IMG/VR virus record: IMGVR_UViG_3300017917_003822 | Location: 186,001-250,000 of that record | DNA length: 64,000 nt | Reading direction: 5' to 3' (one strand) | The notes under the pieces: model-generated | Databases searched by the model: none | Told to the model about the DNA's origin: nothing | Seen by the model: the letters and a program-made list of their open reading frames with translations, nothing else | Program-made: the position numbers and the translations under genes | Shown here: piece by piece, positions 1 through 64,000 of the stretch | Position numbering within the stretch: the stretch's first letter is position 1 | How the letters are laid out: each line of letters starts with the position of its first letter

Positions 1-1
1 A

Positions 2-328
2 AGCCTGGAAGAGCTTGGTGAATATTACGAAGCACAGGGGATCATCAAAAAACCGATTGCGATAACACCAAATCTTGGGGATTTTGATCCGGGCGCTAAT
101 GATCTATTCATGTGGAAAAGATGGCTGGAAAAAAAGAGAATCCTGGAGATTCAGGAGTACCTGGAAAGAAATCCTGATATAACTCACTGGGTTGCTGTGG
201 ATGATTTAAACATGAGCCCAGCATCAAACGGGGGATATGGTCTTGAGAATTTTGTACTGACACCCAGATCAACCGAGGGCATAAAACAACTAGGAATAAA
301 AGAATCAATAATTAAACACTTAAATTAA
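2..328 (+). CDS. HAD-like domain protein (RNA-repair-associated HAD family), 5' truncated by window edge
   Basis: Frame open from nt 2 (SLEELGEYYEAQGIIKKP...); EI..YL...WVAVDD motif. Confidence 0.5.
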   Translation, partial: SLEELGEYYEAQGIIKKPIAITPNLGDFDPGANDLFMWKRWLEKKRILEIQEYLERNPDITHWVAVDDLNMSPASNGGYGLENFVLTPRSTEGIKQLGIKESIIKHLN

Positions 329-334
329 AGAATT

Positions 335-1090
335 ATGTTTACATTTTTTAAAAAATTATTTAGAAAGAGATCTTTAGCAGAAAGGGAACAAGCACACCTT
401 TTTGGTAATTCTTCTACCTCCGATGGGTTGGATAGATCTTTCCTTTTTGATTTTAAAAACTATCAATCAGGTTACAGAGATAATAGCAATATTACGGTGG
501 GCACTTTTCTAATGAGCGGCAGCACTACAGGTGGCGATAACGATAGTAACGACGTGAAGAAAGAGACCAAGAGAAAAATAGAGGTTAAACCAATAGATGT
601 TCTGAATGAGTTGGAAACTATTCCGACCCCTTGGAATCTGTCCAATCTGGATGACAAGATCTCTATACTGGAATATAAAAGGGATCTAATTACACAGAAG
701 TACTCAAGAAGAGAGGTTGAAGCGATGATAGAGCGTCTGCAGAACAGAAAAAAATGGCATAAATTTAAAGACTTCTTCACAGGATTCCAAAACACAACCG
801 ACGAAAAGATCGAGGATCTGTTGGACAAATACGATCTTGTAATGAAAACATCGGATCTTTTTGTACCAGAGTTTCCTGACGAGGCCATAAATATCATGAA
901 GAGCTACAGTGACAATATGATGAAGCTTTGTAAAAAGAAACCAGTTTTCTATGTCATAGCAGAACCAGATAAATTCAAAAAAGCCTGGGAGAAAAGAGAT
1001 CCAATCTTGCTGGTGCAAAGTCCATTTGGGTTCTATTGGCAGATACTTGGTGCATGGGATAAGGAAATGATACTTTTGGGTGAACTATAA
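335..1090 (+). CDS. hypothetical protein
   Basis: 251 aa ORF coupled to the next gene. Confidence 0.8.
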   Translation: MFTFFKKLFRKRSLAEREQAHLFGNSSTSDGLDRSFLFDFKNYQSGYRDNSNITVGTFLMSGSTTGGDNDSNDVKKETKRKIEVKPIDVLNELETIPTPWNLSNLDDKISILEYKRDLITQKYSRREVEAMIERLQNRKKWHKFKDFFTGFQNTTDEKIEDLLDKYDLVMKTSDLFVPEFPDEAINIMKSYSDNMMKLCKKKPVFYVIAEPDKFKKAWEKRDPILLVQSPFGFYWQILGAWDKEMILLGEL

Positions 1091-1596
1091 TGAAGAATCA
1101 ATTTGATGATGCATTCTACCCTCTAATATGGGCACACGTACAACAATATCAAAGGTGCGTCAGTGAATACGGGGGGAAGGAAAGAATAACAAAAAAGGTC
1201 AAGGAGTCATTAAACTCGTGTGTTCAGAAATGGTCAGATTTACCAGCAACAATGGCTTCCTCCAGCGTTATTGAATTCTTTAATTCAAAATTTCCTCATC
1301 TCGATCCTGCCAAGATAACGTGGCACCAGAAATACCTTGTTGGCAGAGATGATAAAAAGAGAGGGATGATAGTGTGGGAACACACAACCCCATTAAATAT
1401 ACTTCTCAAGGAACTGATAACAAAGAAAAATCAGAGGGAGATAAATGAATGTATGAATTCATATTCGGGGGTTTGTTTAATTACCAGGGAGGAGGATGAT
1501 AGGTTAAATGCTAGTGGATTTAGATGTGTAAGGCCTGGAGGCTGGGAAAAATGCTACAGTGATTGTGGGATTGAAGTCATCAAGTTGGATATATAA
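1090..1596 (+). CDS. hypothetical protein (EHxxP...ITxEED motif)
   Basis: 168 aa ORF, TAATG overlap. Confidence 0.75.
   Translation: MKNQFDDAFYPLIWAHVQQYQRCVSEYGGKERITKKVKESLNSCVQKWSDLPATMASSSVIEFFNSKFPHLDPAKITWHQKYLVGRDDKKRGMIVWEHTTPLNILLKELITKKNQREINECMNSYSGVCLITREEDDRLNASGFRCVRPGGWEKCYSDCGIEVIKLDI
1588..1595 (+). promoter_or_regulatory. putative late promoter RATATATA
   Basis: GATATATA, 21 nt before ATG 1617. Confidence 0.55.
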
Positions 1597-1616
1597 TGTA
1601 AATAAAAGATCATAAG

Positions 1617-1988
1617 ATGGAACACATTTTACCATACGAAGCAATCAACGAAGGTGCAGCAGCACTCCCAGCGATGCCTTCTTTTCTCAAATCAGCTGGA
1701 GCTAAACCTACATATGTTCAATACGGAGGTCCGAGAAAAACAAATCAACCACCAAATGCCTGGGAACTAAGGGTACCAGCACCATCCGGGGTTAGCAAGG
1801 AAGAATGGGTAATTACTTTCTTTCCGGACGGATCTTTTAACACAGGGGCAGGATCACAAAAGAATTTTTTAAGAAGTAGCGGTGAATGGAAAGCTGATGC
1901 ATCATCGGATTTTATTTTCGGAACTAAAGCTATCAAGGGGGTTTCTATGAAATTCAACTCGTATATGAGATTGACTCCACTAAATTAA
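1617..1988 (+). CDS. hypothetical, putative virion protein with CTS-like N-terminus
   Basis: MEHILPYEAINE; preceded by late motif. Confidence 0.7.
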   Translation: MEHILPYEAINEGAAALPAMPSFLKSAGAKPTYVQYGGPRKTNQPPNAWELRVPAPSGVSKEEWVITFFPDGSFNTGAGSQKNFLRSSGEWKADASSDFIFGTKAIKGVSMKFNSYMRLTPLN

Positions 1989-2007
1989 GAGGCTAATCAT
2001 AAGATCT

Positions 2008-2043
2008 AAAAGGCAGAGTAATAAATTACCCTGCCTTTTTTTA
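2008..2043 (+). terminator. intrinsic terminator
   Basis: AAAAGGCAG...CTGCCTTTTTTT hairpin plus T-tract. Confidence 0.7.
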
Positions 2044-2045
2044 TT

Positions 2046-2053
2046 GATATATA
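2046..2053 (+). promoter_or_regulatory. putative late promoter RATATATA
   Basis: GATATATA, 22 nt before GTG 2076. Confidence 0.55.
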
Positions 2054-2075
2054 CTAAGACAAAAAGATAAATTTA

Positions 2076-3212
2076 GTGAGCACATCTAGACCATTTGCAT
2101 ACAATCCAGGAACAGGGATAACAGGAACCATTCAGGTAGGGAACTTGGCAGTTGGGTATCCGACGGCTGGATTTGCTGCAACTGGATTGGAGTGGTGGAA
2201 TGGTCCGGATGAGGATCTTGGATACGTGATTGCACAGTCAGTTCCCGATGATAGCCAACCAACTCCTCTACCGGAGACAGCTTCAGTTGGATTCTTTAGG
2301 TCCGACGATCTATCGGACCCTTCATTCATTAGTCTATCTAACGTTATAGCTGGGCTTTCTGGTGCTGGTCCATTTCTCTCAGCATCAAGCGCAAAATCTT
2401 GGTTGAATTCAAATGGATACTGGACATCATATCCGGAGATAACGACAACTACAACAACCACTTTGCCGCCAACGACAACCACGAGCACCACAACGACAAC
2501 AAGTACAACCAGTACCACTACAATAGCTCCTGGTATAGTTACTGATAATTTATTCATGAAGCTTGATGCTAGCAATTACACATCAGGAACTTGGAACGAT
2601 GAGACAGGAAATGGTAATAATGCAACCATAAATGGGGCAACTTGGCAATCAACGGATGGCGGTATCTTTGATTTTGATGGATCCAATGACACCATAAGTA
2701 TACCGGACAACTCAAGTTTAAGATTAAGCACGACGACACAAAAAACGATCCAAGTGTGGGTTAAATTTGATGCTTTAGGTGGATTAAATCAACAAATCCC
2801 AGTATTCGGTAAATTATCATCCTCCTTTAATTTTGATGGTTATTGGGGAGGTCTTTTTTCAAATGCGGGTGCTATTAGATGTGTTACGAACGGAGCAGCA
2901 GTTCAGAAAATCAGCAACTCCATATTAACGGTTAACATAAACACCTGGTATCTCTTTACGTTTATATCTCAAATAACATTCGTCTCAAATACGACCAAGG
3001 TCTATATCAACGAAACTGAGTACATAACAGCTTCTCATGGAAATGACACTTATAACGAGTCTAATCCGCTCTATCTAGGTTGGATAGGATCCGGAGTAGG
3101 TTCACTATATCTAAATGGTAAAATTGGTGCATGTTATTTCTATACTAAGGGTCTTTCAACAGCGGAGATAAGCACTAACTTTAATGCAACAAAATCTAAA
3201 TACGGATTATAA
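2076..3212 (+). CDS. fibre/decoration-like protein: conserved N-domain, Thr-rich linker, LamG (ConA-like) domain
   Basis: LDASNY..W.D.TGNGN.AT...FDFDGSND LamG signature; poly-Thr linker; N-domain paralogous to 7262..8197. Confidence 0.75.
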   Translation: MSTSRPFAYNPGTGITGTIQVGNLAVGYPTAGFAATGLEWWNGPDEDLGYVIAQSVPDDSQPTPLPETASVGFFRSDDLSDPSFISLSNVIAGLSGAGPFLSASSAKSWLNSNGYWTSYPEITTTTTTTLPPTTTTSTTTTTSTTSTTTIAPGIVTDNLFMKLDASNYTSGTWNDETGNGNNATINGATWQSTDGGIFDFDGSNDTISIPDNSSLRLSTTTQKTIQVWVKFDALGGLNQQIPVFGKLSSSFNFDGYWGGLFSNAGAIRCVTNGAAVQKISNSILTVNINTWYLFTFISQITFVSNTTKVYINETEYITASHGNDTYNESNPLYLGWIGSGVGSLYLNGKIGACYFYTKGLSTAEISTNFNATKSKYGL

Positions 3213-3215
3213 GAA

Positions 3216-4889
3216 ATGAGTAACACTATAAAATATGATGCATCATCGGTAATCGGAAATTCCATAAAATCTGGGAATTTTAATATCGGTGTAAATAATA
3301 CACCAGTTGATCTGTCTGGATTTTATAATGGCATTTCACCAATTATTGGAGGTTATACGATTTATATCAATAAAGCTGAAAATGGACCATCAATCTACGC
3401 TCCCAAGAACGATACCGAATTGATTGACATCGCTAATAAATTGGGTGCAGGGGTATCTACCACAGCAGATGCCCTCAATTGGATAAGATCACAATCAAAT
3501 ATGACGGTCCTGAATTCTAATTACCCCCAGATTGTAACGAATGGTCTAGCTTTAAACTTGGATGCCGGATTTGTATCTTCCTATCCAAAAACAGGAACTA
3601 CGTGGACCGATCTGAGCGGGAATGGAATTAATGGAACTTTAGTTAATGGGCCAACTTTTGATTCGTCAAATTATGGAAGTATTGTATTTGACGGTGTTAA
3701 TGATGTTAGTACATTACCAATAAATACTTTTACTAGCGGGTCACCACAAAACGGTACATTTATACTCAAACTTAAAACTCCTCCATTTGATACCACAGCT
3801 CAAGTTATTTTTTTTAGAGACGGTGGTTCAACCGGAAATCTTATTTATTTTTATAGGAATGCTGGTTGGGCAACCAACACTTATGCTTGGTTAATTTATT
3901 CTAATGCCGGTGCGAATATTTTATATGATGTTTATCTTCCCGATCAATGGTATGAAACCGCGTTAACTTTTGATAGCCAGGGAAATGTGAAAACTTATAT
4001 TGATGGAGTATTAAGAGATTCGGAAGTTTGGGATGCTGGTGCAACGTCTTGGAATAGAAGTGGTAGTATTTTACCAAATTTAAGATGTTCGTCCCCAGGT
4101 GGTCCGGGAAATATCCAACGATTTATGTATTATACTAGGGCTTTAAGTGCTAGTGAAATTTTACAAAACTATAACGCAGGCCTCCAAAGATTTATACCAA
4201 CAGATGGATTAGTTCTTTCATTAGATGCTCAAAACACCAATCTTTATGCTACCTCACCAACAACCGCGTATGATGTTAGTGGGAATGATAATAATGGGAC
4301 TTTAATAAATGGGACTCAATATGTTGCTGATGGAGATGGTAGTTGGAGATTTGATGGTGTTGACGATCAAATTACAAATATCGGCACCCTCCCGACATTT
4401 TCATTCATTCAAAACACTGGTATATTTACAATTTGTGCTTGGGTTAGGTTAACTGATTTATCGGCTCCAAGCTATTTTTTGGGTAATAACGACGGAACCG
4501 CATCCAGTAAAGGTTTTTATTTGGGATATCAGGGGTCCAGTGGTAGACTTTGGTTATCAATAACATATGGAGTTGGTGGTCAGGCTACGCTAAATTTACA
4601 AAGAACCAATTTCTTTTTGGATGATAATTGGGTGTTTGTTACTGCGGTTGGAAATGGAACAACCTGTCAATTTTACAGAAACGGACAGACATTTTCGACT
4701 TCCGGAACATTTGGGACTTTCTCAACGGGAGATAGCACAAGAACTCTAGGTCTTGGAAGAATAAACAATTTCAATGGTAGTTATTGGGAAGGTAATGTTT
4801 CACAAACTCAAATTTACAATCGAGCTCTCACTCAAAATGAAATAACAACAATATACAACGCAACAAAATCAAGATATGGAATACAGTAA
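3216..4889 (+). CDS. virion protein with two tandem LamG domains
   Basis: Two LDA...D.SGN..NGTL.NG...FDGV.D...Y.RAL repeats. Confidence 0.75.
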   Translation: MSNTIKYDASSVIGNSIKSGNFNIGVNNTPVDLSGFYNGISPIIGGYTIYINKAENGPSIYAPKNDTELIDIANKLGAGVSTTADALNWIRSQSNMTVLNSNYPQIVTNGLALNLDAGFVSSYPKTGTTWTDLSGNGINGTLVNGPTFDSSNYGSIVFDGVNDVSTLPINTFTSGSPQNGTFILKLKTPPFDTTAQVIFFRDGGSTGNLIYFYRNAGWATNTYAWLIYSNAGANILYDVYLPDQWYETALTFDSQGNVKTYIDGVLRDSEVWDAGATSWNRSGSILPNLRCSSPGGPGNIQRFMYYTRALSASEILQNYNAGLQRFIPTDGLVLSLDAQNTNLYATSPTTAYDVSGNDNNGTLINGTQYVADGDGSWRFDGVDDQITNIGTLPTFSFIQNTGIFTICAWVRLTDLSAPSYFLGNNDGTASSKGFYLGYQGSSGRLWLSITYGVGGQATLNLQRTNFFLDDNWVFVTAVGNGTTCQFYRNGQTFSTSGTFGTFSTGDSTRTLGLGRINNFNGSYWEGNVSQTQIYNRALTQNEITTIYNATKSRYGIQ

Positions 4890-5130
4890 TAGAGAATTTA
4901 TGATTTTTAATGTTAGCGAGCTATCTAACATTAATTTTGATGAGGTTTTAGAAACCTCCGCAGAAACCGTTAGAAAATCGGTGGACGGGACAAAAACTTT
5001 TGTTAAGTGGGATGGGGAAACAATACCTTCATCGGTTCAATCTTTATCAACCAAAGAAGGACCGTATACCTACACCGAAATATTACAAATACTCTCAACA
5101 CCAGAATGGACTGAGCCAATTACAGAATAA
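4876..5130 (+). CDS. small protein accompanying LamG genes (chaperone-like)
   Basis: 84 aa ORF overlapping the LamG gene end. Confidence 0.65.
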   Translation: MEYSNREFMIFNVSELSNINFDEVLETSAETVRKSVDGTKTFVKWDGETIPSSVQSLSTKEGPYTYTEILQILSTPEWTEPITE

Positions 5131-5147
5131 AAGGATTCATAAATCTG

Positions 5148-5155
5148 GATATATA
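5148..5155 (+). promoter_or_regulatory. putative late promoter RATATATA
   Basis: GATATATA, 4 nt before ATG. Confidence 0.6.
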
Positions 5156-5159
5156 AGTC

Positions 5160-6569
5160 ATGAGAAAAAACATACACGACTTTAGCTCTTTTGCTAAGAT
5201 TTATGAAGCTGGAAATGATATTAATCTTATCATCGGAGATTCGATCACACCAATCATTCTTAAAAATTCCAAGTCTCTTGATATTTTAGGAAATGCAGGT
5301 TCGGAAAGAACCCTTTGGAAACCCGGTATGGGTGTTAAGTGGTTGAAGGAAGCCGTTTCTAGATACCCAGTTACTCCAAATGTTAAAAATCTAGTAATCA
5401 ATATCGGAACCAATGGAGCTTTTAATCCAAAGGACGATATTAAAGGCCTAATTCAGGAGGTCAGAAGAGCATTTCCTTCGGCAAGATTATTCGTTGTTCA
5501 GGGATCTTGGGGATGGGGATATAATAAAAATGTAACTCCAGAAAAAGTTAAAACCTATTACGAGAGATTTAGAAATGAGGGGGTGAATGTGATAGATCCG
5601 CCAATCGGAAATGTCAAAGATCCACATACAGATCTTCCAATCTACCAAGAAATAGGGAATGCTATAGACAGAGCAATCTCATTGGGCTTACAGAGAGTTT
5701 CGCCGGAGGAAACCACTTCAGCAGATCAGTCTAAAACACAGGCTACTGGAACAATTATTAGCAGATCAGGGGATCCTTACAAATATAAGGTTGAAAATGA
5801 TCACTGGTTAGCAAAAAGAGAAGATCATTCCAGATGGTATGAAATAACAGGAAAGGATTTTAAACCAGCATACCAGGTTTCAATAGATATCCTGGACAGT
5901 GAAAACCCAAACCTTAGAACACTAGAAGCACCAAAGAGATCTAAAAAACCAGACACCGAGGGTGGTCCAGCAACCACTATTCTTCCTGTTGAGAAGGGAT
6001 CAGATCCGCAAAAGTTAGATCCGGAAGTATCTGAAAAATACAATTTTCATTTAATCCCAGATAACAAGGGAACAAATTACAGATCTGCACAATTTCCGCT
6101 CGAAATAATGAAACAGATGTATCCCAAGTACTCTATAAAGAATGTTATCAGACTTAACGGGGAAGGTAAAGATGGAAGACATCTTAAATCCGATCAATCA
6201 GTTTCTATTGCTGATGAAAGAAAGGTATGTCAGGAAATTGGATGTAACTTCTATGATCTATCAGCAAAAACGGATCAGGATCAGATTAATGAAATACTGT
6301 CGAAGGGTAACACTTTGATACATTGTGCTCATGGGGCAGATAGAACTGGTGGAAATGTTGCTTCGTATTTATATACAAAGAAACCAAATCCAAAATTAAC
6401 CACAACGGAGGAACTTTGGAAGTACACGACACAATATAATGACTGGAATTCATTAGCAATTAAAAAACCAAACACCTTCACTGAGGATGTTTATTTGGAG
6501 CAGGCTAAAAAATTCGGAGTTAGAGATCTGGAGCACGCTCAGGATCTAGCAAAAAAGTATAAACAATAA
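5160..6569 (+). CDS. SGNH/GDSL-like hydrolase fused to Cys-dependent (CX5R) phosphatase
   Basis: IIGDSI, NIGTNG, DPH in the N-half; HCAHGADRTG P-loop in the C-half. Confidence 0.65.
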   Translation: MRKNIHDFSSFAKIYEAGNDINLIIGDSITPIILKNSKSLDILGNAGSERTLWKPGMGVKWLKEAVSRYPVTPNVKNLVINIGTNGAFNPKDDIKGLIQEVRRAFPSARLFVVQGSWGWGYNKNVTPEKVKTYYERFRNEGVNVIDPPIGNVKDPHTDLPIYQEIGNAIDRAISLGLQRVSPEETTSADQSKTQATGTIISRSGDPYKYKVENDHWLAKREDHSRWYEITGKDFKPAYQVSIDILDSENPNLRTLEAPKRSKKPDTEGGPATTILPVEKGSDPQKLDPEVSEKYNFHLIPDNKGTNYRSAQFPLEIMKQMYPKYSIKNVIRLNGEGKDGRHLKSDQSVSIADERKVCQEIGCNFYDLSAKTDQDQINEILSKGNTLIHCAHGADRTGGNVASYLYTKKPNPKLTTTEELWKYTTQYNDWNSLAIKKPNTFTEDVYLEQAKKFGVRDLEHAQDLAKKYKQ

Positions 6570-6581
6570 AAAACAAATAAC

Positions 6582-6869
6582 ATGACAAAGAAAGTAGAAT
6601 TAATTGATTTTTATGCTGATTGGTGTGCGCCATGCAAAATGTTGTCGCCAACAATAGATTCATTGATGAATGAGTATAATGGAGATGAATCTGAGGTTGA
6701 CATCAAAAAATGCAATGTTGATCAGGATGCTGATTTAGCATCTAAATTTGGAGTTAGATCAATACCAACCCTAGTTTTTCTTAAAGATGGCGAGGAGGTA
6801 GGAAGATTGGTAGGGGTACAAAGTAAGGATGCGTTAACAAATAAGATTAACGAGTTGCTAAGCGCATAA
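6582..6869 (+). CDS. trxA: thioredoxin
   Basis: DFYADWCAPCK, VRSIPT. Confidence 0.92.
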   Translation: MTKKVELIDFYADWCAPCKMLSPTIDSLMNEYNGDESEVDIKKCNVDQDADLASKFGVRSIPTLVFLKDGEEVGRLVGVQSKDALTNKINELLSA

Positions 6870-6885
6870 TACATCACCAAATAAC

Positions 6886-6923
6886 AAAAAAAAAAACACA
6901 GAACTTTATCTGTGTTTTTTTTT
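6886..6923. terminator. bidirectional terminator
   Basis: A-tract-CACAGA/TCTGTG-T-tract between convergent genes. Confidence 0.75.
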
Positions 6924-6938
6924 GTTTTCTATTTCTCC

Positions 6939-7082
6939 TTATCTACCCTGACCTCTATAAGCTTTAACGTAGTTTTTGGAATTTTTATTCTTTGACGTTT
7001 TGCTCTTAGCATTTCTCTTGCAAGATTTCTTTTTAACCGGTTTGAATGTTTTGTCTGATGTACCCGACTTAGTTTTTGCCAT
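6939..7082 (-). CDS. small basic protein ending YRGQGR (not in ORF track)
   Basis: Manual translation MAKTKSGTSDKTFKPVKKKSCKRNAKSKTSKNKNSKNYVKAYRGQGR. Confidence 0.7.
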   Translation of the reverse strand: MAKTKSGTSDKTFKPVKKKSCKRNAKSKTSKNKNSKNYVKAYRGQGR

Positions 7083-7110
7083 TTTTTAAGTTAATATTAT
7101 TTTTATTTGG

Positions 7111-7260
7111 TTATGTATTGGGAGAATCTTCCCATATTATTATGTATTTAGCTGCATTCCCATTTTCATTTATCCATTCGCATGCCTGGTCAGATGTACT
7201 AAACTCAATACCAGGAACCTTTAGTGGTGGATTTTGCTCTATGTCTATTATATAATACAT
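7111..7260 (-). CDS. small hypothetical protein (not in ORF track)
   Basis: MYYIIDIEQNPPLKVPGIEF... 49 aa, directly after the fibre gene. Confidence 0.6.
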   Translation of the reverse strand: MYYIIDIEQNPPLKVPGIEFSTSDQACEWINENGNAAKYIIIWEDSPNT

Positions 7261-7261
7261 C

Positions 7262-8197
7262 TTAGTAGAATGATACTGTTATTGTTTGAGTTGATGAATT
7301 ACACGAAGGACCGTTTAATCCTCCCCAGTTAGAATTTTTAATCATAGGTCTGACTGTATATCTACCAGCTCCTCCACAAGCACAGATGCTGTCGTTTGTT
7401 AAGTAAATGGAATTTGCATCGGCGGTACCAGCAACACATCCCTGAACTACTCTCCAAGTATTACTACCTATCACGGTAGAAAAACTTGTTCCGATTGTTG
7501 CTGTTCTTAAAGCATTTGCTATGTCCTGTACTTTGGTTGGATCAGTAACCGTAATTGAAGCTCCTAAATTATTGGATATAGCCATCGTGGTATAAGTGCC
7601 AGTTAGTGATGCTCTAAAAGAGGTCCATGCATTCTCTATGGCTGTTCCCGGAGATTGACCTCCGATGAAAGTTTGAGAAAAGGATCCCGGAGGTACAGGC
7701 ATAGCTGTTGTAGTGGTGCTTGTGCTCGTGGTTGTCGTAGTGGTTGGAGCTATTGTTGTTGTACTAGTTGTTGTACTAGTTGTGGTGGTTGGCGGTAATG
7801 TTGTCGTTGTGGTTGTACTAGTTGTCGTGGTGGTTGTTGTCGTTTCTGGATATGATGTCCAATACCCATTGGTGTTTAGCCAATCTTTAGCATCGCTTGC
7901 ACTAGAAAACGTCTGATTAAAAAGACCGTTACAAAGATCTATAAAACTCTGATCAGACTTAACATCGGATCTCCAGAATCCTATTGTTGGTCCAGGTACT
8001 ATCACAGTTCCCTTACCTGCCGTTCTATCTCCAGATACATGACATATAATATAACCAGGATCCTCATCCGGTCCATTCCACCATTTAACTCCCCCACCAT
8101 AATCTGCAGGTTCACTTCCAACTGCTATGTAACCAATCTGGGAGGTTCCAGTGATTCCAGTCCCGTCATTATAAGCAAAAGATCTAGTTGTTGCCAA
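7262..8197 (-). CDS. fibre/decoration-like protein: conserved N-domain, Thr-rich linker, Cys-containing C-domain
   Basis: Paralogue of 2076 N-domain (FAYN.GTGITGT, WWNGPDED.GY, WLN.NGYWTSYPE); TTG start at 8197 aligns with the paralogue start. Confidence 0.7.
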   Translation of the reverse strand: MATTRSFAYNDGTGITGTSQIGYIAVGSEPADYGGGVKWWNGPDEDPGYIICHVSGDRTAGKGTVIVPGPTIGFWRSDVKSDQSFIDLCNGLFNQTFSSASDAKDWLNTNGYWTSYPETTTTTTTTSTTTTTTLPPTTTTSTTTSTTTIAPTTTTTTSTSTTTTAMPVPPGSFSQTFIGGQSPGTAIENAWTSFRASLTGTYTTMAISNNLGASITVTDPTKVQDIANALRTATIGTSFSTVIGSNTWRVVQGCVAGTADANSIYLTNDSICACGGAGRYTVRPMIKNSNWGGLNGPSCNSSTQTITVSFY

Positions 8198-8223
8198 TTT
8201 TTTTAAACCACTTAGTTTGATTT

Positions 8224-8231
8224 TATATATC
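8224..8231 (-). promoter_or_regulatory. putative late promoter RATATATA
   Basis: GATATATA on minus strand upstream of 8197. Confidence 0.5.
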
Positions 8232-8247
8232 ACATTGGGGCCAAAAT

Positions 8248-8276
8248 AAAAAGGTTCAGTTTTACCTGAACCTTTT
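8248..8276 (-). terminator. intrinsic terminator
   Basis: AAAAGGTTCAG/CTGAACCTTTT inverted repeat. Confidence 0.7.
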
Positions 8277-8300
8277 AAAATTTTCTAATTAAATTTAATC

Positions 8301-8897
8301 TTAAGCCTTGATATCATTGGATTCGATTAGAGTATACGTAAACGACTTCCCATGGATAGCAGCTGCTTTTCTACAGATTGCCATAAACGCTTCAAAATCT
8401 GCAGCTTTCTTAAATACCTGGCATCCCTCAGACCAGTTTTCTACGTATGTAGAATCTGCTCCTGCTTTGTGAATGTTGATTCCGAAAATACCTTCTTGAA
8501 TTTTGCTTTCCTCGAATAACATGTCTCTGTTGGCATCTCTGTAAACCTTAACAGGCTTCTGTTGTTTAAGTGCCTCATATTTACCTTGGTGAAGTCCAAG
8601 AGTGTGCGAACCTCTGTATTGTCCTTCCACTAATCTAGCAACACCTGCTGCATTGTGATATTCCATAACTCCCTTTTTACCAGGATCTGTTGTTGCTGGC
8701 CAGCAGTGGAATTTCCAGTCACCATCAACCTTATATGATAAGGTAAGACAATCATCAAATAAATTCGTAACCTTCTGACCGGTTGAGGAATTTCTAACTC
8801 CTACTATATTAACGTCATAATCTTTCTCTCCTTCAAACCAAACGTAACCTTTTGATTTAACGGCATTTTCTACTTGTTCTCTTGTGTAACAACTCAT
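8301..8897 (-). CDS. putative peptidoglycan peptidase, L,D-transpeptidase (YkuD)-like motif
   Basis: GINIH...WSEGCQV resembles the HxxxSxGC motif; downstream of endolysin. Confidence 0.45.
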   Translation of the reverse strand: MSCYTREQVENAVKSKGYVWFEGEKDYDVNIVGVRNSSTGQKVTNLFDDCLTLSYKVDGDWKFHCWPATTDPGKKGVMEYHNAAGVARLVEGQYRGSHTLGLHQGKYEALKQQKPVKVYRDANRDMLFEESKIQEGIFGINIHKAGADSTYVENWSEGCQVFKKAADFEAFMAICRKAAAIHGKSFTYTLIESNDIKA

Positions 8898-8925
8898 AAC
8901 TTTTTTCTAATTTTATTTTTCTAAT

Positions 8926-9750
8926 TTATTTTAATAAAGAGTAGTACTCCTTAAAGTGTTTGATTCTATCAGCTAAACCAATGGTACCACCATTCACTCT
9001 CCTAGTTACCGAAGTAACAACAGCATCGGTTGCTCCCTGATCGCAGATAGACCAAAGTTTATTAGTATTAAAAAACCAAGCTGCTGAAGCTAGAGGGTAT
9101 TTAGTAGCAACTAAATCTGGATTTGCAAGAATGTCATCGTCAACAAATTTATCAAAAGCAGCGTAGTTTGATTTACCTGTTAGTTGGATATAACCTCTAC
9201 CTCTAAATTTGAAACCGTCTCTAGATGCTTCGTCACCATTACCCATTCTTCCACCATATACTCTGGCAGCGATTTTTTCTGGCTGTCTTGCATATGATTC
9301 ATTCAAATTTCCTGGGAAATATTTAGGGAAGATCTTTTTAAGACCGTCAGCTGAATAGTTCAAATTCTCCTGAACAGCTTTAAATCCACCCGATTCGTGA
9401 CCACATTGAGCTAAAAAGTGAGCTAATCTTAATGTGTTAGTGATGCCAAATTTAGCCGCGGTATCTGGAATTTGTGCGATAACAGAATCGGGAATGTGTC
9501 CCTTTAGTGCGCTCAATTTGAAAGCGGATGGTGGAACTGTAGCTGCCGGAGCTGCTGCAACAGGAGCTGTTCCGAATAATTTAGTCCAAGTTCCAGGTCC
9601 AACAATACCATCAGCAGTAAGACCGTTGGCTGCTTGCCACTCTTTCACTTTAGCCTCAGTACCTGGTCCGAAAGAACCATCTGCGACTAATCCTAATTTC
9701 TCCTGGAGTTTTTTAACGTCATCTCCCTTAGACCCATTTTTTAGTAACAT
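8926..9750 (-). CDS. endolysin: peptidoglycan-binding domain plus GH19 lysozyme/chitinase-like domain
   Basis: DG.FGPGT/DGIVGPGT PG-binding repeats; AHFLAQCGHES, ENLNYS, RGRGYIQLTG, VNGG..GL.DR. Confidence 0.9.
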   Translation of the reverse strand: MLLKNGSKGDDVKKLQEKLGLVADGSFGPGTEAKVKEWQAANGLTADGIVGPGTWTKLFGTAPVAAAPAATVPPSAFKLSALKGHIPDSVIAQIPDTAAKFGITNTLRLAHFLAQCGHESGGFKAVQENLNYSADGLKKIFPKYFPGNLNESYARQPEKIAARVYGGRMGNGDEASRDGFKFRGRGYIQLTGKSNYAAFDKFVDDDILANPDLVATKYPLASAAWFFNTNKLWSICDQGATDAVVTSVTRRVNGGTIGLADRIKHFKEYYSLLK

Positions 9751-9772
9751 AGTTGTTTTGGTTTTTTATTTT

Positions 9773-9780
9773 TATATATT
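9773..9780 (-). promoter_or_regulatory. putative late promoter RATATATA
   Basis: AATATATA on minus strand, 22 nt before endolysin ATG. Confidence 0.55.
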
Positions 9781-9808
9781 CCGATATGGCCAAAAAACTG
9801 GGTGATTA

Positions 9809-9840
9809 TTTTTTTATCCCGACTTTTTTTTGTACATTTG
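9809..9840 (+). promoter_or_regulatory. T-tract/CG-N11/TAnnTTTG promoter
   Basis: CG 9820-21, TACATTTG 9833-40. Confidence 0.7.
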
Positions 9841-9867
9841 CAATGCAATAGGAAATATATAAAGCCA

Positions 9868-10419
9868 ATGAAAATCACACTAACCCTACTTATCATCTTA
9901 TTGACATCTAAGAACCCGGAGCAGATTAATTTTACACCAAAAGAAACACCGGAAAAGATCAGTCATCTAGAAAAAAAATCAGAAAAAGAAGAGGAAATCG
10001 GACGTCTTAATTTACAGAATCTGTATAAAAAAATCGTAAAATCTGGAATAGAATTTCCTGATGTTGCTTTTGCACAAGCAGTTTTGGAATCAGGTTATTT
10101 TAAAAGTAAGATTTCACTTCATAATTCTAATCTTTTTGGAATGAGATTACCAAAAAGCAGACCAACAACAGCTAAAGGAGAAAAAAGAGGCTACTCAGTT
10201 TATGATTCATGGCACGGGAGTGTTGATGACTATAAACTATACCAGGAGAAGATTCTCAGAAAAAAAGAAATAACTAGGGATGAATATTTACAAAAGCTGA
10301 ACCGAAACTATGCATTTAGTCCACTCTATAGTAAAAAGATCTCATCCATTATCAAGAAACATCGAGACATCATAGGTGAGGTACCTGAGCATATGAAAGA
10401 CGGCAAGATAGAAAAATAA
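9868..10419 (+). CDS. GH73 glucosaminidase-like protein with N-terminal hydrophobic segment
   Basis: [23 protein letters not shown]...Y; likely start [10 protein letters not shown] downstream of the promoter. Confidence 0.75.
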
Positions 10420-11396
10420 TGAAAAAAGAAAGAGTTTTAATAACCGGAGCTGCTGGATTCCTTGGCAGTCATTTATGCGATAGGTTTATCAAGGAGGGAT
10501 ATCACGTAATTGGGATGGATAATCTAATTACTGGAGATCTAAGAAACATAGAGCATCTGTTTCATCTTGAACAATTTGAGTTTTACAATCACGACGTAAG
10601 TAAATTCGTTCATGTTCCAGGTGAATTAAAATACATCTTACATTTTGCGTCACCAGCATCTCCGATAGACTACCTTAAAATTCCAATTCAGACTCTAAAG
10701 GTTGGTTCACTAGGTACTCACAATCTTCTAGGTCTAGCAATGGAGAAGAAAGCTAGAATTTTGGTTGCTAGTACATCAGAGGTTTACGGTGATCCTACCA
10801 TCCATCCACAGAACGAGGATTATTGGGGAAATGTTAACCCGGTGGGACCAAGAGGAGTTTATGATGAAGCAAAAAGATTTCAGGAAGCCATCACCATGGC
10901 ATATCACACCTTCCATGGTTTAGAAACAAGAATAGTCAGAATATTCAATACATACGGACCAAGAATGAGGTTAAATGACGGTAGAGTTTTACCGGCTTTT
11001 ATGGGTCAAGCATTAAGAGGAGAGGATTTAACCATCTTTGGTGACGGCAGTCAGACGAGAAGTTTTTGTTACGTTGATGATCTGGTTGAGGGAATCTATA
11101 GGCTTCTTTTAAGTGACTGTCCAGATCCGGTTAATATAGGAAACCCCTCGGAAATTACCATCGGGCAGTTTGCGGAGGAGATTATTAAGCTAACCGGAAC
11201 CGATCAAAAAACTGTTTATAAATCTCTTCCTGTTGATGATCCCAAGCAAAGAAAACCAGATATCACGAAAGCTAAGACAGTACTTAATTGGGAACCCGTC
11301 ATTAGCAGGGAGGAAGGATTGAGGTTGACCTGGGAATATTTCAAATCTCTCCCATCGGAGAGACTTTACGAAGAAGCACATCATAGAAAATTTTAA
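10419..11396 (+). CDS. UDP-glucuronate decarboxylase (UDP-xylose synthase) family SDR
   Basis: [49 protein letters not shown]. Confidence 0.9.
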
Positions 11397-11397
11397 T

Positions 11398-11607
11398 ATG
11401 AAAAAACACGACTGCTATAAATGTAAACACAGGGAAAGAATACCCGGAGATGCACACTCAAAATGTAATGCTGATGTAAAGAAGGGGGATGTTAAAATTA
11501 TTTACTTGAATCAGTGGTCGATCTTTTTTCCAATTAACTACGATCCTGTTTGGATCAAATCATGTAAAAACTACGAATCTAAAATAGAAGAAAATGAAAT
11601 ATGTTAG
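11398..11607 (+). CDS. small Cys-rich hypothetical protein
   Basis: CYKCKHR..PGDAH.C...FPINYDP.W. Confidence 0.7.
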   Translation: MKKHDCYKCKHRERIPGDAHSKCNADVKKGDVKIIYLNQWSIFFPINYDPVWIKSCKNYESKIEENEIC

Positions 11608-12262
11608 CATTGATATCGAGACAAGTGGTCTCGATCCAGAAAGAAATCAGATACTCTCCATTGGTGCAATAATCGAGGACACTGAGAAAAAATTACCTTT
11701 TGATGAATTACCTAAATTTCACGTGGGTATACTAAGACAGGAGATAACGGGATCGTTATTTGCTATTAATTTAAACCGAGATCTTATCGAGACTTTGGTT
11801 CAATATCAAACTGCAGAATCACAGGATGAGAAGAATGATCTTGTGCATATGACAGGTATGCAATTTTTAAAAGAAGAAGATGTCGTGGAAGCATTCCATG
11901 ATTTTCTATATGAGAATGGATTATCCTCTGTTAATTCATTGGAGCATCATATGAAAGTGGTGAATGGAAAATCATATCCAGCATTAACATCAAGAATGAC
12001 TCCCGCGCAAATTAATGTAGCTGGGAAAAATTTTGGAACTTTTGATAAGCTTTTCCTTGAGAGATTGCCTAGATGGAAACAAGCAATCAGGATCAGACAA
12101 AGAATTATAGATCCGTCGGTTATTTTTACTGACTGGAAAGAGGATTCTTCCTTACCTTCTTTAAATCAATGCAAGCAGAGAGCCAAAATTGATGGTGAGG
12201 TTACACATAATGCATTGGAAGATGCATGGGACGTGATAGCATTACTCAGAACACAATACTAA
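11594..12262 (+). CDS. DEDDh 3'-5' exonuclease (DnaQ-like)
   Basis: SIDIETSG, GKNFGTFD, HNALEDA. Confidence 0.85.
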   Translation: MKYVSIDIETSGLDPERNQILSIGAIIEDTEKKLPFDELPKFHVGILRQEITGSLFAINLNRDLIETLVQYQTAESQDEKNDLVHMTGMQFLKEEDVVEAFHDFLYENGLSSVNSLEHHMKVVNGKSYPALTSRMTPAQINVAGKNFGTFDKLFLERLPRWKQAIRIRQRIIDPSVIFTDWKEDSSLPSLNQCKQRAKIDGEVTHNALEDAWDVIALLRTQY

Positions 12263-12265
12263 TTA

Positions 12266-12300
12266 GCAAAAAAAAGCCTAGAAATTTCTAGGCTTTTTTG
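12266..12300. terminator. bidirectional terminator
   Basis: AAAAAAGCCTAGA/TCTAGGCTTTTTT between convergent genes. Confidence 0.8.
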
Positions 12301-12314
12301 TGAATTTATTTATC

Positions 12315-13709
12315 TTATTTACCTGGGTAACCAGTTTCCCTGTGTACTCTTTCAAAAAGTTCTCTCTGTTTGGATTCATTGATGTATTTTGAAAGTTCTC
12401 TTACTCTATCAAAATCTCCAGCATCCAATGCTTGATCAATTAAAGCCATGATGTCTCTTTTAGCCATGTTAGCGTAATCTTCGTCATCTTGCTGCTGGTT
12501 TGCTGGTAATCCTAAATCAGGAGATTCTGTATCTATACCTGCTACGGAAAGTTCATAATCAGCAGTCTCTTTAGCGACCTCGTCAATTATTTTTTGCATA
12601 TCAGTCTTAGCCTTTGGATTTTGACTTAGTATATTAAACATAAGTTCCAAGAATTGTGGCGCAGGTAAAAGCATTAGCTTACCAAAAACATGCTCTCTTA
12701 AATTTTCAATCTTATCAACCTCATTAAATCCGTTAACAAAATCTCTTAAATCAGCTGCTATTTCTGGACCGTATCTAAGATCCTCGATCTCATCGGCCAA
12801 AGAATCTGTGTTTGAAATGATAATCTCTGCACTTTCCTCATCCTCAGGAATTGCGTTAGCAGCAATTAATTCATAGATTCCTTTTACGGTTTCATGAAGA
12901 AGCATAGCAAAATCAGTACCTAAAGCGTAAATTGTTGGTTTAGTTTGATCGAAAAGATCTTCGGTTTCTTCCTCCGGAAGTTCGTCAGTTCTCATTAATT
13001 CATCTAGAATATCTTGAGCTTTCTCCTCATTCTCCTTGTTGTTTTCTGGAGTCTCCCATTCAACCTTAACAGATCCAGCAAATCCTGACTTGTCTCTCTC
13101 CCACATCTCTTTTTGTACCTCCATTGGGATAGTCCAGTCGAAAAATCCTGCTATTTCAGTTATCTTATTTAAGATCTCTCTATACTCTCTTCCCTTATCA
13201 GCACCTAGTATTTCCTCCAATCCGTCAGTAACCTCAGGTAGATTCAGCATAAGTTTTGTATTTTTAGCTTCTCCTTGAGTGATGTTATTAGCTATTTTTC
13301 TCTTGTGGATCTCCGAGATGATTCCAGCATCTTTCAATTCTTTAAGCTGTGGCATTTCTGGCGGTTCAGCAGGAACATTTTCCATCGTTTTCTTGATCTC
13401 ATCGTTCTTAGGAAATCTTATCTTCAACTCAACCTCATCAAGAATTGTTCCGTACATAGCTCTAATAGCTCTTTCAGCTAGTGATTCAAGATCCTTCTCG
13501 TGACCTCTTTGAATCTCTCTGGCTTTGAATACAAGACTCATGAATTGAGGAATCTCTCTACCGTGTCTTCTCTGAAGCTCTCTGTTTTTTTCTTCAGCTT
13601 TTCTCTCAACGTCGGAAAGGTAACTTCCTTCTTTTCCTCCCTCTCCGGGAATAGCTGGATTGCCTTTTAACGAGGCCTCATCGATTTTTTGTTTAAATGA
13701 CTTAATCAT
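12315..13709 (-). CDS. acidic hypothetical protein, putative virion/head protein
   Basis: 464 aa; MIKSFKQKIDE N-terminus; UVR-like C-terminal helix pair. Confidence 0.7.
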   Translation of the reverse strand: MIKSFKQKIDEASLKGNPAIPGEGGKEGSYLSDVERKAEEKNRELQRRHGREIPQFMSLVFKAREIQRGHEKDLESLAERAIRAMYGTILDEVELKIRFPKNDEIKKTMENVPAEPPEMPQLKELKDAGIISEIHKRKIANNITQGEAKNTKLMLNLPEVTDGLEEILGADKGREYREILNKITEIAGFFDWTIPMEVQKEMWERDKSGFAGSVKVEWETPENNKENEEKAQDILDELMRTDELPEEETEDLFDQTKPTIYALGTDFAMLLHETVKGIYELIAANAIPEDEESAEIIISNTDSLADEIEDLRYGPEIAADLRDFVNGFNEVDKIENLREHVFGKLMLLPAPQFLELMFNILSQNPKAKTDMQKIIDEVAKETADYELSVAGIDTESPDLGLPANQQQDDEDYANMAKRDIMALIDQALDAGDFDRVRELSKYINESKQRELFERVHRETGYPGK

Positions 13710-13980
13710 CGTATCTTTCTTTTAATTTTCCAAGATTGAACTCCATTGGAGTTTTATTTTTTCTAAGCTCTTCCATGAATCTCTTCATAACATCCGCAAC
13801 TTTAGCTTTAGGAGCTGGTTCAACAGATGGTTTATCTCTCCTAATCGGACTAGGTCTGGAAGGAGTTTTTGATGGAGAAGTTCCGGGTTTTATTGTTGGA
13901 GCCGGTTGACCAGGCTTAGTAGCTGGTTGATTAGCCGTTTTTGTTGCTAAAAACTCATCAATTTTAGTAATAATCTTCAT
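13702..13980 (-). CDS. Pro-rich hypothetical protein
   Basis: 92 aa; PATKPG/PTIKPG repeats. Confidence 0.7.
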   Translation of the reverse strand: MKIITKIDEFLATKTANQPATKPGQPAPTIKPGTSPSKTPSRPSPIRRDKPSVEPAPKAKVADVMKRFMEELRKNKTPMEFNLGKLKERYDD

Positions 13981-14000
13981 TAGTATTGATTTTTATTTTG

Positions 14001-14010
14001 AATATATATC
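14001..14010. promoter_or_regulatory. bidirectional putative late promoter
   Basis: AATATATATC reads RATATATA on both strands, 21-22 nt before two divergent ATGs. Confidence 0.6.
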
Positions 14011-14029
14011 GAAAGATAATATTATAGAT

Positions 14030-15607
14030 ATGATGACCAATCAAAGTTTCCGTAGTTTTTTTGAAGCTGCACCGTTAATGGAAAATGTTCAGGCGGCAAA
14101 AGACTATTTATTAAAGCAATATGCAGAAAAAAAGAAGATAAAACCTTCTGAGTTAAGCGATGAGGAAAAGAAGGATATTCTTCTTAATCCAAAATTTATT
14201 GAGATCAGAGATCTAGTTGCTAAACAACCAGGATACACTTTACCCTTCCTGATATTCTACATTGAGCAAAAAGCCCATATGGAAGAGCTTGAAGAAATTC
14301 TGGATTACTTAAATAAATTTAAAACTCAGCTTTCCGAACTTAGCATGCCAGTTGCGGATTTTGCTAAGATCCAACCAACTAAGGATGATCCTAGACCTGG
14401 TTACGAACACCTTGGAGATGAGCTTAGAAATATCGAGAGAAGAAGAAAGCTTAAGGAGCTTTATAATGAGCTAACCCCAAGAATGAAAAAACAGTTCAAT
14501 AAAGCATCTAATGAACAAATAGAGGATTTAACAGCTATTTCGAACCAACTTAAATCACTTCCAGATATCGTTAGTAAGGATGATCTTGATGCGGAGGGTA
14601 AACCTAAGGTTCTTAACGCTTGGAAATCTTTTTCCAGAAATATGAAAAAGTACGACGACACAAGAACTTATCCTGAATATGCGGATGAAAAGGTTGCTTT
14701 TGGTGACATAGCAAAGGATGCCCTAGATTTCATAGAGGGTTGGGGACAAGATGAGGACGCACTTCTTAAAAAACTTAAAGAACTAGGACCTCAAGTTGGG
14801 ATCCTGTACGCTAAAAAAGGTTATATTGCGATGTCTGCAAGAACACCGGAGGCCCAAAGGGCAGTGTGTGCGGATACTAACTGGTGTATTAGAACAGATT
14901 CTACCTTCTGGAGCTATGGAGGCGGAAGAATCCAAATAAACATCATCAACAAAAATCTTCCGGTTACAGATAATCTAAGTCTTATTGGTATCACAATCAA
15001 TCCGAATGGAACTATTCACACAGATGCAACCAGACCAAACAACAGGCTTAGAGATCAGAATGGGAGCACATTCAAAACATACATCGATGCACTTCGTGGG
15101 CTTGGTTATCCAGCAGATCTAATTAAGGATGTTGAAGATAAATTCCAAAGAGAAGTAGATATTAAGTTAGCTCTGGAACATTACTATAAAGATGGATCCA
15201 ATCTATCACCAAGAAAAGTCGTAGAATCTCTAATTACGATGAGCAAGGGATTCCTATCAGGGGTAATGCCTCAGGAAGACTGGGAAAGAATATCCGGTAT
15301 CGTATCTCAAATTATCTTTGAAGATAAGGGTCTTACTAAAGGGGCGTTTATGAAGATATTTAAAGAAAATGGTATTTACGTTGAAGCAACATGGAACGTA
15401 TTCGACTCGTTAATCGGTAAGGATTACACAAAAGAGGAGATGAAGGAGATTGGAGACTCAACTAAATCTGGATTGGAAGCAATGGCAGAATTACTTGAGA
15501 TTGAGGACAGCGGGGCATTAGGGATGAGAAAATCTGATGTCGATGCAATGAAGGAGGTAGTTTCTAATAAGAAATGGGTTCTTGAGCAGATCTCAAAAAG
15601 AATGTAA
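14030..15607 (+). CDS. hypothetical protein with TxWC motif
   Basis: 525 aa; DTNWCI. Confidence 0.75.
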   Translation: MMTNQSFRSFFEAAPLMENVQAAKDYLLKQYAEKKKIKPSELSDEEKKDILLNPKFIEIRDLVAKQPGYTLPFLIFYIEQKAHMEELEEILDYLNKFKTQLSELSMPVADFAKIQPTKDDPRPGYEHLGDELRNIERRRKLKELYNELTPRMKKQFNKASNEQIEDLTAISNQLKSLPDIVSKDDLDAEGKPKVLNAWKSFSRNMKKYDDTRTYPEYADEKVAFGDIAKDALDFIEGWGQDEDALLKKLKELGPQVGILYAKKGYIAMSARTPEAQRAVCADTNWCIRTDSTFWSYGGGRIQINIINKNLPVTDNLSLIGITINPNGTIHTDATRPNNRLRDQNGSTFKTYIDALRGLGYPADLIKDVEDKFQREVDIKLALEHYYKDGSNLSPRKVVESLITMSKGFLSGVMPQEDWERISGIVSQIIFEDKGLTKGAFMKIFKENGIYVEATWNVFDSLIGKDYTKEEMKEIGDSTKSGLEAMAELLEIEDSGALGMRKSDVDAMKEVVSNKKWVLEQISKRM

Positions 15608-15614
15608 ATATATA
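15607..15614 (+). promoter_or_regulatory. putative late promoter RATATATA
   Basis: AATATATA, 4 nt before ATG. Confidence 0.55.
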
Positions 15615-15618
15615 CAAT

Positions 15619-16899
15619 ATGGAAAAAGTATTAAGCTATAAAGCTTTCGAATCGGAAGAAATAGAAAACGATTTAAACCCTGAGACAAATCAGGAAGTAG
15701 ATGAAGCCAGAAGCTGGTATTCTTTAAATGATAGAACCAGAGAAATTGCGGAGGCTCTAGATAACACTCAGGAGGGAAGAGATCTTCAAGCAATCGGAGT
15801 AAGAATCTACGAGAGAAGATATGACGAAATCGTAGTTGAAAGAATTTCTGGCCCTATGGCTAAGGTGGCTTTATTTAAAAATGAAGATGGCGAATATTGC
15901 TACGAATACCTTTCAAGTAAGGCTGGTGTTGAAAGATATAATCTTTCTAAATTCGACACACCAGAAAAATGTTTAAGAGCACTTCTTCTAAGAATCATCA
16001 GAAACAATATCCCTGCTGCAATTATTCCTAAAAAAGATATACCAAATCTGAACTTCAATGAACTAGTCCCTGTTGGTGCTAAATTGGATATGCCACAAAT
16101 TCTTGCTAGAATGAAGGAGGTTATCGGAGGTCATGAATTATCGGATCTTGATGTAACTGCAGTAGTTGCTCTACCAACAATTCAGAATCTTGATGATTTA
16201 GGTATGGTTGGTAAGGGATCAAAAAATGACAGAACGATCATCAATAAAGTCGATCAGATCTCACCAAAATACAGATTCTATTCTAGAGCAACCAAAAGGG
16301 TTGGTGAAATCTATGGGGGCTTATTAGCAACCATCGTTGGTGTTAATGAAAGAGACCTGGGAGGAACCATGTTTAGCGATCCTTATGAGGTTTGGAGAGT
16401 GAACAACTCAAACAGAATGCCACTTAATAGTGTTAACTTTAGAACTGGAGACAATTCTGTTAAATGTAACATTCAGGATAACGAGATCTTCGGATCTGTT
16501 TTTATCGCTATATTCAAGAGAACCTTCAAGAGAGCCAAGGGTAGATATGAGAAAGAACATTTGATCGAGCCTACGTACTCAATCAGAAGCGATAGAGACA
16601 ATAAAGTTGAGATTATCAGAGAGTTAAATAGCCTACTTAGTGATTACTTTACTCAGGCCGCTGATACTCTTGAAGCAAGCGTTTTCATCGATCCGGGTGA
16701 GGAGAACACAGCAATCCACACAAACGCTAAAGCTCTAATGGTTAAATTTCTATTGAGAAATGGATCAACTCTACTAAAGGGAATAATCGGAGAGAACGAC
16801 GAGCTACAAGAACTTGTTGATATCACAACTAGAGAGGAAGATGTTGATGCATTAACTAAGAGATTAATTAAAGTATCTAGAGCTCTTAGATACGTATAA
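15619..16899 (+). CDS. hypothetical protein, CTS-like N-terminus
   Basis: 426 aa; MEKVLSYKAFESE. Confidence 0.75.
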   Translation: MEKVLSYKAFESEEIENDLNPETNQEVDEARSWYSLNDRTREIAEALDNTQEGRDLQAIGVRIYERRYDEIVVERISGPMAKVALFKNEDGEYCYEYLSSKAGVERYNLSKFDTPEKCLRALLLRIIRNNIPAAIIPKKDIPNLNFNELVPVGAKLDMPQILARMKEVIGGHELSDLDVTAVVALPTIQNLDDLGMVGKGSKNDRTIINKVDQISPKYRFYSRATKRVGEIYGGLLATIVGVNERDLGGTMFSDPYEVWRVNNSNRMPLNSVNFRTGDNSVKCNIQDNEIFGSVFIAIFKRTFKRAKGRYEKEHLIEPTYSIRSDRDNKVEIIRELNSLLSDYFTQAADTLEASVFIDPGEENTAIHTNAKALMVKFLLRNGSTLLKGIIGENDELQELVDITTREEDVDALTKRLIKVSRALRYV

Positions 16900-16904
16900 T
16901 AAAT

Positions 16905-17153
16905 ATGGAAAATCTACTAGAAAGAAAAAGACAGGACGTTTGCTCGGGGTGCGGTAAATCCATAGGAGACCCAGAAAAAGAGTGTCCACACTGCGGAGCA
17001 TTTCCACAGAAGGCTTATCACGAAAGAGCAGCAGCTAAGACACTTGGGATAGCTAAATGGGTACAGAACTCCCCAGTAATGCAACCTAATCAGAAGCTTA
17101 GCGAGGATAAGGATGGATTACAGAACATTCTATCATTCGACGACTTCAAATAA
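16905..17153 (+). CDS. zinc-ribbon protein
   Basis: CSGCG...CPHCG. Confidence 0.7.
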   Translation: MENLLERKRQDVCSGCGKSIGDPEKECPHCGAFPQKAYHERAAAKTLGIAKWVQNSPVMQPNQKLSEDKDGLQNILSFDDFK

Positions 17154-17169
17154 TATTCACATTTATCAG

Positions 17170-17199
17170 AAATTCCAGCTTATAGCTGGAATTTTTTTT
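17170..17199 (+). terminator. intrinsic terminator
   Basis: AATTCCAGCT/AGCTGGAATT plus T-tract. Confidence 0.75.
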
Positions 17200-17234
17200 G
17201 TTGTATGCCTATAATATAAATAAAGAAAAAAAAT

Positions 17235-17792
17235 ATGAAGCCAATAACAGGGAGAAATGAATCATTTACTAGGGTAATTGATATACTAGAGAATACGTAC
17301 GATTCACCAATAACAATAGTGGAAACCGGGTGTATAAGAAACGTAACAGAGGAAAGTAAATTTGGAGATGGTTGGAGTACATTAAACTGGGAATATTATT
17401 GTAAAAAAACAGAATCCAAAGTTTATGTTGTAGATATTAACGAAGATCATCTTAATCAATCTATGAAGATCGTTCCACCAAGTAAATATGTTGAATATGC
17501 AAAGGATGATTCAATAAACTATCTACGTAATTTTGATAAAAAGATAGATTTATTATTTCTTGACAGCTTTGATTTCTGTGGGGATTCTGAAAATATCAGA
17601 GCATGCCACAATCATTGTTTAAATGAGGCTAAGGCCGCATGGGATAAATTGAATGACAATTGTTTCGTACTAATAGATGATGTGTTCGATAATAGATGGG
17701 CAGGTAAAGGTGAGCTTGCAATACCATATCTTCTGGAAAATGGCTTTGAATTAGTTTACTATATGGATTCACAAGTATTACTTAAGAGATGA
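17235..17792 (+). CDS. class I SAM-dependent methyltransferase
   Basis: IVETGC, VDIN, IDLLFLDS, LIDD. Confidence 0.75.
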   Translation: MKPITGRNESFTRVIDILENTYDSPITIVETGCIRNVTEESKFGDGWSTLNWEYYCKKTESKVYVVDINEDHLNQSMKIVPPSKYVEYAKDDSINYLRNFDKKIDLLFLDSFDFCGDSENIRACHNHCLNEAKAAWDKLNDNCFVLIDDVFDNRWAGKGELAIPYLLENGFELVYYMDSQVLLKR

Positions 17793-18442
17793 AGTATCTA
17801 AATTATTTTGATGGTGCATTTTATATAAATCTCGATAGAAGAACTGACAGAAGGGAATCGTTCGAGATAAAGTCAAATCAAGCAGGTCTTAATATCCCGA
17901 GATTCAAAGCTGTTGAATTATCCCCGGATGATGCTCATAAGAGGGAGGATGATCCAGAATGGTATAAAAAGGAATCATGTACAGCCTCACATCAGGAATG
18001 TATAGAGATAGCAAAGTCGAATAACTGGGAATCTATACTTATATTCGAGGATGACGCCATATTCGATCCCGGATTTAAAGAGAAAGCTAGTAAATGTATA
18101 GAGGATCTCAGAAATATCGAGTGGGATATGTTTTTCTTTGGGGGTGAGCCTAATGATAATTGCACAAGGATTAGTGAAAATATCTATAAAACCAATGGGG
18201 TATACGGTACACATGCTTATGCTATACATAGAAATTTCTATGATAATGCACTAAGATTAAATAGAGGTGTTGGTGTGATAGATGCGATGTATCTGAATTA
18301 TCCTAAGGAAGCAAAAAGATTTTTCTTATCTAGCGAACTTCTCGTTTGGCAGGACGACGATAATTATCCATCGGACTTATGGGTAAATAAATTCAGATCT
18401 GAGCACATTTATAGAGATGCGTATAAAAAATTTGTAATATGA
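17789..18442 (+). CDS. glycosyltransferase family 25
   Basis: YINLDRRTDRR, C..SH, LIFEDDA, GTHAY. Confidence 0.85.
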   Translation: MKYLNYFDGAFYINLDRRTDRRESFEIKSNQAGLNIPRFKAVELSPDDAHKREDDPEWYKKESCTASHQECIEIAKSNNWESILIFEDDAIFDPGFKEKASKCIEDLRNIEWDMFFFGGEPNDNCTRISENIYKTNGVYGTHAYAIHRNFYDNALRLNRGVGVIDAMYLNYPKEAKRFFLSSELLVWQDDDNYPSDLWVNKFRSEHIYRDAYKKFVI

Positions 18443-19230
18443 AAAAGGTTAGCTTCGTTTGCACCACTTATAGAAGATTTAGATGCGTACAGAGGATAGT
18501 TTCACAATATAAAGCTCAGACTTACGCTAATAAGGAGCTAATAATATTCAATACGGATGAAGAATTCCCATATTCTTCCGACCTTAACGATCCTAGTATC
18601 ATCATAATAAATAACGGATCGGATTACATCACGGGTAATCCGTATACCAATCGGGGTCAAATATGTAGAGATGCAGTTACCCATGCAAGCGGTGATTATT
18701 TTATGTTGGCTGATGATGATGACATATATCTTCCATGGCATATAGAGCAGGCAGTTGACGGGATAATAGAAAATGGTAAGGACGCATGGAAGCCACAGAA
18801 AAGTTTCTTTGCAGCTCCAGGTAGGATCGAGCTTTGTCAGAATACACTAGAGGCTTCCGTTATAGTAAAAATGGATCGAATCAGAGAAATTGGATTTAGA
18901 TCAGATTTAACTGGATACGAGGGACTAAGTTGGTATACACAATTAAGAGACGAGGGGAATCTTGATGAAAATAATATGGACTATGTTCCATCATATTGCT
19001 TTAATTGGAGTGATCCAGCAGAAATGGCTGGACATAAGCAATCTGGCGACATTAACAATCCGGATAATTTTGAAAATCATAAGAGAGCCTCGCTTGATTT
19101 TGCTAAAGGCCCTCTGGAGAGAAACCTGGATTTAACACAGGTCTATTCCAAGTATTATGACTTCCTAAGAACTAATAGAGAAATATTCCACCGGGAGTCA
19201 TTCGAAAGATACGCATTAAATTTCCTATAA
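18439..19230 (+). CDS. glycosyltransferase family 2 (GT-A)
   Basis: VS....TY.R, QTYANKELII, GDY...DDDD. Confidence 0.8.
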   Translation: MKKVSFVCTTYRRFRCVQRIVSQYKAQTYANKELIIFNTDEEFPYSSDLNDPSIIIINNGSDYITGNPYTNRGQICRDAVTHASGDYFMLADDDDIYLPWHIEQAVDGIIENGKDAWKPQKSFFAAPGRIELCQNTLEASVIVKMDRIREIGFRSDLTGYEGLSWYTQLRDEGNLDENNMDYVPSYCFNWSDPAEMAGHKQSGDINNPDNFENHKRASLDFAKGPLERNLDLTQVYSKYYDFLRTNREIFHRESFERYALNFL

Positions 19231-19234
19231 TTAA

Positions 19235-19266
19235 TTTTTTTATTCCGGATTCATTCCATACATTTG
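19235..19266 (+). promoter_or_regulatory. T-tract/CG-N11/TAnnTTTG promoter
   Basis: CG 19246-47, TACATTTG 19259-66. Confidence 0.7.
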
Positions 19267-19270
19267 CAAG

Positions 19271-19873
19271 ATGGTAAATAATTTCGACAGAATCCGAGAA
19301 CTGCTTAAATTCCCGGACAGTAATTCATTTTACTTTCTTCAGATATTAAAAAGAAGAAAGGATAATCCAGATCTTGGTAAAGATATGGTGCATATTGCCG
19401 ACTATTACATTTATAGTCTAGAGCAGTATGATGCCATGCAGAAGGACATTATCGATCTTTGTAATTCAAAGAACGCTAGAGCGTACTTTAGACTTAATTT
19501 AAGGGACGCTAATAAGGTCGCTATGCAGACTTTGAAGCGTGTGGTAGATCATATCACGTCTGGAAATTATAAGGCCGTAAAGAGCGCCTATGCGTCCTGT
19601 ACGGGTGAGTATGCATCTGATCCCGATAAGACATGGATCGTTGACATAGACTATAAAGATCTAGAAGGAGACATTGACATGAACATTAATGCAATCATTG
19701 CTCATGTACAGGCTCTAATATTTGAAACTGGGAGAGATGACACCGTTCATACCATCCCTACCAAGAATGGACTTCATGTGATATGCAGACCGTTTAATCT
19801 AAGTAAATTCCGTCAGGTTTATCCATCAATAGATGTACACAAGGATAACCCTACGATATTATATTGTCCATAA
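19271..19873 (+). CDS. putative archaeo-eukaryotic primase (AEP)-like protein
   Basis: WIVDID and TKNGLH resemble AEP motifs I and II. Confidence 0.5.
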   Translation: MVNNFDRIRELLKFPDSNSFYFLQILKRRKDNPDLGKDMVHIADYYIYSLEQYDAMQKDIIDLCNSKNARAYFRLNLRDANKVAMQTLKRVVDHITSGNYKAVKSAYASCTGEYASDPDKTWIVDIDYKDLEGDIDMNINAIIAHVQALIFETGRDDTVHTIPTKNGLHVICRPFNLSKFRQVYPSIDVHKDNPTILYCP

Positions 19874-21321
19874 TGGCTAAAACTAAAACTAAAAAACCCA
19901 TAATTAATCTTGAGACTCTTAACTCGGATCAGGCTAAAGCTTTTGACGAGTTAAGAGATTTCATCTACGACAAGTCCGACGACAGCGTTTACGTGCTAAA
20001 GGGCTGGGCAGGAACAGGTAAAACCTACTGTGTGAGTTTGCTTGTAAGATACGCACTTGAAGTCATACATCCGACACACAACTGGTATAAGATAGCAGTT
20101 ACTGGTCCAACTAATAAATCAGTAAGAGTTATCAAAAAAACCAGTGGACTAAGAAACTCTAGGGTGACTTTTCAAACAATTCATAAGCTTCTTGGACTGA
20201 CCGAGAAGATTACTAATGATGGTAAACAAGAGTTTGTCAATCAGGGAGAATTTAAACCGCAGATCAATTCAATTCGTTTACTTATTATTGATGAGGTTTC
20301 TATGCTCAATGATGATTTATTTCACGAGATTCTGAAATATCGAGAAAAGATTAAAATCATCTGCATGGGGGATCCTGCACAGATTCCACCAGTAGGAAGA
20401 CCAGATTGTATTCCATTTAGAGAAGAACTTGCTGAACATTACAGAATAAAGACTCTAGATCTTAAACAAATCATGAGGCAAAAAGAGGGTAATGCCATAA
20501 TCGATGCTTCAGTTGTGATCAGAAAGGAGCTTTATTCGAACAGACTTAGTATCGACAACGTGTCTAAAGTGAATGAGAATGGCGAGGGTATCAAGTTTTT
20601 AAATCTCAATTGTGCTGAGACGCGTAAGGGATTTTCAGAAAAACTGAGACAGTATTTTGTAACTGAGGATTTTGTAAAAGATTCCGAGTATGCTAAAGTG
20701 ATAGCATGGAGAAATAAAACGGTAGCAACTATGAACAACATCATCAGAAAAACAATCTATGGAGACGTTGCGGAGGGTACTAAAATTCTGGAAGGTGAAA
20801 AACTTATCGCCAACAACCCAGTCATCGAAGACAAGATTATTATATTGAATACCAATGATGAGTTTACTGTTGAGCGTTACACTATAGAAAAGGACACAGC
20901 AAGATTTGTTATTGATGATCATCCCGATGCGGAACCACTGTCAGTTGAATTAAACTATTATGACACGGAGGTAAGTTACCTGAATGATGCAGATGAGGTT
21001 GTTAAGGTCTGGATTAAGATACTACATGAGAGTAGTGAGGTTGAATTTCAGAAGGTTGCTAACATTCTTAAACTTCGAGCAATACAGAAGAGAGGAAAGG
21101 ATAAATCTTGGCTTCATTATTATAACTTTCTAAGAAGATTTGCTGATGTAAATTACGCTTATGCAATCACCGCACACAAATCCCAAGGAAGTACATATAA
21201 CACAACATTCGTTCTGGAGGATGATATTGATATGAATCTGGACATAGTGGAAAGAAACAGAATCAAATATACAGCCTATACAAGAGCGAGTAGAAAGCTC
21301 TATGTTCTAAAGAGATTCTAG
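19873..21321 (+). CDS. SF1B helicase, Dda/RecD-like
   Basis: GWAGTGKT, TIHKLL, IIDEVSM, GDPAQIPP, AITAHKSQGS, YTAYTRA. Confidence 0.9.
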   Translation: MAKTKTKKPIINLETLNSDQAKAFDELRDFIYDKSDDSVYVLKGWAGTGKTYCVSLLVRYALEVIHPTHNWYKIAVTGPTNKSVRVIKKTSGLRNSRVTFQTIHKLLGLTEKITNDGKQEFVNQGEFKPQINSIRLLIIDEVSMLNDDLFHEILKYREKIKIICMGDPAQIPPVGRPDCIPFREELAEHYRIKTLDLKQIMRQKEGNAIIDASVVIRKELYSNRLSIDNVSKVNENGEGIKFLNLNCAETRKGFSEKLRQYFVTEDFVKDSEYAKVIAWRNKTVATMNNIIRKTIYGDVAEGTKILEGEKLIANNPVIEDKIIILNTNDEFTVERYTIEKDTARFVIDDHPDAEPLSVELNYYDTEVSYLNDADEVVKVWIKILHESSEVEFQKVANILKLRAIQKRGKDKSWLHYYNFLRRFADVNYAYAITAHKSQGSTYNTTFVLEDDIDMNLDIVERNRIKYTAYTRASRKLYVLKRF

Positions 21322-21324
21322 TTA

Positions 21325-21356
21325 TTTTTTTTATCCGGGATTATTTGATAGATTTG
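21325..21356 (+). promoter_or_regulatory. T-tract/CG-N11/TAnnTTTG promoter
   Basis: CG 21336-37, TAGATTTG 21349-56. Confidence 0.7.
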
Positions 21357-21378
21357 TAATGTTTAAAAAAATAACAAG

Positions 21379-21627
21379 ATGGCATCAAATCATTATGACG
21401 TGAATCACGAGGTTGAAATAAAAATTAAGGTTAAAATTAAGGCCCTTCATAATTATCGTGATCTTGACGAGGAAGGAAAGAAGAAAGCTATAGATTCAGT
21501 TGTTGACGATCTACCATCCATAGTGGTGCACAGTCTGAATAATCATAATAGATTTGTCAGTTATGGAGATCATCTGGGGTACAAAGATTCTGCAGATAGC
21601 TACACATTGGAAGCTGAAGAAATATAA
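21379..21627 (+). CDS. hypothetical protein
   Basis: ORF after promoter. Confidence 0.7.
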   Translation: MASNHYDVNHEVEIKIKVKIKALHNYRDLDEEGKKKAIDSVVDDLPSIVVHSLNNHNRFVSYGDHLGYKDSADSYTLEAEEI

Positions 21628-21640
21628 AAAAAAATAAACT

Positions 21641-22099
21641 ATGTTATCGGATTTATCAAGAGGAGAAGAAAATGTATTAAAAAGCATCAGAAACTCCGAA
21701 AAGTATCAGGAAAAAAAATTCTCGGACAACTATTTTAAGTTGTCAGGAGAAATGGGAAGGGTTGTGGAGGCTGCCAAAATATACATCCTGGACAACTTCC
21801 GAAAGGTTGATGACTATTCGGATCTTTCCATGATGCTCAGATGTGCAAACCATAAGGGAACCATTTATATTGGTAAGAAGGAGAATAAAAAAAGAAGTAA
21901 ATCCAACATCATCGATAAGATGTTGTCTGAATTGAATGAGATAACGATCGAGGTTTCGTCTTTTGATGATGCAGTTTACGATTGGAGCGACGGAGATTTT
22001 TCAATCGTTTTAAATGGGGTTGGATACAATTGGATAGATCCACTTTCCATCATCAACATAGCGGACCACATAGAAAGCAAACTAGATGAAAACAATTAG
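21641..22099 (+). CDS. hypothetical protein
   Basis: Operon context. Confidence 0.7.
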   Translation: MLSDLSRGEENVLKSIRNSEKYQEKKFSDNYFKLSGEMGRVVEAAKIYILDNFRKVDDYSDLSMMLRCANHKGTIYIGKKENKKRSKSNIIDKMLSELNEITIEVSSFDDAVYDWSDGDFSIVLNGVGYNWIDPLSIINIADHIESKLDENN

Positions 22100-22427
22100 A
22101 TTCTATCGAAAAGATACCAGATGGTATGCTCATTTACCCGAGTACATTGATCAGGGCGGAACTGAGGAGGAATGTGAGATGGTCTCTGGTGCCGACGATT
22201 GGTTGGATCGCATTTCAAATTACTCAGATTCTGTGGTTCTGAATTTATCGGACAAGGACCCTCTATCAGAAAAAATAGTTCTCTACGAGAAGGATGAATT
22301 TGGTGCAACATATGTGGCACATAGCTATAAAGAGGAGGATATCAACCAGATCATGTGGCTTTGTCCGGTGACTGTTTATGTTTTTGGTTGCTATCCTGAA
22401 GTTATTTATTACAGTATTAAAAGATGA
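22086..22427 (+). CDS. hypothetical protein (WY.HLPEY...MVSGAD..LD family)
   Basis: Overlapping operon gene. Confidence 0.7.
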   Translation: MKTIRFYRKDTRWYAHLPEYIDQGGTEEECEMVSGADDWLDRISNYSDSVVLNLSDKDPLSEKIVLYEKDEFGATYVAHSYKEEDINQIMWLCPVTVYVFGCYPEVIYYSIKR

Positions 22428-22672
22428 GAATAAAAGCAATTTACAGAAAAAACCTGAAAATGAGCGAGGGGAAGCTCGCCGCACAGATAGCCCACGCAGT
22501 TAAGAACCTAGGAGAAACCCCGAGGGATTGCGATATAGTCGTTCTAAAGGTTTCAGATAAAAAGTTTGACGAGATGGTTTCGGAGCATGATTGTTACGTT
22601 CAGATAGACAAGGGTCTAACTGAGGTAGAATCAGGAACTAGAACAGCGGCAGCCTGGATAGAAATAAAATAA
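22424..22672 (+). CDS. peptidyl-tRNA hydrolase type 2 (Pth2)-like, short
   Basis: RKNLKMSEGKLAAQIAHA, IVVLKV, DKGLTEV..GT.T. Confidence 0.8.
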   Translation: MRIKAIYRKNLKMSEGKLAAQIAHAVKNLGETPRDCDIVVLKVSDKKFDEMVSEHDCYVQIDKGLTEVESGTRTAAAWIEIK

Positions 22673-22684
22673 CCAACAAGAGAA

Positions 22685-22993
22685 ATGAGCATATTGTCAA
22701 AGATTTTTGGGACGAAAAAAGAGGCCGAAGGTGAAATTAAAATCGAGATACCAGAGGAGGTAATCTTCAAGAAAAAAGAAGTTTCCGAATGGGTAGAATT
22801 CAAGAAACAAAAACCTCCCCACGAAGTTGTTTTAGCTGCCTGTGATACGTATGATTGCGGATGGGTGATGGATACCGCTTGGTGGGATGTTAATAAAAAA
22901 TGTTGGAGAACCACGGGAGCGATTAAATCAAAAAGAGCACATTTAGAATACACCCATTGGAGAAGACTTCCAGTTTCACCAGATGGAAATTAA
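22685..22993 (+). CDS. hypothetical protein (DUF551-like THW motif)
   Basis: W....KPP..VVL...THWRRLP. Confidence 0.6.
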   Translation: MSILSKIFGTKKEAEGEIKIEIPEEVIFKKKEVSEWVEFKKQKPPHEVVLAACDTYDCGWVMDTAWWDVNKKCWRTTGAIKSKRAHLEYTHWRRLPVSPDGN

Positions 22994-23017
22994 TAACATA
23001 ATAAAGGAGACAAGATC

Positions 23018-23317
23018 ATGGATTTATCAACTTACAAATTTCCGGAAGTAACCGGTGCAGACCTAGCATTTCCGACATTCGACACAACAAAGGAGCTAGT
23101 AGATGAAGCAAAAAGAAGGAACCCTGTGAAGGGTATGAAAAAGTTTTCCGAACTATTCTACAGCGGAGGAGAAATAAAACTAAAGGAAGACGTAAAGGGC
23201 ACATGGAAAGAAAACGCCTATCTTTATGCAAGAGCACTGATGGGGAGCTGGGCACCTAAACACGAGAACAAGGAGTTGGTTGTAGGCATGATTTTCGAAG
23301 AATGTCTAGTTCTTTAG
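23018..23317 (+). CDS. hypothetical protein (SW.PKHE.K family)
   Basis: 99 aa ORF. Confidence 0.7.
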   Translation: MDLSTYKFPEVTGADLAFPTFDTTKELVDEAKRRNPVKGMKKFSELFYSGGEIKLKEDVKGTWKENAYLYARALMGSWAPKHENKELVVGMIFEECLVL

Positions 23318-23321
23318 TGGT

Positions 23322-24110
23322 ATGAGCGAGAGTAAATCTCTATTTAAGGCCTTTATCAGGGTGGTAAAATCCATCTCGGAAAGGGATAATTATTTCCTTG
23401 GTGGATTTGGTGCGGTTGAGGTTGTGAGAGAACCTCTAATAGAGGCCAAAGACAAATCTGAGGTTAAGAAGATATTACTGGAGAGATATCCCCAATTTTT
23501 TACCAACGGTAAAGTCCACGAAAGAGAAACTAAGGATAATGCTCAATTTTTCTATGTTGTAATATACCCTCTATACGAATGGGAGAAAAAACAAATCGAA
23601 GAGGGAGAATGGATATGTGAAAGTTGTGGACATATTCATGAAAATCAATATCTGTCAAAACCAAGAATTAACGAGAGGTTATTTGGAACAGATAAGCTCT
23701 TCTGTAGGAGTGACGAGGATCTTTGTCTGGAGAATTACAAGAAGGAATATTATAAGGATGTAGATCTTCCAGATGATCTAGCATACATCAAAAAAGATAG
23801 TCCAAATTACATCTATAAATGTACGGAGAAAGCAACAGGTAAAAGCTACATAGGTAAAACTAGAAATGCTCCATTCTTTAGATGGTGGAATCACCTAACG
23901 CACTCAAGCAGTCCCTTTGGAATTTATCTAAGACAAACCAAATTGAGTGATTGGACTTTCGAAGTTCTTGAGGAGCTGCCAGGAAATATTGATGAGAGCG
24001 AAGTTTTTAGAATAGAATCTGAGTACATAATGAAATACGATAGCATTCAGAATGGCTATAATACGGTAATTAGTAATAAGAAGGTTCTGGCTGATAACAA
24101 CGATAACTAA
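23322..24110 (+). CDS. GIY-YIG nuclease domain protein with Zn-binding region
   Basis: YIYKC......SYIGKT...RWWNH, E...I..Y.....GYN; CESCG. Confidence 0.7.
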   Translation: MSESKSLFKAFIRVVKSISERDNYFLGGFGAVEVVREPLIEAKDKSEVKKILLERYPQFFTNGKVHERETKDNAQFFYVVIYPLYEWEKKQIEEGEWICESCGHIHENQYLSKPRINERLFGTDKLFCRSDEDLCLENYKKEYYKDVDLPDDLAYIKKDSPNYIYKCTEKATGKSYIGKTRNAPFFRWWNHLTHSSSPFGIYLRQTKLSDWTFEVLEELPGNIDESEVFRIESEYIMKYDSIQNGYNTVISNKKVLADNNDN

Positions 24111-24161
24111 CTTTTTGTAGCTTGTTTCAGTTGCAAATTATTAGCTAAACATGTAAAAATT

Positions 24162-24353
24162 ATGGATAAGTGGAATTACGATAAAAGAGTTAGAGAATTA
24201 TCTCAAAAAATTGAACAGTATAAAATACACGCTAAACGTGAAATTGAAAACAATAAAGTTTGTCATCCAAGCAAAGTGAGAAATAATTCTCAACGATATT
24301 TGGAAATCTGTAAACAAAGGTATAAGGATTTTACAGGTGAGGACTATGAATAA
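24162..24353 (+). CDS. cassette gene 1, hypothetical
   Basis: 63 aa; followed by TTGCTTATAAC core. Confidence 0.65.
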   Translation: MDKWNYDKRVRELSQKIEQYKIHAKREIENNKVCHPSKVRNNSQRYLEICKQRYKDFTGEDYE

Positions 24354-24363
24354 TTTTTATTGC

Positions 24364-24418
24364 TTATAACGTTCCCACGCTTGGCGAAGTGGCGGATGTA
24401 AAGCACTAAATTTTTAAT
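24364..24418 (+). repeat. attC-like half-site A (right arm missing)
   Basis: TTATAAC-GTTCCCACGCTTGGCGAAGTGGCGG...CACTAAATTT; no complementary arm follows. Confidence 0.6.
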
Positions 24419-24428
24419 TAAACAAATT

Positions 24429-24647
24429 ATGAAAAAGAACAAAACTCGAAATATAGACAAACAACTTCAAAAATTGTTATATGAACAATATGGTGAAGAA
24501 TACACTCAATGGTATATGAAAACTTTTGATGTTAAATTATATTTTGATGGAGCGGAAACATCAGATAGAGGTTATTTAACAGATAGAGAGTTTGACGAAT
24601 GGAAAGAAGAAAAATGGAAACAATTTTTGTCCAAGTATGGTTATTAA
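24429..24647 (+). CDS. cassette gene 2, hypothetical
   Basis: 72 aa; followed by ATATAAC core. Confidence 0.65.
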   Translation: MKKNKTRNIDKQLQKLLYEQYGEEYTQWYMKTFDVKLYFDGAETSDRGYLTDREFDEWKEEKWKQFLSKYGY

Positions 24648-24658
24648 AAATTTATTAT

Positions 24659-24791
24659 ATATAACGTTTTCCGTGTATAATAAGTGGCGTACACGATAAA
24701 CCAAGCCACTAAATTTAAAAATTAACTTTAAAATACAAAACAAATGAAAAATTTAAAACTTAGAAGCCATTTTTTATACACGTTGTTATGT
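24659..24791 (+). repeat. attC-like site B
   Basis: TAAC(24662)-GTTTTC-CGTGTATAATAAGTGGC pairs with GCCATTTTTTATACACG-TT-GTTA(24785-88). Confidence 0.8.
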
Positions 24792-25028
24792 GTAGTTTTT
24801 TTAACATCTTGTAATTGTGATAAACAAAAAAAAGAAATTATTATTGAAGAAAATAATCATCAAGAAGATTATTACATTTACAATGATACATTACAAAATA
24901 ATGCAATTCAAGAAAAAAATAATAGTAGCGGTGTAGGTATCACAACAAGTAGTAAATTAGGTGTAGAAGTAACAGAAGGTGTTTATATTAATTCAAGCGG
25001 TGAGTTAGAATTAGGATTTGGTTTGTAA
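24744..25028 (+). CDS. cassette gene 3, putative lipoprotein
   Basis: MKNLKLRSHFLYTLLCVVFLTSC lipobox; start lies inside site B. Confidence 0.7.
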   Translation: MKNLKLRSHFLYTLLCVVFLTSCNCDKQKKEIIIEENNHQEDYYIYNDTLQNNAIQEKNNSSGVGITTSSKLGVEVTEGVYINSSGELELGFGL

Positions 25029-25034
25029 AATTAC

Positions 25035-25157
25035 ACATAACGGTTTGCGTATTGGCGTTGTTGCCAATACTGATGTTAAATTGAAAAACTAAATTTGAAA
25101 TATATGGAAAATGACAATATGAAACAAGAAGGCAATAACGCTAATACGCTGTTATCG
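25035..25157 (+). repeat. attC-like site C
   Basis: TAAC(25038)-GGTTT-GCGTATTGGCGTTGTTGCC pairs with GGCAATAACGCTAATACGC-T-GTTA(25151-54). Confidence 0.8.
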
Positions 25158-25352
25158 GCAGTTGTTGTTCATCCACATCCGATAATTGAAATGCAAATAA
25201 AGAACTTTAAAAAAGATGAAGTTGGCTACATCGCTGAATGTATTTTATACAACAAAGAATTTAAAGAAGTAGAAAGCTCATTCTTTATTGACGAATATAG
25301 AGCCAACGAAATCATTGATTTAATGCAGACGTTTTTGAACAATTGCCGATAA
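25104..25352 (+). CDS. cassette gene 4, hypothetical
   Basis: ATG 25104 or 25119 inside site C; stop codon is the TAA of the terminal core AACAATTGCCGATAA. Confidence 0.65.
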
Positions 25353-25536
25353 AAAATATATTGATAATACTTCATCTATACACACTTTAAGACATTCATC
25401 ATTTACAAATTTACTAGAATCTGGAACAGATTTAAGGATAATTCAAAAAATTGCGGGACATTCAAGTTCCAAAACAACAGAAATCTACACCCATGTTTCG
25501 AATAATATCCTAAATAAAGTAAAACTTCCGATTTAA
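25351..25536 (+). pseudogene. C-terminal fragment of a tyrosine recombinase (XerC/D-integrase family); not in ORF track
   Basis: [61 protein letters not shown]; HxLRH, GH and catalytic Tyr present; in-frame TGA at 25336 and no start codon. Confidence 0.9.
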
Positions 25537-25568
25537 TTTTTTTATGTCGAGATAATTAATTACTTTTG
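25537..25568 (+). promoter_or_regulatory. T-tract/CG-N11/TAnnTTTG promoter
   Basis: CG 25548-49, TACTTTTG 25561-68. Confidence 0.7.
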
Positions 25569-25600
25569 TTTTCTTAATAATCCACTATAAATCATAAAAA

Positions 25601-26170
25601 ATGGGACTAGATATCACGGTTTATAAACCAATTAAAGTAAAGGAGGAGGATTTTCAAAAGATTGAGGATTTTTTAAACATCGAAGACCACCCGGAACTTT
25701 CAGTGTTTTCTGATTTTATATTCGAGAAAGAAAACGAATACTATGATCTTGAAAACGAAGCCAGAGATCTGGGTTACAATCTTGAGGATTTAATCTGGAC
25801 CGGAACATCTTTTGGACCGGAATCTGCTTACACTTTCAAAGATAGTGATGGAAATGATGTTAAAATTATCATCACAAAAACAATCAAGAAAATTGATAAG
25901 TGTATTGCCATCGAGGAGGTTGGGTATCAGAGAAAAGGTGCGAATAAAAAATTCTATGAAGATAAGATATGGGACAGTCCATGTGTTATAGATCAGAAGA
26001 CACTAAACAATCACTGGGAGACTTACTTTTCAAACCAAACCCCCGAGAGCAAAGGTGGATGGGGAAGCGGGGTTGAATATGAACAGGATGATGAGACCAT
26101 GAGAAAAAACTTTAAGAAAAATATCATAGATAAATTCATCGAGGGGGAAACTTTTGTCATATATCATTAG
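25601..26170 (+). CDS. hypothetical protein (MGLD family)
   Basis: MGLDITVY...EVGYQRK. Confidence 0.75.
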   Translation: MGLDITVYKPIKVKEEDFQKIEDFLNIEDHPELSVFSDFIFEKENEYYDLENEARDLGYNLEDLIWTGTSFGPESAYTFKDSDGNDVKIIITKTIKKIDKCIAIEEVGYQRKGANKKFYEDKIWDSPCVIDQKTLNNHWETYFSNQTPESKGGWGSGVEYEQDDETMRKNFKKNIIDKFIEGETFVIYH

Positions 26171-26179
26171 GAGAGCTTT

Positions 26180-26404
26180 ATGAAAAATGAAACTATTATA
26201 AAAAAGGTTTTTAAGGAATTTGGTGAGAACTTTAATGACTTAACAGGTAGTCAATTATTAGCTATTGATGAGTGTATGTTATTAGCAAGACAAGACAAAG
26301 CCAATAGAGTAATTAAAGAAATTGAAAATCGCACTAATAAAGTGGGTTGTTTTTGGGCTGATGAGGAAAGAACGAAAAAAATAATCCATGGATACGGGAA
26401 TTAA
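26180..26404 (+). CDS. hypothetical protein
   Basis: Operon context. Confidence 0.65.
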   Translation: MKNETIIKKVFKEFGENFNDLTGSQLLAIDECMLLARQDKANRVIKEIENRTNKVGCFWADEERTKKIIHGYGN

Positions 26405-26412
26405 GTAATATT

Positions 26413-26682
26413 ATGAGAGTTGGAGATTTATATGAAATGGGATTCTTTCATAGAGATGGCAATTATGCAACATCCAAATGGATAGTTAAAGATGATGGAT
26501 GGGGTGAAAATAGTTCAGCAACCATACAATATAGACCAGGAAATGGGATCGTTTTGAATAGCGGAGACGATGTAGATTTTAGCAGATTTTCCCTCTGTAT
26601 TTATGGTAATTCATCATGTCCCAGTATACCAGTAAAAATAAGATCCAAGGAGGACCTGATTCAGCTGGAGAGATTCTTCTAA
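26413..26682 (+). CDS. hypothetical protein
   Basis: Operon context. Confidence 0.65.
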   Translation: MRVGDLYEMGFFHRDGNYATSKWIVKDDGWGENSSATIQYRPGNGIVLNSGDDVDFSRFSLCIYGNSSCPSIPVKIRSKEDLIQLERFF

Positions 26683-26694
26683 AAAAAATATGCT

Positions 26695-27159
26695 ATGGAA
26701 AGAAAAACATCAAAAGAATGGTATGATTTAATACCGGATGAATATGGATTAAAAATACTAGATCCAGATGGATGGGATAGAGAAAATTTCCAGATTTCTT
26801 TTTATGAGGAACTGATAACAAGGGAGGAGTTCAAAAATAGAATATCACTTTCCACGATTCAATGTAAAAAAATTAATTTCCTCGATGATGTCACATATAA
26901 GGGGAGTTCTCTAAATGGGCACACCATAGAAGACATTAAGGCAGAAATTTCAAAGTCCACAGGTTACGATCCTTCAAATATTAGATTATTTGGTTCAAGA
27001 ATAACGGGTGGTTGGAACGATCATTCGGATCTTGATGTCGCTATAATGGACGAAAATAAAGTTCATTTGTGTTTATCCAGTGTAAACTATCTTGGATTAA
27101 ACTGTGAGATCCGATTTGTTGAAGATTTTGAGGTCTCCTGGTTAAAGGATTCAGTTTAA
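26695..27159 (+). CDS. DPDGWDR domain fused to a minimal nucleotidyltransferase
   Basis: IRLFGSR..G....SDLDVA Pol-beta superfamily motif. Confidence 0.6.
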   Translation: MERKTSKEWYDLIPDEYGLKILDPDGWDRENFQISFYEELITREEFKNRISLSTIQCKKINFLDDVTYKGSSLNGHTIEDIKAEISKSTGYDPSNIRLFGSRITGGWNDHSDLDVAIMDENKVHLCLSSVNYLGLNCEIRFVEDFEVSWLKDSV

Positions 27160-27182
27160 TTAACAATAAACCACAAATTTAA

Positions 27183-27214
27183 TTTTTTTATCCCGAAATA
27201 ATTTACTATGTTTG
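27183..27214 (+). promoter_or_regulatory. T-tract/CG-N11/TAnnTTTG promoter
   Basis: CG 27194-95, TATGTTTG 27207-14. Confidence 0.7.
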
Positions 27215-27232
27215 CGTCTATAATCCTTAGAG

Positions 27233-28312
27233 ATGAAATACGACATAAACATATTAAATAGCTATATTGATAATGGGCTGCTGGAAAAAAACCCACATCC
27301 AACATTACCTCTCGATATCTACAACTACTCCCGGGAGTGCCAATTTTCACGTCATTGGGATGAGATAACCCTCAACATGAGGGGCACAGTCTTAGACAGA
27401 GATGGAAATGTAGTAGCAAGAACATTTTCAAAATTCTTCAATCTGGAAGAACATCAACCCGAAGAAATTCCAAATGAATCATTTGACGTTTTTGAAAAAA
27501 TGGATGGTTCACTGGGTATTTTATTTAATTACAACGATCAGTGGATATTTGCAACTAAGGGATCATTCTCGTCAGATCAATCAATCAGAGGTAAGGAAAT
27601 TTTGGAGAAGTACGACTATCAAAGTCTAGCGAAAGATTGCACATATTTATTCGAGATCATATATCCAGAAAATAGAATTGTCGTCAGCTACGATTTCGAA
27701 GATCTAGTACTATTAGCAATCATCAATAACGAGGATGGCTATGAATATGACATACACTCGGAGGAGGCGCTTTCTGATGTACTGGATATCAAGGGTTTTA
27801 GAATTGTTAAAAAATACCATGGAGTTCAGGACTATAAGGAGCTTAAGAAAATCATAGATAACAATGCAGAGGGATTCGTCATCAGATTCAAATCTGGTTT
27901 CAGAATGAAGATCAAAGGGGAAGAGTATGTTAGACTCCATCGGCTTCTAACAAACTTCTCGAACATTGACATCTGGGAACTTTTGAAGAATGGGGAGGAT
28001 CTTGGTAATTTTCTGGACAGAGTTCCTGATGAATTTGATCTCTGGGTCAAGAATATTATCTCAGATCTAAGAAGACAGTACCTGGTAATCGAGGAATCAG
28101 CACATGAGGTCCATTCATCATTCTTTGTTGCGAGACCAGATTTTTCGAGAGAAGCGGGAAAGAAAGAATATGCTCTGTGGGTTAAAGAACAAGAAAAGAA
28201 TTTGCAAGGTATATTATTTTGTCTGTATGACGAGAAAAGGTATTCGGATCACATTTGGAAAATGATAAGACCGAAATACCAAAAACCATTTTGGAACAAA
28301 ATTGAGGATTGA
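27233..28312 (+). CDS. RNA ligase, T4 Rnl1 family
   Basis: KFFN, EKMDGSLG, ATKGSF, FEIIYPENRIV, EGFV, KIK. Confidence 0.88.
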   Translation: MKYDINILNSYIDNGLLEKNPHPTLPLDIYNYSRECQFSRHWDEITLNMRGTVLDRDGNVVARTFSKFFNLEEHQPEEIPNESFDVFEKMDGSLGILFNYNDQWIFATKGSFSSDQSIRGKEILEKYDYQSLAKDCTYLFEIIYPENRIVVSYDFEDLVLLAIINNEDGYEYDIHSEEALSDVLDIKGFRIVKKYHGVQDYKELKKIIDNNAEGFVIRFKSGFRMKIKGEEYVRLHRLLTNFSNIDIWELLKNGEDLGNFLDRVPDEFDLWVKNIISDLRRQYLVIEESAHEVHSSFFVARPDFSREAGKKEYALWVKEQEKNLQGILFCLYDEKRYSDHIWKMIRPKYQKPFWNKIED

Positions 28313-28313
28313 T

Positions 28314-28955
28314 ATGAAAATTATATTAGAAAAAAACCAGAATTTATATTTCACGAGTGATACACACTATAATCACTCCAATATTTGCCGGGGAACGTCA
28401 AATTGGCCAGGCGGAAGAGGAACCCGAAATTTCCATTCACTTGGAGAGATGAACGATGCCATAGTCTCTGGGATCAATTCTATTGTAGGTCCTGACGATT
28501 ATCTTGTTCATATGGGAGATTGGAGCTTTGGTGGATTTGAATCTATCATAGAATTCAGAAAAAGAATAGCATGTAAGAACATTATTCTTTTCCTCGGGAA
28601 TCACGATCATCATATCAGAAACAATAAGGAAGGTGTTCAAGGATACTTTAGAAAAGTTTCAAGCTACGATGTACTGGATATTAGAAGACCGGAAGGAAAG
28701 GAAACTGCTAAATATCAATTTGTATGTTGTCACTTTCCCATAGCAAGTTGGGACGGCATGAACAAGAAGGTTCCACATCTACATGGTCACGTTCACTTGC
28801 CTCCAAATTTAAAAATTCACGAGGGGAGAGCAATGGACGTTGGAGTAGATGGAAACAATCTACAACCCTACAGCTTAAATGAAATATTAAAGATCATGAA
28901 GGATCGTCCAATTAAACATTTGACTTTACCAAAAGACCATCACACAGAGGAATAG
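28314..28955 (+). CDS. calcineurin-like metallophosphoesterase
   Basis: SDTH, GD, GNHD, HFP, HGHVH, DVGVD. Confidence 0.88.
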   Translation: MKIILEKNQNLYFTSDTHYNHSNICRGTSNWPGGRGTRNFHSLGEMNDAIVSGINSIVGPDDYLVHMGDWSFGGFESIIEFRKRIACKNIILFLGNHDHHIRNNKEGVQGYFRKVSSYDVLDIRRPEGKETAKYQFVCCHFPIASWDGMNKKVPHLHGHVHLPPNLKIHEGRAMDVGVDGNNLQPYSLNEILKIMKDRPIKHLTLPKDHHTEE

Positions 28956-28956
28956 T

Positions 28957-29088
28957 ATGGAAGTAAATGTGGCACAAAGGAGGTTTTGTATCTGGAGATT
29001 AGAATTGTGGTGGATCGCTTTTGATTTGCACCAATTTCATCCGGAAGGTAGGGTTCATTTAAGAGGTAACTGGTTCTGGAGAATATAA
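28957..29088 (+). CDS. small Trp-rich hypothetical peptide (not in ORF track)
   Basis: MEVNVAQRRFCIWRLELWWIAFDLHQFHPEGRVHLRGNWFWRI fills the gap. Confidence 0.4.
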   Translation: MEVNVAQRRFCIWRLELWWIAFDLHQFHPEGRVHLRGNWFWRI

Positions 29089-29099
29089 AAACAAGAGAA

Positions 29100-29273
29100 A
29101 TGATAACACAAGAAATTTTAAACACTTTTGTCTTCGATACAATCGGGGGAGAAAAATTTGGGGTCAATGATCCAATAGCTCATGATGAGATTATTGGATA
29201 CTATCCATCGAGAGAGGAAGCAGAAAAAGCTTTCATTGAGTACGTAGAAAAAGAAGGTATAATATTCGAATAA
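29100..29273 (+). CDS. small hypothetical protein (not in ORF track)
   Basis: MITQEILNTFVFD... 57 aa; TAATG overlap with the next gene. Confidence 0.6.
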   Translation: MITQEILNTFVFDTIGGEKFGVNDPIAHDEIIGYYPSREEAEKAFIEYVEKEGIIFE

Positions 29274-29719
29274 TGGAAAATTCAAGAACTGGATACAGTA
29301 TAATTAAACCAACCATGTTTCTCATAAGAGGAATCCCAGGATCTGGTAAATCGACATTTGCAAATCACATCTGGAACGAGTATGCAATCTGCGAAGCAGA
29401 CAAATACTTCATAGACAAGGAAACTGGTGAATATAAATTTGATGCCTCTAAGCTGAAGGATGCGCATGAATGGTGCAGAAATGAAGTTGAGAACAGAATG
29501 AAAGAACATCATCTTAATCCACAGTACTATCCTGAAATAGCAGTGTCCAATACATTCACCCAAGAATGGGAAATGCAAAATTATCTGGATCTTGCTGATA
29601 AGTATGGTTATCAGGTTGTTTCTTTGATAGTGGAGAACCGACACGGAGGATCGAACGTTCACAACGTTCCGGAAGAAACCTTGGATAGAATGAGACAAAG
29701 ATTTGAAATTAAACTATAA
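29273..29719 (+). CDS. P-loop kinase, polynucleotide-kinase (AAA_33)-like
   Basis: RGIPGSGKST, EAD.YF, SNTF, HNVP. Confidence 0.8.
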   Translation: MENSRTGYSIIKPTMFLIRGIPGSGKSTFANHIWNEYAICEADKYFIDKETGEYKFDASKLKDAHEWCRNEVENRMKEHHLNPQYYPEIAVSNTFTQEWEMQNYLDLADKYGYQVVSLIVENRHGGSNVHNVPEETLDRMRQRFEIKL

Positions 29720-29725
29720 CAACCA

Positions 29726-30472
29726 ATGGAGGAATTAACATTATCGGAAGCTAAAGAAAAATACAGAGTCAGAAAGGCTTTCGACATCTACATAGAGGAC
29801 AAACTTCATACAGTTTATGATATAGATGGATATGAACATAAAAATGGTGAATGGAACGGTACACCAACAACGTGGTGGTTGGATTACAGCAGGGATGTAG
29901 TTAGAGGCGAGGTTACTCCGGAGAGAAATCTGATTCCATATGTTGATAAGGGAAATAATAGGATCTGCTGGGAAATTCGTTTCAAACAGAGAAATTATAT
30001 GAAGCACAAATGGGACGAATGGAGCTTGAGGAACTCTGGAACCTGCGAGATATTTGCAAATGGCAAAAAGGTCTACAGCTTTGGTACATTTGATGTTTCA
30101 TACGCTCTAAGTAAGGCACAATATCTGATGGTTCAGTTAAGAGAACATCCGTATGATTTTCTCAATCCGGAGAATGAGCAAGATAGAAAGATATGGTACT
30201 ATGGTCTACCGGCTAAGGTTAAGCCTAGCGATTATGCACCAGGAGAAATTAGTATACTCCCAGATTACACTGGAATTGAACCAGAAAGATGGTGGGATGA
30301 ATACGAGAAAAGAAGAAAACCTGTGGATTTGAAATCGGATAGAGAACTCAGCGAGTGGGAAAAACAAGACATTGAATCTGACGAGCAGGATTTTAATGAG
30401 ACTAGGAGCTACGGCAGAATAAATCACGGCGATGCACTCTGGGACGGAATGATAAATTGGTTTAGAAACTAA
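29726..30472 (+). CDS. hypothetical protein
   Basis: 248 aa ORF. Confidence 0.75.
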   Translation: MEELTLSEAKEKYRVRKAFDIYIEDKLHTVYDIDGYEHKNGEWNGTPTTWWLDYSRDVVRGEVTPERNLIPYVDKGNNRICWEIRFKQRNYMKHKWDEWSLRNSGTCEIFANGKKVYSFGTFDVSYALSKAQYLMVQLREHPYDFLNPENEQDRKIWYYGLPAKVKPSDYAPGEISILPDYTGIEPERWWDEYEKRRKPVDLKSDRELSEWEKQDIESDEQDFNETRSYGRINHGDALWDGMINWFRN

Positions 30473-30478
30473 TAAGGA

Positions 30479-30862
30479 ATGACAACATCTCTTATCATCA
30501 GAGGCGAAGTTTTGGGAGCATATGATCTTACTTTTGAAGAATTTAAGACATCGGAGCTCAGAACAGTTTTTTTCGAGGAGATCGAAAGAACAATCAGCAT
30601 GATATATCAGAGATACGCTTTTGAACCAAGAAGTCCAAAAGTTTTAGCAAAGATACTCGAGGATTCGAGGGAGATTCTATTTCCAGGTAAACCCAATGTT
30701 AGATTAACATTTAGCAAGGACGTAAATAAAGGAAGACTCGATTTGAATGTCATCATGAACTCGATGAAAATAGTAATCAGGAAGCAAGAGCTTTCCATAG
30801 TTGAATATCTGATCCACTTGGCAGCAATTAAGTGTGGCATCGCTTTTATAAAAATAAAATAA
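30479..30862 (+). CDS. hypothetical protein
   Basis: 127 aa ORF. Confidence 0.65.
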   Translation: MTTSLIIRGEVLGAYDLTFEEFKTSELRTVFFEEIERTISMIYQRYAFEPRSPKVLAKILEDSREILFPGKPNVRLTFSKDVNKGRLDLNVIMNSMKIVIRKQELSIVEYLIHLAAIKCGIAFIKIK

Positions 30863-30867
30863 TAAAC

Positions 30868-31278
30868 ATGGAATATAATTTATTTCTAGACGACTTCAGG
30901 CACCCATATGATTGTGTGCCATATATGCCGAATCGTGAAATTTACGCGAAATGGAAATGGGAGATAGTTAGAAACTATGACGAGTTTGTCGAGTATATTA
31001 CGAAAAATGGTCTTCCTACTCACGTCTCATTCGATCACGATCTTGCTGATGAGCATTATGACGATAGCATGTATGGAGGTCAGGCAGACTATGATAGGAT
31101 GTATCAGGAATTCAAGGAAAAGACTGGACTTGACTGTGCAAAATGGTTAGTTGATTACTGTATGGACAACAACCAGAAGCTTCCTGAATATTCTGTTCAC
31201 TCGATGAATCCTGCTGGTGGAAAAAACATTCTGGAGTACCTTAACAACTTTAAAAAATTTCAGGAAGATGGAAAATAA
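30868..31278 (+). CDS. cyclic-phosphate-processing receiver-like domain protein
   Basis: LFLDD.R, SFDHDL, TG.DCAKW, VHSMNP.G. Confidence 0.75.
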   Translation: MEYNLFLDDFRHPYDCVPYMPNREIYAKWKWEIVRNYDEFVEYITKNGLPTHVSFDHDLADEHYDDSMYGGQADYDRMYQEFKEKTGLDCAKWLVDYCMDNNQKLPEYSVHSMNPAGGKNILEYLNNFKKFQEDGK

Positions 31279-31675
31279 GAAACCTCTCAGAACACTATCA
31301 AAAGAAGATCTCATTAATAGCTTCAACCACGGTCTGACTGTTGGAGGACTTAAAAAATTCATCGAGGAGAACAACGTTCCGGATGATGCCAAAGTTATGG
31401 TTCAGAGAGTTCATGACCACTACTTTGAAAATAATAATTGGGGAGTTTATCTAAAGGAGGGCTATTGGTATTATTCGGCAGAAAAAACAAATGAAAATAT
31501 GCTCGAGGAGATCGAGAGAAGAAACAAAGGGCTTGAACCTGAATATGATCTAGAAGATCCAAAATCTTTAATGGTAGAGCTCGGAGATGAACTTAAGGAA
31601 CAATATTATCCAGCTTGGTCATGTGTTAGATACAGAGATGACCAGGATTTATTATTTATAGACTCACATTATTAA
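31268..31675 (+). CDS. hypothetical protein
   Basis: LTVG.LKKF...PDD. Confidence 0.7.
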   Translation: MENKKPLRTLSKEDLINSFNHGLTVGGLKKFIEENNVPDDAKVMVQRVHDHYFENNNWGVYLKEGYWYYSAEKTNENMLEEIERRNKGLEPEYDLEDPKSLMVELGDELKEQYYPAWSCVRYRDDQDLLFIDSHY

Positions 31676-31689
31676 CAAAAAATAGAAAT

Positions 31690-32358
31690 ATGAACAACTC
31701 AGCAGAATTTAGAAAATACGCTTTAAGTCAGGGTATAAGCTCGCTAACACTGGACTATCACGATAAACAAATCCAGGCATCAATGACTCCGATGATCCTT
31801 GAGGAAAGGGAAATGAGAGTCACCCAGATGACTGTTTTTGATAGATTGATGATGGATAGAATCCTTTGGGTAGCTGGTCCGGTTAACGATAGAATGTCAA
31901 CCATAGTTCAGGCTCAACTTATGTTCCTTGATTCCGTTGATGATAGGGATATTACTATGCACATTGACTCCCCCGGTGGGTCTGTTAAATCTGGTCTGAG
32001 TATGGTTGATGTTATGTCGTATATTAAATCGGATATCCGAACAGTTAACACAGGGATGGCAGCTTCGATGGGATCAATTTTACTTGGAGCAGGAACTAAA
32101 GGAAAAAGATCGTCGTTAAGATTTAGTAAAGTTATGTTGCACCAATCCAGCGGTGGATTTAGTGGAAACATCCAGGATGCAGAAATCGACATGATAGAAT
32201 GGAAAAAATACAATGAGATCCTGTTTGAGTTATTGGGTGAATATTGTGACAAACCAGCAGAACAAGTAATGCAAGATGCGACTAGGGATTTTTGGTTGAG
32301 TGCAGATGATGCTGTTGCTTATGGCATTATCGACGAGGTAATCAGATCTAAAAAATAA
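31690..32358 (+). CDS. clpP: ATP-dependent Clp protease proteolytic subunit
   Basis: AQLMFL, DSPGGSV, GMAASMG (Ser), MLHQ (His), RDFWLSA. Confidence 0.95.
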   Translation: MNNSAEFRKYALSQGISSLTLDYHDKQIQASMTPMILEEREMRVTQMTVFDRLMMDRILWVAGPVNDRMSTIVQAQLMFLDSVDDRDITMHIDSPGGSVKSGLSMVDVMSYIKSDIRTVNTGMAASMGSILLGAGTKGKRSSLRFSKVMLHQSSGGFSGNIQDAEIDMIEWKKYNEILFELLGEYCDKPAEQVMQDATRDFWLSADDAVAYGIIDEVIRSKK

Positions 32359-32367
32359 TATCGGGAT

Positions 32368-32577
32368 ATGGCCAAGGGAAACTATATAATTCACGAGGAG
32401 CTCAACGACAAACAGCAGAAAATGTACGAAGAATGGATCGCTCACATTAAAGCGATCTATGGTGAGTATGGTACATTTACCTGGAAGGTTACTCCGACAG
32501 GTATTGGAAGCGGAATATCCGTTTATAGTCACAAAACAAAAACTGAATTGGATCTAACAGATGTCGATAGCTGGTAA
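32368..32577 (+). CDS. hypothetical protein (TPTGIG family)
   Basis: 69 aa ORF. Confidence 0.7.
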   Translation: MAKGNYIIHEELNDKQQKMYEEWIAHIKAIYGEYGTFTWKVTPTGIGSGISVYSHKTKTELDLTDVDSW

Positions 32578-32896
32578 CAAGGAAAAAGAATTATGTGAAT
32601 GCGGGAAGATGGCCGTTTGGTGCTACCTTCCAGGTTACAGAGATGGTAGCAGTCCATATTCCTGTGAAGATTGCGTAAATCGAGGTTGTGACTGTAATCA
32701 CCGATATGTTGACCCTAACTCATATCATCCTCCACTCGATGAACCGGATCTTCCAGATGGTGAGGAGGGGGTTGATTGGACTTGGGTAGATGAAGATAAG
32801 AAAGCATGGACATATATCGACGAAAAGGGAAGACAGTATCCCTGCTGTGAATATCATCATGATCCCGAGGGGTTCGACGTTTACGAGGAAGACTAA
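32561..32896 (+). CDS. Cys-rich hypothetical protein
   Basis: CECG, CEDC..RGCDC, PCCEY. Confidence 0.7.
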   Translation: MSIAGNKEKELCECGKMAVWCYLPGYRDGSSPYSCEDCVNRGCDCNHRYVDPNSYHPPLDEPDLPDGEEGVDWTWVDEDKKAWTYIDEKGRQYPCCEYHHDPEGFDVYEED

Positions 32897-32909
32897 AAAA
32901 AGATAATAT

Positions 32910-33200
32910 ATGGTAGAATTAAAAGAAAAGAAAGAAATTTTGATCTGTGATTGCCACTCGACAGAACACCAGGTCGTGATATATTACAGTGAGGATGAGT
33001 TTGAGGATGGTAGAAAATACCCCATGTGTTATTTTCATATTCACTTAAACAAATTACCATTTCTGGAGAGACTGAGGTATGCGATCAAATACATATTCGG
33101 ACGGAAGTCGAGATATGGGGCATTCGATGAATTTATCATTAACCCATCCGATGCTGATAAGTTACAGGATCTGGTTAATTATTTAAAACAAAAAGAATGA
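32910..33200 (+). CDS. hypothetical protein
   Basis: CDCHS.EH. Confidence 0.7.
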   Translation: MVELKEKKEILICDCHSTEHQVVIYYSEDEFEDGRKYPMCYFHIHLNKLPFLERLRYAIKYIFGRKSRYGAFDEFIINPSDADKLQDLVNYLKQKE

Positions 33201-33424
33201 TCTGGAAAAGTATCGAAGAAGAAACTCCGGTTGCCTATGAAAGTGGTAACTGGGACGGACTAAGAAGCGAAGAAGTTCTGGTGTCTGATAAAGAAGGTAA
33301 ATTGAACATAGCCCGAATGTATAAGGGCACAATGGACGGATCTCACTTTAGACAATTCTATGACCATCGAGATTTTGAGATACCTGAAGTAACTCACTGG
33401 TGTAAAATTCCCATGCTACTTTAG
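33197..33424 (+). CDS. DUF551-like hypothetical protein
   Basis: W.SIEE..P...VTHW..IP. Confidence 0.65.
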   Translation: MIWKSIEEETPVAYESGNWDGLRSEEVLVSDKEGKLNIARMYKGTMDGSHFRQFYDHRDFEIPEVTHWCKIPMLL

Positions 33425-33443
33425 TGCATGGGAATTTTTTTTT
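33404..33443 (+). terminator. intrinsic terminator
   Basis: AAAATTCCCATGC/GCATGGGAATTTT plus T-tract. Confidence 0.7.
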
Positions 33444-33451
33444 GATATATA
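33444..33451 (+). promoter_or_regulatory. putative late promoter RATATATA
   Basis: GATATATA, 4 nt before ATG. Confidence 0.6.
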
Positions 33452-33455
33452 GTTC

Positions 33456-34193
33456 ATGCTAAAATACCTAAAGGAATATCACGAATTTGAATATTCACAA
33501 GAAACAGATCTTAATGAGGGGTTTCTCGGTGACATCAAGGACATATGGAACAGCTTCATGAGACTAGTCGAAAAAATACTCAAGGAGAAGAAGGCTGGTC
33601 AGAAAACAAAGACACCAACAGTAAAAAAACCTTCACCCCTGGAGGGTCAACATATGTTATATCTTCCGCATCAACAGGGACCATCCGGTGCTGTTAAATT
33701 GGTAGATGTTTATAGAGGTAAAAAGAAACTCGATCCAAACGACAGAACAAAGCTACTTAAGAATATGCCATCATCGGATCCAGGCTATCAAAAAGTTTTA
33801 AAAGGTAACGATAGGGAGGCGGTAACTGCTTTTCTGAATTACCAAAAAAATACATGGGATAATTATCAAAAGGAAGCTCTATCAAAAATAAAACTACCAG
33901 AAAATAAGGTAGTTAAAAAAGCGATAGATAAGCTACCAAATCCAAATTTTCCTAAAGAATTTTTAACCACTGTGGCTTATAAGGAATCGAGATTTGTTCC
34001 AAATCCACCAACAAACAAAACATATAGAGGACTATTTCAAATAGGTCCTTCTGCGTGGGCACAATTAAAAAGAATAAACCCGGAAAAATATAAAGGATCT
34101 CTCCCACCAATAGATCCTATCAAAAACACCCAAGCGGGTCACGATTATCTTAAGTGGACCTACGAACAATTTGAAAAGGACGTAAGGGTATAA
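33456..34193 (+). CDS. lytic transglycosylase (SLT-like) domain protein with CTS-like N-terminus
   Basis: VAYKESRF, GLFQI, DP..N...G..YL. Confidence 0.65.
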   Translation: MLKYLKEYHEFEYSQETDLNEGFLGDIKDIWNSFMRLVEKILKEKKAGQKTKTPTVKKPSPLEGQHMLYLPHQQGPSGAVKLVDVYRGKKKLDPNDRTKLLKNMPSSDPGYQKVLKGNDREAVTAFLNYQKNTWDNYQKEALSKIKLPENKVVKKAIDKLPNPNFPKEFLTTVAYKESRFVPNPPTNKTYRGLFQIGPSAWAQLKRINPEKYKGSLPPIDPIKNTQAGHDYLKWTYEQFEKDVRV

Positions 34194-34772
34194 TTATTTT
34201 TTATCTTTTAGATTTGCTTTTGCTTGCTTGTATAGCGCTTTATCACCGACTTCGGTTGTTCTTCCGCCAGTCACAAAAGAATTAACTCTTGCCATGGCCC
34301 ATTGCTGAGGAGTAGTTCCGGGAACATGACCAGTTTTCCAAGCCGCATAGCCTCTAGCCCAAACTTTCTTTAATATACCAAGAGGGAATCCGGTCTTATC
34401 CGATTTCTTTTTAAGAGCCTTGTATACCGGACTATTTTTACCCATTGACGATTCTTGTAAAATTTCCTCCGTCAAATCATCATTTTCTATAAGGATATCC
34501 TCAAAAAGATTGTCTGGCAAGCCGAATGAATCGAAATCCACTATATTCTTAGGTTCGAAGTTGTCACTTTCACCAAACATCTCCTTATACTTTTTCGTGT
34601 ATTTAGATGCTTTGGTTGGAACAGGTTTACCCTTTCCAGCTTTTCTGCTTTTATAGTCAGCATCCCATGGACCGTATGCTGATGAGTCATCATCTGCTTT
34701 GTGTCCGTGTTTTTTAATTTCTCTCTTCATCACTTCCGGATTTCTGGTGAGATATTTCTTAGGTAATTTCAT
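34194..34772 (-). CDS. DUF5824-like protein
   Basis: GILKKVWARGYAAWKTGH.PGTTPQQWAMARVNSF. Confidence 0.65.
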   Translation of the reverse strand: MKLPKKYLTRNPEVMKREIKKHGHKADDDSSAYGPWDADYKSRKAGKGKPVPTKASKYTKKYKEMFGESDNFEPKNIVDFDSFGLPDNLFEDILIENDDLTEEILQESSMGKNSPVYKALKKKSDKTGFPLGILKKVWARGYAAWKTGHVPGTTPQQWAMARVNSFVTGGRTTEVGDKALYKQAKANLKDKK

Positions 34773-34776
34773 ATTC

Positions 34777-34784
34777 TATATATC
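34777..34784 (-). promoter_or_regulatory. putative late promoter RATATATA
   Basis: GATATATA on minus strand, 4 nt before ATG. Confidence 0.6.
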
Positions 34785-34803
34785 GTAAAATTTTTTGAAT
34801 TAA

Positions 34804-34835
34804 TTTTTTTAATTCGAGAGAATGCCCTATATTTG
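34804..34835 (+). promoter_or_regulatory. T-tract/CG-N11/TAnnTTTG promoter
   Basis: CG 34815-16, TATATTTG 34828-35. Confidence 0.7.
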
Positions 34836-34850
34836 AGAAAAAAATACAAC

Positions 34851-35705
34851 ATGAGTCATTTCACAGTAATGGTTATCGGGGAGAATCCAGAAGATCAACT
34901 TGCCCCGTTTCAAGAAAATAACATGAGCAATTGTCCGGAGGAGTATCTGGAATTCAACGACGAAACTGAAATTCTACAGAAAGAATGGGAGAGCCTATCT
35001 GAGGATGAAAAAAACGAATATGATGACTTCGAATCTTTCGTTGGTGATCGTGGATATGATGAACATGAAGGTAAGTTTGGTTATTGGGAGAACCCAAACG
35101 CCAAATGGGACTGGTATGTTCTGGGAGGAAGATGGACCGGTTTCTTTAAAATGAAACCAGGTCACAAAGGAGAATCTGGCAGGGGTGGATTGTTTACACC
35201 ACCACCAGCGTCAGGAACTGCGGATTCAGCTCTCAAGAAGGATATAGACTTCAGAGAGATGCGAAGAAGTGCTGGTGAGGAGGCTGGTAAAACTTGGGAT
35301 AAAGTCATGAAAATCGTTGGTAATTTGAAAGATTATGCAACTTGGGAATATGTTAGGGATACCATATCATCAGGTGATATTGATGCTGCCAGAGAGTATT
35401 ATGCCAATCAGAAAGCAGTTGTCAAGCTAAATGAATACAACAGAAAAAACAGCTACAAGATGGCATTTATTAATCTTGATGATTTTGTGGGTTCAAGAGA
35501 GGATTACTGTATCGATGCTGCCAATTCTTCATTCGTAACTTTCGCAGTAATTAAGGACGGAGTTTGGTATGAAAAAGGATCAATGGGATGGTGGGGAATG
35601 GTTAGCAACGAGAAAAATCAGGATGATTGGAATTCGGAGGTTTCTAAAATGATCGACGAACTACCGGAGGACACACTAATCTCAGTTTACGACTGTCATA
35701 TTTAA
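34851..35705 (+). CDS. conserved phage protein (NPNAKWDWY..GGRW ... DCH family)
   Basis: MSHF.VMVIG, NPNAKWDWYVLGGRW, G.MGWWG, YDCHI. Confidence 0.75.
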   Translation: MSHFTVMVIGENPEDQLAPFQENNMSNCPEEYLEFNDETEILQKEWESLSEDEKNEYDDFESFVGDRGYDEHEGKFGYWENPNAKWDWYVLGGRWTGFFKMKPGHKGESGRGGLFTPPPASGTADSALKKDIDFREMRRSAGEEAGKTWDKVMKIVGNLKDYATWEYVRDTISSGDIDAAREYYANQKAVVKLNEYNRKNSYKMAFINLDDFVGSREDYCIDAANSSFVTFAVIKDGVWYEKGSMGWWGMVSNEKNQDDWNSEVSKMIDELPEDTLISVYDCHI

Positions 35706-35709
35706 TCCA

Positions 35710-36165
35710 ATGATTAAGAATAACGAAAATAAATCCATCTGCTTCGGTTGCGGACAGTGCTGCAAATCTCTTCCTGGTATAGTCTCTCCAAGTGATCTGA
35801 AAGAGGTTACTGTGGAGTCACTAACAGATCTTTTTGAGTCTGGCTATCAGTTTGATTACTGGGAAGGCAATCTAACGGGTAACCCGGAACATGATGACAT
35901 AACTTTCTTCTACCTACGTCCGCAGACAAAGAGCTCGGTTAACAAGATAGTTGATGCCTCCTGGGGGGGAGAATGTGTTTTTCTAAATGATGACGGATGT
36001 TCAAAATCTTTCGAAGAAAGACCATCCCAATGCAGAGCTTTGACACCATCGAAAGATGGTAACTGCTACCTTGATAAAAAATACGAGAAAAAGATCATGA
36101 TAGAGGAATGGTTACCGTACAATGAAATAATTATCGAAACGATTGATAAGATAAGTAAGGATTGA
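35710..36165 (+). CDS. YkgJ-like Cys-cluster (CxxCxxCC) protein
   Basis: CFGCGQCC, CVFL...GC....RPSQCR. Confidence 0.8.
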   Translation: MIKNNENKSICFGCGQCCKSLPGIVSPSDLKEVTVESLTDLFESGYQFDYWEGNLTGNPEHDDITFFYLRPQTKSSVNKIVDASWGGECVFLNDDGCSKSFEERPSQCRALTPSKDGNCYLDKKYEKKIMIEEWLPYNEIIIETIDKISKD

Positions 36166-36254
36166 TAATATGTATTACATTTTAACATTTTTAGCTGGTT
36201 TTATCATCGGAGCAGCAAGGGAAAGAGTGCTAAATTATAAAAATAAAAAATAAT

Positions 36255-36869
36255 ATGCCAACAGGATACACAGCAGGAATTATAGAAGGTAAAATCACCA
36301 CTTTTGAACAGTTTGCTAAAAAATGTATGAGAGCTTTCGGAGCAACAATTCATATGAGGGACGAGTCGCTAGATGCTGAATATGAACCTAGGACTCCATC
36401 AGATTATTATGTTGCTAGTCTGGAACGGGCAAAGAGAAAAATTAAGGAATTAGACGAATTACCAGATTCTCATTTTATTCAGGAGGAGATTTCACAAATC
36501 AAAAACGAAATAGTAAGAATAACCGATAAAATAGAGGAGATCAAAAAATCAAAAAAAAGATTGGAAACAATACTTTCTGATGTTGAAGCGTGGGTCCCCC
36601 CTGGGGAGGACCACATGAACTTCAAGGATTTCATGATCCAACAGTTGACCGATACTATTGATAGAGATTGCGACACGGAATATTATGATGCCGAGTTGGA
36701 CAAATATTACAAAAAACTCGAATCCCCTATCGACGTGGAGTCAATAAAAGAGGAGTTAAGAAATTCTTTTGAATATGATATTGAGAGATGTCAAAAAAAT
36801 CTAGACGAGGAAATAGCTAGATGTAAATCATCAAACGATTGGGTTGAAACTTTATTAAAATCTATATAA
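36255..36869 (+). CDS. conserved phage protein (MPTGYT family), coiled-coil
   Basis: MPTGYT...C.RAFGA.IHMRD. Confidence 0.75.
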   Translation: MPTGYTAGIIEGKITTFEQFAKKCMRAFGATIHMRDESLDAEYEPRTPSDYYVASLERAKRKIKELDELPDSHFIQEEISQIKNEIVRITDKIEEIKKSKKRLETILSDVEAWVPPGEDHMNFKDFMIQQLTDTIDRDCDTEYYDAELDKYYKKLESPIDVESIKEELRNSFEYDIERCQKNLDEEIARCKSSNDWVETLLKSI

Positions 36870-37037
36870 ATGGAACAAATTGTCATTATAACTAGTAGTC
36901 AATCGACTATCAACGAGCATCTCCGCTCCGGATGGAGGGTTAAATCTGTGACAGCACAACATGTGGTAACAGGAAGTACCTCCCAAATGAGAGGTGATTT
37001 TTGTTTTGTTTTGGAAAAAAATAACGAACACAAATAA
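36870..37037 (+). CDS. small hypothetical protein (not in ORF track)
   Basis: MEQIVIITSSQSTINEHLRSGW... 55 aa. Confidence 0.55.
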   Translation: MEQIVIITSSQSTINEHLRSGWRVKSVTAQHVVTGSTSQMRGDFCFVLEKNNEHK

Positions 37038-37046
37038 ACTATAACA

Positions 37047-38189
37047 ATGGAAAGAAAATTAGCAAGTATACAGAAAATAGGAAAAGTTCTGCCTATAGAG
37101 GGAGCAGATGCAATCGAGATGGTAATGGTTAACTCGTGGAAGGTCGTTTCTAAGAAGGATGAATTCAAGGAAGGTGACTATTGCGTTTATTTTGAAATTG
37201 ATTCATTTCTTCCAATTAGAGAGGAATTTGAGTTCTTGAGAAAATCCTCCTATAGAAAGATGGGGGATCTTGAGGGATTCAGACTAAAAACCATAAAACT
37301 TAGAGGACAGGTTAGTCAGGGGCTTTGTTTACCAATCTCCATATTGGAGGGAGATGGTGAAATGAAAATTGGAATCAGCAAGCAACCTTGGGGAGATCAA
37401 TTACAGCTTGGTCCTTATGACGATGCTCTTGTTATTCAAGAAGGAGTTGATGTCACAGAACATTTGGGAGTTGTTAAATTTGAACCACCTATACCGGCTG
37501 AACTTGCAGGAAAGGTTAAAGGAAATTTCCCTGGTTTCATCAGAAAAACAGACGAGGAAAGAATCCAGAATATGACGAAGCAATTTGAGGAGATGAAGTC
37601 ACATCAATACTACATCACGGAAAAACTTGACGGTAGTTCAGCAACTTACTATTTTAGAGACGGGGTTTTCGGTGTCTGTTCAAGAAACCTTGAGTTAGCG
37701 GATCCTGGAGAATTTGTACCTGGTACTATCATTGGTGAAGATGGTGTCGAAAGACCCAAAAAAGAAAATACATTCTGGAAGGTTGCTAGAGAGCTAAAGA
37801 TAGCAGAAAAACTAGGATCTCTTAATCAAAATTACGCAATCCAGGGGGAGCTTATTGGGGAAGGAGTGCAAGGAAATCCTTACAAGATCAAAGGACACAC
37901 ACTTAGAATATTTAATGTATTCAATATCGATCAACAGGAGTATCTGGGACTTGATGAAATGAGGGATTTTCTTTCGAAGGTTAATGTTGACGATTCACCA
38001 TTGGAATTGGTTCCTGTCATTGATGAAAACTACAAGCTGCATGGAACCATCGAGGAAATTCTACAATATGCTGAGGGTAAATCAGTTCTTCATAATGAGG
38101 CCGAGAGAGAAGGAATTGTTATCAGAAACAAAGACAAGAGCATCTCATTCAAGGCTATTTCTAATAAATTCTTGCTAAAGGAAAAATAG
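37047..38189 (+). CDS. RNA ligase, DRB0094/Rnl5 family
   Basis: RKLAS, PIEGADAIE, YFEIDS, KLRGQVSQG, KTDEERIQN, EKLDGSS, EREGIV, FKAISN. Confidence 0.9.
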   Translation: MERKLASIQKIGKVLPIEGADAIEMVMVNSWKVVSKKDEFKEGDYCVYFEIDSFLPIREEFEFLRKSSYRKMGDLEGFRLKTIKLRGQVSQGLCLPISILEGDGEMKIGISKQPWGDQLQLGPYDDALVIQEGVDVTEHLGVVKFEPPIPAELAGKVKGNFPGFIRKTDEERIQNMTKQFEEMKSHQYYITEKLDGSSATYYFRDGVFGVCSRNLELADPGEFVPGTIIGEDGVERPKKENTFWKVARELKIAEKLGSLNQNYAIQGELIGEGVQGNPYKIKGHTLRIFNVFNIDQQEYLGLDEMRDFLSKVNVDDSPLELVPVIDENYKLHGTIEEILQYAEGKSVLHNEAEREGIVIRNKDKSISFKAISNKFLLKEK

Positions 38190-38190
38190 T

Positions 38191-38514
38191 ATGCAGAAAC
38201 ATCAATTAGAATATTTCGATTGGTTCGATATCCAAAGAGAAATCTGTAAGGAGATGGGTATTGAAGAACAATACTTCAGAGATTATCACAAGTTAGTTGG
38301 TGGAGAATATAAGGATCTTTGGCATATTTGGCTGGAATACTTCCAGTCGGAGGTTACAAATGATACGATAGTTCGTAATGATTGCGATGAAAGAATGGAA
38401 ATTAAAATTGAATGGATAACCGAAGAAGGTGACGAATGGGCAATACCCTTTGTTGAGGCGGTTTACAAGGTTTGGGATAAATTCGGAATCGAGTATGTAA
38501 GATACAGCTGGTAA
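38191..38514 (+). CDS. hypothetical protein
   Basis: 107 aa ORF. Confidence 0.7.
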   Translation: MQKHQLEYFDWFDIQREICKEMGIEEQYFRDYHKLVGGEYKDLWHIWLEYFQSEVTNDTIVRNDCDERMEIKIEWITEEGDEWAIPFVEAVYKVWDKFGIEYVRYSW

Positions 38515-38530
38515 ATACAAAATACTATAA

Positions 38531-39565
38531 ATGAAAATAATTATCACAGGAGGTGCGGGTTATATTGGATCCCACACTGCAGTAGAAGCACTAAGAGCAG
38601 GTCATGAAGTTATCATTATAGATTCCTTCATCAATTCATCGAGAGATGTACTTAAAAACATAGAAAAAGCATCAGGCAAGCCTTTTGTAGCTATCGATGT
38701 ATGTATGACTCAGAATACGCTAGATATTGCGGAGAAGCTTTTTGGTTTTGCACATAACACCGATGCAATTATTCACTTTGCTGCATTAAAGGATTCCCCA
38801 GGATCAACAGAAAACCCGCTGGGATATTATAGAAACAATATAGACTCATTGCTTAGTGCGCTGGGGGTTTCTAAATTACTTAAAATCAAGAACTTCATAT
38901 TCTCCAGTTCTGCGACGGTTTATGGTTATCCCGAGTATCTACCGATCAAAGAAACACACCCAATTCTAAGAGGAACTACACCATACGGGACTTCAAAAAT
39001 AATGGGAGAATGGATTCTAGAGGATGTAACCAGAGGTAACGATATGAGGTCCGTTGCACTGAGGTATTTTAATCCGGCTGGTGCAGATCACACTGGACTT
39101 ATTGGGGAAATGCCAATAGGTAGAGCAACAAACCTTGTACCTATTATAACACAATCAGCCGCTGGAATATATGGTCCGTTAAAAATAACTGGTACTGATT
39201 ATTCAACTCCAGATGGCTCTGCGATTAGAGACTACATCCACGTGACGGACTTAGCAAAGGCGCACTTAGCGGCTCTAGATTGGATGGTTGACCACGAAAT
39301 GAAGTTCTTTGAGACTTTTAATCTGGGTACGGGTAGAGGAACATCGGTAATTGAAATGGCTGAATTGTTCGACAAGGAGATTGCCCCGGGCTTATTAAAA
39401 ACAGAGTTTGCTGATAGAAGACCAGGAGATCCGGCCGAAGTTTGGTGTGATTCATCAAAGGCACAAAGAATTCTTGGATGGAGATCTGAATTAGACAACT
39501 TGGATATTTTGAGAAGTGCCTGGGAGTGGCAGAAGAACATTGCAACTGAGAATTCGGATATATAA
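38531..39565 (+). CDS. galE: UDP-glucose 4-epimerase
   Basis: TGGAGYIGSH, HFAALK, SSSATVYG, YGTSK, LRYFNP, RDYIHV.DLA. Confidence 0.9.
   Translation: MKIIITGGAGYIGSHTAVEALRAGHEVIIIDSFINSSRDVLKNIEKASGKPFVAIDVCMTQNTLDIAEKLFGFAHNTDAIIHFAALKDSPGSTENPLGYYRNNIDSLLSALGVSKLLKIKNFIFSSSATVYGYPEYLPIKETHPILRGTTPYGTSKIMGEWILEDVTRGNDMRSVALRYFNPAGADHTGLIGEMPIGRATNLVPIITQSAAGIYGPLKITGTDYSTPDGSAIRDYIHVTDLAKAHLAALDWMVDHEMKFFETFNLGTGRGTSVIEMAELFDKEIAPGLLKTEFADRRPGDPAEVWCDSSKAQRILGWRSELDNLDILRSAWEWQKNIATENSDI
39557..39564 (+). promoter_or_regulatory. putative late promoter RATATATA
   Basis: GATATATA, 4 nt before ATG. Confidence 0.6.
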
Positions 39566-39568
39566 TGG

Positions 39569-40213
39569 ATGAAAAACATTAAACTATTCGAAGATTTTAG
39601 TAACATACCGGATTTCAATGATATTATTGATCAGGTCGTAAAATTCCTTGAGAAGGATAAGAAGGACCTGATTTCAGTTAACAAGATGCATATAATCATA
39701 AAAAAAGCTTTTGATTCGGTCACGTTGGCCGAATTATTTAGCTTTCTGAATAATCTGGGATATAAAATGACAATATATCCCGACATTTCACCCTCCTCAA
39801 TGAATTCGAGATTTACTGTAAGTAAAATAAACTACAAGGATCCCATAGGTGATCTAAAATACGGTCTTAGTTTATTAATAGATTCAAAGTTAGGAGAAAA
39901 GCAGACTAAAACCTGCATTAACATATTGGGAAACAACATTGGAATAACCAGTCTGGGTAATTTCATGCAGGATATTTTAATCAAAAAAATCAACGACAAT
40001 GAAATTGATTTGCTTTTCTGGAACGGGAAATATTTAGTTACAGGCGAATTTGAACAGACGTCCATCCACCGGGAGGATGATATGGTTGCATTAGACTTTG
40101 AAAGCTACGAGACTTCAGATAAAAGAGACTATATTCTTTCCGCTACTGCATCAGGATCTTGGGCGGCAGGATATGATATTGAACAAATCGAATATATAGA
40201 TTTTTTAAATTAA
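39569..40213 (+). CDS. hypothetical protein, CTS-like N-terminus
   Basis: MKNIKLFEDF. Confidence 0.7.
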   Translation: MKNIKLFEDFSNIPDFNDIIDQVVKFLEKDKKDLISVNKMHIIIKKAFDSVTLAELFSFLNNLGYKMTIYPDISPSSMNSRFTVSKINYKDPIGDLKYGLSLLIDSKLGEKQTKTCINILGNNIGITSLGNFMQDILIKKINDNEIDLLFWNGKYLVTGEFEQTSIHREDDMVALDFESYETSDKRDYILSATASGSWAAGYDIEQIEYIDFLN

Positions 40214-40680
40214 TTCCCTATAGACATCCTTCTGTGTATTTGTTTTTTTGCATGATTTATCAGGTAGTCTCCAACTCCAGGAACTTTAAGAAGGTATGCT
40301 AATTCGGCTCTGTAACACACCAATTCTTCCTCATTTTCCGACATTTTTTGGTTACTCATCCTAATCATTAGGTGAAAGGATTCATGTACTAAAACCGCAC
40401 ATATGTTGTCTATATCATCATACTGAATGTCTCTTCGGGAGATGATGATAGTTCCTTTGGTGTCTATACCCCCGCCACTGTTGGTTGAAAAAGAACCATT
40501 CCAAAAGGAAATATTATTGCACGAGTTAACTATAATGTCATAGTAGGCAGGATCAACGGATTTAATTTTATCCAAAGCCATCTGTGCCTTAACTTCCCAA
40601 AAATCACCAGCACGGTCTATTTTAATTTGGGCAGTTGAAAAAATGGGAAGGATAAATATTATCAATAGGTTTTTTAGCAT
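40210..40680 (-). CDS. putative secreted zincin-like metallopeptidase
   Basis: Signal peptide; VHESFH...EE (HExxH). Confidence 0.55.
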   Translation of the reverse strand: MLKNLLIIFILPIFSTAQIKIDRAGDFWEVKAQMALDKIKSVDPAYYDIIVNSCNNISFWNGSFSTNSGGGIDTKGTIIISRRDIQYDDIDNICAVLVHESFHLMIRMSNQKMSENEEELVCYRAELAYLLKVPGVGDYLINHAKKQIHRRMSIGN

Positions 40681-40684
40681 AACC

Positions 40685-40692
40685 TATATATT
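40685..40692 (-). promoter_or_regulatory. putative late promoter RATATATA
   Basis: AATATATA on minus strand, 4 nt before ATG. Confidence 0.55.
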
Positions 40693-40707
40693 TTTAAAAA
40701 AGAGAGA

Positions 40708-41151
40708 ATGATGACTAGATCAAAAACAAAAAAGCAACCGGAAAAAAGAAGTGACGAGATTACCGATCTGGAGGTTGCTAGAAAAATGTTAAAAATATAC
40801 CAGAGCGCACAGGACAGAAAGCTTGACTTTGATCTTGGCTTTGAGTCGGTTAAAAAATTATTGTCATACCCAACTTGTTACTATACTGGAAGAAGATTTG
40901 AAGAGGAAGGTTCGTTTTCCAGAAGTTTCGATAGAGTTGATTCATCCAAGGGATACGTCGAGGGAAATGTTGTTGCATGCACTGTTGACATTAACGGGAA
41001 AAAGAGCAATTTATCGGTGGAGGAAATAGAATGTCTGTACATTAAATTGGTTAAGCCTCAATCGTTTAAAATGGAGGAGTCCAAAAAAATAGAAATGGAG
41101 GTAAATTTCCAGGAAATAAATAATCTGGAGGGGAACCAGGAGGATATATAA
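40708..41151 (+). CDS. T4 Srd-like / degenerate HNH-fold protein
   Basis: SAQDR..DFDL....K.LL....CYYTG..F......SFDRVD...GYVEGNVV. Confidence 0.55.
   Translation: MMTRSKTKKQPEKRSDEITDLEVARKMLKIYQSAQDRKLDFDLGFESVKKLLSYPTCYYTGRRFEEEGSFSRSFDRVDSSKGYVEGNVVACTVDINGKKSNLSVEEIECLYIKLVKPQSFKMEESKKIEMEVNFQEINNLEGNQEDI
41143..41150 (+). promoter_or_regulatory. putative late promoter RATATATA
   Basis: GATATATA, 4 nt before ATG. Confidence 0.6.
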
Positions 41152-41154
41152 TGA

Positions 41155-41958
41155 ATGGAGATAAAAAATTTTAATACCTGGATAACTGAATCTGAAGACC
41201 CGGATAATGGTATAGTAAACAAGGACCACATAGATAAATTAATCAACGATGTGGATTTTTTAAAAAGAGTACCCAAGGGAGATCTACGTTTTGAGGTTCT
41301 TAAAAACGGTCAGCAACCACCATTAAAGTTTTATCTAATTAGGATAATGACGCATGGAAGCCTCTATAGACAAATAAACAGGCTGCTGGATGAAACCGGA
41401 TTTGATGTTGTACCCGATATGGTTGGTAATTATATTACAATTACAATTTTAATTGATGATAGCCTTCCCGGAGGCGATTTTAAAATCAAACAGCTATATG
41501 ACTGGAGTGAAAGACATAATATGACTGTTTTATCAAACCCGAAGAACTATGATCAATTAAAAAACGTTGTAGAGAAATCAATTGAACATATTTTCGAGAA
41601 AATAAAACAGGTTAGATTGATTGTCCCATCAAACATAAGAAAGATTGAAGGATTCTCGGATAAGATTAAGGAGAGCGTAAAGTCCCTTTACGATGGTATA
41701 ATTGATAATTTTATTGAGAATGGAAGTATACCAAACGAACTAATTGATGATGATATTCTGACTGAAATTTTCACTAAAACTCTTCATGAAAATCCACAGT
41801 ACATTGAGAAAATAAACAATCTACCTCCATCTGCTAAGAAGAGGATTTTTAAAAGCTCGTTGGATCTTTTCAAGGACGATAATATTGAAATAAATCAAAA
41901 AACTCTGAACGGCATAGTGGCGTTCTTCAAAGTTAAAAAAACATGGGGGATGATATGA
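41155..41958 (+). CDS. hypothetical protein, CTS-like N-terminus
   Basis: MEIKNFNTWITES. Confidence 0.7.
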   Translation: MEIKNFNTWITESEDPDNGIVNKDHIDKLINDVDFLKRVPKGDLRFEVLKNGQQPPLKFYLIRIMTHGSLYRQINRLLDETGFDVVPDMVGNYITITILIDDSLPGGDFKIKQLYDWSERHNMTVLSNPKNYDQLKNVVEKSIEHIFEKIKQVRLIVPSNIRKIEGFSDKIKESVKSLYDGIIDNFIENGSIPNELIDDDILTEIFTKTLHENPQYIEKINNLPPSAKKRIFKSSLDLFKDDNIEINQKTLNGIVAFFKVKKTWGMI

Positions 41959-42353
41959 CAAAAAATCTAAAAACCTTTGAAAGCTGGAATAGTAAGGACG
42001 ACGAAATAGAGAATCTTCAGGAGTTGCTTAATTATAACATGGATTATATTAGAGAACTCTTCGATGAGAGAACCATGGAATCGGATTTCTTGGAAATTTC
42101 GGAACCGGAAGAATTTGTGGTTGAATATTGGCCTAAATCTTTGGATGGAGCCATTCCAAAGAGAATCTCATATTATATAGACGAGATCGCGGAGAAAATA
42201 TCGGAGCGAATGAAAAATAAAATCGATTGGAGATTCTCACCTAACGGCAACGTGCAGAGAATAATTTTCGAACTCGATAGTCCTGTAAATACGGAACATT
42301 TGGAACTCGTCAGAAAATTTAATAAAACAAAAGAAAAACTAAGATACACATAA
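41955..42353 (+). CDS. hypothetical protein, CTS-like N-terminus
   Basis: MTKNLKTFESW; ATGA overlap. Confidence 0.7.
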   Translation: MTKNLKTFESWNSKDDEIENLQELLNYNMDYIRELFDERTMESDFLEISEPEEFVVEYWPKSLDGAIPKRISYYIDEIAEKISERMKNKIDWRFSPNGNVQRIIFELDSPVNTEHLELVRKFNKTKEKLRYT

Positions 42354-42383
42354 ATCCGGATTTAACCCCGGATTTATTTTTTT
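42350..42383 (+). terminator. intrinsic terminator overlapping the next promoter
   Basis: ATAAATCCGG/CCGGATTTAT plus T-tract. Confidence 0.65.
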
Positions 42384-42408
42384 GTAACGGATTCATTTAT
42401 TACATTTG
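42377..42408 (+). promoter_or_regulatory. T-tract/CG-N11/TAnnTTTG promoter
   Basis: CG 42388-89, TACATTTG 42401-08. Confidence 0.7.
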
Positions 42409-42426
42409 CCAGATAATATAGAAAAA

Positions 42427-42714
42427 ATGGATCATCTTTCAAAATACTTATCTTCGCCAAAACCGGAGGAAATAGTAGTCCAGTCCAGATATTCATATGT
42501 TGATCAATTACATTTGGAGAATAGTAATGTGGATATCGAGAGTGCACTTAAGAACGATATAGCTAGAAAAATGGTTGATATTTTAATCGAGAGGAATCTG
42601 ATTGAATTTAAAATGATTAACACAACAAATCCATACGAAGCTTCAGTTACGATTTCAGGTAAAATAAAAGTCCAACCTCCGTATTTAGAATTTAAACTTT
42701 CAGGAATGATATGA
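42427..42714 (+). CDS. hypothetical protein
   Basis: ATG downstream of promoter. Confidence 0.65.
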   Translation: MDHLSKYLSSPKPEEIVVQSRYSYVDQLHLENSNVDIESALKNDIARKMVDILIERNLIEFKMINTTNPYEASVTISGKIKVQPPYLEFKLSGMI

Positions 42715-43154
42715 TCAAGAAATCTGTAAATATAGTTAATAAAAAGGCAAAATTTGAGTTCGAGTTCATCAGGGTTTTAGATGCTGGAATTCAGCTAACC
42801 GGATCCGAGGTCAAATCAATTAGGGATTCAAAAGTGGATTTTACAGATTCATATTGCTATTTTGTAAATAATGAGTTATTCATTAAGAATTTACACATTT
42901 CGTCCAATGACTATCGTTATTCACACGATCCCAAAAGAGAAAGAAAACTACTTCTTAAAAGGAGAGAACTAGATAAGCTACAGAAGGATCTCGTTAAAAA
43001 TATGAGCATAGTTCCATATAGAATTCACGAAAACGGAAAATCTCTACTAAAAATAGAAATAGCTTTGGGTAGAGGAAAAAAACTTTATGATAAAAGAGAA
43101 ACTATCAAAAGTAGGGACATCGAAAGAGAAACACAAAAACAACTTAAGGGATAA
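42711..43154 (+). CDS. smpB: SsrA-binding protein SmpB
   Basis: NKKAKF, AGIQLTGSEVKSIR, HDPKRERKLLL, GRGKKLYDKRE. Confidence 0.95.
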   Translation: MIKKSVNIVNKKAKFEFEFIRVLDAGIQLTGSEVKSIRDSKVDFTDSYCYFVNNELFIKNLHISSNDYRYSHDPKRERKLLLKRRELDKLQKDLVKNMSIVPYRIHENGKSLLKIEIALGRGKKLYDKRETIKSRDIERETQKQLKG

Positions 43155-43170
43155 TCAAAATTTATTTATC

Positions 43171-43722
43171 ATGGAAAAGAAAATCAACTTCGTCATCAGC
43201 AAAGAAGATAAGATTCGTTGGATCATAGAAAAACACGTTCAGACAAATCACCAATATTCAGAATATTTACCGTACGAGTTTCATTTAAGAATGGTAGCTC
43301 AGGTTGCTAAAGACTTCGACTACCTTATACCATCCGAAGAAATGAGGGAGTCGATATTGATAGCTGCATACGGTCACGATCTTATCGAGGATACCAGAGT
43401 TTCCTATAATGATGTTAAATCTATCCTCGGCGTAACTGTGGCTGATATTATCTATGCATTAACCAATGAGAAGGGTAAAAATAGAAAGGAGAGAGCAAAT
43501 TCTAAATATTATGAGGGCATCTTAGAAACTCCAGGTGCAGTTTTTGTTAAACTCTGCGATCGTATTGCCAATGTTCAGTATTCTAAAATGACCAAAAGCA
43601 GAATGTTCGAAATGTACAAGAAGGAGAATCCAGAATTTCTAACCAGTCTGGGATTTCCTAAGGGACAAAGTCACCCATTGGAGCCAATGAGTAAATATTT
43701 GTTAAATTTATTTGAGGATTAA
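43171..43722 (+). CDS. HD-domain hydrolase, Mesh1/SpoT (p)ppGpp-hydrolase-like
   Basis: PYEFHL..V, HDLIEDT, VKLCDRIAN. Confidence 0.8.
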   Translation: MEKKINFVISKEDKIRWIIEKHVQTNHQYSEYLPYEFHLRMVAQVAKDFDYLIPSEEMRESILIAAYGHDLIEDTRVSYNDVKSILGVTVADIIYALTNEKGKNRKERANSKYYEGILETPGAVFVKLCDRIANVQYSKMTKSRMFEMYKKENPEFLTSLGFPKGQSHPLEPMSKYLLNLFED

Positions 43723-43725
43723 ATT

Positions 43726-44004
43726 ATGAAACATAAGGCCATCAGAGGTAACAGGGGTAACGGAAAACCAGCTAATCCCTACGCATATCCGGTTTCAAGT
43801 AACAGTACCACATATTATGGAATGACCCTGAGGGACCATTTTGCTGGGATAGCAATGCAGGGTCTGATCAGTAATTTTAAAGGTGATGTTTCCGCTAATT
43901 ATGAAATTGTATCTATTGCTTCCTACAAGATGGCCGATGCCATGCTAAAGGAAAGATGCATAGAGAGATCATTAGATACTGATGACGACCAATCAAAATT
44001 TTAA
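43726..44004 (+). CDS. phage protein (GMTLRD.FA family)
   Basis: GMTLRDHFAGIAMQG...ADAML.ER. Confidence 0.75.
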   Translation: MKHKAIRGNRGNGKPANPYAYPVSSNSTTYYGMTLRDHFAGIAMQGLISNFKGDVSANYEIVSIASYKMADAMLKERCIERSLDTDDDQSKF

Positions 44005-44013
44005 CGTTTATAA

Positions 44014-44045
44014 TTTTTTAATCCCGAATGATATTCATATATTTA
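44014..44045 (+). promoter_or_regulatory. T-tract/CG-N11 promoter variant
   Basis: CG 44025-26, TATATTTA 44038-45. Confidence 0.6.
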
Positions 44046-44064
44046 GGAAACTAAAATTAAAAGG

Positions 44065-44472
44065 ATGAAAAGATTAGAAAATTTTTTAGATACTGCCTCG
44101 ACATGGAAGGTTTTTATTTTTGGATGGGTATTTTCTGGAGTATTGGCCTTTCTATTATTTCAGTTCCTTCCAGACGGTACAGAATTGGAGAGAGACGCAT
44201 TTATTAATTTTAAGATTGGTGCCACGATGGGGATTATATTAGGATTAGTTTTCGCTCTTCTGAACTCAATGGCCAAAAAATCTCAAAAATTTTGGGATTA
44301 CTCAAAAGAAGTTAAATCGTTAATAGATAAGGCGGAAACTAAGGAGGAATTAAGTTCCATTTATAAAAATGAATTTAATACTTTGAGAAATTTATCGATG
44401 GGCAACCCACACTCAATGGAACTAACAAGATTGTTCGCAATCTTGCAAACAAAACATAAATATGGAAAATAA
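44065..44472 (+). CDS. membrane protein (2 TM)
   Basis: Two hydrophobic segments. Confidence 0.7.
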   Translation: MKRLENFLDTASTWKVFIFGWVFSGVLAFLLFQFLPDGTELERDAFINFKIGATMGIILGLVFALLNSMAKKSQKFWDYSKEVKSLIDKAETKEELSSIYKNEFNTLRNLSMGNPHSMELTRLFAILQTKHKYGK

Positions 44473-45130
44473 AAAGAAACATTTGGATGTGGAAAATCCA
44501 ATGGCAATTCTTGCTGCTTTTACTCAAATGATTTCTGATCCAGGTATCGGAAATTACTTTGGTGGTCTCATCAAAGAAATGGATCCAGAATCAAAGTACC
44601 CACACGACAAATTAGGTGGCGGCTATGAATTACGTGAAATTGAAATTCTTGCAGAGGGTGGTCAATTCATCGTAAATAATCGAGAAAAATACTCACATTT
44701 ATACCATAACGGATTAAAAGTTTCTGATGAAGTCTTTCGTAGAGGTGGAACCGGTGGTAAATTCAAGGATGGTTATTGTAAACTAATTCATTACATTCAA
44801 AAGGAGCCTCATACTGAAAAACGTCACGGATTTGATTTTGGTACTCATGTTATCATTAATCACTTAGGTGATATTAAGCTGAAAGGAGAAGGTATATCCT
44901 CATACCCGGACCATATAGGAGGACACTTGGGATCTCTTGGTAATTATGTATATGACTTAAGAACAGGTGAAGCGATTGCGGTGAAAAGCTCAACCTCCAT
45001 TACTGGCTCTAATTGTATCATAATCGATCACCGTTACGAATGGTACAATAAGGATATCTCAATGCCTCTAGGCATTTACCAAATAGATTTCTGGACAGCA
45101 GAAATCAAAAAAATTGACGACGTAAAATAA
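44462..45130 (+). CDS. hypothetical protein
   Basis: 222 aa ORF. Confidence 0.75.
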   Translation: MENKKKHLDVENPMAILAAFTQMISDPGIGNYFGGLIKEMDPESKYPHDKLGGGYELREIEILAEGGQFIVNNREKYSHLYHNGLKVSDEVFRRGGTGGKFKDGYCKLIHYIQKEPHTEKRHGFDFGTHVIINHLGDIKLKGEGISSYPDHIGGHLGSLGNYVYDLRTGEAIAVKSSTSITGSNCIIIDHRYEWYNKDISMPLGIYQIDFWTAEIKKIDDVK

Positions 45131-45137
45131 ATCTACT

Positions 45138-45638
45138 ATGAAATTTAACTATATAGAAGGGGATTTAATCAAGTTAGCTAAAGAGGGTAAATTTGATGTC
45201 ATCACACACGGATGCAACTGTTTATCCACAATGGGAGCCGGAATTGCACCACAAATGGCAAAAGCTTTCGGGTGCGACAAATTTGAGATGGAGTTAATCG
45301 GACCAGATATCAATAAACTGGGAAACATCGACTACCAAACCATGGTTTTAGGTGAGAATGCAGTTTGGTCACTGGAGGATTTTAAAAATAATAGAAATGA
45401 ACCTGAATTGATTGTTATTAATTCATACACTCAATATCACTACGGAGGTCAAAAACCTCTAGATTATGAGGCATTGACATTGTGTCTCCGTAAAATCAAT
45501 CATCAATTCAAAGGAAAGCATATCGGATTACCAAAGATTGGAGCTGGATTGGCAGGAGGAAACTGGAATCGAATAGAGCACATCATACAAACGGAATTAA
45601 AAGACATGGAGGTGTCAGTGGTAATCTATAAAGGATAA
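45138..45638 (+). CDS. macrodomain (ADP-ribose binding/hydrolase)
   Basis: GDL, HGCNC...MGAGIA, YTQY, PKIGAGLAGG.W. Confidence 0.88.
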   Translation: MKFNYIEGDLIKLAKEGKFDVITHGCNCLSTMGAGIAPQMAKAFGCDKFEMELIGPDINKLGNIDYQTMVLGENAVWSLEDFKNNRNEPELIVINSYTQYHYGGQKPLDYEALTLCLRKINHQFKGKHIGLPKIGAGLAGGNWNRIEHIIQTELKDMEVSVVIYKG

Positions 45639-45659
45639 GAAACAAAGAAAAATATTAAA

Positions 45660-45818
45660 ATGAAAAGATTAAAAGACTTACTGGCTCCAGCCTACTTAGG
45701 ATTTGCACTTTCTTTTTTTGCAAATCTGAGCTTTACAAACCCAAAATTTTGGGCAATATTAATTCCATTCCTGGTTATTGTAAAAGTAACAGGATTTAAC
45801 ACAAAAGAGAATGAGTAG
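45660..45818 (+). CDS. small membrane protein (not in ORF track)
   Basis: MKRLKDLLAPAYLGFALSFF... 52 aa. Confidence 0.55.
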   Translation: MKRLKDLLAPAYLGFALSFFANLSFTNPKFWAILIPFLVIVKVTGFNTKENE

Positions 45819-46392
45819 AACAGAATTTCACACAGGAAAATTATACCCGGTTAGATTCTCAGGATCTTTAGAAGAGGCCTGCAGGGATATTGCTAGAAGA
45901 CACAATTTTGATCTTGGAGAAAACTGGAAGGAAGAATTCAGAGATAAATTTGACGAATATTCAAATAAAAAGGATCATGCCTCAGAGGAGTACTTTATTC
46001 ATGGTGAAAATTTATATCGGGTAATAGATCACGAGGAGAGTGACTCAGAGGAATATTTCATGAAGCTTATTAGAAATTCGGACGGTAGCATCTCATTTAT
46101 AGGTCAATTTTATAACGGGGGTACATGTTTCTCGGAAATGCTGGAAGATGCACTTAGTGAACTAAAGCCGACCTACGTTGAACTTATAAGAAATGAGATT
46201 GATGAAATTGTTAAAGAACACAACCAACCTCAACCTAAGACTGTTCCAAGTGCAGGATCTCTGATTATGAAATATAGAGGTCTTGATAGAGCAAGGAAGC
46301 TTTTTGAGGGTGCAGCAGAGGAAACGAAATCAGACGTATTTAAAAGTTCGGCTTACGAAGCAACCCTGAAAACAATTCTTAAATCTAATTAA
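45811..46392 (+). CDS. hypothetical protein (FYNGGTC family)
   Basis: 193 aa ORF. Confidence 0.7.
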   Translation: MSRTEFHTGKLYPVRFSGSLEEACRDIARRHNFDLGENWKEEFRDKFDEYSNKKDHASEEYFIHGENLYRVIDHEESDSEEYFMKLIRNSDGSISFIGQFYNGGTCFSEMLEDALSELKPTYVELIRNEIDEIVKEHNQPQPKTVPSAGSLIMKYRGLDRARKLFEGAAEETKSDVFKSSAYEATLKTILKSN

Positions 46393-46914
46393 ATGAAAAC
46401 AATAGAGATAGAGGATTCGGTATACGAAAAGCTAATTGAGCTTGCAACCGAGATGACGACTCAAGATCCTAGATGTACGAGGATGCCTCACATGTTCCAG
46501 ATCAGAGACTGGGAAAGAGATTATGATTGGAACCTAAATGGTGATACTAAGTGCTGGATCGATCGAGATGACGACTTTACTGTTATTGAGACGCTCGAAG
46601 AGTTCAAAGATCATCTGGCGTACTTGGGAATTGATGCACCTGAAAATATTAATGAGCTTTGGGAGGACGATTGGGATTTAAAGGATTGGATCTCCGATAA
46701 CTGCGATCGATTAGAAGAATGCTCGTATTCAATGAGAGCAATCTATAAGAACTGCTTCTTAACCGCAAAGGCTGCTGAAGAACATTTAAAGTCGAATTAT
46801 TATCACTATCATCCAAACGCGGATGTTTATTTAAATCATGCTTGGAGAAATCCGGAGGCAGATCTTGTATCGGAGTTTCTGTGCAGTTTGGTAGGAAAAT
46901 CACTACATACATAG
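46393..46914 (+). CDS. hypothetical phage protein
   Basis: TQDPRCT..P...FLT.KAA..H...N.YHY. Confidence 0.7.
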   Translation: MKTIEIEDSVYEKLIELATEMTTQDPRCTRMPHMFQIRDWERDYDWNLNGDTKCWIDRDDDFTVIETLEEFKDHLAYLGIDAPENINELWEDDWDLKDWISDNCDRLEECSYSMRAIYKNCFLTAKAAEEHLKSNYYHYHPNADVYLNHAWRNPEADLVSEFLCSLVGKSLHT

Positions 46915-46993
46915 AACTTTTTCGGAGTACTGATCTATAATAACAATTAACCAGCATCCAACCCAACGGAAGGTTGCACAATACCATATAATT

Positions 46994-47767
46994 ATGAAAG
47001 ACGCACTAGGCGACAGAATGAAAGAGTTCTATGAGGATAGAACTAGAATCAAACTCCCAAGGAGAACCTACACAATTATCCGCATCGACGGAAAAGCATT
47101 TCACACTTACACAAAAGGATTAGAAAGACCGTTTGACGAAGGTCTAATTGAAGACATGAACGGCACGACTGCATACCTGTGCAAGAATATACAGGGTGCT
47201 AAATTCGGTTACGTCCAATCCGATGAGATCTCACTAGTATTAACAGATTTTGATGATCTAAGTACACACGCATGGTTTGATAACAATCTTCAAAAGATGG
47301 CTTCTGTTGCAGCATCGATGGCCACATCTGAATTTAATCGATTGAGATTGATGAGAGATTCAAAGAACGGAGCACTTGATATTCGAGAGCTAAACCTTTT
47401 TAAAATGGCACAGTTTGATGCTAGAGTGTTTCAAATTCCATTTATCGATGAAGTTGAAAACTACTTCATCTGGAGACAACAGGATGCAGTAAGGAATAGT
47501 ATATCATCAGTTGCACAAAGCCTATACAGTCCAAAGCAACTACACGGGGTTAAGACTGATCAGATGCAGGAGATGATCTTTCAAAAAGGAATTAATTGGA
47601 ACGACTATGATTTCCGTCTGAAAAGAGGTGCAGTTATCGGGAAGGTCCCAGTTGAGCTAACCAGCGGGGACGTAACTTACACAAGGAATAGATGGATGGT
47701 AATAGACACTCCAACATTTACTCAGGATAGAGAATTCATTAAAAATCTTTTAAAAATAGAAAAATGA
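46994..47767 (+). CDS. thg1: tRNA(His) guanylyltransferase Thg1 / TLP
   Basis: LGDRMK.YE, IRIDGKAFH, YVQSDEIS, FDARVF, YFIWRQQDA.RNS. Confidence 0.92.
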   Translation: MKDALGDRMKEFYEDRTRIKLPRRTYTIIRIDGKAFHTYTKGLERPFDEGLIEDMNGTTAYLCKNIQGAKFGYVQSDEISLVLTDFDDLSTHAWFDNNLQKMASVAASMATSEFNRLRLMRDSKNGALDIRELNLFKMAQFDARVFQIPFIDEVENYFIWRQQDAVRNSISSVAQSLYSPKQLHGVKTDQMQEMIFQKGINWNDYDFRLKRGAVIGKVPVELTSGDVTYTRNRWMVIDTPTFTQDREFIKNLLKIEK

Positions 47768-48156
47768 AAAGTAAATTTTACTTTCAAGCAGGAAAGGTCC
47801 ATTCAATTACATTAACTCCAGAAAGGGAATCCGGTTACGAATGGTTTGAAGCAATTCCAGAACAATCCAAAAAGTTCCTAGGATTTACAATCGGTACCAT
47901 ACCATCAGTTCCAGCTGGATGGTCTGATTATGAAGATGGCAGATTACGAAAAGAATCATCATATTTCGAACAGTACTCCTGGTATCGTGTTGACGAGGTA
48001 AATAAAAAAGTCTTTAATAAAGCAAACATTAGCATTCGCTTTAATTATAAGGAGAGTTATGGAATGAATTTTAATTCTAATGAGGAGGCTCAACAGTGGA
48101 TTGACGATTTAATCAAAGAAACCGGATTGGAATTTTCAGTAATCGTTAACAAATAA
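47764..48156 (+). CDS. hypothetical protein
   Basis: ATGA overlap. Confidence 0.7.
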   Translation: MKSKFYFQAGKVHSITLTPERESGYEWFEAIPEQSKKFLGFTIGTIPSVPAGWSDYEDGRLRKESSYFEQYSWYRVDEVNKKVFNKANISIRFNYKESYGMNFNSNEEAQQWIDDLIKETGLEFSVIVNK

Positions 48157-48162
48157 GCATAA

Positions 48163-48194
48163 TTTTTTTATGCCGAGGATATTTTATATCTTTG
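48163..48194 (+). promoter_or_regulatory. T-tract/CG-N11/TAnnTTTG promoter
   Basis: CG 48174-75, TATCTTTG 48187-94. Confidence 0.7.
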
Positions 48195-48211
48195 TTAAAA
48201 AATAAAAAATA

Positions 48212-48970
48212 ATGGAAGAAAATGTTTTCGATAGGGGTTTACCTAAATGGCCAGCTCTAGTAGTAAAAGGGAAACCCGTTACGAAAGATCAGGCTAAGGA
48301 GATCATAGTTCGAACCTCTGGATTTTATTTTGGATGTAACGACAGGGAGTGGGAATCAATTATAAACGAGCTCATCTTCGGAATTCGAGCAACTAGTAAC
48401 GAATTCGATAAGTTGCTGAAAGAAAAACATGGAATAGACGAAAAGGATTTCAATAAATTCTGGGAAGTCAAGGAGAGTTATTACGAAAAATATAGCCCTG
48501 TAGAGAATCTTGACTATCTAACAAATAGTAGGATTTCGTCAGCCTGGATTGGTGGACCACATGGATGGTGCTCGTGGAACGGTAAGATTGGTTGTTCTAA
48601 TTACAACATCGGAAAATACCCATCAGTTACGGATGTCTATAACGAATGGGTAGAAATAGCCAAAGCATTTCCATTTCTAGATCTTAAATGTCAACTTATG
48701 AATGGAGAGGCTGGAGAGGACGAAGTTCCAGTTCCAGTTGTTGAATTCGAAGTTAAAGATGGGGAGGTTAAGGCATACGCTCCGAAAGAAATTCTAGATT
48801 ACCCTTGCTTCGGATCTGATGATATTGCACTTAGATTTTCAAATCCGTATGCGGAGAGAGGCTGTGACAGAGAAACCCTTAAAGATGCGCTTGAATACGT
48901 TTCAGCGGAATTTGTAACAAGAGAAAAAATCAAGAAAAATGAATTTTGGGTGGATTTACCCGAAATCTAA
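48212..48970 (+). CDS. hypothetical protein (GGPHGW family)
   Basis: 252 aa ORF. Confidence 0.75.
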   Translation: MEENVFDRGLPKWPALVVKGKPVTKDQAKEIIVRTSGFYFGCNDREWESIINELIFGIRATSNEFDKLLKEKHGIDEKDFNKFWEVKESYYEKYSPVENLDYLTNSRISSAWIGGPHGWCSWNGKIGCSNYNIGKYPSVTDVYNEWVEIAKAFPFLDLKCQLMNGEAGEDEVPVPVVEFEVKDGEVKAYAPKEILDYPCFGSDDIALRFSNPYAERGCDRETLKDALEYVSAEFVTREKIKKNEFWVDLPEI

Positions 48971-48990
48971 TTAACTAAATTATAGAAAAA

Positions 48991-49533
48991 ATGAAATTAA
49001 ATTTAAATTCAACATCAGCAAGATTATATCGATGGGTATTTGCAACTAGTAGAATGCCAGATTCTCTTTGTCCATATTTTTGGAAACTCGTACTTATGTG
49101 GATCGTCTTGATTCCATACACGATACTTTCCTTGCCGTATATGACGATTCAAAAATTGTCAGAAGGCGATTTTTTCGAAAGAGGAAGTTCTTTCGGTGAA
49201 AAGCCTGGTTCAGGTTTGGTGATTTGGGGAGCTATTTATTTAGCTGGAGTTATGCTCTTCTCAATCTCAGTTTTTTGGGTCGATTTTCCAAAAGAATCGT
49301 TCGCTGAACACATGCAGATTTTAGGAATTTTCCTGTGGATCATCACATTAGGTGTTGGCGGATGGAACGGTACTAAATGGTTGATTGAGAAGTATAAGGA
49401 CTCTAAAATAAAGTACGATGAAAATGGTTACCGAATCTGGGAACCGGTTAAGGAAAAATCTGACTCAATCATAGTATCATTCGTTAAATCGACGTACCAT
49501 AAGTACTGTCCTAAAATTGAATGGTTTAAATAA
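48991..49533 (+). CDS. membrane protein
   Basis: SLCPYFW plus three hydrophobic segments. Confidence 0.7.
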   Translation: MKLNLNSTSARLYRWVFATSRMPDSLCPYFWKLVLMWIVLIPYTILSLPYMTIQKLSEGDFFERGSSFGEKPGSGLVIWGAIYLAGVMLFSISVFWVDFPKESFAEHMQILGIFLWIITLGVGGWNGTKWLIEKYKDSKIKYDENGYRIWEPVKEKSDSIIVSFVKSTYHKYCPKIEWFK

Positions 49534-49541
49534 TAGAAATC

Positions 49542-49979
49542 GTGGAAGAGAAAGATTTAAGGAGTTTGTCTCAGAGAATGAAGGATTGGTTTGATAGTCC
49601 GGAGGGAAGGAAGTCAGCCGAGGACTACTTCGAAAAGCTTAAAAAGAAAGAAGAGGTTTTAGAAAAAAGATGCGAGAGATTAAAAACTCATTTTAGTGAC
49701 AATCAATCTTTCGATTCTCTAATGTCAAGGATCTTAGAGAAACAAGAAAAATACGACAAGAGACACTATTACACGTATACCGAGAGGCCTCTGCATGTAA
49801 CCGATCTGGTCTGGGAATTGGCTTCAAGCGAGGGAACCCCAATCGAACCAGTTGATGGTTTAACGGAAAACTTTCCCTCCTCTATCTATGAATATTTTGG
49901 ATATCAATTTGCTATCACACACGGACAAGGTTCGGTGTTAAGCATCTACAAAAACAAGGAATGCTTGTATAGAAGTTAA
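49542..49979 (+). CDS. hypothetical protein (HGQG)
   Basis: GTG start, 145 aa. Confidence 0.7.
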   Translation: MEEKDLRSLSQRMKDWFDSPEGRKSAEDYFEKLKKKEEVLEKRCERLKTHFSDNQSFDSLMSRILEKQEKYDKRHYYTYTERPLHVTDLVWELASSEGTPIEPVDGLTENFPSSIYEYFGYQFAITHGQGSVLSIYKNKECLYRS

Positions 49980-49989
49980 TCTGGTAATT

Positions 49990-50367
49990 ATGAGAATAAG
50001 AATCAATAACATAGAGTGCAGAAAGTACACATCAACAAAAACTGATGATGTTCATTATGAGATCATAAAATGGGAACCTAATGAATACTTCGGTCAGGAG
50101 GAGAAACTGAGAAAAGAGGGTTATGAGGATAGCTTTGGTGGCGATTTTCTAGTGAAGAATGGACATAATATACAAAAAACATTTTTCTCTAGTCCTGAAT
50201 ATTGCTTTACTATAGCATCATTATATCTCAATAGAAGAGAACCTTGCGTGTATTTAGAAAGCGTAGCTTCAAGACTTCTTGACTTGAACGAAGACGAGAT
50301 CAAAGATTTTTTTGAGGTCTACAGATCAGCTGTTCCTAGGATAGAGAAAAAACATTTTAGAGATTAG
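49990..50367 (+). CDS. hypothetical protein
   Basis: 125 aa ORF. Confidence 0.7.
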   Translation: MRIRINNIECRKYTSTKTDDVHYEIIKWEPNEYFGQEEKLRKEGYEDSFGGDFLVKNGHNIQKTFFSSPEYCFTIASLYLNRREPCVYLESVASRLLDLNEDEIKDFFEVYRSAVPRIEKKHFRD

Positions 50368-50370
50368 AAC

Positions 50371-50523
50371 ATGGACAGAGAAACTGAAAAAATCTGGATT
50401 GGAATTCTCATCTTTCTTTTCGGATTTGCTGCAGGATATTTGCTTGCAAGTTCTATTCTAGATAAGAGGGAAGTTACTGAGGAGGATATGATAGAATTAA
50501 ATAAAACACAATACTACGAATAA
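50371..50523 (+). CDS. small membrane protein (not in ORF track)
   Basis: MDRETEKIWIGILIFLFGFAAGYLL... 50 aa. Confidence 0.55.
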   Translation: MDRETEKIWIGILIFLFGFAAGYLLASSILDKREVTEEDMIELNKTQYYE

Positions 50524-50524
50524 T

Positions 50525-50857
50525 ATGAAAACAAAAATTGTTATTTTGATTGGGCTTCTACTTGCTCTTATCATTGCGTGCGAGGAAGCTGGGATCACCA
50601 GAACTAAAATACAGGGCACGGAGGGAAACCTACCTCCAGAATTGAAGGGATTAAAGATCTATGACGTTTCTACCGGAGGTGGATCTTATGTTAAGGTTGG
50701 TATTTTAAACGGAGAGGTCAATGGACTAACATACCCGAAGGGAAAACTTCAGGAATCTTTAATAATGGTCCAGAACGGTAAAAATAGAGTAATAGAAATT
50801 GAATCAATCATTTCGGAAAATGATTCCATCATCGTTGTTAAAAAATCAACCAAGTAA
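50525..50857 (+). CDS. putative lipoprotein
   Basis: MKTKIVILIGLLLALIIAC. Confidence 0.65.
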   Translation: MKTKIVILIGLLLALIIACEEAGITRTKIQGTEGNLPPELKGLKIYDVSTGGGSYVKVGILNGEVNGLTYPKGKLQESLIMVQNGKNRVIEIESIISENDSIIVVKKSTK

Positions 50858-51066
50858 TGGTATCTGCTGATTTTAAAAGAATGATGTCCGAGAGTGACGG
50901 TAGTCAAAGATCAAAAGAATATATCGAACAACTTGCAAGACAACACGGCTACATTCTTGAATGGGATAAAGGGATTGCTTATGCCGAGACCAGATGTGGC
51001 TGGAGGGAAGAGATGCAAAGAGATAGGGAAGCAGTAAGAAGAGCCAAAGCTAGAGGTTGCTTTTAA
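50857..51066 (+). CDS. hypothetical protein
   Basis: TAATG overlap. Confidence 0.6.
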   Translation: MVSADFKRMMSESDGSQRSKEYIEQLARQHGYILEWDKGIAYAETRCGWREEMQRDREAVRRAKARGCF

Positions 51067-51078
51067 AAATATAATATT

Positions 51079-51279
51079 ATGAACGAAAAAGACGAAAAAA
51101 TGAATGATGATTTATGGTGTCACTACAGCAATCTTCCCTCGCCGATGGCTTACGCCGAATGTGCAGATTATGACAGCATGGGAAATCACGGGAGATTTCC
51201 GGAAACAAAGAAAAAGAATCCTAAATCAATTCTTAAAAGGATGAAGAAGCTAAAATTAATCTCAACAATACTTCATTAA
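51079..51279 (+). CDS. hypothetical protein (WCHYS.LPSP)
   Basis: 66 aa ORF. Confidence 0.6.
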   Translation: MNEKDEKMNDDLWCHYSNLPSPMAYAECADYDSMGNHGRFPETKKKNPKSILKRMKKLKLISTILH

Positions 51280-51296
51280 TTATCAAGACTAGAAAA

Positions 51297-51782
51297 ATGA
51301 ATAAAGAAAATCAACCATGGCTAAGAGCCAGCATTAAAATAACAAAACCAATAGTTCTAATTGATATGGACGGGGTTATTTGTGATTTTGATAAGAGAGC
51401 TAAAGAACTGGAGGCACAAGGTATTAAAGGTCACAGTCTTTTCAAACATCCGAGTGCATACAGAGCTTTAGAACCCATAGAAGGAGCGGTTGATGCATGG
51501 CACGATTTACAGGATAAGTACGAGACCTATATTTTAAGTACTCCACCTTGGAGTAATCCTGATGCTTGGTCAGAAAAAAGAATCTGGGTTCAGCAGTATC
51601 TAGGTGACAGTGCTAAGAAAAAACTGATCCTATGTCACAACAAAGGTCTAGTTATCGGTGATTATCTTATCGATGATCGAATTGCCAACGGTGTAGCTGA
51701 TTTCAAGGGGGAACACATTCACTTTGGAACAGATAAGTTTCCTGGATGGGAAAGTGTACTTGAGTATCTTAAATCTAAATAA
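51297..51782 (+). CDS. 5'(3')-deoxyribonucleotidase (HAD, NT5C-like)
   Basis: IDMDGVICDF, LSTPP, EKR.W, GDYLIDD. Confidence 0.85.
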   Translation: MNKENQPWLRASIKITKPIVLIDMDGVICDFDKRAKELEAQGIKGHSLFKHPSAYRALEPIEGAVDAWHDLQDKYETYILSTPPWSNPDAWSEKRIWVQQYLGDSAKKKLILCHNKGLVIGDYLIDDRIANGVADFKGEHIHFGTDKFPGWESVLEYLKSK

Positions 51783-51799
51783 TATGAATTTTGATATAG

Positions 51800-52033
51800 A
51801 TGAGAGGTGGCTTTAAATCTCTAAGAGATCAGTATTATGACATTATATTAGGAAAGGTCATGATACCCAAGGAAGATCTCAATGAGGTAGAAATGGAAAT
51901 AATCGATGCTGGTTTCGAACTGATGAAGGAAAAACTTGAGGATATAAAAATTCTCAATGATGAGATAAAGAGACTATCGATAGAGAACGCAAATCTAAAA
52001 GCATATAACGACGATAAAGAATACGGTGAATAA
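51800..52033 (+). CDS. hypothetical coiled-coil protein
   Basis: 77 aa ORF. Confidence 0.6.
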   Translation: MRGGFKSLRDQYYDIILGKVMIPKEDLNEVEMEIIDAGFELMKEKLEDIKILNDEIKRLSIENANLKAYNDDKEYGE

Positions 52034-52065
52034 TTTTTATTCACCGTATTCTTTTATTAATCTTG
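52034..52065 (+). promoter_or_regulatory. T-tract/CG-N11 promoter variant
   Basis: CG 52045-46, TAATCTTG 52058-65. Confidence 0.65.
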
Positions 52066-52081
52066 CTAAAAAATAAAAAGG

Positions 52082-52825
52082 ATGTTTAAATTTTACGAAG
52101 TAGGTGGAAAAGTTAGAGATGAGATTTTAGGTCTAGAATCTAAGGACGTTGATTATGTTGCAGTTCCGAACGATGGGCTATTGGAAAAGAATCATGACGC
52201 TTATGAGATGTTTGTCATTCTCGAAACCTATCTGCACAATCAGAATTTTGAAATTTTTCTAACAACACCAGAATGCTTTACGATCAGAGCAAAATTCCCG
52301 AAGGATCATAAATATCAAGGGGTTGCTGATTTCGTGATGGCAAGGAAAGAGGTTGGATACATTCAGGGTACAAGAACTCCGATCATTAAACCTGGAACAC
52401 TATATGATGATCTTGAAAGAAGAGACTTTACTCTTAATGCACTAGCAAGAGATGAAGACGGTCAAATTATTGATTATTTCAATGGTTTAAACGATCTAAA
52501 TGAGAAAAAGCTTGTAACCCCTCTGGAAGCAAAAACAACGATGCTAGACGATCCCTTAAGGCTTCTAAGAGCTTTCAGATTTTCAATCACCAAGGGATTT
52601 GAGATATCACCGGACATTATGAATACCTGCACGAGCAACGAGGTTATAGATAAGTTGGAGACTGTTGTTTCTCAGGAAAGAATCCGGGAGGAGATTTTTA
52701 AAATGACGAAGCATGACACATTAGGTACGTTGGAACTATTCGAGAGAATAAGAGTTCTAAACCCAAGAATTTTGAAAATTATATTCAGTAACGGTATGTG
52801 GCTAAAACCAACAAACGAGAAATAA
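52082..52825 (+). CDS. tRNA nucleotidyltransferase (CCA-adding)/poly(A) polymerase family, short form
   Basis: VGG.VRD...G..SKDVD, DLERRDFTLNALA, DDPLRLLRA.RF, SQERI.EE. Confidence 0.9.
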   Translation: MFKFYEVGGKVRDEILGLESKDVDYVAVPNDGLLEKNHDAYEMFVILETYLHNQNFEIFLTTPECFTIRAKFPKDHKYQGVADFVMARKEVGYIQGTRTPIIKPGTLYDDLERRDFTLNALARDEDGQIIDYFNGLNDLNEKKLVTPLEAKTTMLDDPLRLLRAFRFSITKGFEISPDIMNTCTSNEVIDKLETVVSQERIREEIFKMTKHDTLGTLELFERIRVLNPRILKIIFSNGMWLKPTNEK

Positions 52826-52827
52826 TT

Positions 52828-53049
52828 ATGGACAAGAAAAACGAGTTTAAAAACGTAATCCCAGGCAAAATCTATAGACACTATAAGGGAGGTCTGTATG
52901 AGGTTTTACATTTAGCAACGCACACTGATGACGATTCGATAATGGTCATCTATCGCTCAGTTCACTTCGGAACATATTATGCTAGACCATTGTCTGATTG
53001 GAACACACCAGTAAACAACAACCCAAGATTTTATGAATACAACGGATAG
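52828..53049 (+). CDS. DUF1653 family protein
   Basis: GKIYRHYKGGLYEV...A.HT...YARP. Confidence 0.8.
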   Translation: MDKKNEFKNVIPGKIYRHYKGGLYEVLHLATHTDDDSIMVIYRSVHFGTYYARPLSDWNTPVNNNPRFYEYNG

Positions 53050-53344
53050 GAACAAATTTTTAGAAATGGATGGACTTTATTGGGAATCTGAGACCCATGA
53101 ATGGTTCAATGACAAGATATCTACGGATTATGCCAGAAAAAAATCCGTTCTATGGGGAAGCGGAGAACAGAACGATGCACTGGACGTAGTTTGCTTTGTG
53201 GTTAGAAACAAAGAGACCGGAGAGTATGATCGGGTTATGGTTGACGCTAAAACTAGTCAGCCAATCTACGATACAAAATCACTGGAGGATCTTTCATACA
53301 AGATAGATCAAATGAAAGTAACAAAAAGATTCAACAATGCCTGA
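53033..53344 (+). CDS. hypothetical protein
   Basis: Overlapping operon gene. Confidence 0.7.
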   Translation: MNTTDRNKFLEMDGLYWESETHEWFNDKISTDYARKKSVLWGSGEQNDALDVVCFVVRNKETGEYDRVMVDAKTSQPIYDTKSLEDLSYKIDQMKVTKRFNNA

Positions 53345-54074
53345 ATTTAAACTACTTTGTCCCGTCTGTAGATCTGAACTGGAGATTACACACACCGGTC
53401 GATATCAGGATATGTGCGAGCATGTATCAAATCCAAATTCCGAACCTAGCCTGAAGGATGGCTACCAATGCACAAACGTTGATTGGTGCGAAGCTGCACT
53501 GATGAATTTCACTTGGATAGCTGACGGTGATGTTTTTCTATCTGATCCTCCACCAGGAGTAACAAGAAGTGGTGCGTTTGATAAACTAGAGAAGTTAAGC
53601 ACCAGTGGCATGACATATGCGATAAACTCATGGAATCATTTTTACCGTAGAGGCAAAGCTGAAATAGCTAAACGTTCTAGAAAAATTCATATCGGGAAAT
53701 ATACACTCAAGATCGAACCTAAAGAACTTGGATATAAGTACCCAACGTATAAACAATATATGCCAAGTACATTCAGCTGGAGATATGAGATATGGAAAAA
53801 AAATGAAAATCACACTTCAACACATATTATACCAATCCATGAAATGGTCCTTTATACAGTCGGTAGCTTTAAAAGAACCTATGGATTAATTCAGAGGGGA
53901 AGTGAACACAAGTCTAATGTAAGAGAATGTATGGAATATATGACAGGGAGAAGGTATGGTCAGGATGACGATAGACTCTATGTCAGAATTTCGGCATTTC
54001 TGATTAAATTTTTATATCCGCTAAAATGCAGAAAGATACGAAGATTAACTAAAGAATTGAATATAACATGGTGA
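53337..54074 (+). CDS. hypothetical protein with N-terminal Zn ribbon
   Basis: CPVC...EHV.NPN...C....C. Confidence 0.7.
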   Translation: MPEFKLLCPVCRSELEITHTGRYQDMCEHVSNPNSEPSLKDGYQCTNVDWCEAALMNFTWIADGDVFLSDPPPGVTRSGAFDKLEKLSTSGMTYAINSWNHFYRRGKAEIAKRSRKIHIGKYTLKIEPKELGYKYPTYKQYMPSTFSWRYEIWKKNENHTSTHIIPIHEMVLYTVGSFKRTYGLIQRGSEHKSNVRECMEYMTGRRYGQDDDRLYVRISAFLIKFLYPLKCRKIRRLTKELNITW

Positions 54075-54415
54075 GAATGAGCAGACAAAGTGGGAGGACA
54101 TCAAAAATAGCTCTTTTTGCAGCTACCCAGCTATTCGAGGTTGGACAGGTGGTCGTTACAGATCACACCTCATTTGAATATAAGTCAGCTAGAAATGATA
54201 CTCAGATGTATCTTGTTGATAAGATCAAAAGAATATATCATGCCATTAATTCGAGGGACACTGATGAGTATGAAATTCATCATAACATAATCCCAGCTGG
54301 ACAGAGAGGGCGTAATGATTTTATGGTTGTTCATCTATGGGTGGAATTTAAAAAGAAGAGAAAAAATACTGAAGATGAGGAAGTTGAATGGATAAAACTA
54401 AAAGATTATGAATAA
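54068..54415 (+). CDS. hypothetical protein (RQSGRT, degenerate P-loop)
   Basis: 115 aa ORF. Confidence 0.65.
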   Translation: MVRMSRQSGRTSKIALFAATQLFEVGQVVVTDHTSFEYKSARNDTQMYLVDKIKRIYHAINSRDTDEYEIHHNIIPAGQRGRNDFMVVHLWVEFKKKRKNTEDEEVEWIKLKDYE

Positions 54416-54662
54416 AGCAAAATATGTAATAGTAGAAGGAAGTGCCATCGTTTTCTCTGCAGCTATCCAACATAAAGATATGGTTGGATTTAACCAAAAA
54501 TGCGAGGGTGCTGGGTTTGTAACTTTTTACACACAATTGGATACCTACGGTGATACCATTATCAAAGCCGATTGTTATGGTGAATCAATTTCACTTGGGA
54601 TTAAATCAAGAGGGGCTGAAGATAGCGCCATTGTAACCAGACAAATTTCAAACATCTTCTGA
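54408..54662 (+). CDS. hypothetical protein (GAGF...CYGES.SL family)
   Basis: 84 aa ORF. Confidence 0.7.
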   Translation: MNKAKYVIVEGSAIVFSAAIQHKDMVGFNQKCEGAGFVTFYTQLDTYGDTIIKADCYGESISLGIKSRGAEDSAIVTRQISNIF

Positions 54663-54666
54663 TAAC

Positions 54667-55086
54667 ATGTACAGAGAATATTCACTTCTTGAAATTGGTA
54701 AACCAAATTCTATTGGCAACATCTATGACAGAGAAGGTGTTGAAAAGATATTAGAGATATTTCACGATAAGGGCTCTCTATCGGGCGAATTTGTTGAAAC
54801 ACGTACGGGGGAAAGGGATTCGATTTTATCTAAAACTCATGACATACATCACATGTATGTCGAGGACGATTTCTTGGTGATAGTGGTGAAATTTATGGAC
54901 ACTAAAAACGGGAGGATAGCAGAGAGAGCGTTTAGTGAGGGTGAGGCCGTATTTAGACCAACGATCAGAGGAAAAATCAACTACGATACTCAAATAATCA
55001 AAGTGATTGATGTTATAAGCATAGATCTGATCTCAATAAACGATAGAATAACATCCCCCGATATATCATGGAAAAAATTAAAATAA
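54667..55086 (+). CDS. divergent prohead-protease (T4 gp21-like) paralogue
   Basis: N..G.IY.RE, GE, THDI, FMDTKNG.I, TIRG, DLI follow the gp21 motif order. Confidence 0.45.
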   Translation: MYREYSLLEIGKPNSIGNIYDREGVEKILEIFHDKGSLSGEFVETRTGERDSILSKTHDIHHMYVEDDFLVIVVKFMDTKNGRIAERAFSEGEAVFRPTIRGKINYDTQIIKVIDVISIDLISINDRITSPDISWKKLK

Positions 55087-55097
55087 CCTTCAAATAA

Positions 55098-55129
55098 TTT
55101 TTTATTACCGAATAACTTATCTACATTTG
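55098..55129 (+). promoter_or_regulatory. T-tract/CG-N11/TAnnTTTG promoter
   Basis: CG 55109-10, TACATTTG 55122-29. Confidence 0.7.
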
Positions 55130-55156
55130 TCAAACAATCTTAAAAAAAAAGAAGTC

Positions 55157-55573
55157 ATGGCGGTAATATCAATCAATTACGACGGAGGCGGTAAAGAATA
55201 TGACGATAACGATAACGTTATTGGGGAAATACCAATAGTATACGAATCAGTTGAACTGAGTATCTCAGGTTCAGACAGAATTATTTTTTCTAGTGGTAAT
55301 TTTATTAAAGATTGGTATGATGCTAAGAAGAAATATCTGGAGAATGATGAGGATCCAGTTTTTTGTCACTCGTCATCAGTCGATCATTTCTTCATGGACG
55401 GTGCAAAATACGACAGCGCATATCTACATGTTGTTGACGGGTCACCAGTTCTTAAGTATTTAGATCGAACCAAGGAAGATTGGTATCTAGATCCAATTGG
55501 TGAAGGATGGGAATTCTTTGTTAACGAGGGAGAAACCCCAACATTTGAAGAACTTAAAGAGTTTTGTAAATAA
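55157..55573 (+). CDS. hypothetical protein
   Basis: ATG after promoter. Confidence 0.7.
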   Translation: MAVISINYDGGGKEYDDNDNVIGEIPIVYESVELSISGSDRIIFSSGNFIKDWYDAKKKYLENDEDPVFCHSSSVDHFFMDGAKYDSAYLHVVDGSPVLKYLDRTKEDWYLDPIGEGWEFFVNEGETPTFEELKEFCK

Positions 55574-56193
55574 TGAAAGCCACTGTAAAATATGATGTTC
55601 TTTTCTACAATGGTGAAAGGGGAACGGTAAGAGAAACGTACGATTGTCCAGACTTTGAGGATATGGGTCCACAACAGGTAGTAATAAACGGAGAAAAAAT
55701 CTCGGACGAGTACAACAACACAATAGAGAACCAGATCGATGAATGGGTCTCGGATCTTGATAAGAGAGACTTAATGAATTCCAGAGACATTGCCATCATA
55801 TTTAATTGGGAGATTATATCGGCTAAAAAGGAGACAACCAAAAATTTAATCGTCAAAGAAAGAAAGCTTACCCAGTCTGAGTTGGTTGGTTTATTTGTTA
55901 AGATGTCTCCAATGTCAGACGAATTAAAAACTGAATTCGTTGCAGTTTACAAGGAACTAAAACCATCAATCAAGAATCTTAAGTTCGACAAGCAAATTGA
56001 TATAACATTCAAGGGATTAAATATTGGAATGAAAGCTGCGAGTCAGGCATATAAGTACATTAACGAATTTTCAAAGACCATGAGCGATATGAAAACTGAG
56101 GACTATAAATCTGTTTCATGGGGAGAAACGGTTTTTAATAAAAAGAAGATGTTGGAGGATGCTAAGGAAAAAACAACTAAGAAATTAGAATAG
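55573..56193 (+). CDS. hypothetical protein
   Basis: 206 aa ORF. Confidence 0.7.
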   Translation: MKATVKYDVLFYNGERGTVRETYDCPDFEDMGPQQVVINGEKISDEYNNTIENQIDEWVSDLDKRDLMNSRDIAIIFNWEIISAKKETTKNLIVKERKLTQSELVGLFVKMSPMSDELKTEFVAVYKELKPSIKNLKFDKQIDITFKGLNIGMKAASQAYKYINEFSKTMSDMKTEDYKSVSWGETVFNKKKMLEDAKEKTTKKLE

Positions 56194-56197
56194 ACAT

Positions 56198-56347
56198 ATG
56201 GAAACTATTTATATTATCTCAATTTTACTATTTTTTAATCTGTTGTTATTCTTAATTATCTACATGGACAAAAAGATCTCAGAACTACCAGACAACCACC
56301 GCTTTAAGAAATGGTGGGAGAGAAATATAATAGGTCCGGAGGAATAA
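56198..56347 (+). CDS. small membrane protein (not in ORF track)
   Basis: METIYIISILLFFNLLLFLIIY...FKKWWERNIIG 49 aa. Confidence 0.55.
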   Translation: METIYIISILLFFNLLLFLIIYMDKKISELPDNHRFKKWWERNIIGPEE

Positions 56348-56425
56348 TATTTATCAACAACTAAAATTTTTATAATAAGGAATGACTAAATTTGTAATTT
56401 TTAACTTTAATTTTAATTTATATTT

Positions 56426-57868
56426 ATGACAACTATTTTATCTTTGGTATCTTACATAGTACCTGCAATTATCGGAATCTTTATTTTAATTTATATTCTC
56501 TCATTAAGGAGAATTGTACCAACCAATGTGGTTCACATCGTTCAAAGAGGAAACCAAACTGTTTCATACGGAACAAATAAACAATCAAATGTTTATTATG
56601 AATGGCCAAGCTGGCTACCTAAATTAGGGGTAACTGTTCGTGTTCTTCCTGTATCTAACTTCGATATTGATTTGAAACGTTATGAAGCTTATGATAAAGA
56701 TCGTGTACCATTTGTCGTCGACGTTAAAGCTTTCTTCCATATTTCGAATACAAACATTGCAGCTGAAAAGGTTGAATCTTTCGAAGAACTTAGAGGCCAA
56801 TTAGAAAATGTAGTTCAAGGTGCGGTTCGTTCAATCTTAGCTAAATCTAAATTGGAAGAGATCATGGAGGAACGTTCAGTCTTTGGTAAACAATTTACCG
56901 ACGCAGTCAACACAGATTTACAAAACTGGGGTGTTGAAGCAATAAAAAGTATTGAATTAATGGACGTAAGAGACGCTGACGGATCTCACGTAATCCAACA
57001 GATCATGGCAAAACGTATGTCAGCAATCGACATGGAATCAAGAACTGAAGTTGCTAAAAACCAGAAACTTGCGAAACAGGCAGAGCTTGAAGCCAAAAAA
57101 GAGATTGATGTAACTACGGCGGAGACTGAGAGAATTGCCGGAGAAGCACAAGCACAATCTCAACAAGCAATCGGTATCGCCAAAGCAGAATCGATGAAGA
57201 AAACTGGTATTGCCGAACAAGAGTCAATTTCAGAAATTGCCAGAGCCGAAAGAGCCACTGCAGAACAGCAAATGGAGGTTGTTAAGGTCAACCAGGTAAA
57301 ACAAGCAGAGATCGACAGAGAGCGTGAAATTATTACTGCCGAACAGGAAAAACAAAAAATGGAAATCCAGGCACAGGCTGATAAATTTAGAATTGAAACC
57401 GAAGCTGCTGCTCAATTAGAAGCAAAAAGAAAAGAGGCTGAGGCTGTTAAAACCGTCGGATCCGCAGAAGCAGAGGTTATTAAGGCTAAGGGTATTTCAG
57501 AGGCTGAATCTAAAAAGGCAATGGAATTGGCAGGGGTAACTGCACAAACAACACTGGCGAAAGAAATTGGTGAGAACAAGCCTTATCAAGAGTACTTAAT
57601 TAAAGTTAAGGAAGTTGAAGTTAGTCAAGTTGTTGGAGTTGCTCAGTATGAGTCTATGGCAAAAGCATTATCAGCAGCTGACTTAAAGCTATTAGTTAAC
57701 AGTGGAGATGTTCATTCTGGAATTGGTAAGTTATCTGACTTATTTACATCAAAGGGTGCATCTCAGATTAACGGGTTACTTGAAGGTCTAAAACAAACCG
57801 ACGAGGGCAAGAATTTATTAGAGATGCTGAACGGCTTAACTTCGTCTAAGGTTACTAAATCTGAATAA
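56426..57868 (+). CDS. SPFH/flotillin family membrane protein
   Basis: N-terminal TM, band-7 domain, Ala/Glu/Gln-rich coiled coil. Confidence 0.85.
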   Translation: MTTILSLVSYIVPAIIGIFILIYILSLRRIVPTNVVHIVQRGNQTVSYGTNKQSNVYYEWPSWLPKLGVTVRVLPVSNFDIDLKRYEAYDKDRVPFVVDVKAFFHISNTNIAAEKVESFEELRGQLENVVQGAVRSILAKSKLEEIMEERSVFGKQFTDAVNTDLQNWGVEAIKSIELMDVRDADGSHVIQQIMAKRMSAIDMESRTEVAKNQKLAKQAELEAKKEIDVTTAETERIAGEAQAQSQQAIGIAKAESMKKTGIAEQESISEIARAERATAEQQMEVVKVNQVKQAEIDREREIITAEQEKQKMEIQAQADKFRIETEAAAQLEAKRKEAEAVKTVGSAEAEVIKAKGISEAESKKAMELAGVTAQTTLAKEIGENKPYQEYLIKVKEVEVSQVVGVAQYESMAKALSAADLKLLVNSGDVHSGIGKLSDLFTSKGASQINGLLEGLKQTDEGKNLLEMLNGLTSSKVTKSE

Positions 57869-57872
57869 CAGG

Positions 57873-58220
57873 ATGAAGGTTATTATAGCAGGAAGCAGAG
57901 AATTCTCAAATTTCCAACTCATGTTTGCCAAATGCGAGGAGATACTCGGGGACGCTGAACAGGTAGAAATTGTCAGCGGAACAGCAAGAGGAGCGGATAA
58001 AATGGGAGAGCACTATGCTAGTCTAAAAGGGTTCAAAGTTAAACAATTTCCCGCTGACTGGAATAAATTCGGCAAGGCTGCTGGTCACATTAGAAATAAA
58101 GAGATGGCAGAATACGCAGATATGCTGATAGCTTTCTGGGATGGAATAAGTTCAGGAACCAGTAGCATGATTAATCTCGCTAAGGAGAATGGACTTGAAG
58201 TTCACGTCATTAGATATTAA
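57873..58220 (+). CDS. SLOG-family protein (YspA/DUF2493-like)
   Basis: IIAGSR, VSGTARGAD, FPADW..GKAAG.IRN, AFWDG.S.GT..MI. Confidence 0.85.
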   Translation: MKVIIAGSREFSNFQLMFAKCEEILGDAEQVEIVSGTARGADKMGEHYASLKGFKVKQFPADWNKFGKAAGHIRNKEMAEYADMLIAFWDGISSGTSSMINLAKENGLEVHVIRY

Positions 58221-58241
58221 ATAATCTCGAAACACACTAAC

Positions 58242-58271
58242 AAAAAACCCAATCATCAGATTGGGTTTTTT
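58242..58271. terminator. bidirectional terminator
   Basis: AAAAAACCCAATC/GATTGGGTTTTTT between convergent genes. Confidence 0.8.
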
Positions 58272-58283
58272 ATTGTTTTTTTA

Positions 58284-58553
58284 TTATGAGTAGGGTTTAT
58301 CCATCGTTGGGTAACCTGTTCTGTCCATACATTTTTTAAGATACCCCATGGCCTCATTAATATATCCCTCATATGTGTGTGCCTCCTCCATATCATCGTG
58401 ATAATCTTTAGCTTCCTTTGTCAGATACTCCTCACAAAGTTTTTCCATCTGCATTTTAGCAGATTCACTCATACAAGAACTTCCCTCCTGCATTCCGTAA
58501 TTTTCCTGAATTTCGGAAATCCCGTAATTTTCATAAGATTGTAAATTTTTCAT
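58284..58553 (-). CDS. acidic hypothetical protein, CTS-like N-terminus
   Basis: MKNLQSYENY. Confidence 0.7.
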   Translation of the reverse strand: MKNLQSYENYGISEIQENYGMQEGSSCMSESAKMQMEKLCEEYLTKEAKDYHDDMEEAHTYEGYINEAMGYLKKCMDRTGYPTMDKPYS

Positions 58554-58571
58554 AGTATTTTATTTAATTTT

Positions 58572-58820
58572 TTATTGTTCGTCTCCAGTTTTTTTGGAAT
58601 TTTTAGCTGAAAATATTTTTTCGATTACAGTTAAACCTAAACCACCACCTGCTATTAAAACAAGGGCATCAAACATAAACTCCGGAGTAACGAAATCCTT
58701 AGAATTTATTGTTGCAACCCAGGTTAAGATTATCACATTAAATAATGCAAAAAGTGCGGCGAACCTCTTGCTAGAAGTATCACTTTGCCCCGAAAGTAGG
58801 TCGTTAAAAAACTTTTTCAT
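58572..58820 (-). CDS. 2-TM small membrane protein, holin candidate
   Basis: SSKR followed by two TM segments; late motif upstream. Confidence 0.5.
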   Translation of the reverse strand: MKKFFNDLLSGQSDTSSKRFAALFALFNVIILTWVATINSKDFVTPEFMFDALVLIAGGGLGLTVIEKIFSAKNSKKTGDEQ

Positions 58821-58842
58821 GTCTATTTTGGTTATTTTAATC

Positions 58843-58871
58843 TATATATCTGAAAATGACTTAAATATATA
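58843..58871. promoter_or_regulatory. divergent pair of putative late promoters
   Basis: GATATATA minus (58843-50, 22 nt to ATG) and AATATATA plus (58864-71, 4 nt to ATG). Confidence 0.6.
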
Positions 58872-58875
58872 GTAC

Positions 58876-59313
58876 ATGAAGAATCTACTTGAATATAATC
58901 ACTGGAACAATAACAGCATAAAATGGAACCAAGGAGGCTGGTTGTTGATTAAAGGTAAACCTAATAAAGAGGGTAAATCTCACATTTTCGCAGCACAGGT
59001 TAGAAACGTGAGCCAGCTTGCTAGATATAAGACTAGTGGCAAGGAAGGTATACCCGTTAATATGGCGAATCTATATCCAGATTTTTATGGGATTGTTACC
59101 GATAGTTCGGGTGAAATAAAGGCTATGAAACTTATTTCAGATACAGCTTATATAGATAAGTGGATTGGTTTAAAAAATCTTAGTGTTGGTCTAAATAAAA
59201 ACAAGACTCTAAATTGGAGAGAAACCATTGCAGAAACATCACTGAGCAAGGTACTAAAATCAAATGAAGGTTTACTAAAAAATTCAGATGAATTTATAAT
59301 ACCTCAGAAATAA
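58876..59313 (+). CDS. hypothetical protein, CTS-like N-terminus
   Basis: MKNLLEYNHW. Confidence 0.7.
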   Translation: MKNLLEYNHWNNNSIKWNQGGWLLIKGKPNKEGKSHIFAAQVRNVSQLARYKTSGKEGIPVNMANLYPDFYGIVTDSSGEIKAMKLISDTAYIDKWIGLKNLSVGLNKNKTLNWRETIAETSLSKVLKSNEGLLKNSDEFIIPQK

Positions 59314-59345
59314 ACCGGCAGTTTATATTTTAAATATAAAATAAA

Positions 59346-59921
59346 CTATTTCTTATTTTTTAATAGATCATTAATAACCCATTGATCTCTCTCATCAATA
59401 TGGATATCACTTAGATCCGTGTATGGTATTTTTTCTAGTTCCAAATAATTTTTAATTATGGAGTCTATTTTGACGATTTCCTCCTTATCGTGGAATCTTA
59501 TCCCGTCTGAAGTCTCCTCGTCATCCAAAAATGGAGGAACGTAATATATCTTGTGCCATCTCCCTATTGATTTTAATATCTCTTTCTGAATGTGATTGAT
59601 GGTTGCAATATCCTTCAGACTGAGATTTGTACTAAATAGAGATCTGAAATAAAAATAATTAAGAACAGAGCTGGAGTCACAAACTATCCACTCCTTACTT
59701 CCCATGTACATGCTCTCCCTTGCAAGCTGCTTATAGAATATAACAATCTGATCCGTCGGGGTATCAGGTATTCCCCACTCGGCTATGTAATCAGTAGCAG
59801 CCTCACCTACAAAGACTGAATTTTTCTTTCTAATCTTTAAACCATGATGTACCGAAGTTGCCAATGTGCTTTTTCCTGAACTTGGTGCACCTATAACTGA
59901 AACTAATTTAGATGTGCTCAT
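59346..59921 (-). CDS. NadR/Ttd14-like P-loop kinase (AAA_28)
   Basis: GAPSSGKST, E.A.DYI, VCDS, DGIR. Confidence 0.7.
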   Translation of the reverse strand: MSTSKLVSVIGAPSSGKSTLATSVHHGLKIRKKNSVFVGEAATDYIAEWGIPDTPTDQIVIFYKQLARESMYMGSKEWIVCDSSSVLNYFYFRSLFSTNLSLKDIATINHIQKEILKSIGRWHKIYYVPPFLDDEETSDGIRFHDKEEIVKIDSIIKNYLELEKIPYTDLSDIHIDERDQWVINDLLKNKK

Positions 59922-59973
59922 TATTTTCTATTTTAATTTTATATCAAAGGTGTTTAAAATAATTTCACATTTA

Positions 59974-60005
59974 TTTTTTATTACCGTGAATCTTTTTTAC
60001 ATTTG
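59974..60005 (+). promoter_or_regulatory. T-tract/CG-N11/TAnnTTTG promoter
   Basis: CG 59985-86, TACATTTG 59998-60005. Confidence 0.7.
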
Positions 60006-60040
60006 TCATCTATAAAAACAAAAAACAAAATTATTAAAAA

Positions 60041-60598
60041 ATGGAAACATCAAAAATTATTAAGTACTCAATTATTGCATTAGTTGCATTTTTATTCATT
60101 GGGATATTCTCCAGTGTGATCTCAGTTTCTAACCAGGAGGTTGATTTAAGAAACAGATTCAAACAAAAGATGGATCAGAGAACTGCATTTTACGACAAAA
60201 TGTGGAAGACTATTTCTCAGAAATCTCAAGTTGCGATCAAGAATGATAGCTCATTCGCAAAGAATGTTAATGTCATCATGGAGGGAAGAAAGGATGCACC
60301 TCAAGTCTTTATGAAGTGGGTCCAAGAAAGTAATCCGAACGCAAATTATGAATCAGTTGCAGCTTTATATGGAGACCTTAGCAGAGCTATCGAGGGACAA
60401 AGAAACGATTTCTTCATGGAGGAAAAAATGATCCAGGGAATAGTTTTAGAGCACGATAATATAATGTCAAAATTCCCATCTGGATTTATCCTATCAACAT
60501 TTATGGGCAGAACAAAACTTGTCTATAAGCCTATCACATCGGACAGAACCGACGAGGTCATTAAAACCGGCAAGGATAACGACGTGGACGTATTCTAA
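60041..60598 (+). CDS. membrane-anchored helical protein (LemA-like topology)
   Basis: N-terminal TM; W..ESNP, IE..R..F, FP. Confidence 0.6.
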   Translation: METSKIIKYSIIALVAFLFIGIFSSVISVSNQEVDLRNRFKQKMDQRTAFYDKMWKTISQKSQVAIKNDSSFAKNVNVIMEGRKDAPQVFMKWVQESNPNANYESVAALYGDLSRAIEGQRNDFFMEEKMIQGIVLEHDNIMSKFPSGFILSTFMGRTKLVYKPITSDRTDEVIKTGKDNDVDVF

Positions 60599-60662
60599 TA
60601 TTCAATAAAAAACTAAAGCCAGTCTTAGGACTGGCTTCTTATAATTTTTAAATCGTATCAAT

Positions 60663-61871
60663 ATGTCAATCTGGTTTTGTTTACTTATACCCGTAGTGGG
60701 TGCTTTAGTTATGCTAAAGTGGTTCAGAAAAAATCTTGCCTGGTGGGAGGTTATTGTTCCCGCTGTTGTTTGTTTTTTATTCATACTAATCTTTAAACTG
60801 ACGGTTGAAAGAATCCAGGTTAATGATACTGAATATCACGGAGCAATCATAACGGAGGCAAGATATTATGAGTATTGGGAAACTTATGTTCATAAAACAT
60901 GCACAAGGACAGTTAGCTGTGGTAAGAATTGCACGACCACGGTTAGCTACGATTGTTCATATTGTGACGAGACACCGAAACGTTGGACCGTTGTTAATTC
61001 ATTGGGTGAGGAATTTAGAGTATCGGAAGAATATTATAAATATCTGACTAAAAAATGGAAAGCAACACCAAAATTTGTTGAACTTAATAGAGATATTGAT
61101 TATACTGGTGGTTGTGGACAGGACGGAGATATGTACGTCATTAAATGGAATGTTGATCCGATGACTGCTGAATCAACCACAACTGATCACTGGTACGAAA
61201 ATAGAATACAGGCAGCACACACCGCATTCGATTTCGTTGATGTTACTGAAGAAGATGTCAAAAAATACTCTCTCTACGATTATCCCGACGTAAATGGATT
61301 CCACCAGGAAACTGTTCTTGGAATGGATAAAGCCAAATGGATCACCAAGATCCAAACTAACCGAATGAAACAATGGGGTAAATTTCTAAATGGTCATCTG
61401 GGAGTAAAGAAACATGCCCGCATCTATTTTCTTTTCTTTGTTGATAAATCAATGTTAGCTGCAAATATGCAGGAGGCTTATTGGGACGGAGGAAATGATA
61501 ACGAGCTAGTTGTTTGCATTGGACTTAGCAGTAAATCCAAGGAGATTCAATGGGTTAAACCTTTCTCATGGTCACCAACGGGAAGAATAGTTCCTGATGT
61601 TCGTGAGGGTATAATGAAAAATCCAGATTTTAATGTTGATCAAATAGCAAAAACCGTTTGGAGTACTGTCGATAAAGAATATGTTAGAAGAGACTTCGAG
61701 GAATTTTCATATGTAACGGTTGAACCTCCTACATGGGCTATTTGGGTAACATTCTTTATAACTTTGGCAATAACAATTGGAATTTGTTATTGGGCAGTTG
61801 TTAATGATATAGATGGGGGCAACGATCCGATATTCGGAAAAACAAATCGCTATGGAGGATATAGATATTAA
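60663..61871 (+). CDS. membrane protein with Cys-rich periplasmic domain
   Basis: 2 N-terminal and 1 C-terminal TM; CTRTVSCGKNC...YDCSYC; GGNDNELVVCIG. Confidence 0.7.
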   Translation: MSIWFCLLIPVVGALVMLKWFRKNLAWWEVIVPAVVCFLFILIFKLTVERIQVNDTEYHGAIITEARYYEYWETYVHKTCTRTVSCGKNCTTTVSYDCSYCDETPKRWTVVNSLGEEFRVSEEYYKYLTKKWKATPKFVELNRDIDYTGGCGQDGDMYVIKWNVDPMTAESTTTDHWYENRIQAAHTAFDFVDVTEEDVKKYSLYDYPDVNGFHQETVLGMDKAKWITKIQTNRMKQWGKFLNGHLGVKKHARIYFLFFVDKSMLAANMQEAYWDGGNDNELVVCIGLSSKSKEIQWVKPFSWSPTGRIVPDVREGIMKNPDFNVDQIAKTVWSTVDKEYVRRDFEEFSYVTVEPPTWAIWVTFFITLAITIGICYWAVVNDIDGGNDPIFGKTNRYGGYRY

Positions 61872-62193
61872 AAAAACGGTGTCTTTTAAAAATAGACACG
61901 GAAAGGAGATCCTAATTTCAAGAACTGGACTAAATGAATTTAGAATGAGAGGGATTGACACCTTCTTTATGAGAACTTCAACAACCGATGATGGAAAACT
62001 TATTATGTTTGATCCTTCAGGTGGTCCTTATATGACAGCAGAGCACAATGATAGTCCAGGAATAGATATGGGATTTTTTGATATCGAGTGGGAAGGACTT
62101 AGAGTTGAATCTATGACCTGGGGTGAAATTAGTGGAGAAGTTATTCTAAAGTGCTATTCAGAAAAACCAGTAGATTGGGTTGAAGTTAAATAA
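61852..62193 (+). CDS. hypothetical protein (DPSGGP)
   Basis: NRHG...FDPSGGPY. Confidence 0.7.
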   Translation: MEDIDIKKTVSFKNRHGKEILISRTGLNEFRMRGIDTFFMRTSTTDDGKLIMFDPSGGPYMTAEHNDSPGIDMGFFDIEWEGLRVESMTWGEISGEVILKCYSEKPVDWVEVK

Positions 62194-62770
62194 AAGCTCT
62201 CTTCTTAATCTCCAGATACTTATTTATATTCTTTTCGAACTCTTCCTTGGTCTGGTTTATTTTTCCGAGGAAGATTTCTCTTTCCCTTTCTGTTAATCTA
62301 TTGTAAACCTTGATAAAGGAACCCGGATCTGATTTATAGACGTCAACAATCACATTTCCAAAGTTGGCATCTTGTCCCGTTGTTGCGTAGTCTATCGCTC
62401 TGCCCTTTCTGCTTTTATATCTCTTTCTTGCCCATTCCAGAACGTAGAAAAATCTAAGATTCCAATCATCAAGAGTTCTTATCTCGGTAAATCTCTTAAG
62501 AATATGAACATGGAATGAATTTTGATATCCCGGGGTCGATTTTCTTATCGGCCCATTTCCATAAATTGTGATGCAATTACCGGGCCTATCCATATCAAGT
62601 TCATCATTATAAAGTCTCATATTTCCATTATCCCAGATCCTGTCGGTTGTGGAATCATAAAACCCAACAGATTCTAAAACTGAAAAAATAGGCAGGGCCT
62701 TTACCTCATCCAGGGTATAGTTATAACCATTAGATTCGAAAAGAGCAAAGGACTTTAAATTGATCATCAT
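62186..62770 (-). CDS. hypothetical protein, CTS-like N-terminus
   Basis: MINLKSFALFES; AATATATA at 62794-62801 minus. Confidence 0.7.
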   Translation of the reverse strand: MMINLKSFALFESNGYNYTLDEVKALPIFSVLESVGFYDSTTDRIWDNGNMRLYNDELDMDRPGNCITIYGNGPIRKSTPGYQNSFHVHILKRFTEIRTLDDWNLRFFYVLEWARKRYKSRKGRAIDYATTGQDANFGNVIVDVYKSDPGSFIKVYNRLTEREREIFLGKINQTKEEFEKNINKYLEIKKRAFI

Positions 62771-62800
62771 ACGTGTGGTTTAAATTTATCCCATATATAT

Positions 62801-62832
62801 TTTTTTTATTCCGATGCTTTTTTATACATTTG
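62801..62832 (+). promoter_or_regulatory. T-tract/CG-N11/TAnnTTTG promoter
   Basis: CG 62812-13, TACATTTG 62825-32. Confidence 0.7.
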
Positions 62833-62843
62833 TAAAAAAAATA

Positions 62844-63602
62844 ATGGATATGAACCCTATATTGGAATCAGTAAAAGATTTTTGTCAGGTTAGAAACACC
62901 GGAAGAGCGTATGAGAATGGACCAGAACCAACTCCAAGGGTTAATTTCATAATCAGCCTATTAGAAAAGTTTGAGATACCGTACGAGATCGATGTGTTCG
63001 ATGATTTTGATACGAATCTATATAATATCGTCATGAGAGGAACGAGTAAAAGAATGGTGATAGCACATCATGATATAGTCAATCCCAACTCAGAAAATGC
63101 CAATGATAACTCAGCATCAGTTATTAATGCGATCTATTTAAAGTCGCTGGTACCTGAACTTAACGTGGTTATTACCGACGGTGAGGAAGTTGGTTTCCGC
63201 GGTGCTAGAAGATTGGCCAAGAGAATAGTTAGCGGCGATTTTGGTGAGATTGAGTGGGTTCTCAATATAGAACTATCGGGAAGAGGGGGTAAACATTTCA
63301 TGATAGGTAAACATGACGGCAAACTAACCGAACATATCGTGGACATGTTCGATCCACCGATTGTGCAGACCCCAGGAAGCGATTGTTATGCGCTTGCTTC
63401 ATATGGGATAGATACTAATGTAATCAATCCACTTCCACTTCTGAGCGAAGGTCAGATTTCAGAAATAGCTAGCAACAATGGGTATTTGGATAATTCGTCA
63501 TGGTGGTTATGTCACAGCGACGAGGACACTCTAGACAAGATATCAACGAAAGACATGGAAGAGTTCGTAACTGAGGTTCTTGTTCCGATTGTAACAAAAT
63601 AA
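62844..63602 (+). CDS. M28-family zinc peptidase
   Basis: AHHD, ANDNSAS, DGEEVG..G, LNIE, SD, HS.ED. Confidence 0.82.
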   Translation: MDMNPILESVKDFCQVRNTGRAYENGPEPTPRVNFIISLLEKFEIPYEIDVFDDFDTNLYNIVMRGTSKRMVIAHHDIVNPNSENANDNSASVINAIYLKSLVPELNVVITDGEEVGFRGARRLAKRIVSGDFGEIEWVLNIELSGRGGKHFMIGKHDGKLTEHIVDMFDPPIVQTPGSDCYALASYGIDTNVINPLPLLSEGQISEIASNNGYLDNSSWWLCHSDEDTLDKISTKDMEEFVTEVLVPIVTK

Positions 63603-63610
63603 AAATATAA

Positions 63611-63811
63611 ATGATAGGAGCAGTTGTAATTAAAGCGGAGTACATCTCGGAGGCCAAAGAGAAATACGGTAATGAAATGGTGGATAAGATCTTCACTCTA
63701 ATGAAAGGACAACATCCGGATACCATTTTATGGGAACTAGAAAATGAGGAAAAAGAATGTTTTTTGTTACTGATGAAAAATAGATATCAAAAAGATGAAA
63801 CAAAAAACTAA
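63611..63811 (+). CDS. hypothetical protein
   Basis: 66 aa ORF. Confidence 0.6.
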   Translation: MIGAVVIKAEYISEAKEKYGNEMVDKIFTLMKGQHPDTILWELENEEKECFLLLMKNRYQKDETKN

Positions 63812-63881
63812 ATGGCGGATATAGTAAAAGACAACTCTAGAAGGCTTGGTTTAAACCACTCATAGATGTTTGTTTTGGTTC

Positions 63882-63910
63882 ACCAGGGTCCAATTGGACT
63901 CTGGTTTTTT
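63882..63910 (+). terminator. intrinsic terminator
   Basis: CCAGGGTCC/GGACTCTGG plus T-tract. Confidence 0.65.
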
Positions 63911-63945
63911 GTTTCCCGTGAATATATAAAAAAAATCTTGTTGTT

Positions 63946-64000
63946 ATGGGTCTAACTAGTTCAGAAATAGTTGAAGAAATTCTTCATGAATGCCACAAAT
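63946..64000 (+). CDS. start of a gene truncated by the window edge
   Basis: MGLTSSEIVEEILHECHK after AATATATA 63921-28. Confidence 0.45.
   Translation, partial: MGLTSSEIVEEILHECHK

What the first reader, a model, noticed from the sequence alone, without database searches (positions are those of the whole stretch)
24662..25166. Cassette start codons lie inside the att hairpin, in one fixed frame across the core
Seen: gene 3 starts at 24744 within the loop of site B, and gene 4 at 25104/25119 within the loop of site C. Both read through the right arm in the same frame (ACG TTG TTA TGT and ACG CTG TTA TCG, TLL-C/S), with the G of GTTA at codon position 3. The right arm of site B also encodes part of a lipoprotein signal peptide (SHFLYTLLCVVFLTSC). 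Classical cassettes usually carry the whole ORF between the core and a downstream attC. Inference, two alternatives: (a) crossover at G|TTA, so each att donates an in-frame leader to whichever cassette lands next (N-terminal shuffling); or (b) crossover at TAA|C, so the att sits upstream of its own gene and serves as its translation start, the reverse of classical polarity.
Basis: partly seen in the sequence, partly recalled or inferred. Interest (0 to 1): 0.75.

Follow-up and report, generated by a model that had tools for sequence, protein, structure and literature searches.

The report
Phage integron with upstream att hairpins
The two hairpins are recombination sites of a decayed integron-like gene-cassette array in a giant phage, and each hairpin belongs to the gene downstream of it, supplying that gene's start codon and first residues, the opposite gene polarity to classical integrons.

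Summary
Gene 3 (ATG 24744) and gene 4 (ATG 25104) start in the loops of hairpins B (24662-24788) and C (25038-25154). Both read through the right arm with the G of GTTA at codon position 3.

Alternative (b) is supported. In every independent context found for genes 3 and 4, homology starts at TAACG of the upstream hairpin and stops at TAAC of the next one. Neighbouring genes and downstream hairpins differ.

The window holds a four-gene remnant of a much larger system. More than 100 uncultured viral contigs, many 100-460 kb, carry same-strand arrays of up to about 20 cassettes. Each array ends at a conserved attI-like site and a 266-276 aa XerA-like tyrosine recombinase that lacks the IntI-specific domain.

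In the window that recombinase is reduced to its last 60 or so codons. The end of cassette 4 (CCGATAA) is fused to TTTATAA inside the gene.

"One fixed frame" does not generalise. Among 99 in-loop starts the G sits at codon position 1, 3 or 2 in 67, 24 and 8 cases. The frame is constant only within a site subfamily.

Start-in-loop is typical of the ~124-nt site class only. Sites of ~88 nt have the start downstream.

No paper describing this family was found in the searchable library.

The parts
23322..24110 (+). GIY-YIG-type ORF at the left border of the low-GC island. Its stop overlaps GATAACTAAC.
   Evidence: Pfam GIY-YIG E 6e-4, below the curated cut-off. A GIY-YIG/NUMOD3 endonuclease gene lies at the same border in the syntenic locus L007/L008.
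24162..24353 (+). Gene 1 (63 aa). It has no intact hairpin upstream and is shared by near-identical phages in other metagenomes.
   Evidence: Contigs of runs X3, X4 and X5 match 23800-24371/2 and then diverge.
24367..24396 (+). Site A remnant: TAAC core (24367-24370) plus a typical left arm (..GCTTGGCGAAGTGGCGG). The right arm is missing. The variable part of the array begins here.
   Evidence: No hairpin was found. The left arm resembles those of L002 sites. The population breakpoint lies at 24371/24372.
24429..24647 (+). Gene 2 (72 aa). It also reads TTG TTA TAT across a GTTAT at 24476 with G at codon position 3, but no hairpin closes there.
24662..24788 (+). Site B, an att hairpin of the long class (127 nt). 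Layout: TAAC, a 6-nt unpaired GTTTTC, the stem, a 77-nt loop holding the gene 3 ATG, the stem, TT, GTTA.
   Evidence: It is almost invariant and travels with gene 3 in four independent contexts.
24744..25028 (+). Gene 3, a 94-aa predicted lipoprotein. The start and signal-peptide n-region lie in the loop, and the h-region is encoded by the right arm, core and flank.
   Evidence: Three other cassettes have lipoprotein leaders built the same way.
24665..25040 (+). Cassette 3 as a mobile unit: from the C of TAAC at site B to the TAA of TAAC at site C.
   Evidence: Homology limits in alignment A5. GTTATGTGTA (24785-24794) is complementary to TACACATAAC (25032-25041).
25038..25154 (+). Site C, an att hairpin of the long class (117 nt). 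Layout: TAAC, unpaired GGTT(T), a 19-20-bp stem, a 65-nt loop holding the gene 4 ATG, the stem, GTTA.
   Evidence: Nine pairs show compensatory change. It travels with gene 4.
25104..25352 (+). Gene 4 (82 aa, function unknown). The leader [17 protein letters not shown] is encoded by the loop and right arm. Its stop codon is the TAA of the terminal core.
   Evidence: 29 homologues, most 82 aa with the same leader. A homologue outside any array has no hairpin and a different N-terminus.
25041..25352 (+). Cassette 4 as a mobile unit. Its ends TTATCGGCAGTTGTT (25152-25166) and AACAATTGCCGATAA (25338-25352) are complementary at 14 of 15 positions.
   Evidence: Inverted repeat I5. Homology limits in alignments A2 and A3.
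25349..25352 (+). Deletion junction. ATAA is shared by the end of cassette 4 (CCGATAA|C) and by ..AAGATTTATAA|AAAATAT inside the recombinase gene.
   Evidence: Contigs of X3 and X4 read ..AGTTGTCAAAAGATTT and then match the window from 25349. The corresponding place in L007 was read.
25351..25536 (+). C-terminal fragment (about 60 codons) of the array's tyrosine recombinase. It contains HxxR and the catalytic Tyr region. The N-terminal ~215 codons and the attI-like site are deleted.
   Evidence: Pfam PF00589 positions 129-170 of 172, E 3e-13. NCBIfam Xer and integron-integrase C-terminal models match. 92% identical to L007:12321-12473.

Best explanation
Sites B and C are attC-like recombination hairpins of a phage-borne, integron-like cassette platform. 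In this window the platform survives only as a remnant without a working recombinase.

A cassette is the unit C-[3-4 extra unpaired nt]-stem-loop-stem-GTTA-[5-6 nt flank]-ORF-[complementary flank]-TAA. The hairpin therefore lies 5' of its own ORF.

In the ~124-nt site class the loop carries the translation start. Possibly it also carries promoter or initiation signals. The right arm plus core encode the last 7-8 residues of a 15-25-aa leader.

Cassettes are exchanged by a small XerA-like tyrosine recombinase whose gene lies immediately downstream of the array on the same strand. Exchange occurs within the left core (TAACG, probably TAA|C), between hairpins and a conserved attI-like site (TAAC|TATWWTATATA) 35-70 nt before the recombinase start.

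The folding strand is the coding (+) strand. Read on the other strand, the layout is that of a classical integron: the integrase reads away from attI and each att site sits at the distal end of its cassette. The difference is that every ORF is inverted, so it needs signals in or after its own att site.

Shown here: cassette limits, site structure, linkage to the recombinase, strand asymmetry, and decay of the window copy.

Inferred: single-strand folding, the exact cleavage bond, and promoter activity.
For: - Gene 4: in the window, L002, L003 and L092, homology starts at TAACG of site C and ends at ..TTGCCGAT|AAC. The upstream genes and the next hairpins differ.
- Gene 3: the same holds in the window, L098/99, L100 and L102.
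- Family-wide, 342 cassettes from 80+ loci: when the upstream neighbour differs, the upstream site is kept (>70% identity) in 13 of 18 pairs. Three of the five failures are artefacts in which the last site before the recombinase gene was scored as a cassette. When the downstream neighbour differs, the downstream site is kept in 1 of 18 pairs. Mann-Whitney p = 0.002.
- HSPs that include gene body stop at TAA|C 36 times and at G|TTA 3 times.
- 59 of 333 ORFs use the TAA of the next core as their stop codon.
- The flank after GTTA of site n pairs with the flank before TAAC of site n+1 at 4.8 of 6 positions. Shuffled partners give 2.2 and the flanks of one site give 2.3.
- Arrays end in TAAC+TATWWTATATA with no hairpin, just before the recombinase gene.
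- Site density is 0.68/kb upstream of the recombinase, 0.07/kb downstream and 0.05/kb in shuffles.
- Left-minus-right spacer is +3 or +4 in 389 of 440 sites.
- Stem mismatches on the + strand are G.T 696 times and A.C 120 times. 314 sites have more G.T than A.C, against 10 the other way.
- Near-identical phages in other metagenomes diverge from the window exactly after TAACG of site A. They rejoin at 25349, inside an intact recombinase gene.
- The recombinase is collinear with XerA (E 6e-47) and is the only conserved enzyme next to the arrays.
Against: - No recombination was observed directly. There are no circular-cassette joints, and the window's own recombinase gene is truncated.
- The cleavage bond cannot be resolved within the invariant TAACG.
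- 45 body-containing HSPs begin at the right core GTTA. The same hairpin/leader family precedes unrelated ORFs (17 bodies for one family), and the RNA-ligase gene has different hairpins in L007 and L011 with the break at GTTA. So exchange at, or homologous recombination near, the right core also happens.
- The G.T excess fits an RNA hairpin as well as single-stranded DNA.
- The recombinase lacks the IntI I2 insertion thought necessary for hairpin recombination (PMC7790495).
- The Bacteroidota -7 box TAnnTTTG is not enriched in loops, so promoter activity is unproven.
Confidence: 0.8

Rival explanations
1. Alternative (a): the main crossover is at G|TTA of the right arm. Each cassette would then carry its att site at its 3' end, as in classical integrons, and donate promoter, start codon and leader to whichever cassette lands behind it.
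For: - Leader families such as ..NLNISDV|..QLNIGAV| and MENDNLKxESNNANxLL| are fused in frame to unrelated proteins, with similarity ending exactly at GTTA.
- One site cluster of 17 members sits on 17 unrelated bodies.
- 45 HSPs begin at GTTA.
- The RNA-ligase gene has different upstream hairpins in L007 and L011.
Against: - When the same ORF is found in new contexts, the upstream hairpin comes with it and the downstream one does not.
- Homology stops at G|TTA only 3 times, against 36 at TAA|C.
- Arrays end at attI without a terminal hairpin.
- Many of the GTTA starts are a shared ~100-nt leader module rather than gene bodies.
- Related att sites on unrelated genes are also the rule in classical chromosomal integrons, so they do not bear on the crossover point.
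Confidence: 0.07
2. There is no site-specific cassette recombination. The hairpins would be regulatory RNA/DNA elements (promoter-plus-stem-loop or RNase-processing sites, like PeSLs of T4-type phages), and shuffling would come from homologous recombination between these repeats. The neighbouring recombinase would be unrelated.
For: - The strong G.T (G.U) excess on the sense strand.
- Hairpins lie between every pair of small genes in a hyperplastic region of a T4-like-looking genome (RNA ligase, T4_Y16D).
- PeSL precedent (PMC2839356, PMC4122927).
- Hairpin subfamilies are 75-90% identical over >70 nt, long enough for homologous exchange.
Against: - Breakpoints fall at the 4-nt cores rather than being spread through the repeats.
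- TAAC/GTTA are invariant while stems vary freely with compensation.
- The cassette-specific flanks are complementary.
- A conserved attI-like motif and the recombinase gene terminate essentially every array.
- The window's deletion joins two ..ATAA motifs.
Confidence: 0.1
3. The overlap of ORFs with the hairpins is an annotation artefact. True starts would lie downstream of GTTA, and the open frames through the A-rich loops would be compositional.
For: - Loops are A-rich and T-poor, so stops are rare.
- In about 40% of long sites the in-loop ORF ends within 7-50 nt of the core and the main ORF starts downstream.
- Short sites never contain the start.
Against: - Gene 3 and three other cassettes encode lipoprotein signal peptides whose n-region is in the loop.
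- Gene 4 has invariant residues directly after the core, with no alternative start before them.
- The leader is in frame with the main ORF in 43 of 70 single-frame sites, against 23 expected.
- The body frame is open back to the core in 100 of 144 long sites against 26 of 97 short sites.
Confidence: 0.03

Closest known systems
Classical integrons (IntI, attI, attC cassette arrays)
   Same: - One-strand arrays of small, mostly unrelated ORFs are separated by imperfect hairpins of 45-130 nt with ..AAC/GTT.. cores.
- There is a variable, cassette-specific, complementary outer box and an unpaired asymmetric spacer.
- A dedicated Xer-clade tyrosine recombinase sits next to a distinct non-hairpin primary site.
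- Read on the minus strand, the recombinase, attI and att polarity are arranged as in class 1 integrons.
- Cassettes move as units bounded at one core.
   Different: - The recombinase is 266-276 aa and lacks about 48 residues where IntI has its specific I2 domain.
- It scores below NCBIfam integron-integrase cut-offs.
- All ORFs are inverted relative to att polarity, so the att site is 5' of its gene and supplies the start codon and leader. No upstream Pc is possible.
- The unpaired spacer asymmetry is 3-4 nt on the 5' arm.
- The system is carried by large phages rather than bacterial chromosomes: only 4 hits among 185,579 species genomes, all Bacteroidota MAG contigs.
CALINs and integron fragments reported in phage genomes (Qi et al. 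2023, PMC9892861)
   Same: attC-type sites and cassettes occur inside phage genomes. The window's array, which lacks a working integrase, is formally CALIN-like.
   Different: - Those are classical attC sites detected with IntegronFinder/HattCI and recombined by IntI1. They are sporadic (21 phages) and taken to be acquired from bacteria.
- The family here has its own recombinase, its own site type and inverted gene polarity.
- The one uncultured 'Myoviridae' CALIN of that paper (MW202573) is an unrelated 34.6-kb P22-like genome.
PeSL (promoter-early stem-loop) mobile cassettes of T4-type phages (PMC2839356, PMC4122927)
   Same: Small ORFs in hyperplastic regions of large virulent phages are each preceded by a conserved stem-loop-containing expression motif, with modular shuffling of ORFs between motifs.
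   Different: PeSL shuffling is attributed to homologous recombination with no dedicated recombinase. PeSLs have no invariant 4-nt cores, no complementary cassette-end flanks, no attI-like terminal site, and no start codon inside the loop.
Xer/XerA recombinases acting at dif, and XerCD use of folded single-stranded phage DNA (CTX-type integration; own knowledge)
   Same: The enzyme is collinear with archaeal XerA and bacterial XerC/D. There is precedent for a Xer enzyme without IntI's insertion acting on a folded single strand.
   Different: dif-type sites are 28-bp duplex sites with two 11-bp arms around a 6-8-bp centre. Nothing like that is seen here, and there are no cassette arrays at dif.

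Membership tests
Integron (sensu stricto) | An IntI-type integrase with the IntI-specific additional domain (I2 alpha-helix) between the beta-sheet region and box II | tested here: not met
   Profile of 16 intact enzymes against VchIntIA (2a3v): residues 14-177 align to 13-180 and 209-262 to 260-313. That leaves 31 aa where IntI has 79. TIGR02249 scores 145-163 bits against a cut-off of 265, in two stretches. The best model is XerA, NF040815.
Integron (sensu stricto) | attC sites: imperfect hairpins with conserved AAC/GTT cores (R''/R'), inner L boxes, an unpaired spacer with strand-specific extra bases, and variable length and sequence | tested here: inconclusive
   440 sites have invariant TAAC/GTTA, stems varying with compensation, lengths of 45-130 nt, and a 3-4-nt excess of unpaired bases on one arm. 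The classical extrahelical-base pattern and RYYYAAC consensus were not matched, and no attC covariance model was available (Rfam has none).
Integron (sensu stricto) | A primary site attI next to the integrase gene, where the array begins | tested here: met
   26 of 27 loci listed end the array with ..TAAC|TATWWTATATA 35-70 nt before the recombinase start codon, without a hairpin.
Integron (sensu stricto) | Cassettes are promoterless ORFs followed by their attC and expressed from Pc at the attI end | tested here: not met
   The hairpin is co-inherited with the ORF downstream of it. ORFs read towards attI and the integrase. In ~60% of long sites the start codon lies inside the hairpin.
Integron (sensu stricto) | Recombination of one folded strand (bottom strand) with a single strand exchange at AA|C | not testable with these tools
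   Only indirect evidence: + strand G.T 696 against A.C 120 in stems, and breakpoints within TAACG.
CALIN (cluster of attC sites lacking an integrase) | Two or more att sites in array with no functional integrase nearby | tested here: met
   The window has intact sites B and C plus remnant A. Only the last ~60 codons of the recombinase gene remain. The sites are not classical attC.
PeSL cassettes of T4-type phages | A conserved early promoter plus stem-loop flanking ORFs, shuffled by homologous recombination with no dedicated recombinase | tested here: not met
   A dedicated recombinase and an attI-like site end essentially every array. Breakpoints fall at the 4-nt cores. A sigma70 or Bacteroidota promoter motif was not demonstrated.
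Xer/dif or pdif modules | 28-bp duplex sites with two 11-bp recombinase-binding arms around a 6-8-bp central region | not tested
   No dedicated scan for a dif-type site was run. The sites characterised at cassette borders are 45-130-nt hairpins whose two cores lie 40-120 nt apart.

The most novel reading that the evidence does not exclude
This would be an independently assembled, phage-borne integron. A minimal XerA-like recombinase without IntI's I2 helix recombines the folded sense strand. Its att sites are also expression modules that graft a start codon and a conserved 15-25-residue leader peptide, in a frame fixed per site family, onto whatever ORF they are attached to. The leaders (for example ..ENLNISDV, ..NNANTLL and the lipoprotein h-regions) could be functional tags for export, virion packaging or regulation, rather than by-products of the hairpin.
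Probability: 0.3. Interest if true: 0.9.

Novelty: new variant of a known kind. Interest (0 to 1): 0.78.

Why it matters
- Integrons are regarded as bacterial (recently also archaeal) devices defined by IntI and its I2 domain. Here a structurally parallel cassette platform is native to a widespread group of large uncultured phages, apparently of Bacteroidota, and is run by a much smaller Xer-like enzyme.
- If this enzyme acts on folded hairpins, the I2 insertion is not the only evolutionary route to structure-specific recombination. That can be tested directly with the standard attC x attI conjugation assay.
- The inverted polarity changes the logic of expression. Each cassette brings its own start signals inside its recombination site, and sequence constraints of a DNA hairpin are written into protein N-termini.
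- For phage biology, it gives a mechanism for the rapid turnover of small accessory genes. Near-identical phages from pond, lake, marine and wastewater samples differ exactly between the first att core and the recombinase gene.
- These arrays are a place to look for new anti-defence and host-takeover genes.
- For annotation, genes in such arrays must be allowed to start inside 'intergenic' hairpins.

Tried and rejected
- Rfam and tRNA scans of the window found nothing.
- A nucleotide search of 50,697 phage records found no relative of the island. The nearest recombinases in cultured phages are below 40% identity, in Cellulophaga and Polaribacter phages.
- My first idea was that ACTAAATTT in the loops is the Bacteroidota -7 box TAnnTTTG. 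That motif is not enriched in loops: 0.01 observed against 0.02 shuffled. A recurrent TTGAAACAC..CTTAAAT pattern is present, but its role is unknown.
- Nucleotide-level clustering of cassette bodies gave only 14 pairs, so I moved to protein-level pairs.
- A first tally of HSP ends was dominated by hairpin-only HSPs. I repeated it requiring at least 100 nt of non-site sequence.
- The first G.T count was biased by my finder's rule. I repeated it with a rule symmetric in G.T and A.C.
- Some apparent failures of the upstream-site test were artefacts in which the 'cassette' was the recombinase gene itself.
- Codon-position entropy of leader loops was only weakly coding-like, so I do not rely on it.
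- I considered that the window's deletion derives from the IS605/TnpB element that interrupts the recombinase gene at nearly the same place in L007. The junctions differ by a few bases, and X3/X4 carry an uninterrupted gene there, so this stays open.
- MW202573, a phage CALIN from the literature, is unrelated.
- I did not run complex prediction, because I judged it uninformative for a DNA-binding enzyme.
Full report
**Where the window lies**

The window is bases 186,001-250,000 of a single 270,629-bp contig with 36% G+C. Almost all its genes are small and on the + strand. Its helicase, RNA ligase and metallophosphatase genes look phage-like.

Between about 24,110 and 25,560 the G+C content drops to 22-30%. 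This island holds four small + strand genes, followed by a 51-residue match to the C-terminus of the tyrosine recombinase family (PF00589 positions 129-170 of 172, E 3e-13).

**Checking the observation**

- Site B runs from TAAC (24662-24665) to GTTA (24785-24788). Its arms are 17 nt long and 88% complementary.
- Site C runs from TAAC (25038-25041) to GTTA (25151-25154). Its arms are 19 nt long and 89% complementary.
- Site C folds well beyond shuffled controls as single-stranded DNA (z = -2.8). Site B does not stand out by energy alone (z = -0.3).
- In ten related copies of site C, 9 of the 24 predicted pairs keep pairing through changes on both sides.
- Site B is nearly invariant in four independent contexts.

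Gene 3 starts at 24744 and gene 4 at 25104 (second ATG at 25119), both in the loops. Both cross the core as xxG TTA, with the G at codon position 3.

Gene 3 begins MKNLKLRSHFLYTLLCVVFLTSC. This has a basic n-region, a hydrophobic core and an L-T-S-C lipobox. The n-region is encoded in the loop and the h-region by the right arm, the core and the flank.

Both starts are therefore genuine:

- Gene 3 needs its n-region.
- In gene 4 the invariant residues VVHxHP begin three codons after the core, with no start codon in between.
- The next ATG of gene 4 (25188) is replaced by Leu in divergent homologues.

The site upstream of gene 2 ('site A') is only a left arm with no partner. The three ATAAC..CTAAATTT sites are unique in the 270-kb genome.

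**What the island belongs to**

Gene 4 has 29 homologues, nearly all 82 aa with the same leader. Their contigs carry long one-strand arrays of small genes.

One of these loci, L007, is syntenic with the window. Both have an RNA ligase and a homing-endonuclease gene on the left, and T4-type RNA ligase, metallophosphatase and AAA_33 genes on the right. L007 has about 22 small genes and a same-strand tyrosine recombinase gene at the array's end.

Searching IMG/VR with that recombinase gave 108 viral contigs, many of 100-460 kb, at 57-99% identity. Among 185,579 prokaryotic species genomes there were only four hits, all on Bacteroidota MAG contigs. Cultured phages have nothing closer than 38% identity, in Cellulophaga and Polaribacter phages.

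I wrote a simple scan for TAAC..GTTA hairpins. It found 0.68 sites per kb in the 10 kb upstream of the recombinase genes. The rate was 0.07 per kb downstream and 0.05 per kb in shuffled sequence.

**Anatomy of the sites (440 sites)**

- The cores TAAC and GTTA are invariant by construction of the scan. The neighbouring bases are also conserved: TAAC-G-K-T-T on the left and T-GTTA on the right.
- The left arm has 3 or 4 more unpaired bases than the right arm in 389 of the 440 sites.
- The five or six bases after GTTA of one site are complementary to the bases before TAAC of the next site. The mean is 4.8 of 6, and 159 of 342 are perfect. Shuffled partners give 2.2, and the two flanks of a single site give 2.3. 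So the two ends of each inter-site unit are built to pair, as in a circularised cassette.
- In the window this appears as GTTATGTGTA / TACACATAAC for cassette 3. For cassette 4 it is TTATCGGCAGTTGTT / AACAATTGCCGATAA (I5).
- Site lengths fall into classes of about 45-60, 80-95 and 115-130 nt.
- Counted with a rule symmetric in the two kinds of transition mismatch, stems contain 696 G.T against 120 A.C. 314 sites have more G.T than A.C, against 10 the other way. Base composition predicts equality. The coding strand is therefore the strand selected to fold.

**Which gene owns the hairpin?**

- Gene 4: in the window, L002, L003 and L092, homology begins at TAACG of the upstream site and ends at ..TTGCCGAT|AAC. 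The preceding genes and the following hairpins are unrelated.
- Gene 3: the same holds in the window, L098/L099, L100 and L102.
- Across 342 cassettes I took pairs with homologous proteins but different upstream neighbours. These keep the upstream site in 13 of 18 cases. Three of the five failures are artefacts involving the recombinase gene itself. Pairs with different downstream neighbours keep the downstream site in 1 of 18 cases.
- Alignments that include gene body stop at the left core 36 times and at the right core 3 times.
- 59 of 333 ORFs, gene 4 among them, use the TAA of the next core as their stop codon.
- Every array ends with ..TAAC followed directly by a conserved TATWWTATATA motif 35-70 nt before the recombinase start, with no hairpin. 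That is what insertion at an attI-like site by exchange in the left core would produce.
- Contigs from other metagenomes (runs X3, X4, X5) are near-identical to the window up to 24371/24372, the TAACG of site A. They then carry other hairpins, and rejoin the window at 25349.

**State of the window's copy**

At 25349 the contigs of X3 and X4 read ..AGT TGT CAA AAG ATT T|AT AAA AAA TAT ATT GAT. This is an intact recombinase gene (..SCQKIYKKYID..). The window instead reads ..TTGCCG|ATAAAAAATATATTGAT.

So the end of cassette 4 (CCGATAA|C) has been joined to TTTATAA|A inside the recombinase gene. The attI-like site, about 215 codons of the gene and any cassettes in between are deleted. The shared ATAA fits recombination at a secondary site, and it fits microhomology equally well.

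In L007 an IS605-family OrfB/TnpB element interrupts the same gene within a few bases of this point.

With site A reduced to a half-site, the window holds a decaying remnant. It has two intact cassettes (24665-25040 and 25041-25352) and no enzyme.

**The enzyme**

Intact copies are 266-276 aa. Their best NCBIfam model is the archaeal XerA type, at 176-196 bits, below its cut-off of 220. The integron-integrase model scores 145-163 bits against a cut-off of 265, in two separate stretches.

A profile of 16 sequences is collinear with Pyrococcus XerA (4a8e, E 6e-47). Against Vibrio IntIA (2a3v) it aligns residues 14-177 to 13-180 and 209-262 to 260-313. That leaves 31 residues where IntI has 79.

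The AlphaFold model (pLDDT 83) matches XerA and IntI best. The insertion that defines IntI is considered the innovation that allowed single-strand recombination (PMC7790495). It is absent here.

**The frame claim**

I took the first ATG of the longest ORF in each cassette.

- The start lies inside the site in 92 of 142 sites of 115-135 nt, but in 1 of 92 sites of 80-100 nt. In the shorter sites it lies typically 20-60 nt after GTTA.
- In the long class the main ORF is open back to the core in 100 of 144 cases, against 26 of 97 for short sites.
- Where only one leader frame exists, it matches the main ORF in 43 of 70 cases, against 23 expected by chance.
- In the remaining third, a short leader ORF stops 7-50 nt past the core and the main ORF starts downstream.
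- Among 99 in-loop starts, the G of GTTA is at codon position 1 (GTT = Val) in 67, position 3 (xxG TTA = Leu) in 24 and position 2 in 8.
- Grouped into 51 site clusters, the split is 29, 16 and 6. The frame is constant within all but one cluster.

The frame is thus a property of each site subfamily, not of the system. Sites B and C belong to two different position-3 subfamilies.

**A remnant of alternative (a)**

Site subfamilies carry recognisable leader peptides:

- MKDxKHIxxFNExxENLNISDV|
- ..PQLNIGAV|
- ..DKKLHISDV|
- MENDNLKxESNNANxLL| (the site C type)
- lipoprotein h-regions (the site B type)

These are fused in frame to unrelated proteins, and similarity ends exactly at GTTA. One cluster of 17 sites sits on 17 unrelated bodies.

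The RNA-ligase gene also has different hairpins in L007 and L011, with the break at GTTA. Some of the 45 alignments that begin at GTTA reflect a shared ~100-nt module that follows short sites.

Related att sites on unrelated genes are also the norm in chromosomal integrons, so this says nothing about the usual crossover point. It does leave room for rarer events. These could be exchange on the other strand, or homologous recombination within similar hairpins. Either would swap leaders between genes.

**How it most likely works**

On the minus strand the layout reads recombinase gene (pointing away), attI, then units of the form G|TTA..ORF(reversed)..hairpin..G|TTA. This is the geometry of a classical integron with every ORF inverted.

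I therefore propose that the + strand folds and the enzyme exchanges one strand at 5'-TAA|C. Circular cassettes would be inserted at the attI-like site, next to the recombinase gene.

Because all ORFs read towards attI, no common promoter can serve them. The expression signals must then sit in the loop (long sites) or just after the hairpin (short sites).

- Shown: the cassette limits, the site architecture, the strand bias, the linkage to the enzyme, and the population-level variability.
- Inferred: single-strand folding (an RNA role for the same hairpins is equally compatible with the G.U excess), the cleaved bond, and promoter activity. The Bacteroidota TAnnTTTG box is not enriched in the loops.

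**Comparison with the literature**

Integron fragments and CALINs have been reported in 21 phages. Those have classical attC sites recombined by IntI1 (PMC9892861). The one uncultured example named there, MW202573, is an unrelated 34.6-kb P22-like genome.

PeSL motifs of T4-type phages are the nearest functional analogue in phages, but they have no recombinase and no cores (PMC2839356, PMC4122927).

Five full-text searches found no description of this family. Subscription journals are not covered, so prior description cannot be excluded.

**Verdict**

Alternative (b) is right. The fixed frame is a subfamily trait. The finding is a remnant of an integron-like system that appears undescribed in the searchable literature and is a new variant of a known kind.

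Noticed in passing
L007:10879-12320 (and L008); window 25349-25352: In the syntenic phage L007 the array's recombinase gene is interrupted after ..SCQQIY by an IS605-family OrfB/TnpB element. This lies within a few bases of the point where the window's recombinase gene is truncated. Two independent inactivations have hit the same TTTATAAAAAA stretch.
   Followed up: partly
e.g. L073:6511-6620, L079:7026-7130, L092:9595-9700, L067:3592-3700: A conserved ~100-nt module (tgctctcgtgccgac..tttgaaacacgaaagaaaaac..tatttatatataaa) follows many ~88-nt sites and precedes unrelated ORFs. It may be the promoter/5'UTR equivalent of what long sites carry in their loops.
   Followed up: partly
L019:7985, L020:5742 and 6929, L049:8207, L051:8820, L069:17, L092:8065 and others: Families of att-encoded leader peptides (such as MKDxKHIxxFNExxENLNISDV) are fused in frame to unrelated proteins. 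One site cluster of 17 members precedes 17 non-homologous ORFs.
   Followed up: partly
L091:5001-5258: A gene 4 homologue (70% identical) sits outside any array, directly behind another gene. It has no hairpin and a different 21-residue N-terminus. Homology to the cassette copy starts about 10 nt after GTTATCGG. This may be the non-cassette form of the gene.
   Followed up: partly
window 23800-24372 and 25349-25900: Phage backbone near-identical to the window occurs in pond, freshwater, marine, wastewater and other metagenomes sampled 2018-2025, with different cassette content between the first att core and the recombinase gene.
   Followed up: partly
window 23322-24110; L007:2394-2960; L008:1233-1897: A GIY-YIG or NUMOD3 homing-endonuclease-like gene lies at the left edge of the array, both in the window and in the syntenic loci.
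   Followed up: no
L042:18274-20559; L078:8947-10886; L007:36-1117: Some phages have a second run of the same hairpins away from the recombinase gene. In L007/L011 an RNA-ligase gene of 354 aa is itself flanked by sites.
   Followed up: no
L092:1429-2211; L102:119-823; L005:4882-5073: Most cassette ORFs have no Pfam hit. Among those that do are DNA methyltransferases (N6_N4_Mtase, MethyltransfD12) and a product hitting Pfam 'Sequestin'. This would fit accessory or anti-defence functions.
   Followed up: no
flanks of all sites (positions -8..-6 and +9..+11 from the cores): Beyond the variable 5-nt flanks there is a conserved ATT on the left and AGT on the right. These would pair as A-T, T.G and T-A on the + strand only, extending the outer box to about 12 bp.
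   Followed up: no

What the first reader, a model, noticed from the sequence alone, without database searches (positions are those of the whole stretch)
25338..25536. Integrase is truncated exactly at the last cassette core (GATAA|AAAATAT)
Seen: the last core lacks the final C of TAAC and runs directly into integrase codons K-K-Y-I, leaving 61 codons with no start (in-frame TGA at 25336). Inference: the lost segment ended precisely at the expected crossover position. This fits an integrase-mediated deletion or insertion at a TAA site in its own gene (e.g. an ancestral GTT AAA AAA TAT), which would freeze the array and favours the TAA|C crossover model. A simple 3-nt microhomology deletion is the alternative.
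Basis: partly seen in the sequence, partly recalled or inferred. Interest (0 to 1): 0.62.

Follow-up and report, generated by a model that had tools for sequence, protein, structure and literature searches.

The report
Decayed phage integron: integrase stump at cassette edge
A 270-kb phage carries the stump of an integron-like gene-capture system: one deletion joined the exact end of the last gene cassette to the last 61 codons of the recombinase gene, but the sequence cannot tell whether the recombinase cut its own gene or an ordinary short-homology deletion did it.

Summary
Window 25351-25533 encodes the last 61 residues of a tyrosine recombinase. It has no start codon and an in-frame TGA at 25336. 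It is the only integrase-like sequence in the 270,629-bp phage genome.

The DNA just upstream is a complete mobile cassette. Its 82-aa ORF has 29 same-length homologues. In five independent loci that ORF ends with the same GATAA, followed by C and a different hairpin site and a different next gene. In the window, integrase codons follow instead of the C.

About 100 related phage contigs show the intact system: a cassette array, an attI-like site, then a ~267-aa Xer/IntI-like integrase. Most of the closest intact genes read TAT-AAA-AAA-TAT at the break, so cassette core and integrase gene probably shared ATAA.

The TAA|C boundary is backed independently. However, the same 10-nt spot in the integrase gene is a recurrent breakpoint in at least five other loci. 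None of their left ends lies exactly at a core, and those I could reconstruct show 3-5-nt microhomologies.

My estimate: microhomology deletion ~0.5, integrase-mediated secondary-site recombination ~0.33, other ~0.17. Read support could not be checked.

The parts
25351..25536 (+). Integrase remnant. It is the last 61 codons (KKY..LPI) plus the stop of a ~267-aa Xer/IntI-like tyrosine recombinase. It keeps the box II residues (HTLRH, GH, catalytic Y in TEIYTHV) but has no start codon.
   Evidence: aligns to residues 207-267 of the L018 integrase, 93% aa identity
25348..25352 (+). GATAA, the right-hand core of the last cassette without its C. TAA at 25350-25352 is the natural stop of the cassette ORF. 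The junction lies at 25352|25353, or anywhere in 25349-25352 if the ancestor read TAT AAA.
25336..25338 (+). TGA in the integrase frame, closing that frame 5 codons upstream of KKY.
25041..25352 (+). Cassette 4. It comprises C, a short hairpin site (stem 25052-25059 / 25066-25073), the promoter-like motif ACTAAATTT at 25088, and a complete 82-aa ORF at 25104-25352.
   Evidence: homology between loci starts right after TAAC and ends at GATAA
24665..25040 (+). Cassette 3 (ORF 24744-25028, 94 aa). It ends in the core ATAAC at 25037-25041.
24370..24664 (+). Cassette 2 (ORF 24429-24647, 72 aa). It ends in the core ATAAC at 24661-24665. A homologue in L250 shares sequence up to ATAA|C and not beyond.
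24111..24369 (+). Cassette 1 (ORF 24162-24353, 63 aa). It ends in the core ATAAC at 24366-24370. The left edge of the array is less clear (GATAAC TAAC at 24102-24111).
23322..24110 (+). A 262-aa ORF flanking the left end of the array, with a GIY-YIG-like C-terminal half. The match is weak: E 6e-4, 20.6 bits, below the 22.6 cut-off. A GIY-YIG/NUMOD3 gene sits at the same place in L010/L011.

Best explanation
WHAT IT IS (high confidence, ~0.9). The low-GC island at 24.1-25.6 kb is the decayed remnant of a phage-borne integron-like element.

In intact relatives the order on one strand is:
- an array of small cassettes;
- an attI-like site (consensus ..TTGnnnnTAA|C TATTATATATA) about 55 nt upstream of the integrase start;
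- a ~267-aa Xer/IntI-like tyrosine recombinase.

Each cassette consists of C, an imperfect hairpin site whose base pairs ATAAC with GTTAT, a promoter-like motif, an ORF, and a final ..TAA. The site therefore lies upstream of its ORF, and cassette ORFs run in the same direction as the integrase.

In this phage a single deletion of at least ~680 bp joined the last base(s) of cassette 4 (..GATAA) to codon 207 of the integrase. It removed attI and 206 codons. That left four cassettes that can no longer be moved in cis.

HOW THE DELETION AROSE (inferred, ~0.5). A microhomology-mediated deletion (replication slippage or end joining) used the 2-4 nt shared by the cassette core (ATAA|C) and the integrase codons (probably TAT AAA). 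It occurred at a spot in the integrase gene that breaks recurrently in this family. On this reading, the match with the cassette edge arises because every cassette core contains ATAA, and perhaps because a deletion that spares a complete upstream ORF is tolerated.
For: System:
- About 100 related loci have an intact integrase and the conserved upstream site.
- The arrays carry TAAC / 5-nt spacer / stem / loop / stem / GTTA sites. These fold as long hairpins with z-scores of -3.2, -5.3 and -5.0.
- Cassette boundaries were mapped from shared cassettes.
- The own genome has no second integrase and no attI-like site.

Mechanism:
- Five other independent deletions end within about 10 nt of the same spot, and none has its left end exactly at a core. 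L060: left end 8 nt before the core, TTA shared. L015: A-run to A-run inside the gene. L312: about 5 nt (AAAAG) shared, ancestral left side inferred. L241: left end 28 nt inside a site. L017: left partner not reconstructed.
- A deletion elsewhere in the gene (L052) also uses a 6-nt microhomology. Short-homology deletion is thus the process seen at the junctions I could reconstruct.
- The KKY spot scores -5 to -23 bits on the attI profile, against at least +15.6 for true sites. It is rarely the best pseudo-site in the gene.
Against: - In a model ancestor, about 250 different deletions with at least 4 nt of microhomology could end in that 10-nt zone. At most 5 of them start at a core. An exact hit on a cassette edge is therefore a 2-8% coincidence per event.
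- The microhomology is only 4 nt, or 2 nt if the ancestor had TAC.
- A-runs of 6 or more occur 2-6 times per integrase gene. The A-run alone does not explain why this one is the hotspot, so an unidentified site-specific break may be involved.
Confidence: 0.5

Rival explanations
1. Integrase-mediated deletion. The element's own recombinase, or one supplied by a co-infecting relative, recombined the core at the end of cassette 4 (or attI just after it), cutting ATAA|C, with a secondary site TATAA|A in its own gene. The intervening DNA was excised as a circle and the enzyme was destroyed.
For: - The left partner is cut exactly at the position where cassettes are exchanged in this family.
- Most close relatives have ATAA at the right partner. 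Natural cores also include CAA|C variants, so a TAC ancestor fits too.
- Seen on the strand that reads TAA|C, the order attC, attI, integrase matches a canonical integron, where the cut is G|TT (equivalent to AA|C). IntI1 is known to use secondary sites (my own knowledge of the integron literature).
- Under random microhomology, an exact hit on a core has only a 2-8% chance.
Against: - In none of the other independent truncations whose junctions I examined does a core partner lie at the join. L002/L037 and L047 were not reconstructed.
- The right-hand site is a poor match to the attI profile and lacks the invariant C.
- The right end coincides with a breakpoint used by events that are clearly not core-to-core, which this model must treat as chance (about 1 in 10, as there are 8-12 ATAA per gene).
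Confidence: 0.33
2. A site-specific break at the KKY spot made by another agent, followed by loss of the DNA to its left. The agent could be an IS200/IS605-type TnpB element once inserted there, or a phage homing endonuclease.
For: - In L010/L011 a TnpB element sits exactly between ..ATT TAT and AAA AAA TAC.., and the 61-codon tail continues after its right end.
- A second TnpB element interrupts the L004/L005 gene after another ATTTAT.
- HNH and GIY-YIG genes flank these arrays.
- Breaks cluster more tightly than A-runs alone would explain.
Against: - The window's genome contains no TnpB and no trace of an IS end.
- As far as I know, IS200/IS605 left-end cleavage is tied to the element's own hairpin, and TnpB cuts 15-21 nt into the target. 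Neither predicts a junction at the first A (my own knowledge).
- The left flank CCGAT is unlike the ATTTAT target.
Confidence: 0.08
3. Insertion model: a block of cassettes was inserted into the integrase gene at TATAA|A, and the 5' part of the gene was lost later.
For: It would give the same right-hand junction.
Against: - It needs a second deletion, because no 5' integrase part exists anywhere in the genome.
- The array's left edge abuts a GIY-YIG-like gene, as it does in the intact relative L010.
Confidence: 0.04
4. Assembly artefact: two real molecules were joined wrongly at this point.
For: Reads could not be checked.
Against: - The two sides share at most 4-11 nt, far below an assembler's k-mer.
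- Both flanks are in the expected order and orientation for this element.
- Independent contigs (L060, L241) show comparable natural truncations.
Confidence: 0.03

Closest known systems
Integrons (IntI, attI, attC cassette arrays; e.g. class 1, Vibrio chromosomal integrons)
   Same: - A tyrosine recombinase sits next to a simple attI-type site, followed by an array of small cassettes.
- Each cassette has an imperfect hairpin site whose outer boxes read ..TAAC and GTTA.. and pair with each other.
- The exchange point lies inside AA|C (equivalent to G|TT).
- The same cassette is found in different arrays.
   Different: - The integrase is ~267 aa and lacks the IntI-specific insertion. It scores below the IntI model cut-off (155-158 bits against 265, in two stretches) and is nearest to XerA-type models.
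- Cassette ORFs lie on the opposite strand relative to the site. The site is therefore upstream of its ORF, and the ORFs point towards the integrase and run in its direction.
- Cassettes carry their own promoter-like motif.
- The carriers are large lytic-type phage genomes.
CALINs (clusters of attC sites lacking an integron integrase), including those reported in phages (Qi et al. 2023, PMC9892861)
   Same: The window now holds an array of cassette sites without a working integrase. Phage-borne attC clusters have been reported.
   Different: Here the integrase remnant and the exact deletion junction are preserved, so the route from a complete element to an orphan array is visible. The sites were not tested with IntegronFinder's attC model.
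IntI1 recombination at secondary (non-attC) sites
   Same: One true site recombines with a short, degenerate site elsewhere, giving deletions or insertions at a fixed cut (my own knowledge).
   Different: It is not shown to operate here. The putative secondary site lacks the base equivalent to the conserved G/C and scores poorly on the attI profile.
Promoter/stem-loop cassettes (PeSLs) of T4-type phages
   Same: Small phage ORFs are each preceded by a stem-loop and a promoter, and are shuffled between genomes (my own knowledge).
   Different: PeSL shuffling is ascribed to homologous recombination without a dedicated recombinase. Here a dedicated integrase and attI accompany the arrays.

Membership tests
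Tyrosine recombinase (Pfam PF00589) | C-terminal catalytic region with the R..H-x-x-R..H/W..Y residues | tested here: met
   The fragment matches PF00589 at E 1e-13, profile positions 123-170 of 172. HTLRH, GH and TEIYTHV are present. The first catalytic Arg and Lys lie in the deleted part.
Integron integrase (IntI; TIGR02249 / PRK15417) | The IntI-specific additional domain, and a score above the family cut-off | tested here: not met
   Intact relatives L018 and L029 score 155-158 bits against a cut-off of 265, in two stretches that skip the insertion. The best model is XerA-type, at 171-184 bits against a cut-off of 220. PDB IntI4 also matches in two stretches. The window's own fragment is too short to test.
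Integron (system) | An attI site adjacent to the integrase gene, where cassettes are added | tested here: not met
   The window and its whole genome have no attI-like site (profile score of 12 or more: none). In relatives, a conserved site lies ~55 nt upstream of the start in 45 of 59 loci examined.
Integron (system) | Cassette sites that are imperfect inverted repeats with paired outer boxes (RYYYAAC / GTTRRRY) | tested here: inconclusive
   Relatives show clear long hairpins with an ATAAC:GTTAT base, z -3.2 to -5.3. The window's three sites are short and fold weakly (z -0.05 to -1.7), and only one has a GTTA box. IntegronFinder's attC model was not available.
Integron (system) | Cassettes are discrete mobile units found in different contexts, with boundaries at the core | tested here: met
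   The ORF4 cassette occurs in 5 contexts and the ORF2 cassette in 2. Homology begins after TAAC and ends at ..TAA|C.
Integron (system) | Promoterless cassettes transcribed away from intI from a common Pc promoter | tested here: not met
   The ORFs point towards and run with the integrase. Each cassette has its own ACTAAATTT motif before the ATG. Promoter activity was not tested.
CALIN | Two or more attC sites with no integron integrase nearby, as called by IntegronFinder | not testable with these tools
   Three internal cores and no functional integrase are present, but the defining software and model were not available.

The most novel reading that the evidence does not exclude
The junction may be a fossil of a recombinase cutting its own gene. 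A previously undescribed family of phage-borne, integron-like gene-capture elements uses a Xer-like integrase without the IntI insertion, with cassette ORFs inverted relative to canonical integrons. In this phage that family would have self-inactivated by recombining a cassette core with a secondary site in the integrase gene. This would map the cleavage to the 5' side of the C in TAAC, and would show one way in which orphan cassette arrays arise.
Probability: 0.33. Interest if true: 0.78.

Novelty: new variant of a known kind. Interest (0 to 1): 0.6.

Why it matters
1. The finding led to a large, coherent family of integron-like elements. More than 100 loci were fetched, many on phage contigs of 50-350 kb. 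My literature searches found no description of it. Its integrase is not an IntI by the usual criteria, so standard integron finders would call these arrays orphan attC clusters at best.

2. The window preserves a base-exact record of how a complete element becomes an integrase-less array.

3. If the integrase made the deletion, the junction fixes the cleavage position and gives a natural example of self-targeting. If it did not, the recurrent breakpoint at codons 206-208 is itself an unexplained hotspot worth testing.

The cassettes are small ORFs of unknown function in lytic-type phages. They are candidates for host-takeover or anti-defence genes.

Tried and rejected
- Frameshifted rather than truncated integrase: rejected. 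The upstream ORF is an unrelated, complete cassette gene. tblastn with 54 intact integrases finds only residues 207-267 in the window.
- Pseudo-attI at the KKY spot: profiles of the whole site and of its right half give poor scores and middling ranks.
- IS-mediated origin: the genome has no TnpB. Kept only as a minor rival.
- A cassette-4 end next to attI: the pattern gave two loci that did not look related.
- Sister genome: the downstream 189-aa gene has no relatives in IMG/VR. The metagenome scan found no integrase tail closer than 92% aa. DNA search of the phage record collection gave one unrelated 146-nt hit.
- The motif ATAACG alone is not enriched genome-wide (97 found, about 106 expected). 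Only the composite of core, hairpin and ACTAAATTT is specific to the island.

Full report
THE OBSERVATION

The window is bases 186,001-250,000 of a 270,629-bp virus record, estimated 99% complete. At 25348-25359 the sequence reads GATAA followed by AAAATAT. In frame from 25351 it encodes 61 residues that end in a stop at 25534-25536. That frame has TGA at 25336 and no ATG, GTG or TTG.

The 61 residues match the end of the Pfam phage-integrase profile (positions 123-170 of 172, E 1e-13). They include HTLRH, GH and the catalytic tyrosine. A profile search of the whole genome finds no other integrase. The island at 24.1-25.6 kb has 29% G+C, against about 37% around it.

IS GATAA REALLY A CASSETTE EDGE?

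Yes. The ORF that ends in that TAA (25104-25352, 82 aa) has 29 homologues. Most of them are 79-85 aa, and nearly all those aligned end in ..NNCR-stop, so the ORF is complete.

I fetched its homologues in five independent contexts. In each, the gene ends ..TGCC(G/T)ATAA followed by C. After that come a different hairpin site and a different next gene. L007 and L009 encode the identical protein yet diverge right after GATAAC(GG).

Upstream, the loci become alike immediately after a TAAC. They share the short hairpin and an ACTAAATTT motif before the ATG. A second cassette of the window (ORF 24429-24647) has a homologue in L250, and similarity again stops at ..ATAA|C.

The mobile unit is therefore: C, site, promoter-like motif, ORF..TAA. 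The window holds four such units. Their cores are at 24366, 24661 and 25037, and the fourth is the truncated one at 25348.

THE INTACT SYSTEM

phmmer with the 61-aa fragment found relatives of 87-92% identity. Scans of viral and metagenome contigs with the fragment, and of genome contigs with the intact L018 integrase, gave 240 loci.

In the viral and metagenome loci examined, the integrase is nearly always intact, 265-270 aa, and continuous through ..SCQKI(Y/F/V)-KKY...

About 55 nt upstream of its start lies a conserved site, consensus AATTGCTTATAA|CTATTATATATA. The sequence to the left of TAAC varies from locus to locus. Further upstream are arrays of up to 25 or more small ORFs. They are separated by sites of the form TAAC, 5 nt, stem, loop, stem, TT, GTTA(T/G). 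These fold as long hairpins whose base pairs ATAAC with GTTAT (z -3.2, -5.3, -5.0).

Read on the strand that shows TAA|C, the order attC-like sites, attI-like site, integrase is that of a canonical integron. The difference is that the cassette ORFs lie on the other strand, so they run with the integrase.

The integrase is not an IntI by the usual test. It scores 155-158 bits on TIGR02249 (cut-off 265), in two stretches that skip the IntI-specific insertion. It is nearest to XerA-type models (PDB matches).

Bacterial relatives are at most about 50% identical, and mostly from Bacteroidota. The one exception is a 2-kb Chitinophagales MAG contig at 67%. In bacteria, attI-like hits mostly lie on the opposite strand, in several loci just downstream of the gene.

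The only related literature I found reports attC clusters in some phages (PMC9892861). Nothing found describes this family.

WHAT WAS LOST

Compared with intact relatives, the window lacks attI and codons 1-206. That is at least ~680 bp if cassette 4 was the last one. No attI-like site remains anywhere in the genome. The array is thus frozen unless a co-infecting relative supplies the enzyme.

The remnant has no internal stops. It is 93% identical in protein but only 80% in DNA to its nearest relative. This suggests the loss is recent relative to that divergence.

THE ANCESTRAL CODON

Before KKY, the closest relatives by DNA have TAT (L018, L023, L038 and others) or TAC (L028, L020, L026). A more distant KKYLGE clade has GTT. 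With TAT, the gene read TAT AAA AAA TAT, as in L002. Cassette core and gene then shared ATAA. With TAC they shared AA.

WHICH MECHANISM?

For the integrase model:
- The left partner is cut exactly where cassettes are exchanged.
- In a model ancestor, about 250 distinct deletions with at least 4 nt of microhomology could end in the 10-nt zone around KKY. At most 5 of them begin at a core.

Against it, the same zone is a recurrent breakpoint whose other partners are not cores:
- L060: the left end is 8 nt before the attI core, judged by comparison with L043, and TTA is shared.
- L015/L016: an in-frame deletion inside the gene, between two A-runs.
- L312: about 5 nt (AAAAG) shared, with the ancestral left side inferred.
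- L017: the N-terminal domain is fused at codon ~207.
- L241: a cassette end plus 28 nt of the next site is joined at codon ~208.
- L010/L011: a TnpB insertion sequence sits exactly between TAT and AAAAAA, and the 61-codon tail resumes after it.

Deletions at other positions also exist: L002/L037 at codon 106, L047 at 168 and L052 at 198. The last uses a 6-nt microhomology.

The KKY spot scores far below true sites on the attI profile and is seldom the best pseudo-site in the gene. Conversely, A-runs of 6 or more occur 2-6 times per gene. The A-run alone therefore does not explain the hotspot, and its cause remains open.

Weighing these points:
- None of the other reconstructed events is core-to-core, so the prior for integrase action is low.
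- The likelihood ratio favours the integrase by roughly 2.5-10.

I put microhomology deletion at about 0.5, integrase-mediated recombination at about 0.33, another site-specific break (IS or nuclease) at 0.08, the insertion model at 0.04 and an assembly error at 0.03.

An assembly error is unlikely because the two sides share at most 4-11 nt. However, reads could not be checked.

VERDICT

The boundary model TAA|C is supported by independent comparisons. The claim that the integrase truncated itself is plausible but unproven, and has an equally good or better rival.

The larger result is the family of phage-borne integron-like elements that this remnant belongs to.

Noticed in passing
L010:10500-11920, L011 and L005:940-2040 (related phage contigs): IS200/IS605-type TnpB elements are inserted in the integrase gene, right after ATTTAT. 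In L010/L011 the insertion lies between codons 205 and 206. In L004/L005 it lies just after the catalytic tyrosine codon. L005 also has an in-frame TAA in the N-terminal domain.
   Followed up: partly
related loci L015, L017, L312: Three independent in-frame deletions fuse the N-terminal SAM-like domain directly to the last ~60 residues. All three keep the frame, which may mean that a mini-protein is selected rather than that mutation is biased.
   Followed up: partly
window 19231-19266, 21321-21356, 25533-25568: The motif TTAATTTTTTTAT..CGG.. recurs after genes, including right after the integrase stop. A similar string follows the integrase in L010. It is probably a regulatory element of the phage backbone that marks the right edge of the element.
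   Followed up: no
window 24405, 24708, 25088 (also 56385): ACTAAATTT lies 15-35 nt before the cassette start codons and is conserved with the cassette in other loci. It resembles the Bacteroidota -7 promoter box TAnnTTTG (my own knowledge), which hints at a Bacteroidota host.
   Followed up: partly
window 23322-24110; L010:2016-2582; L011:1233-1897: A GIY-YIG (/NUMOD3) homing-endonuclease-like gene sits at the left edge of the array, both here and in a relative. An HNH gene follows the integrase in L002/L003.
   Followed up: no
L002:8001-8726 (= L003, L037): Here the integrase lost its N-terminal domain instead. Residues 106-267 are fused in frame to the first ~90 codons of a cassette ORF, and that ORF's paralogue, with a duplicated upstream region, lies just before it.
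   Followed up: partly
L322, L332, L336, L345, L353, L359 (bacterial MAG contigs): In bacterial relatives of the integrase (40-50% identity), attI-like profile hits lie 100-300 nt downstream of the gene on the opposite strand. The gene is thus inverted relative to the phage arrangement.
   Followed up: no
window 19864-21321, 27233-28312, 28302-28955, 29273-29719: The island is embedded among phage replication and RNA-repair genes: a Dda/PIF1-like helicase, a T4-type RNA ligase, a metallophosphoesterase and a P-loop kinase.
   Followed up: no
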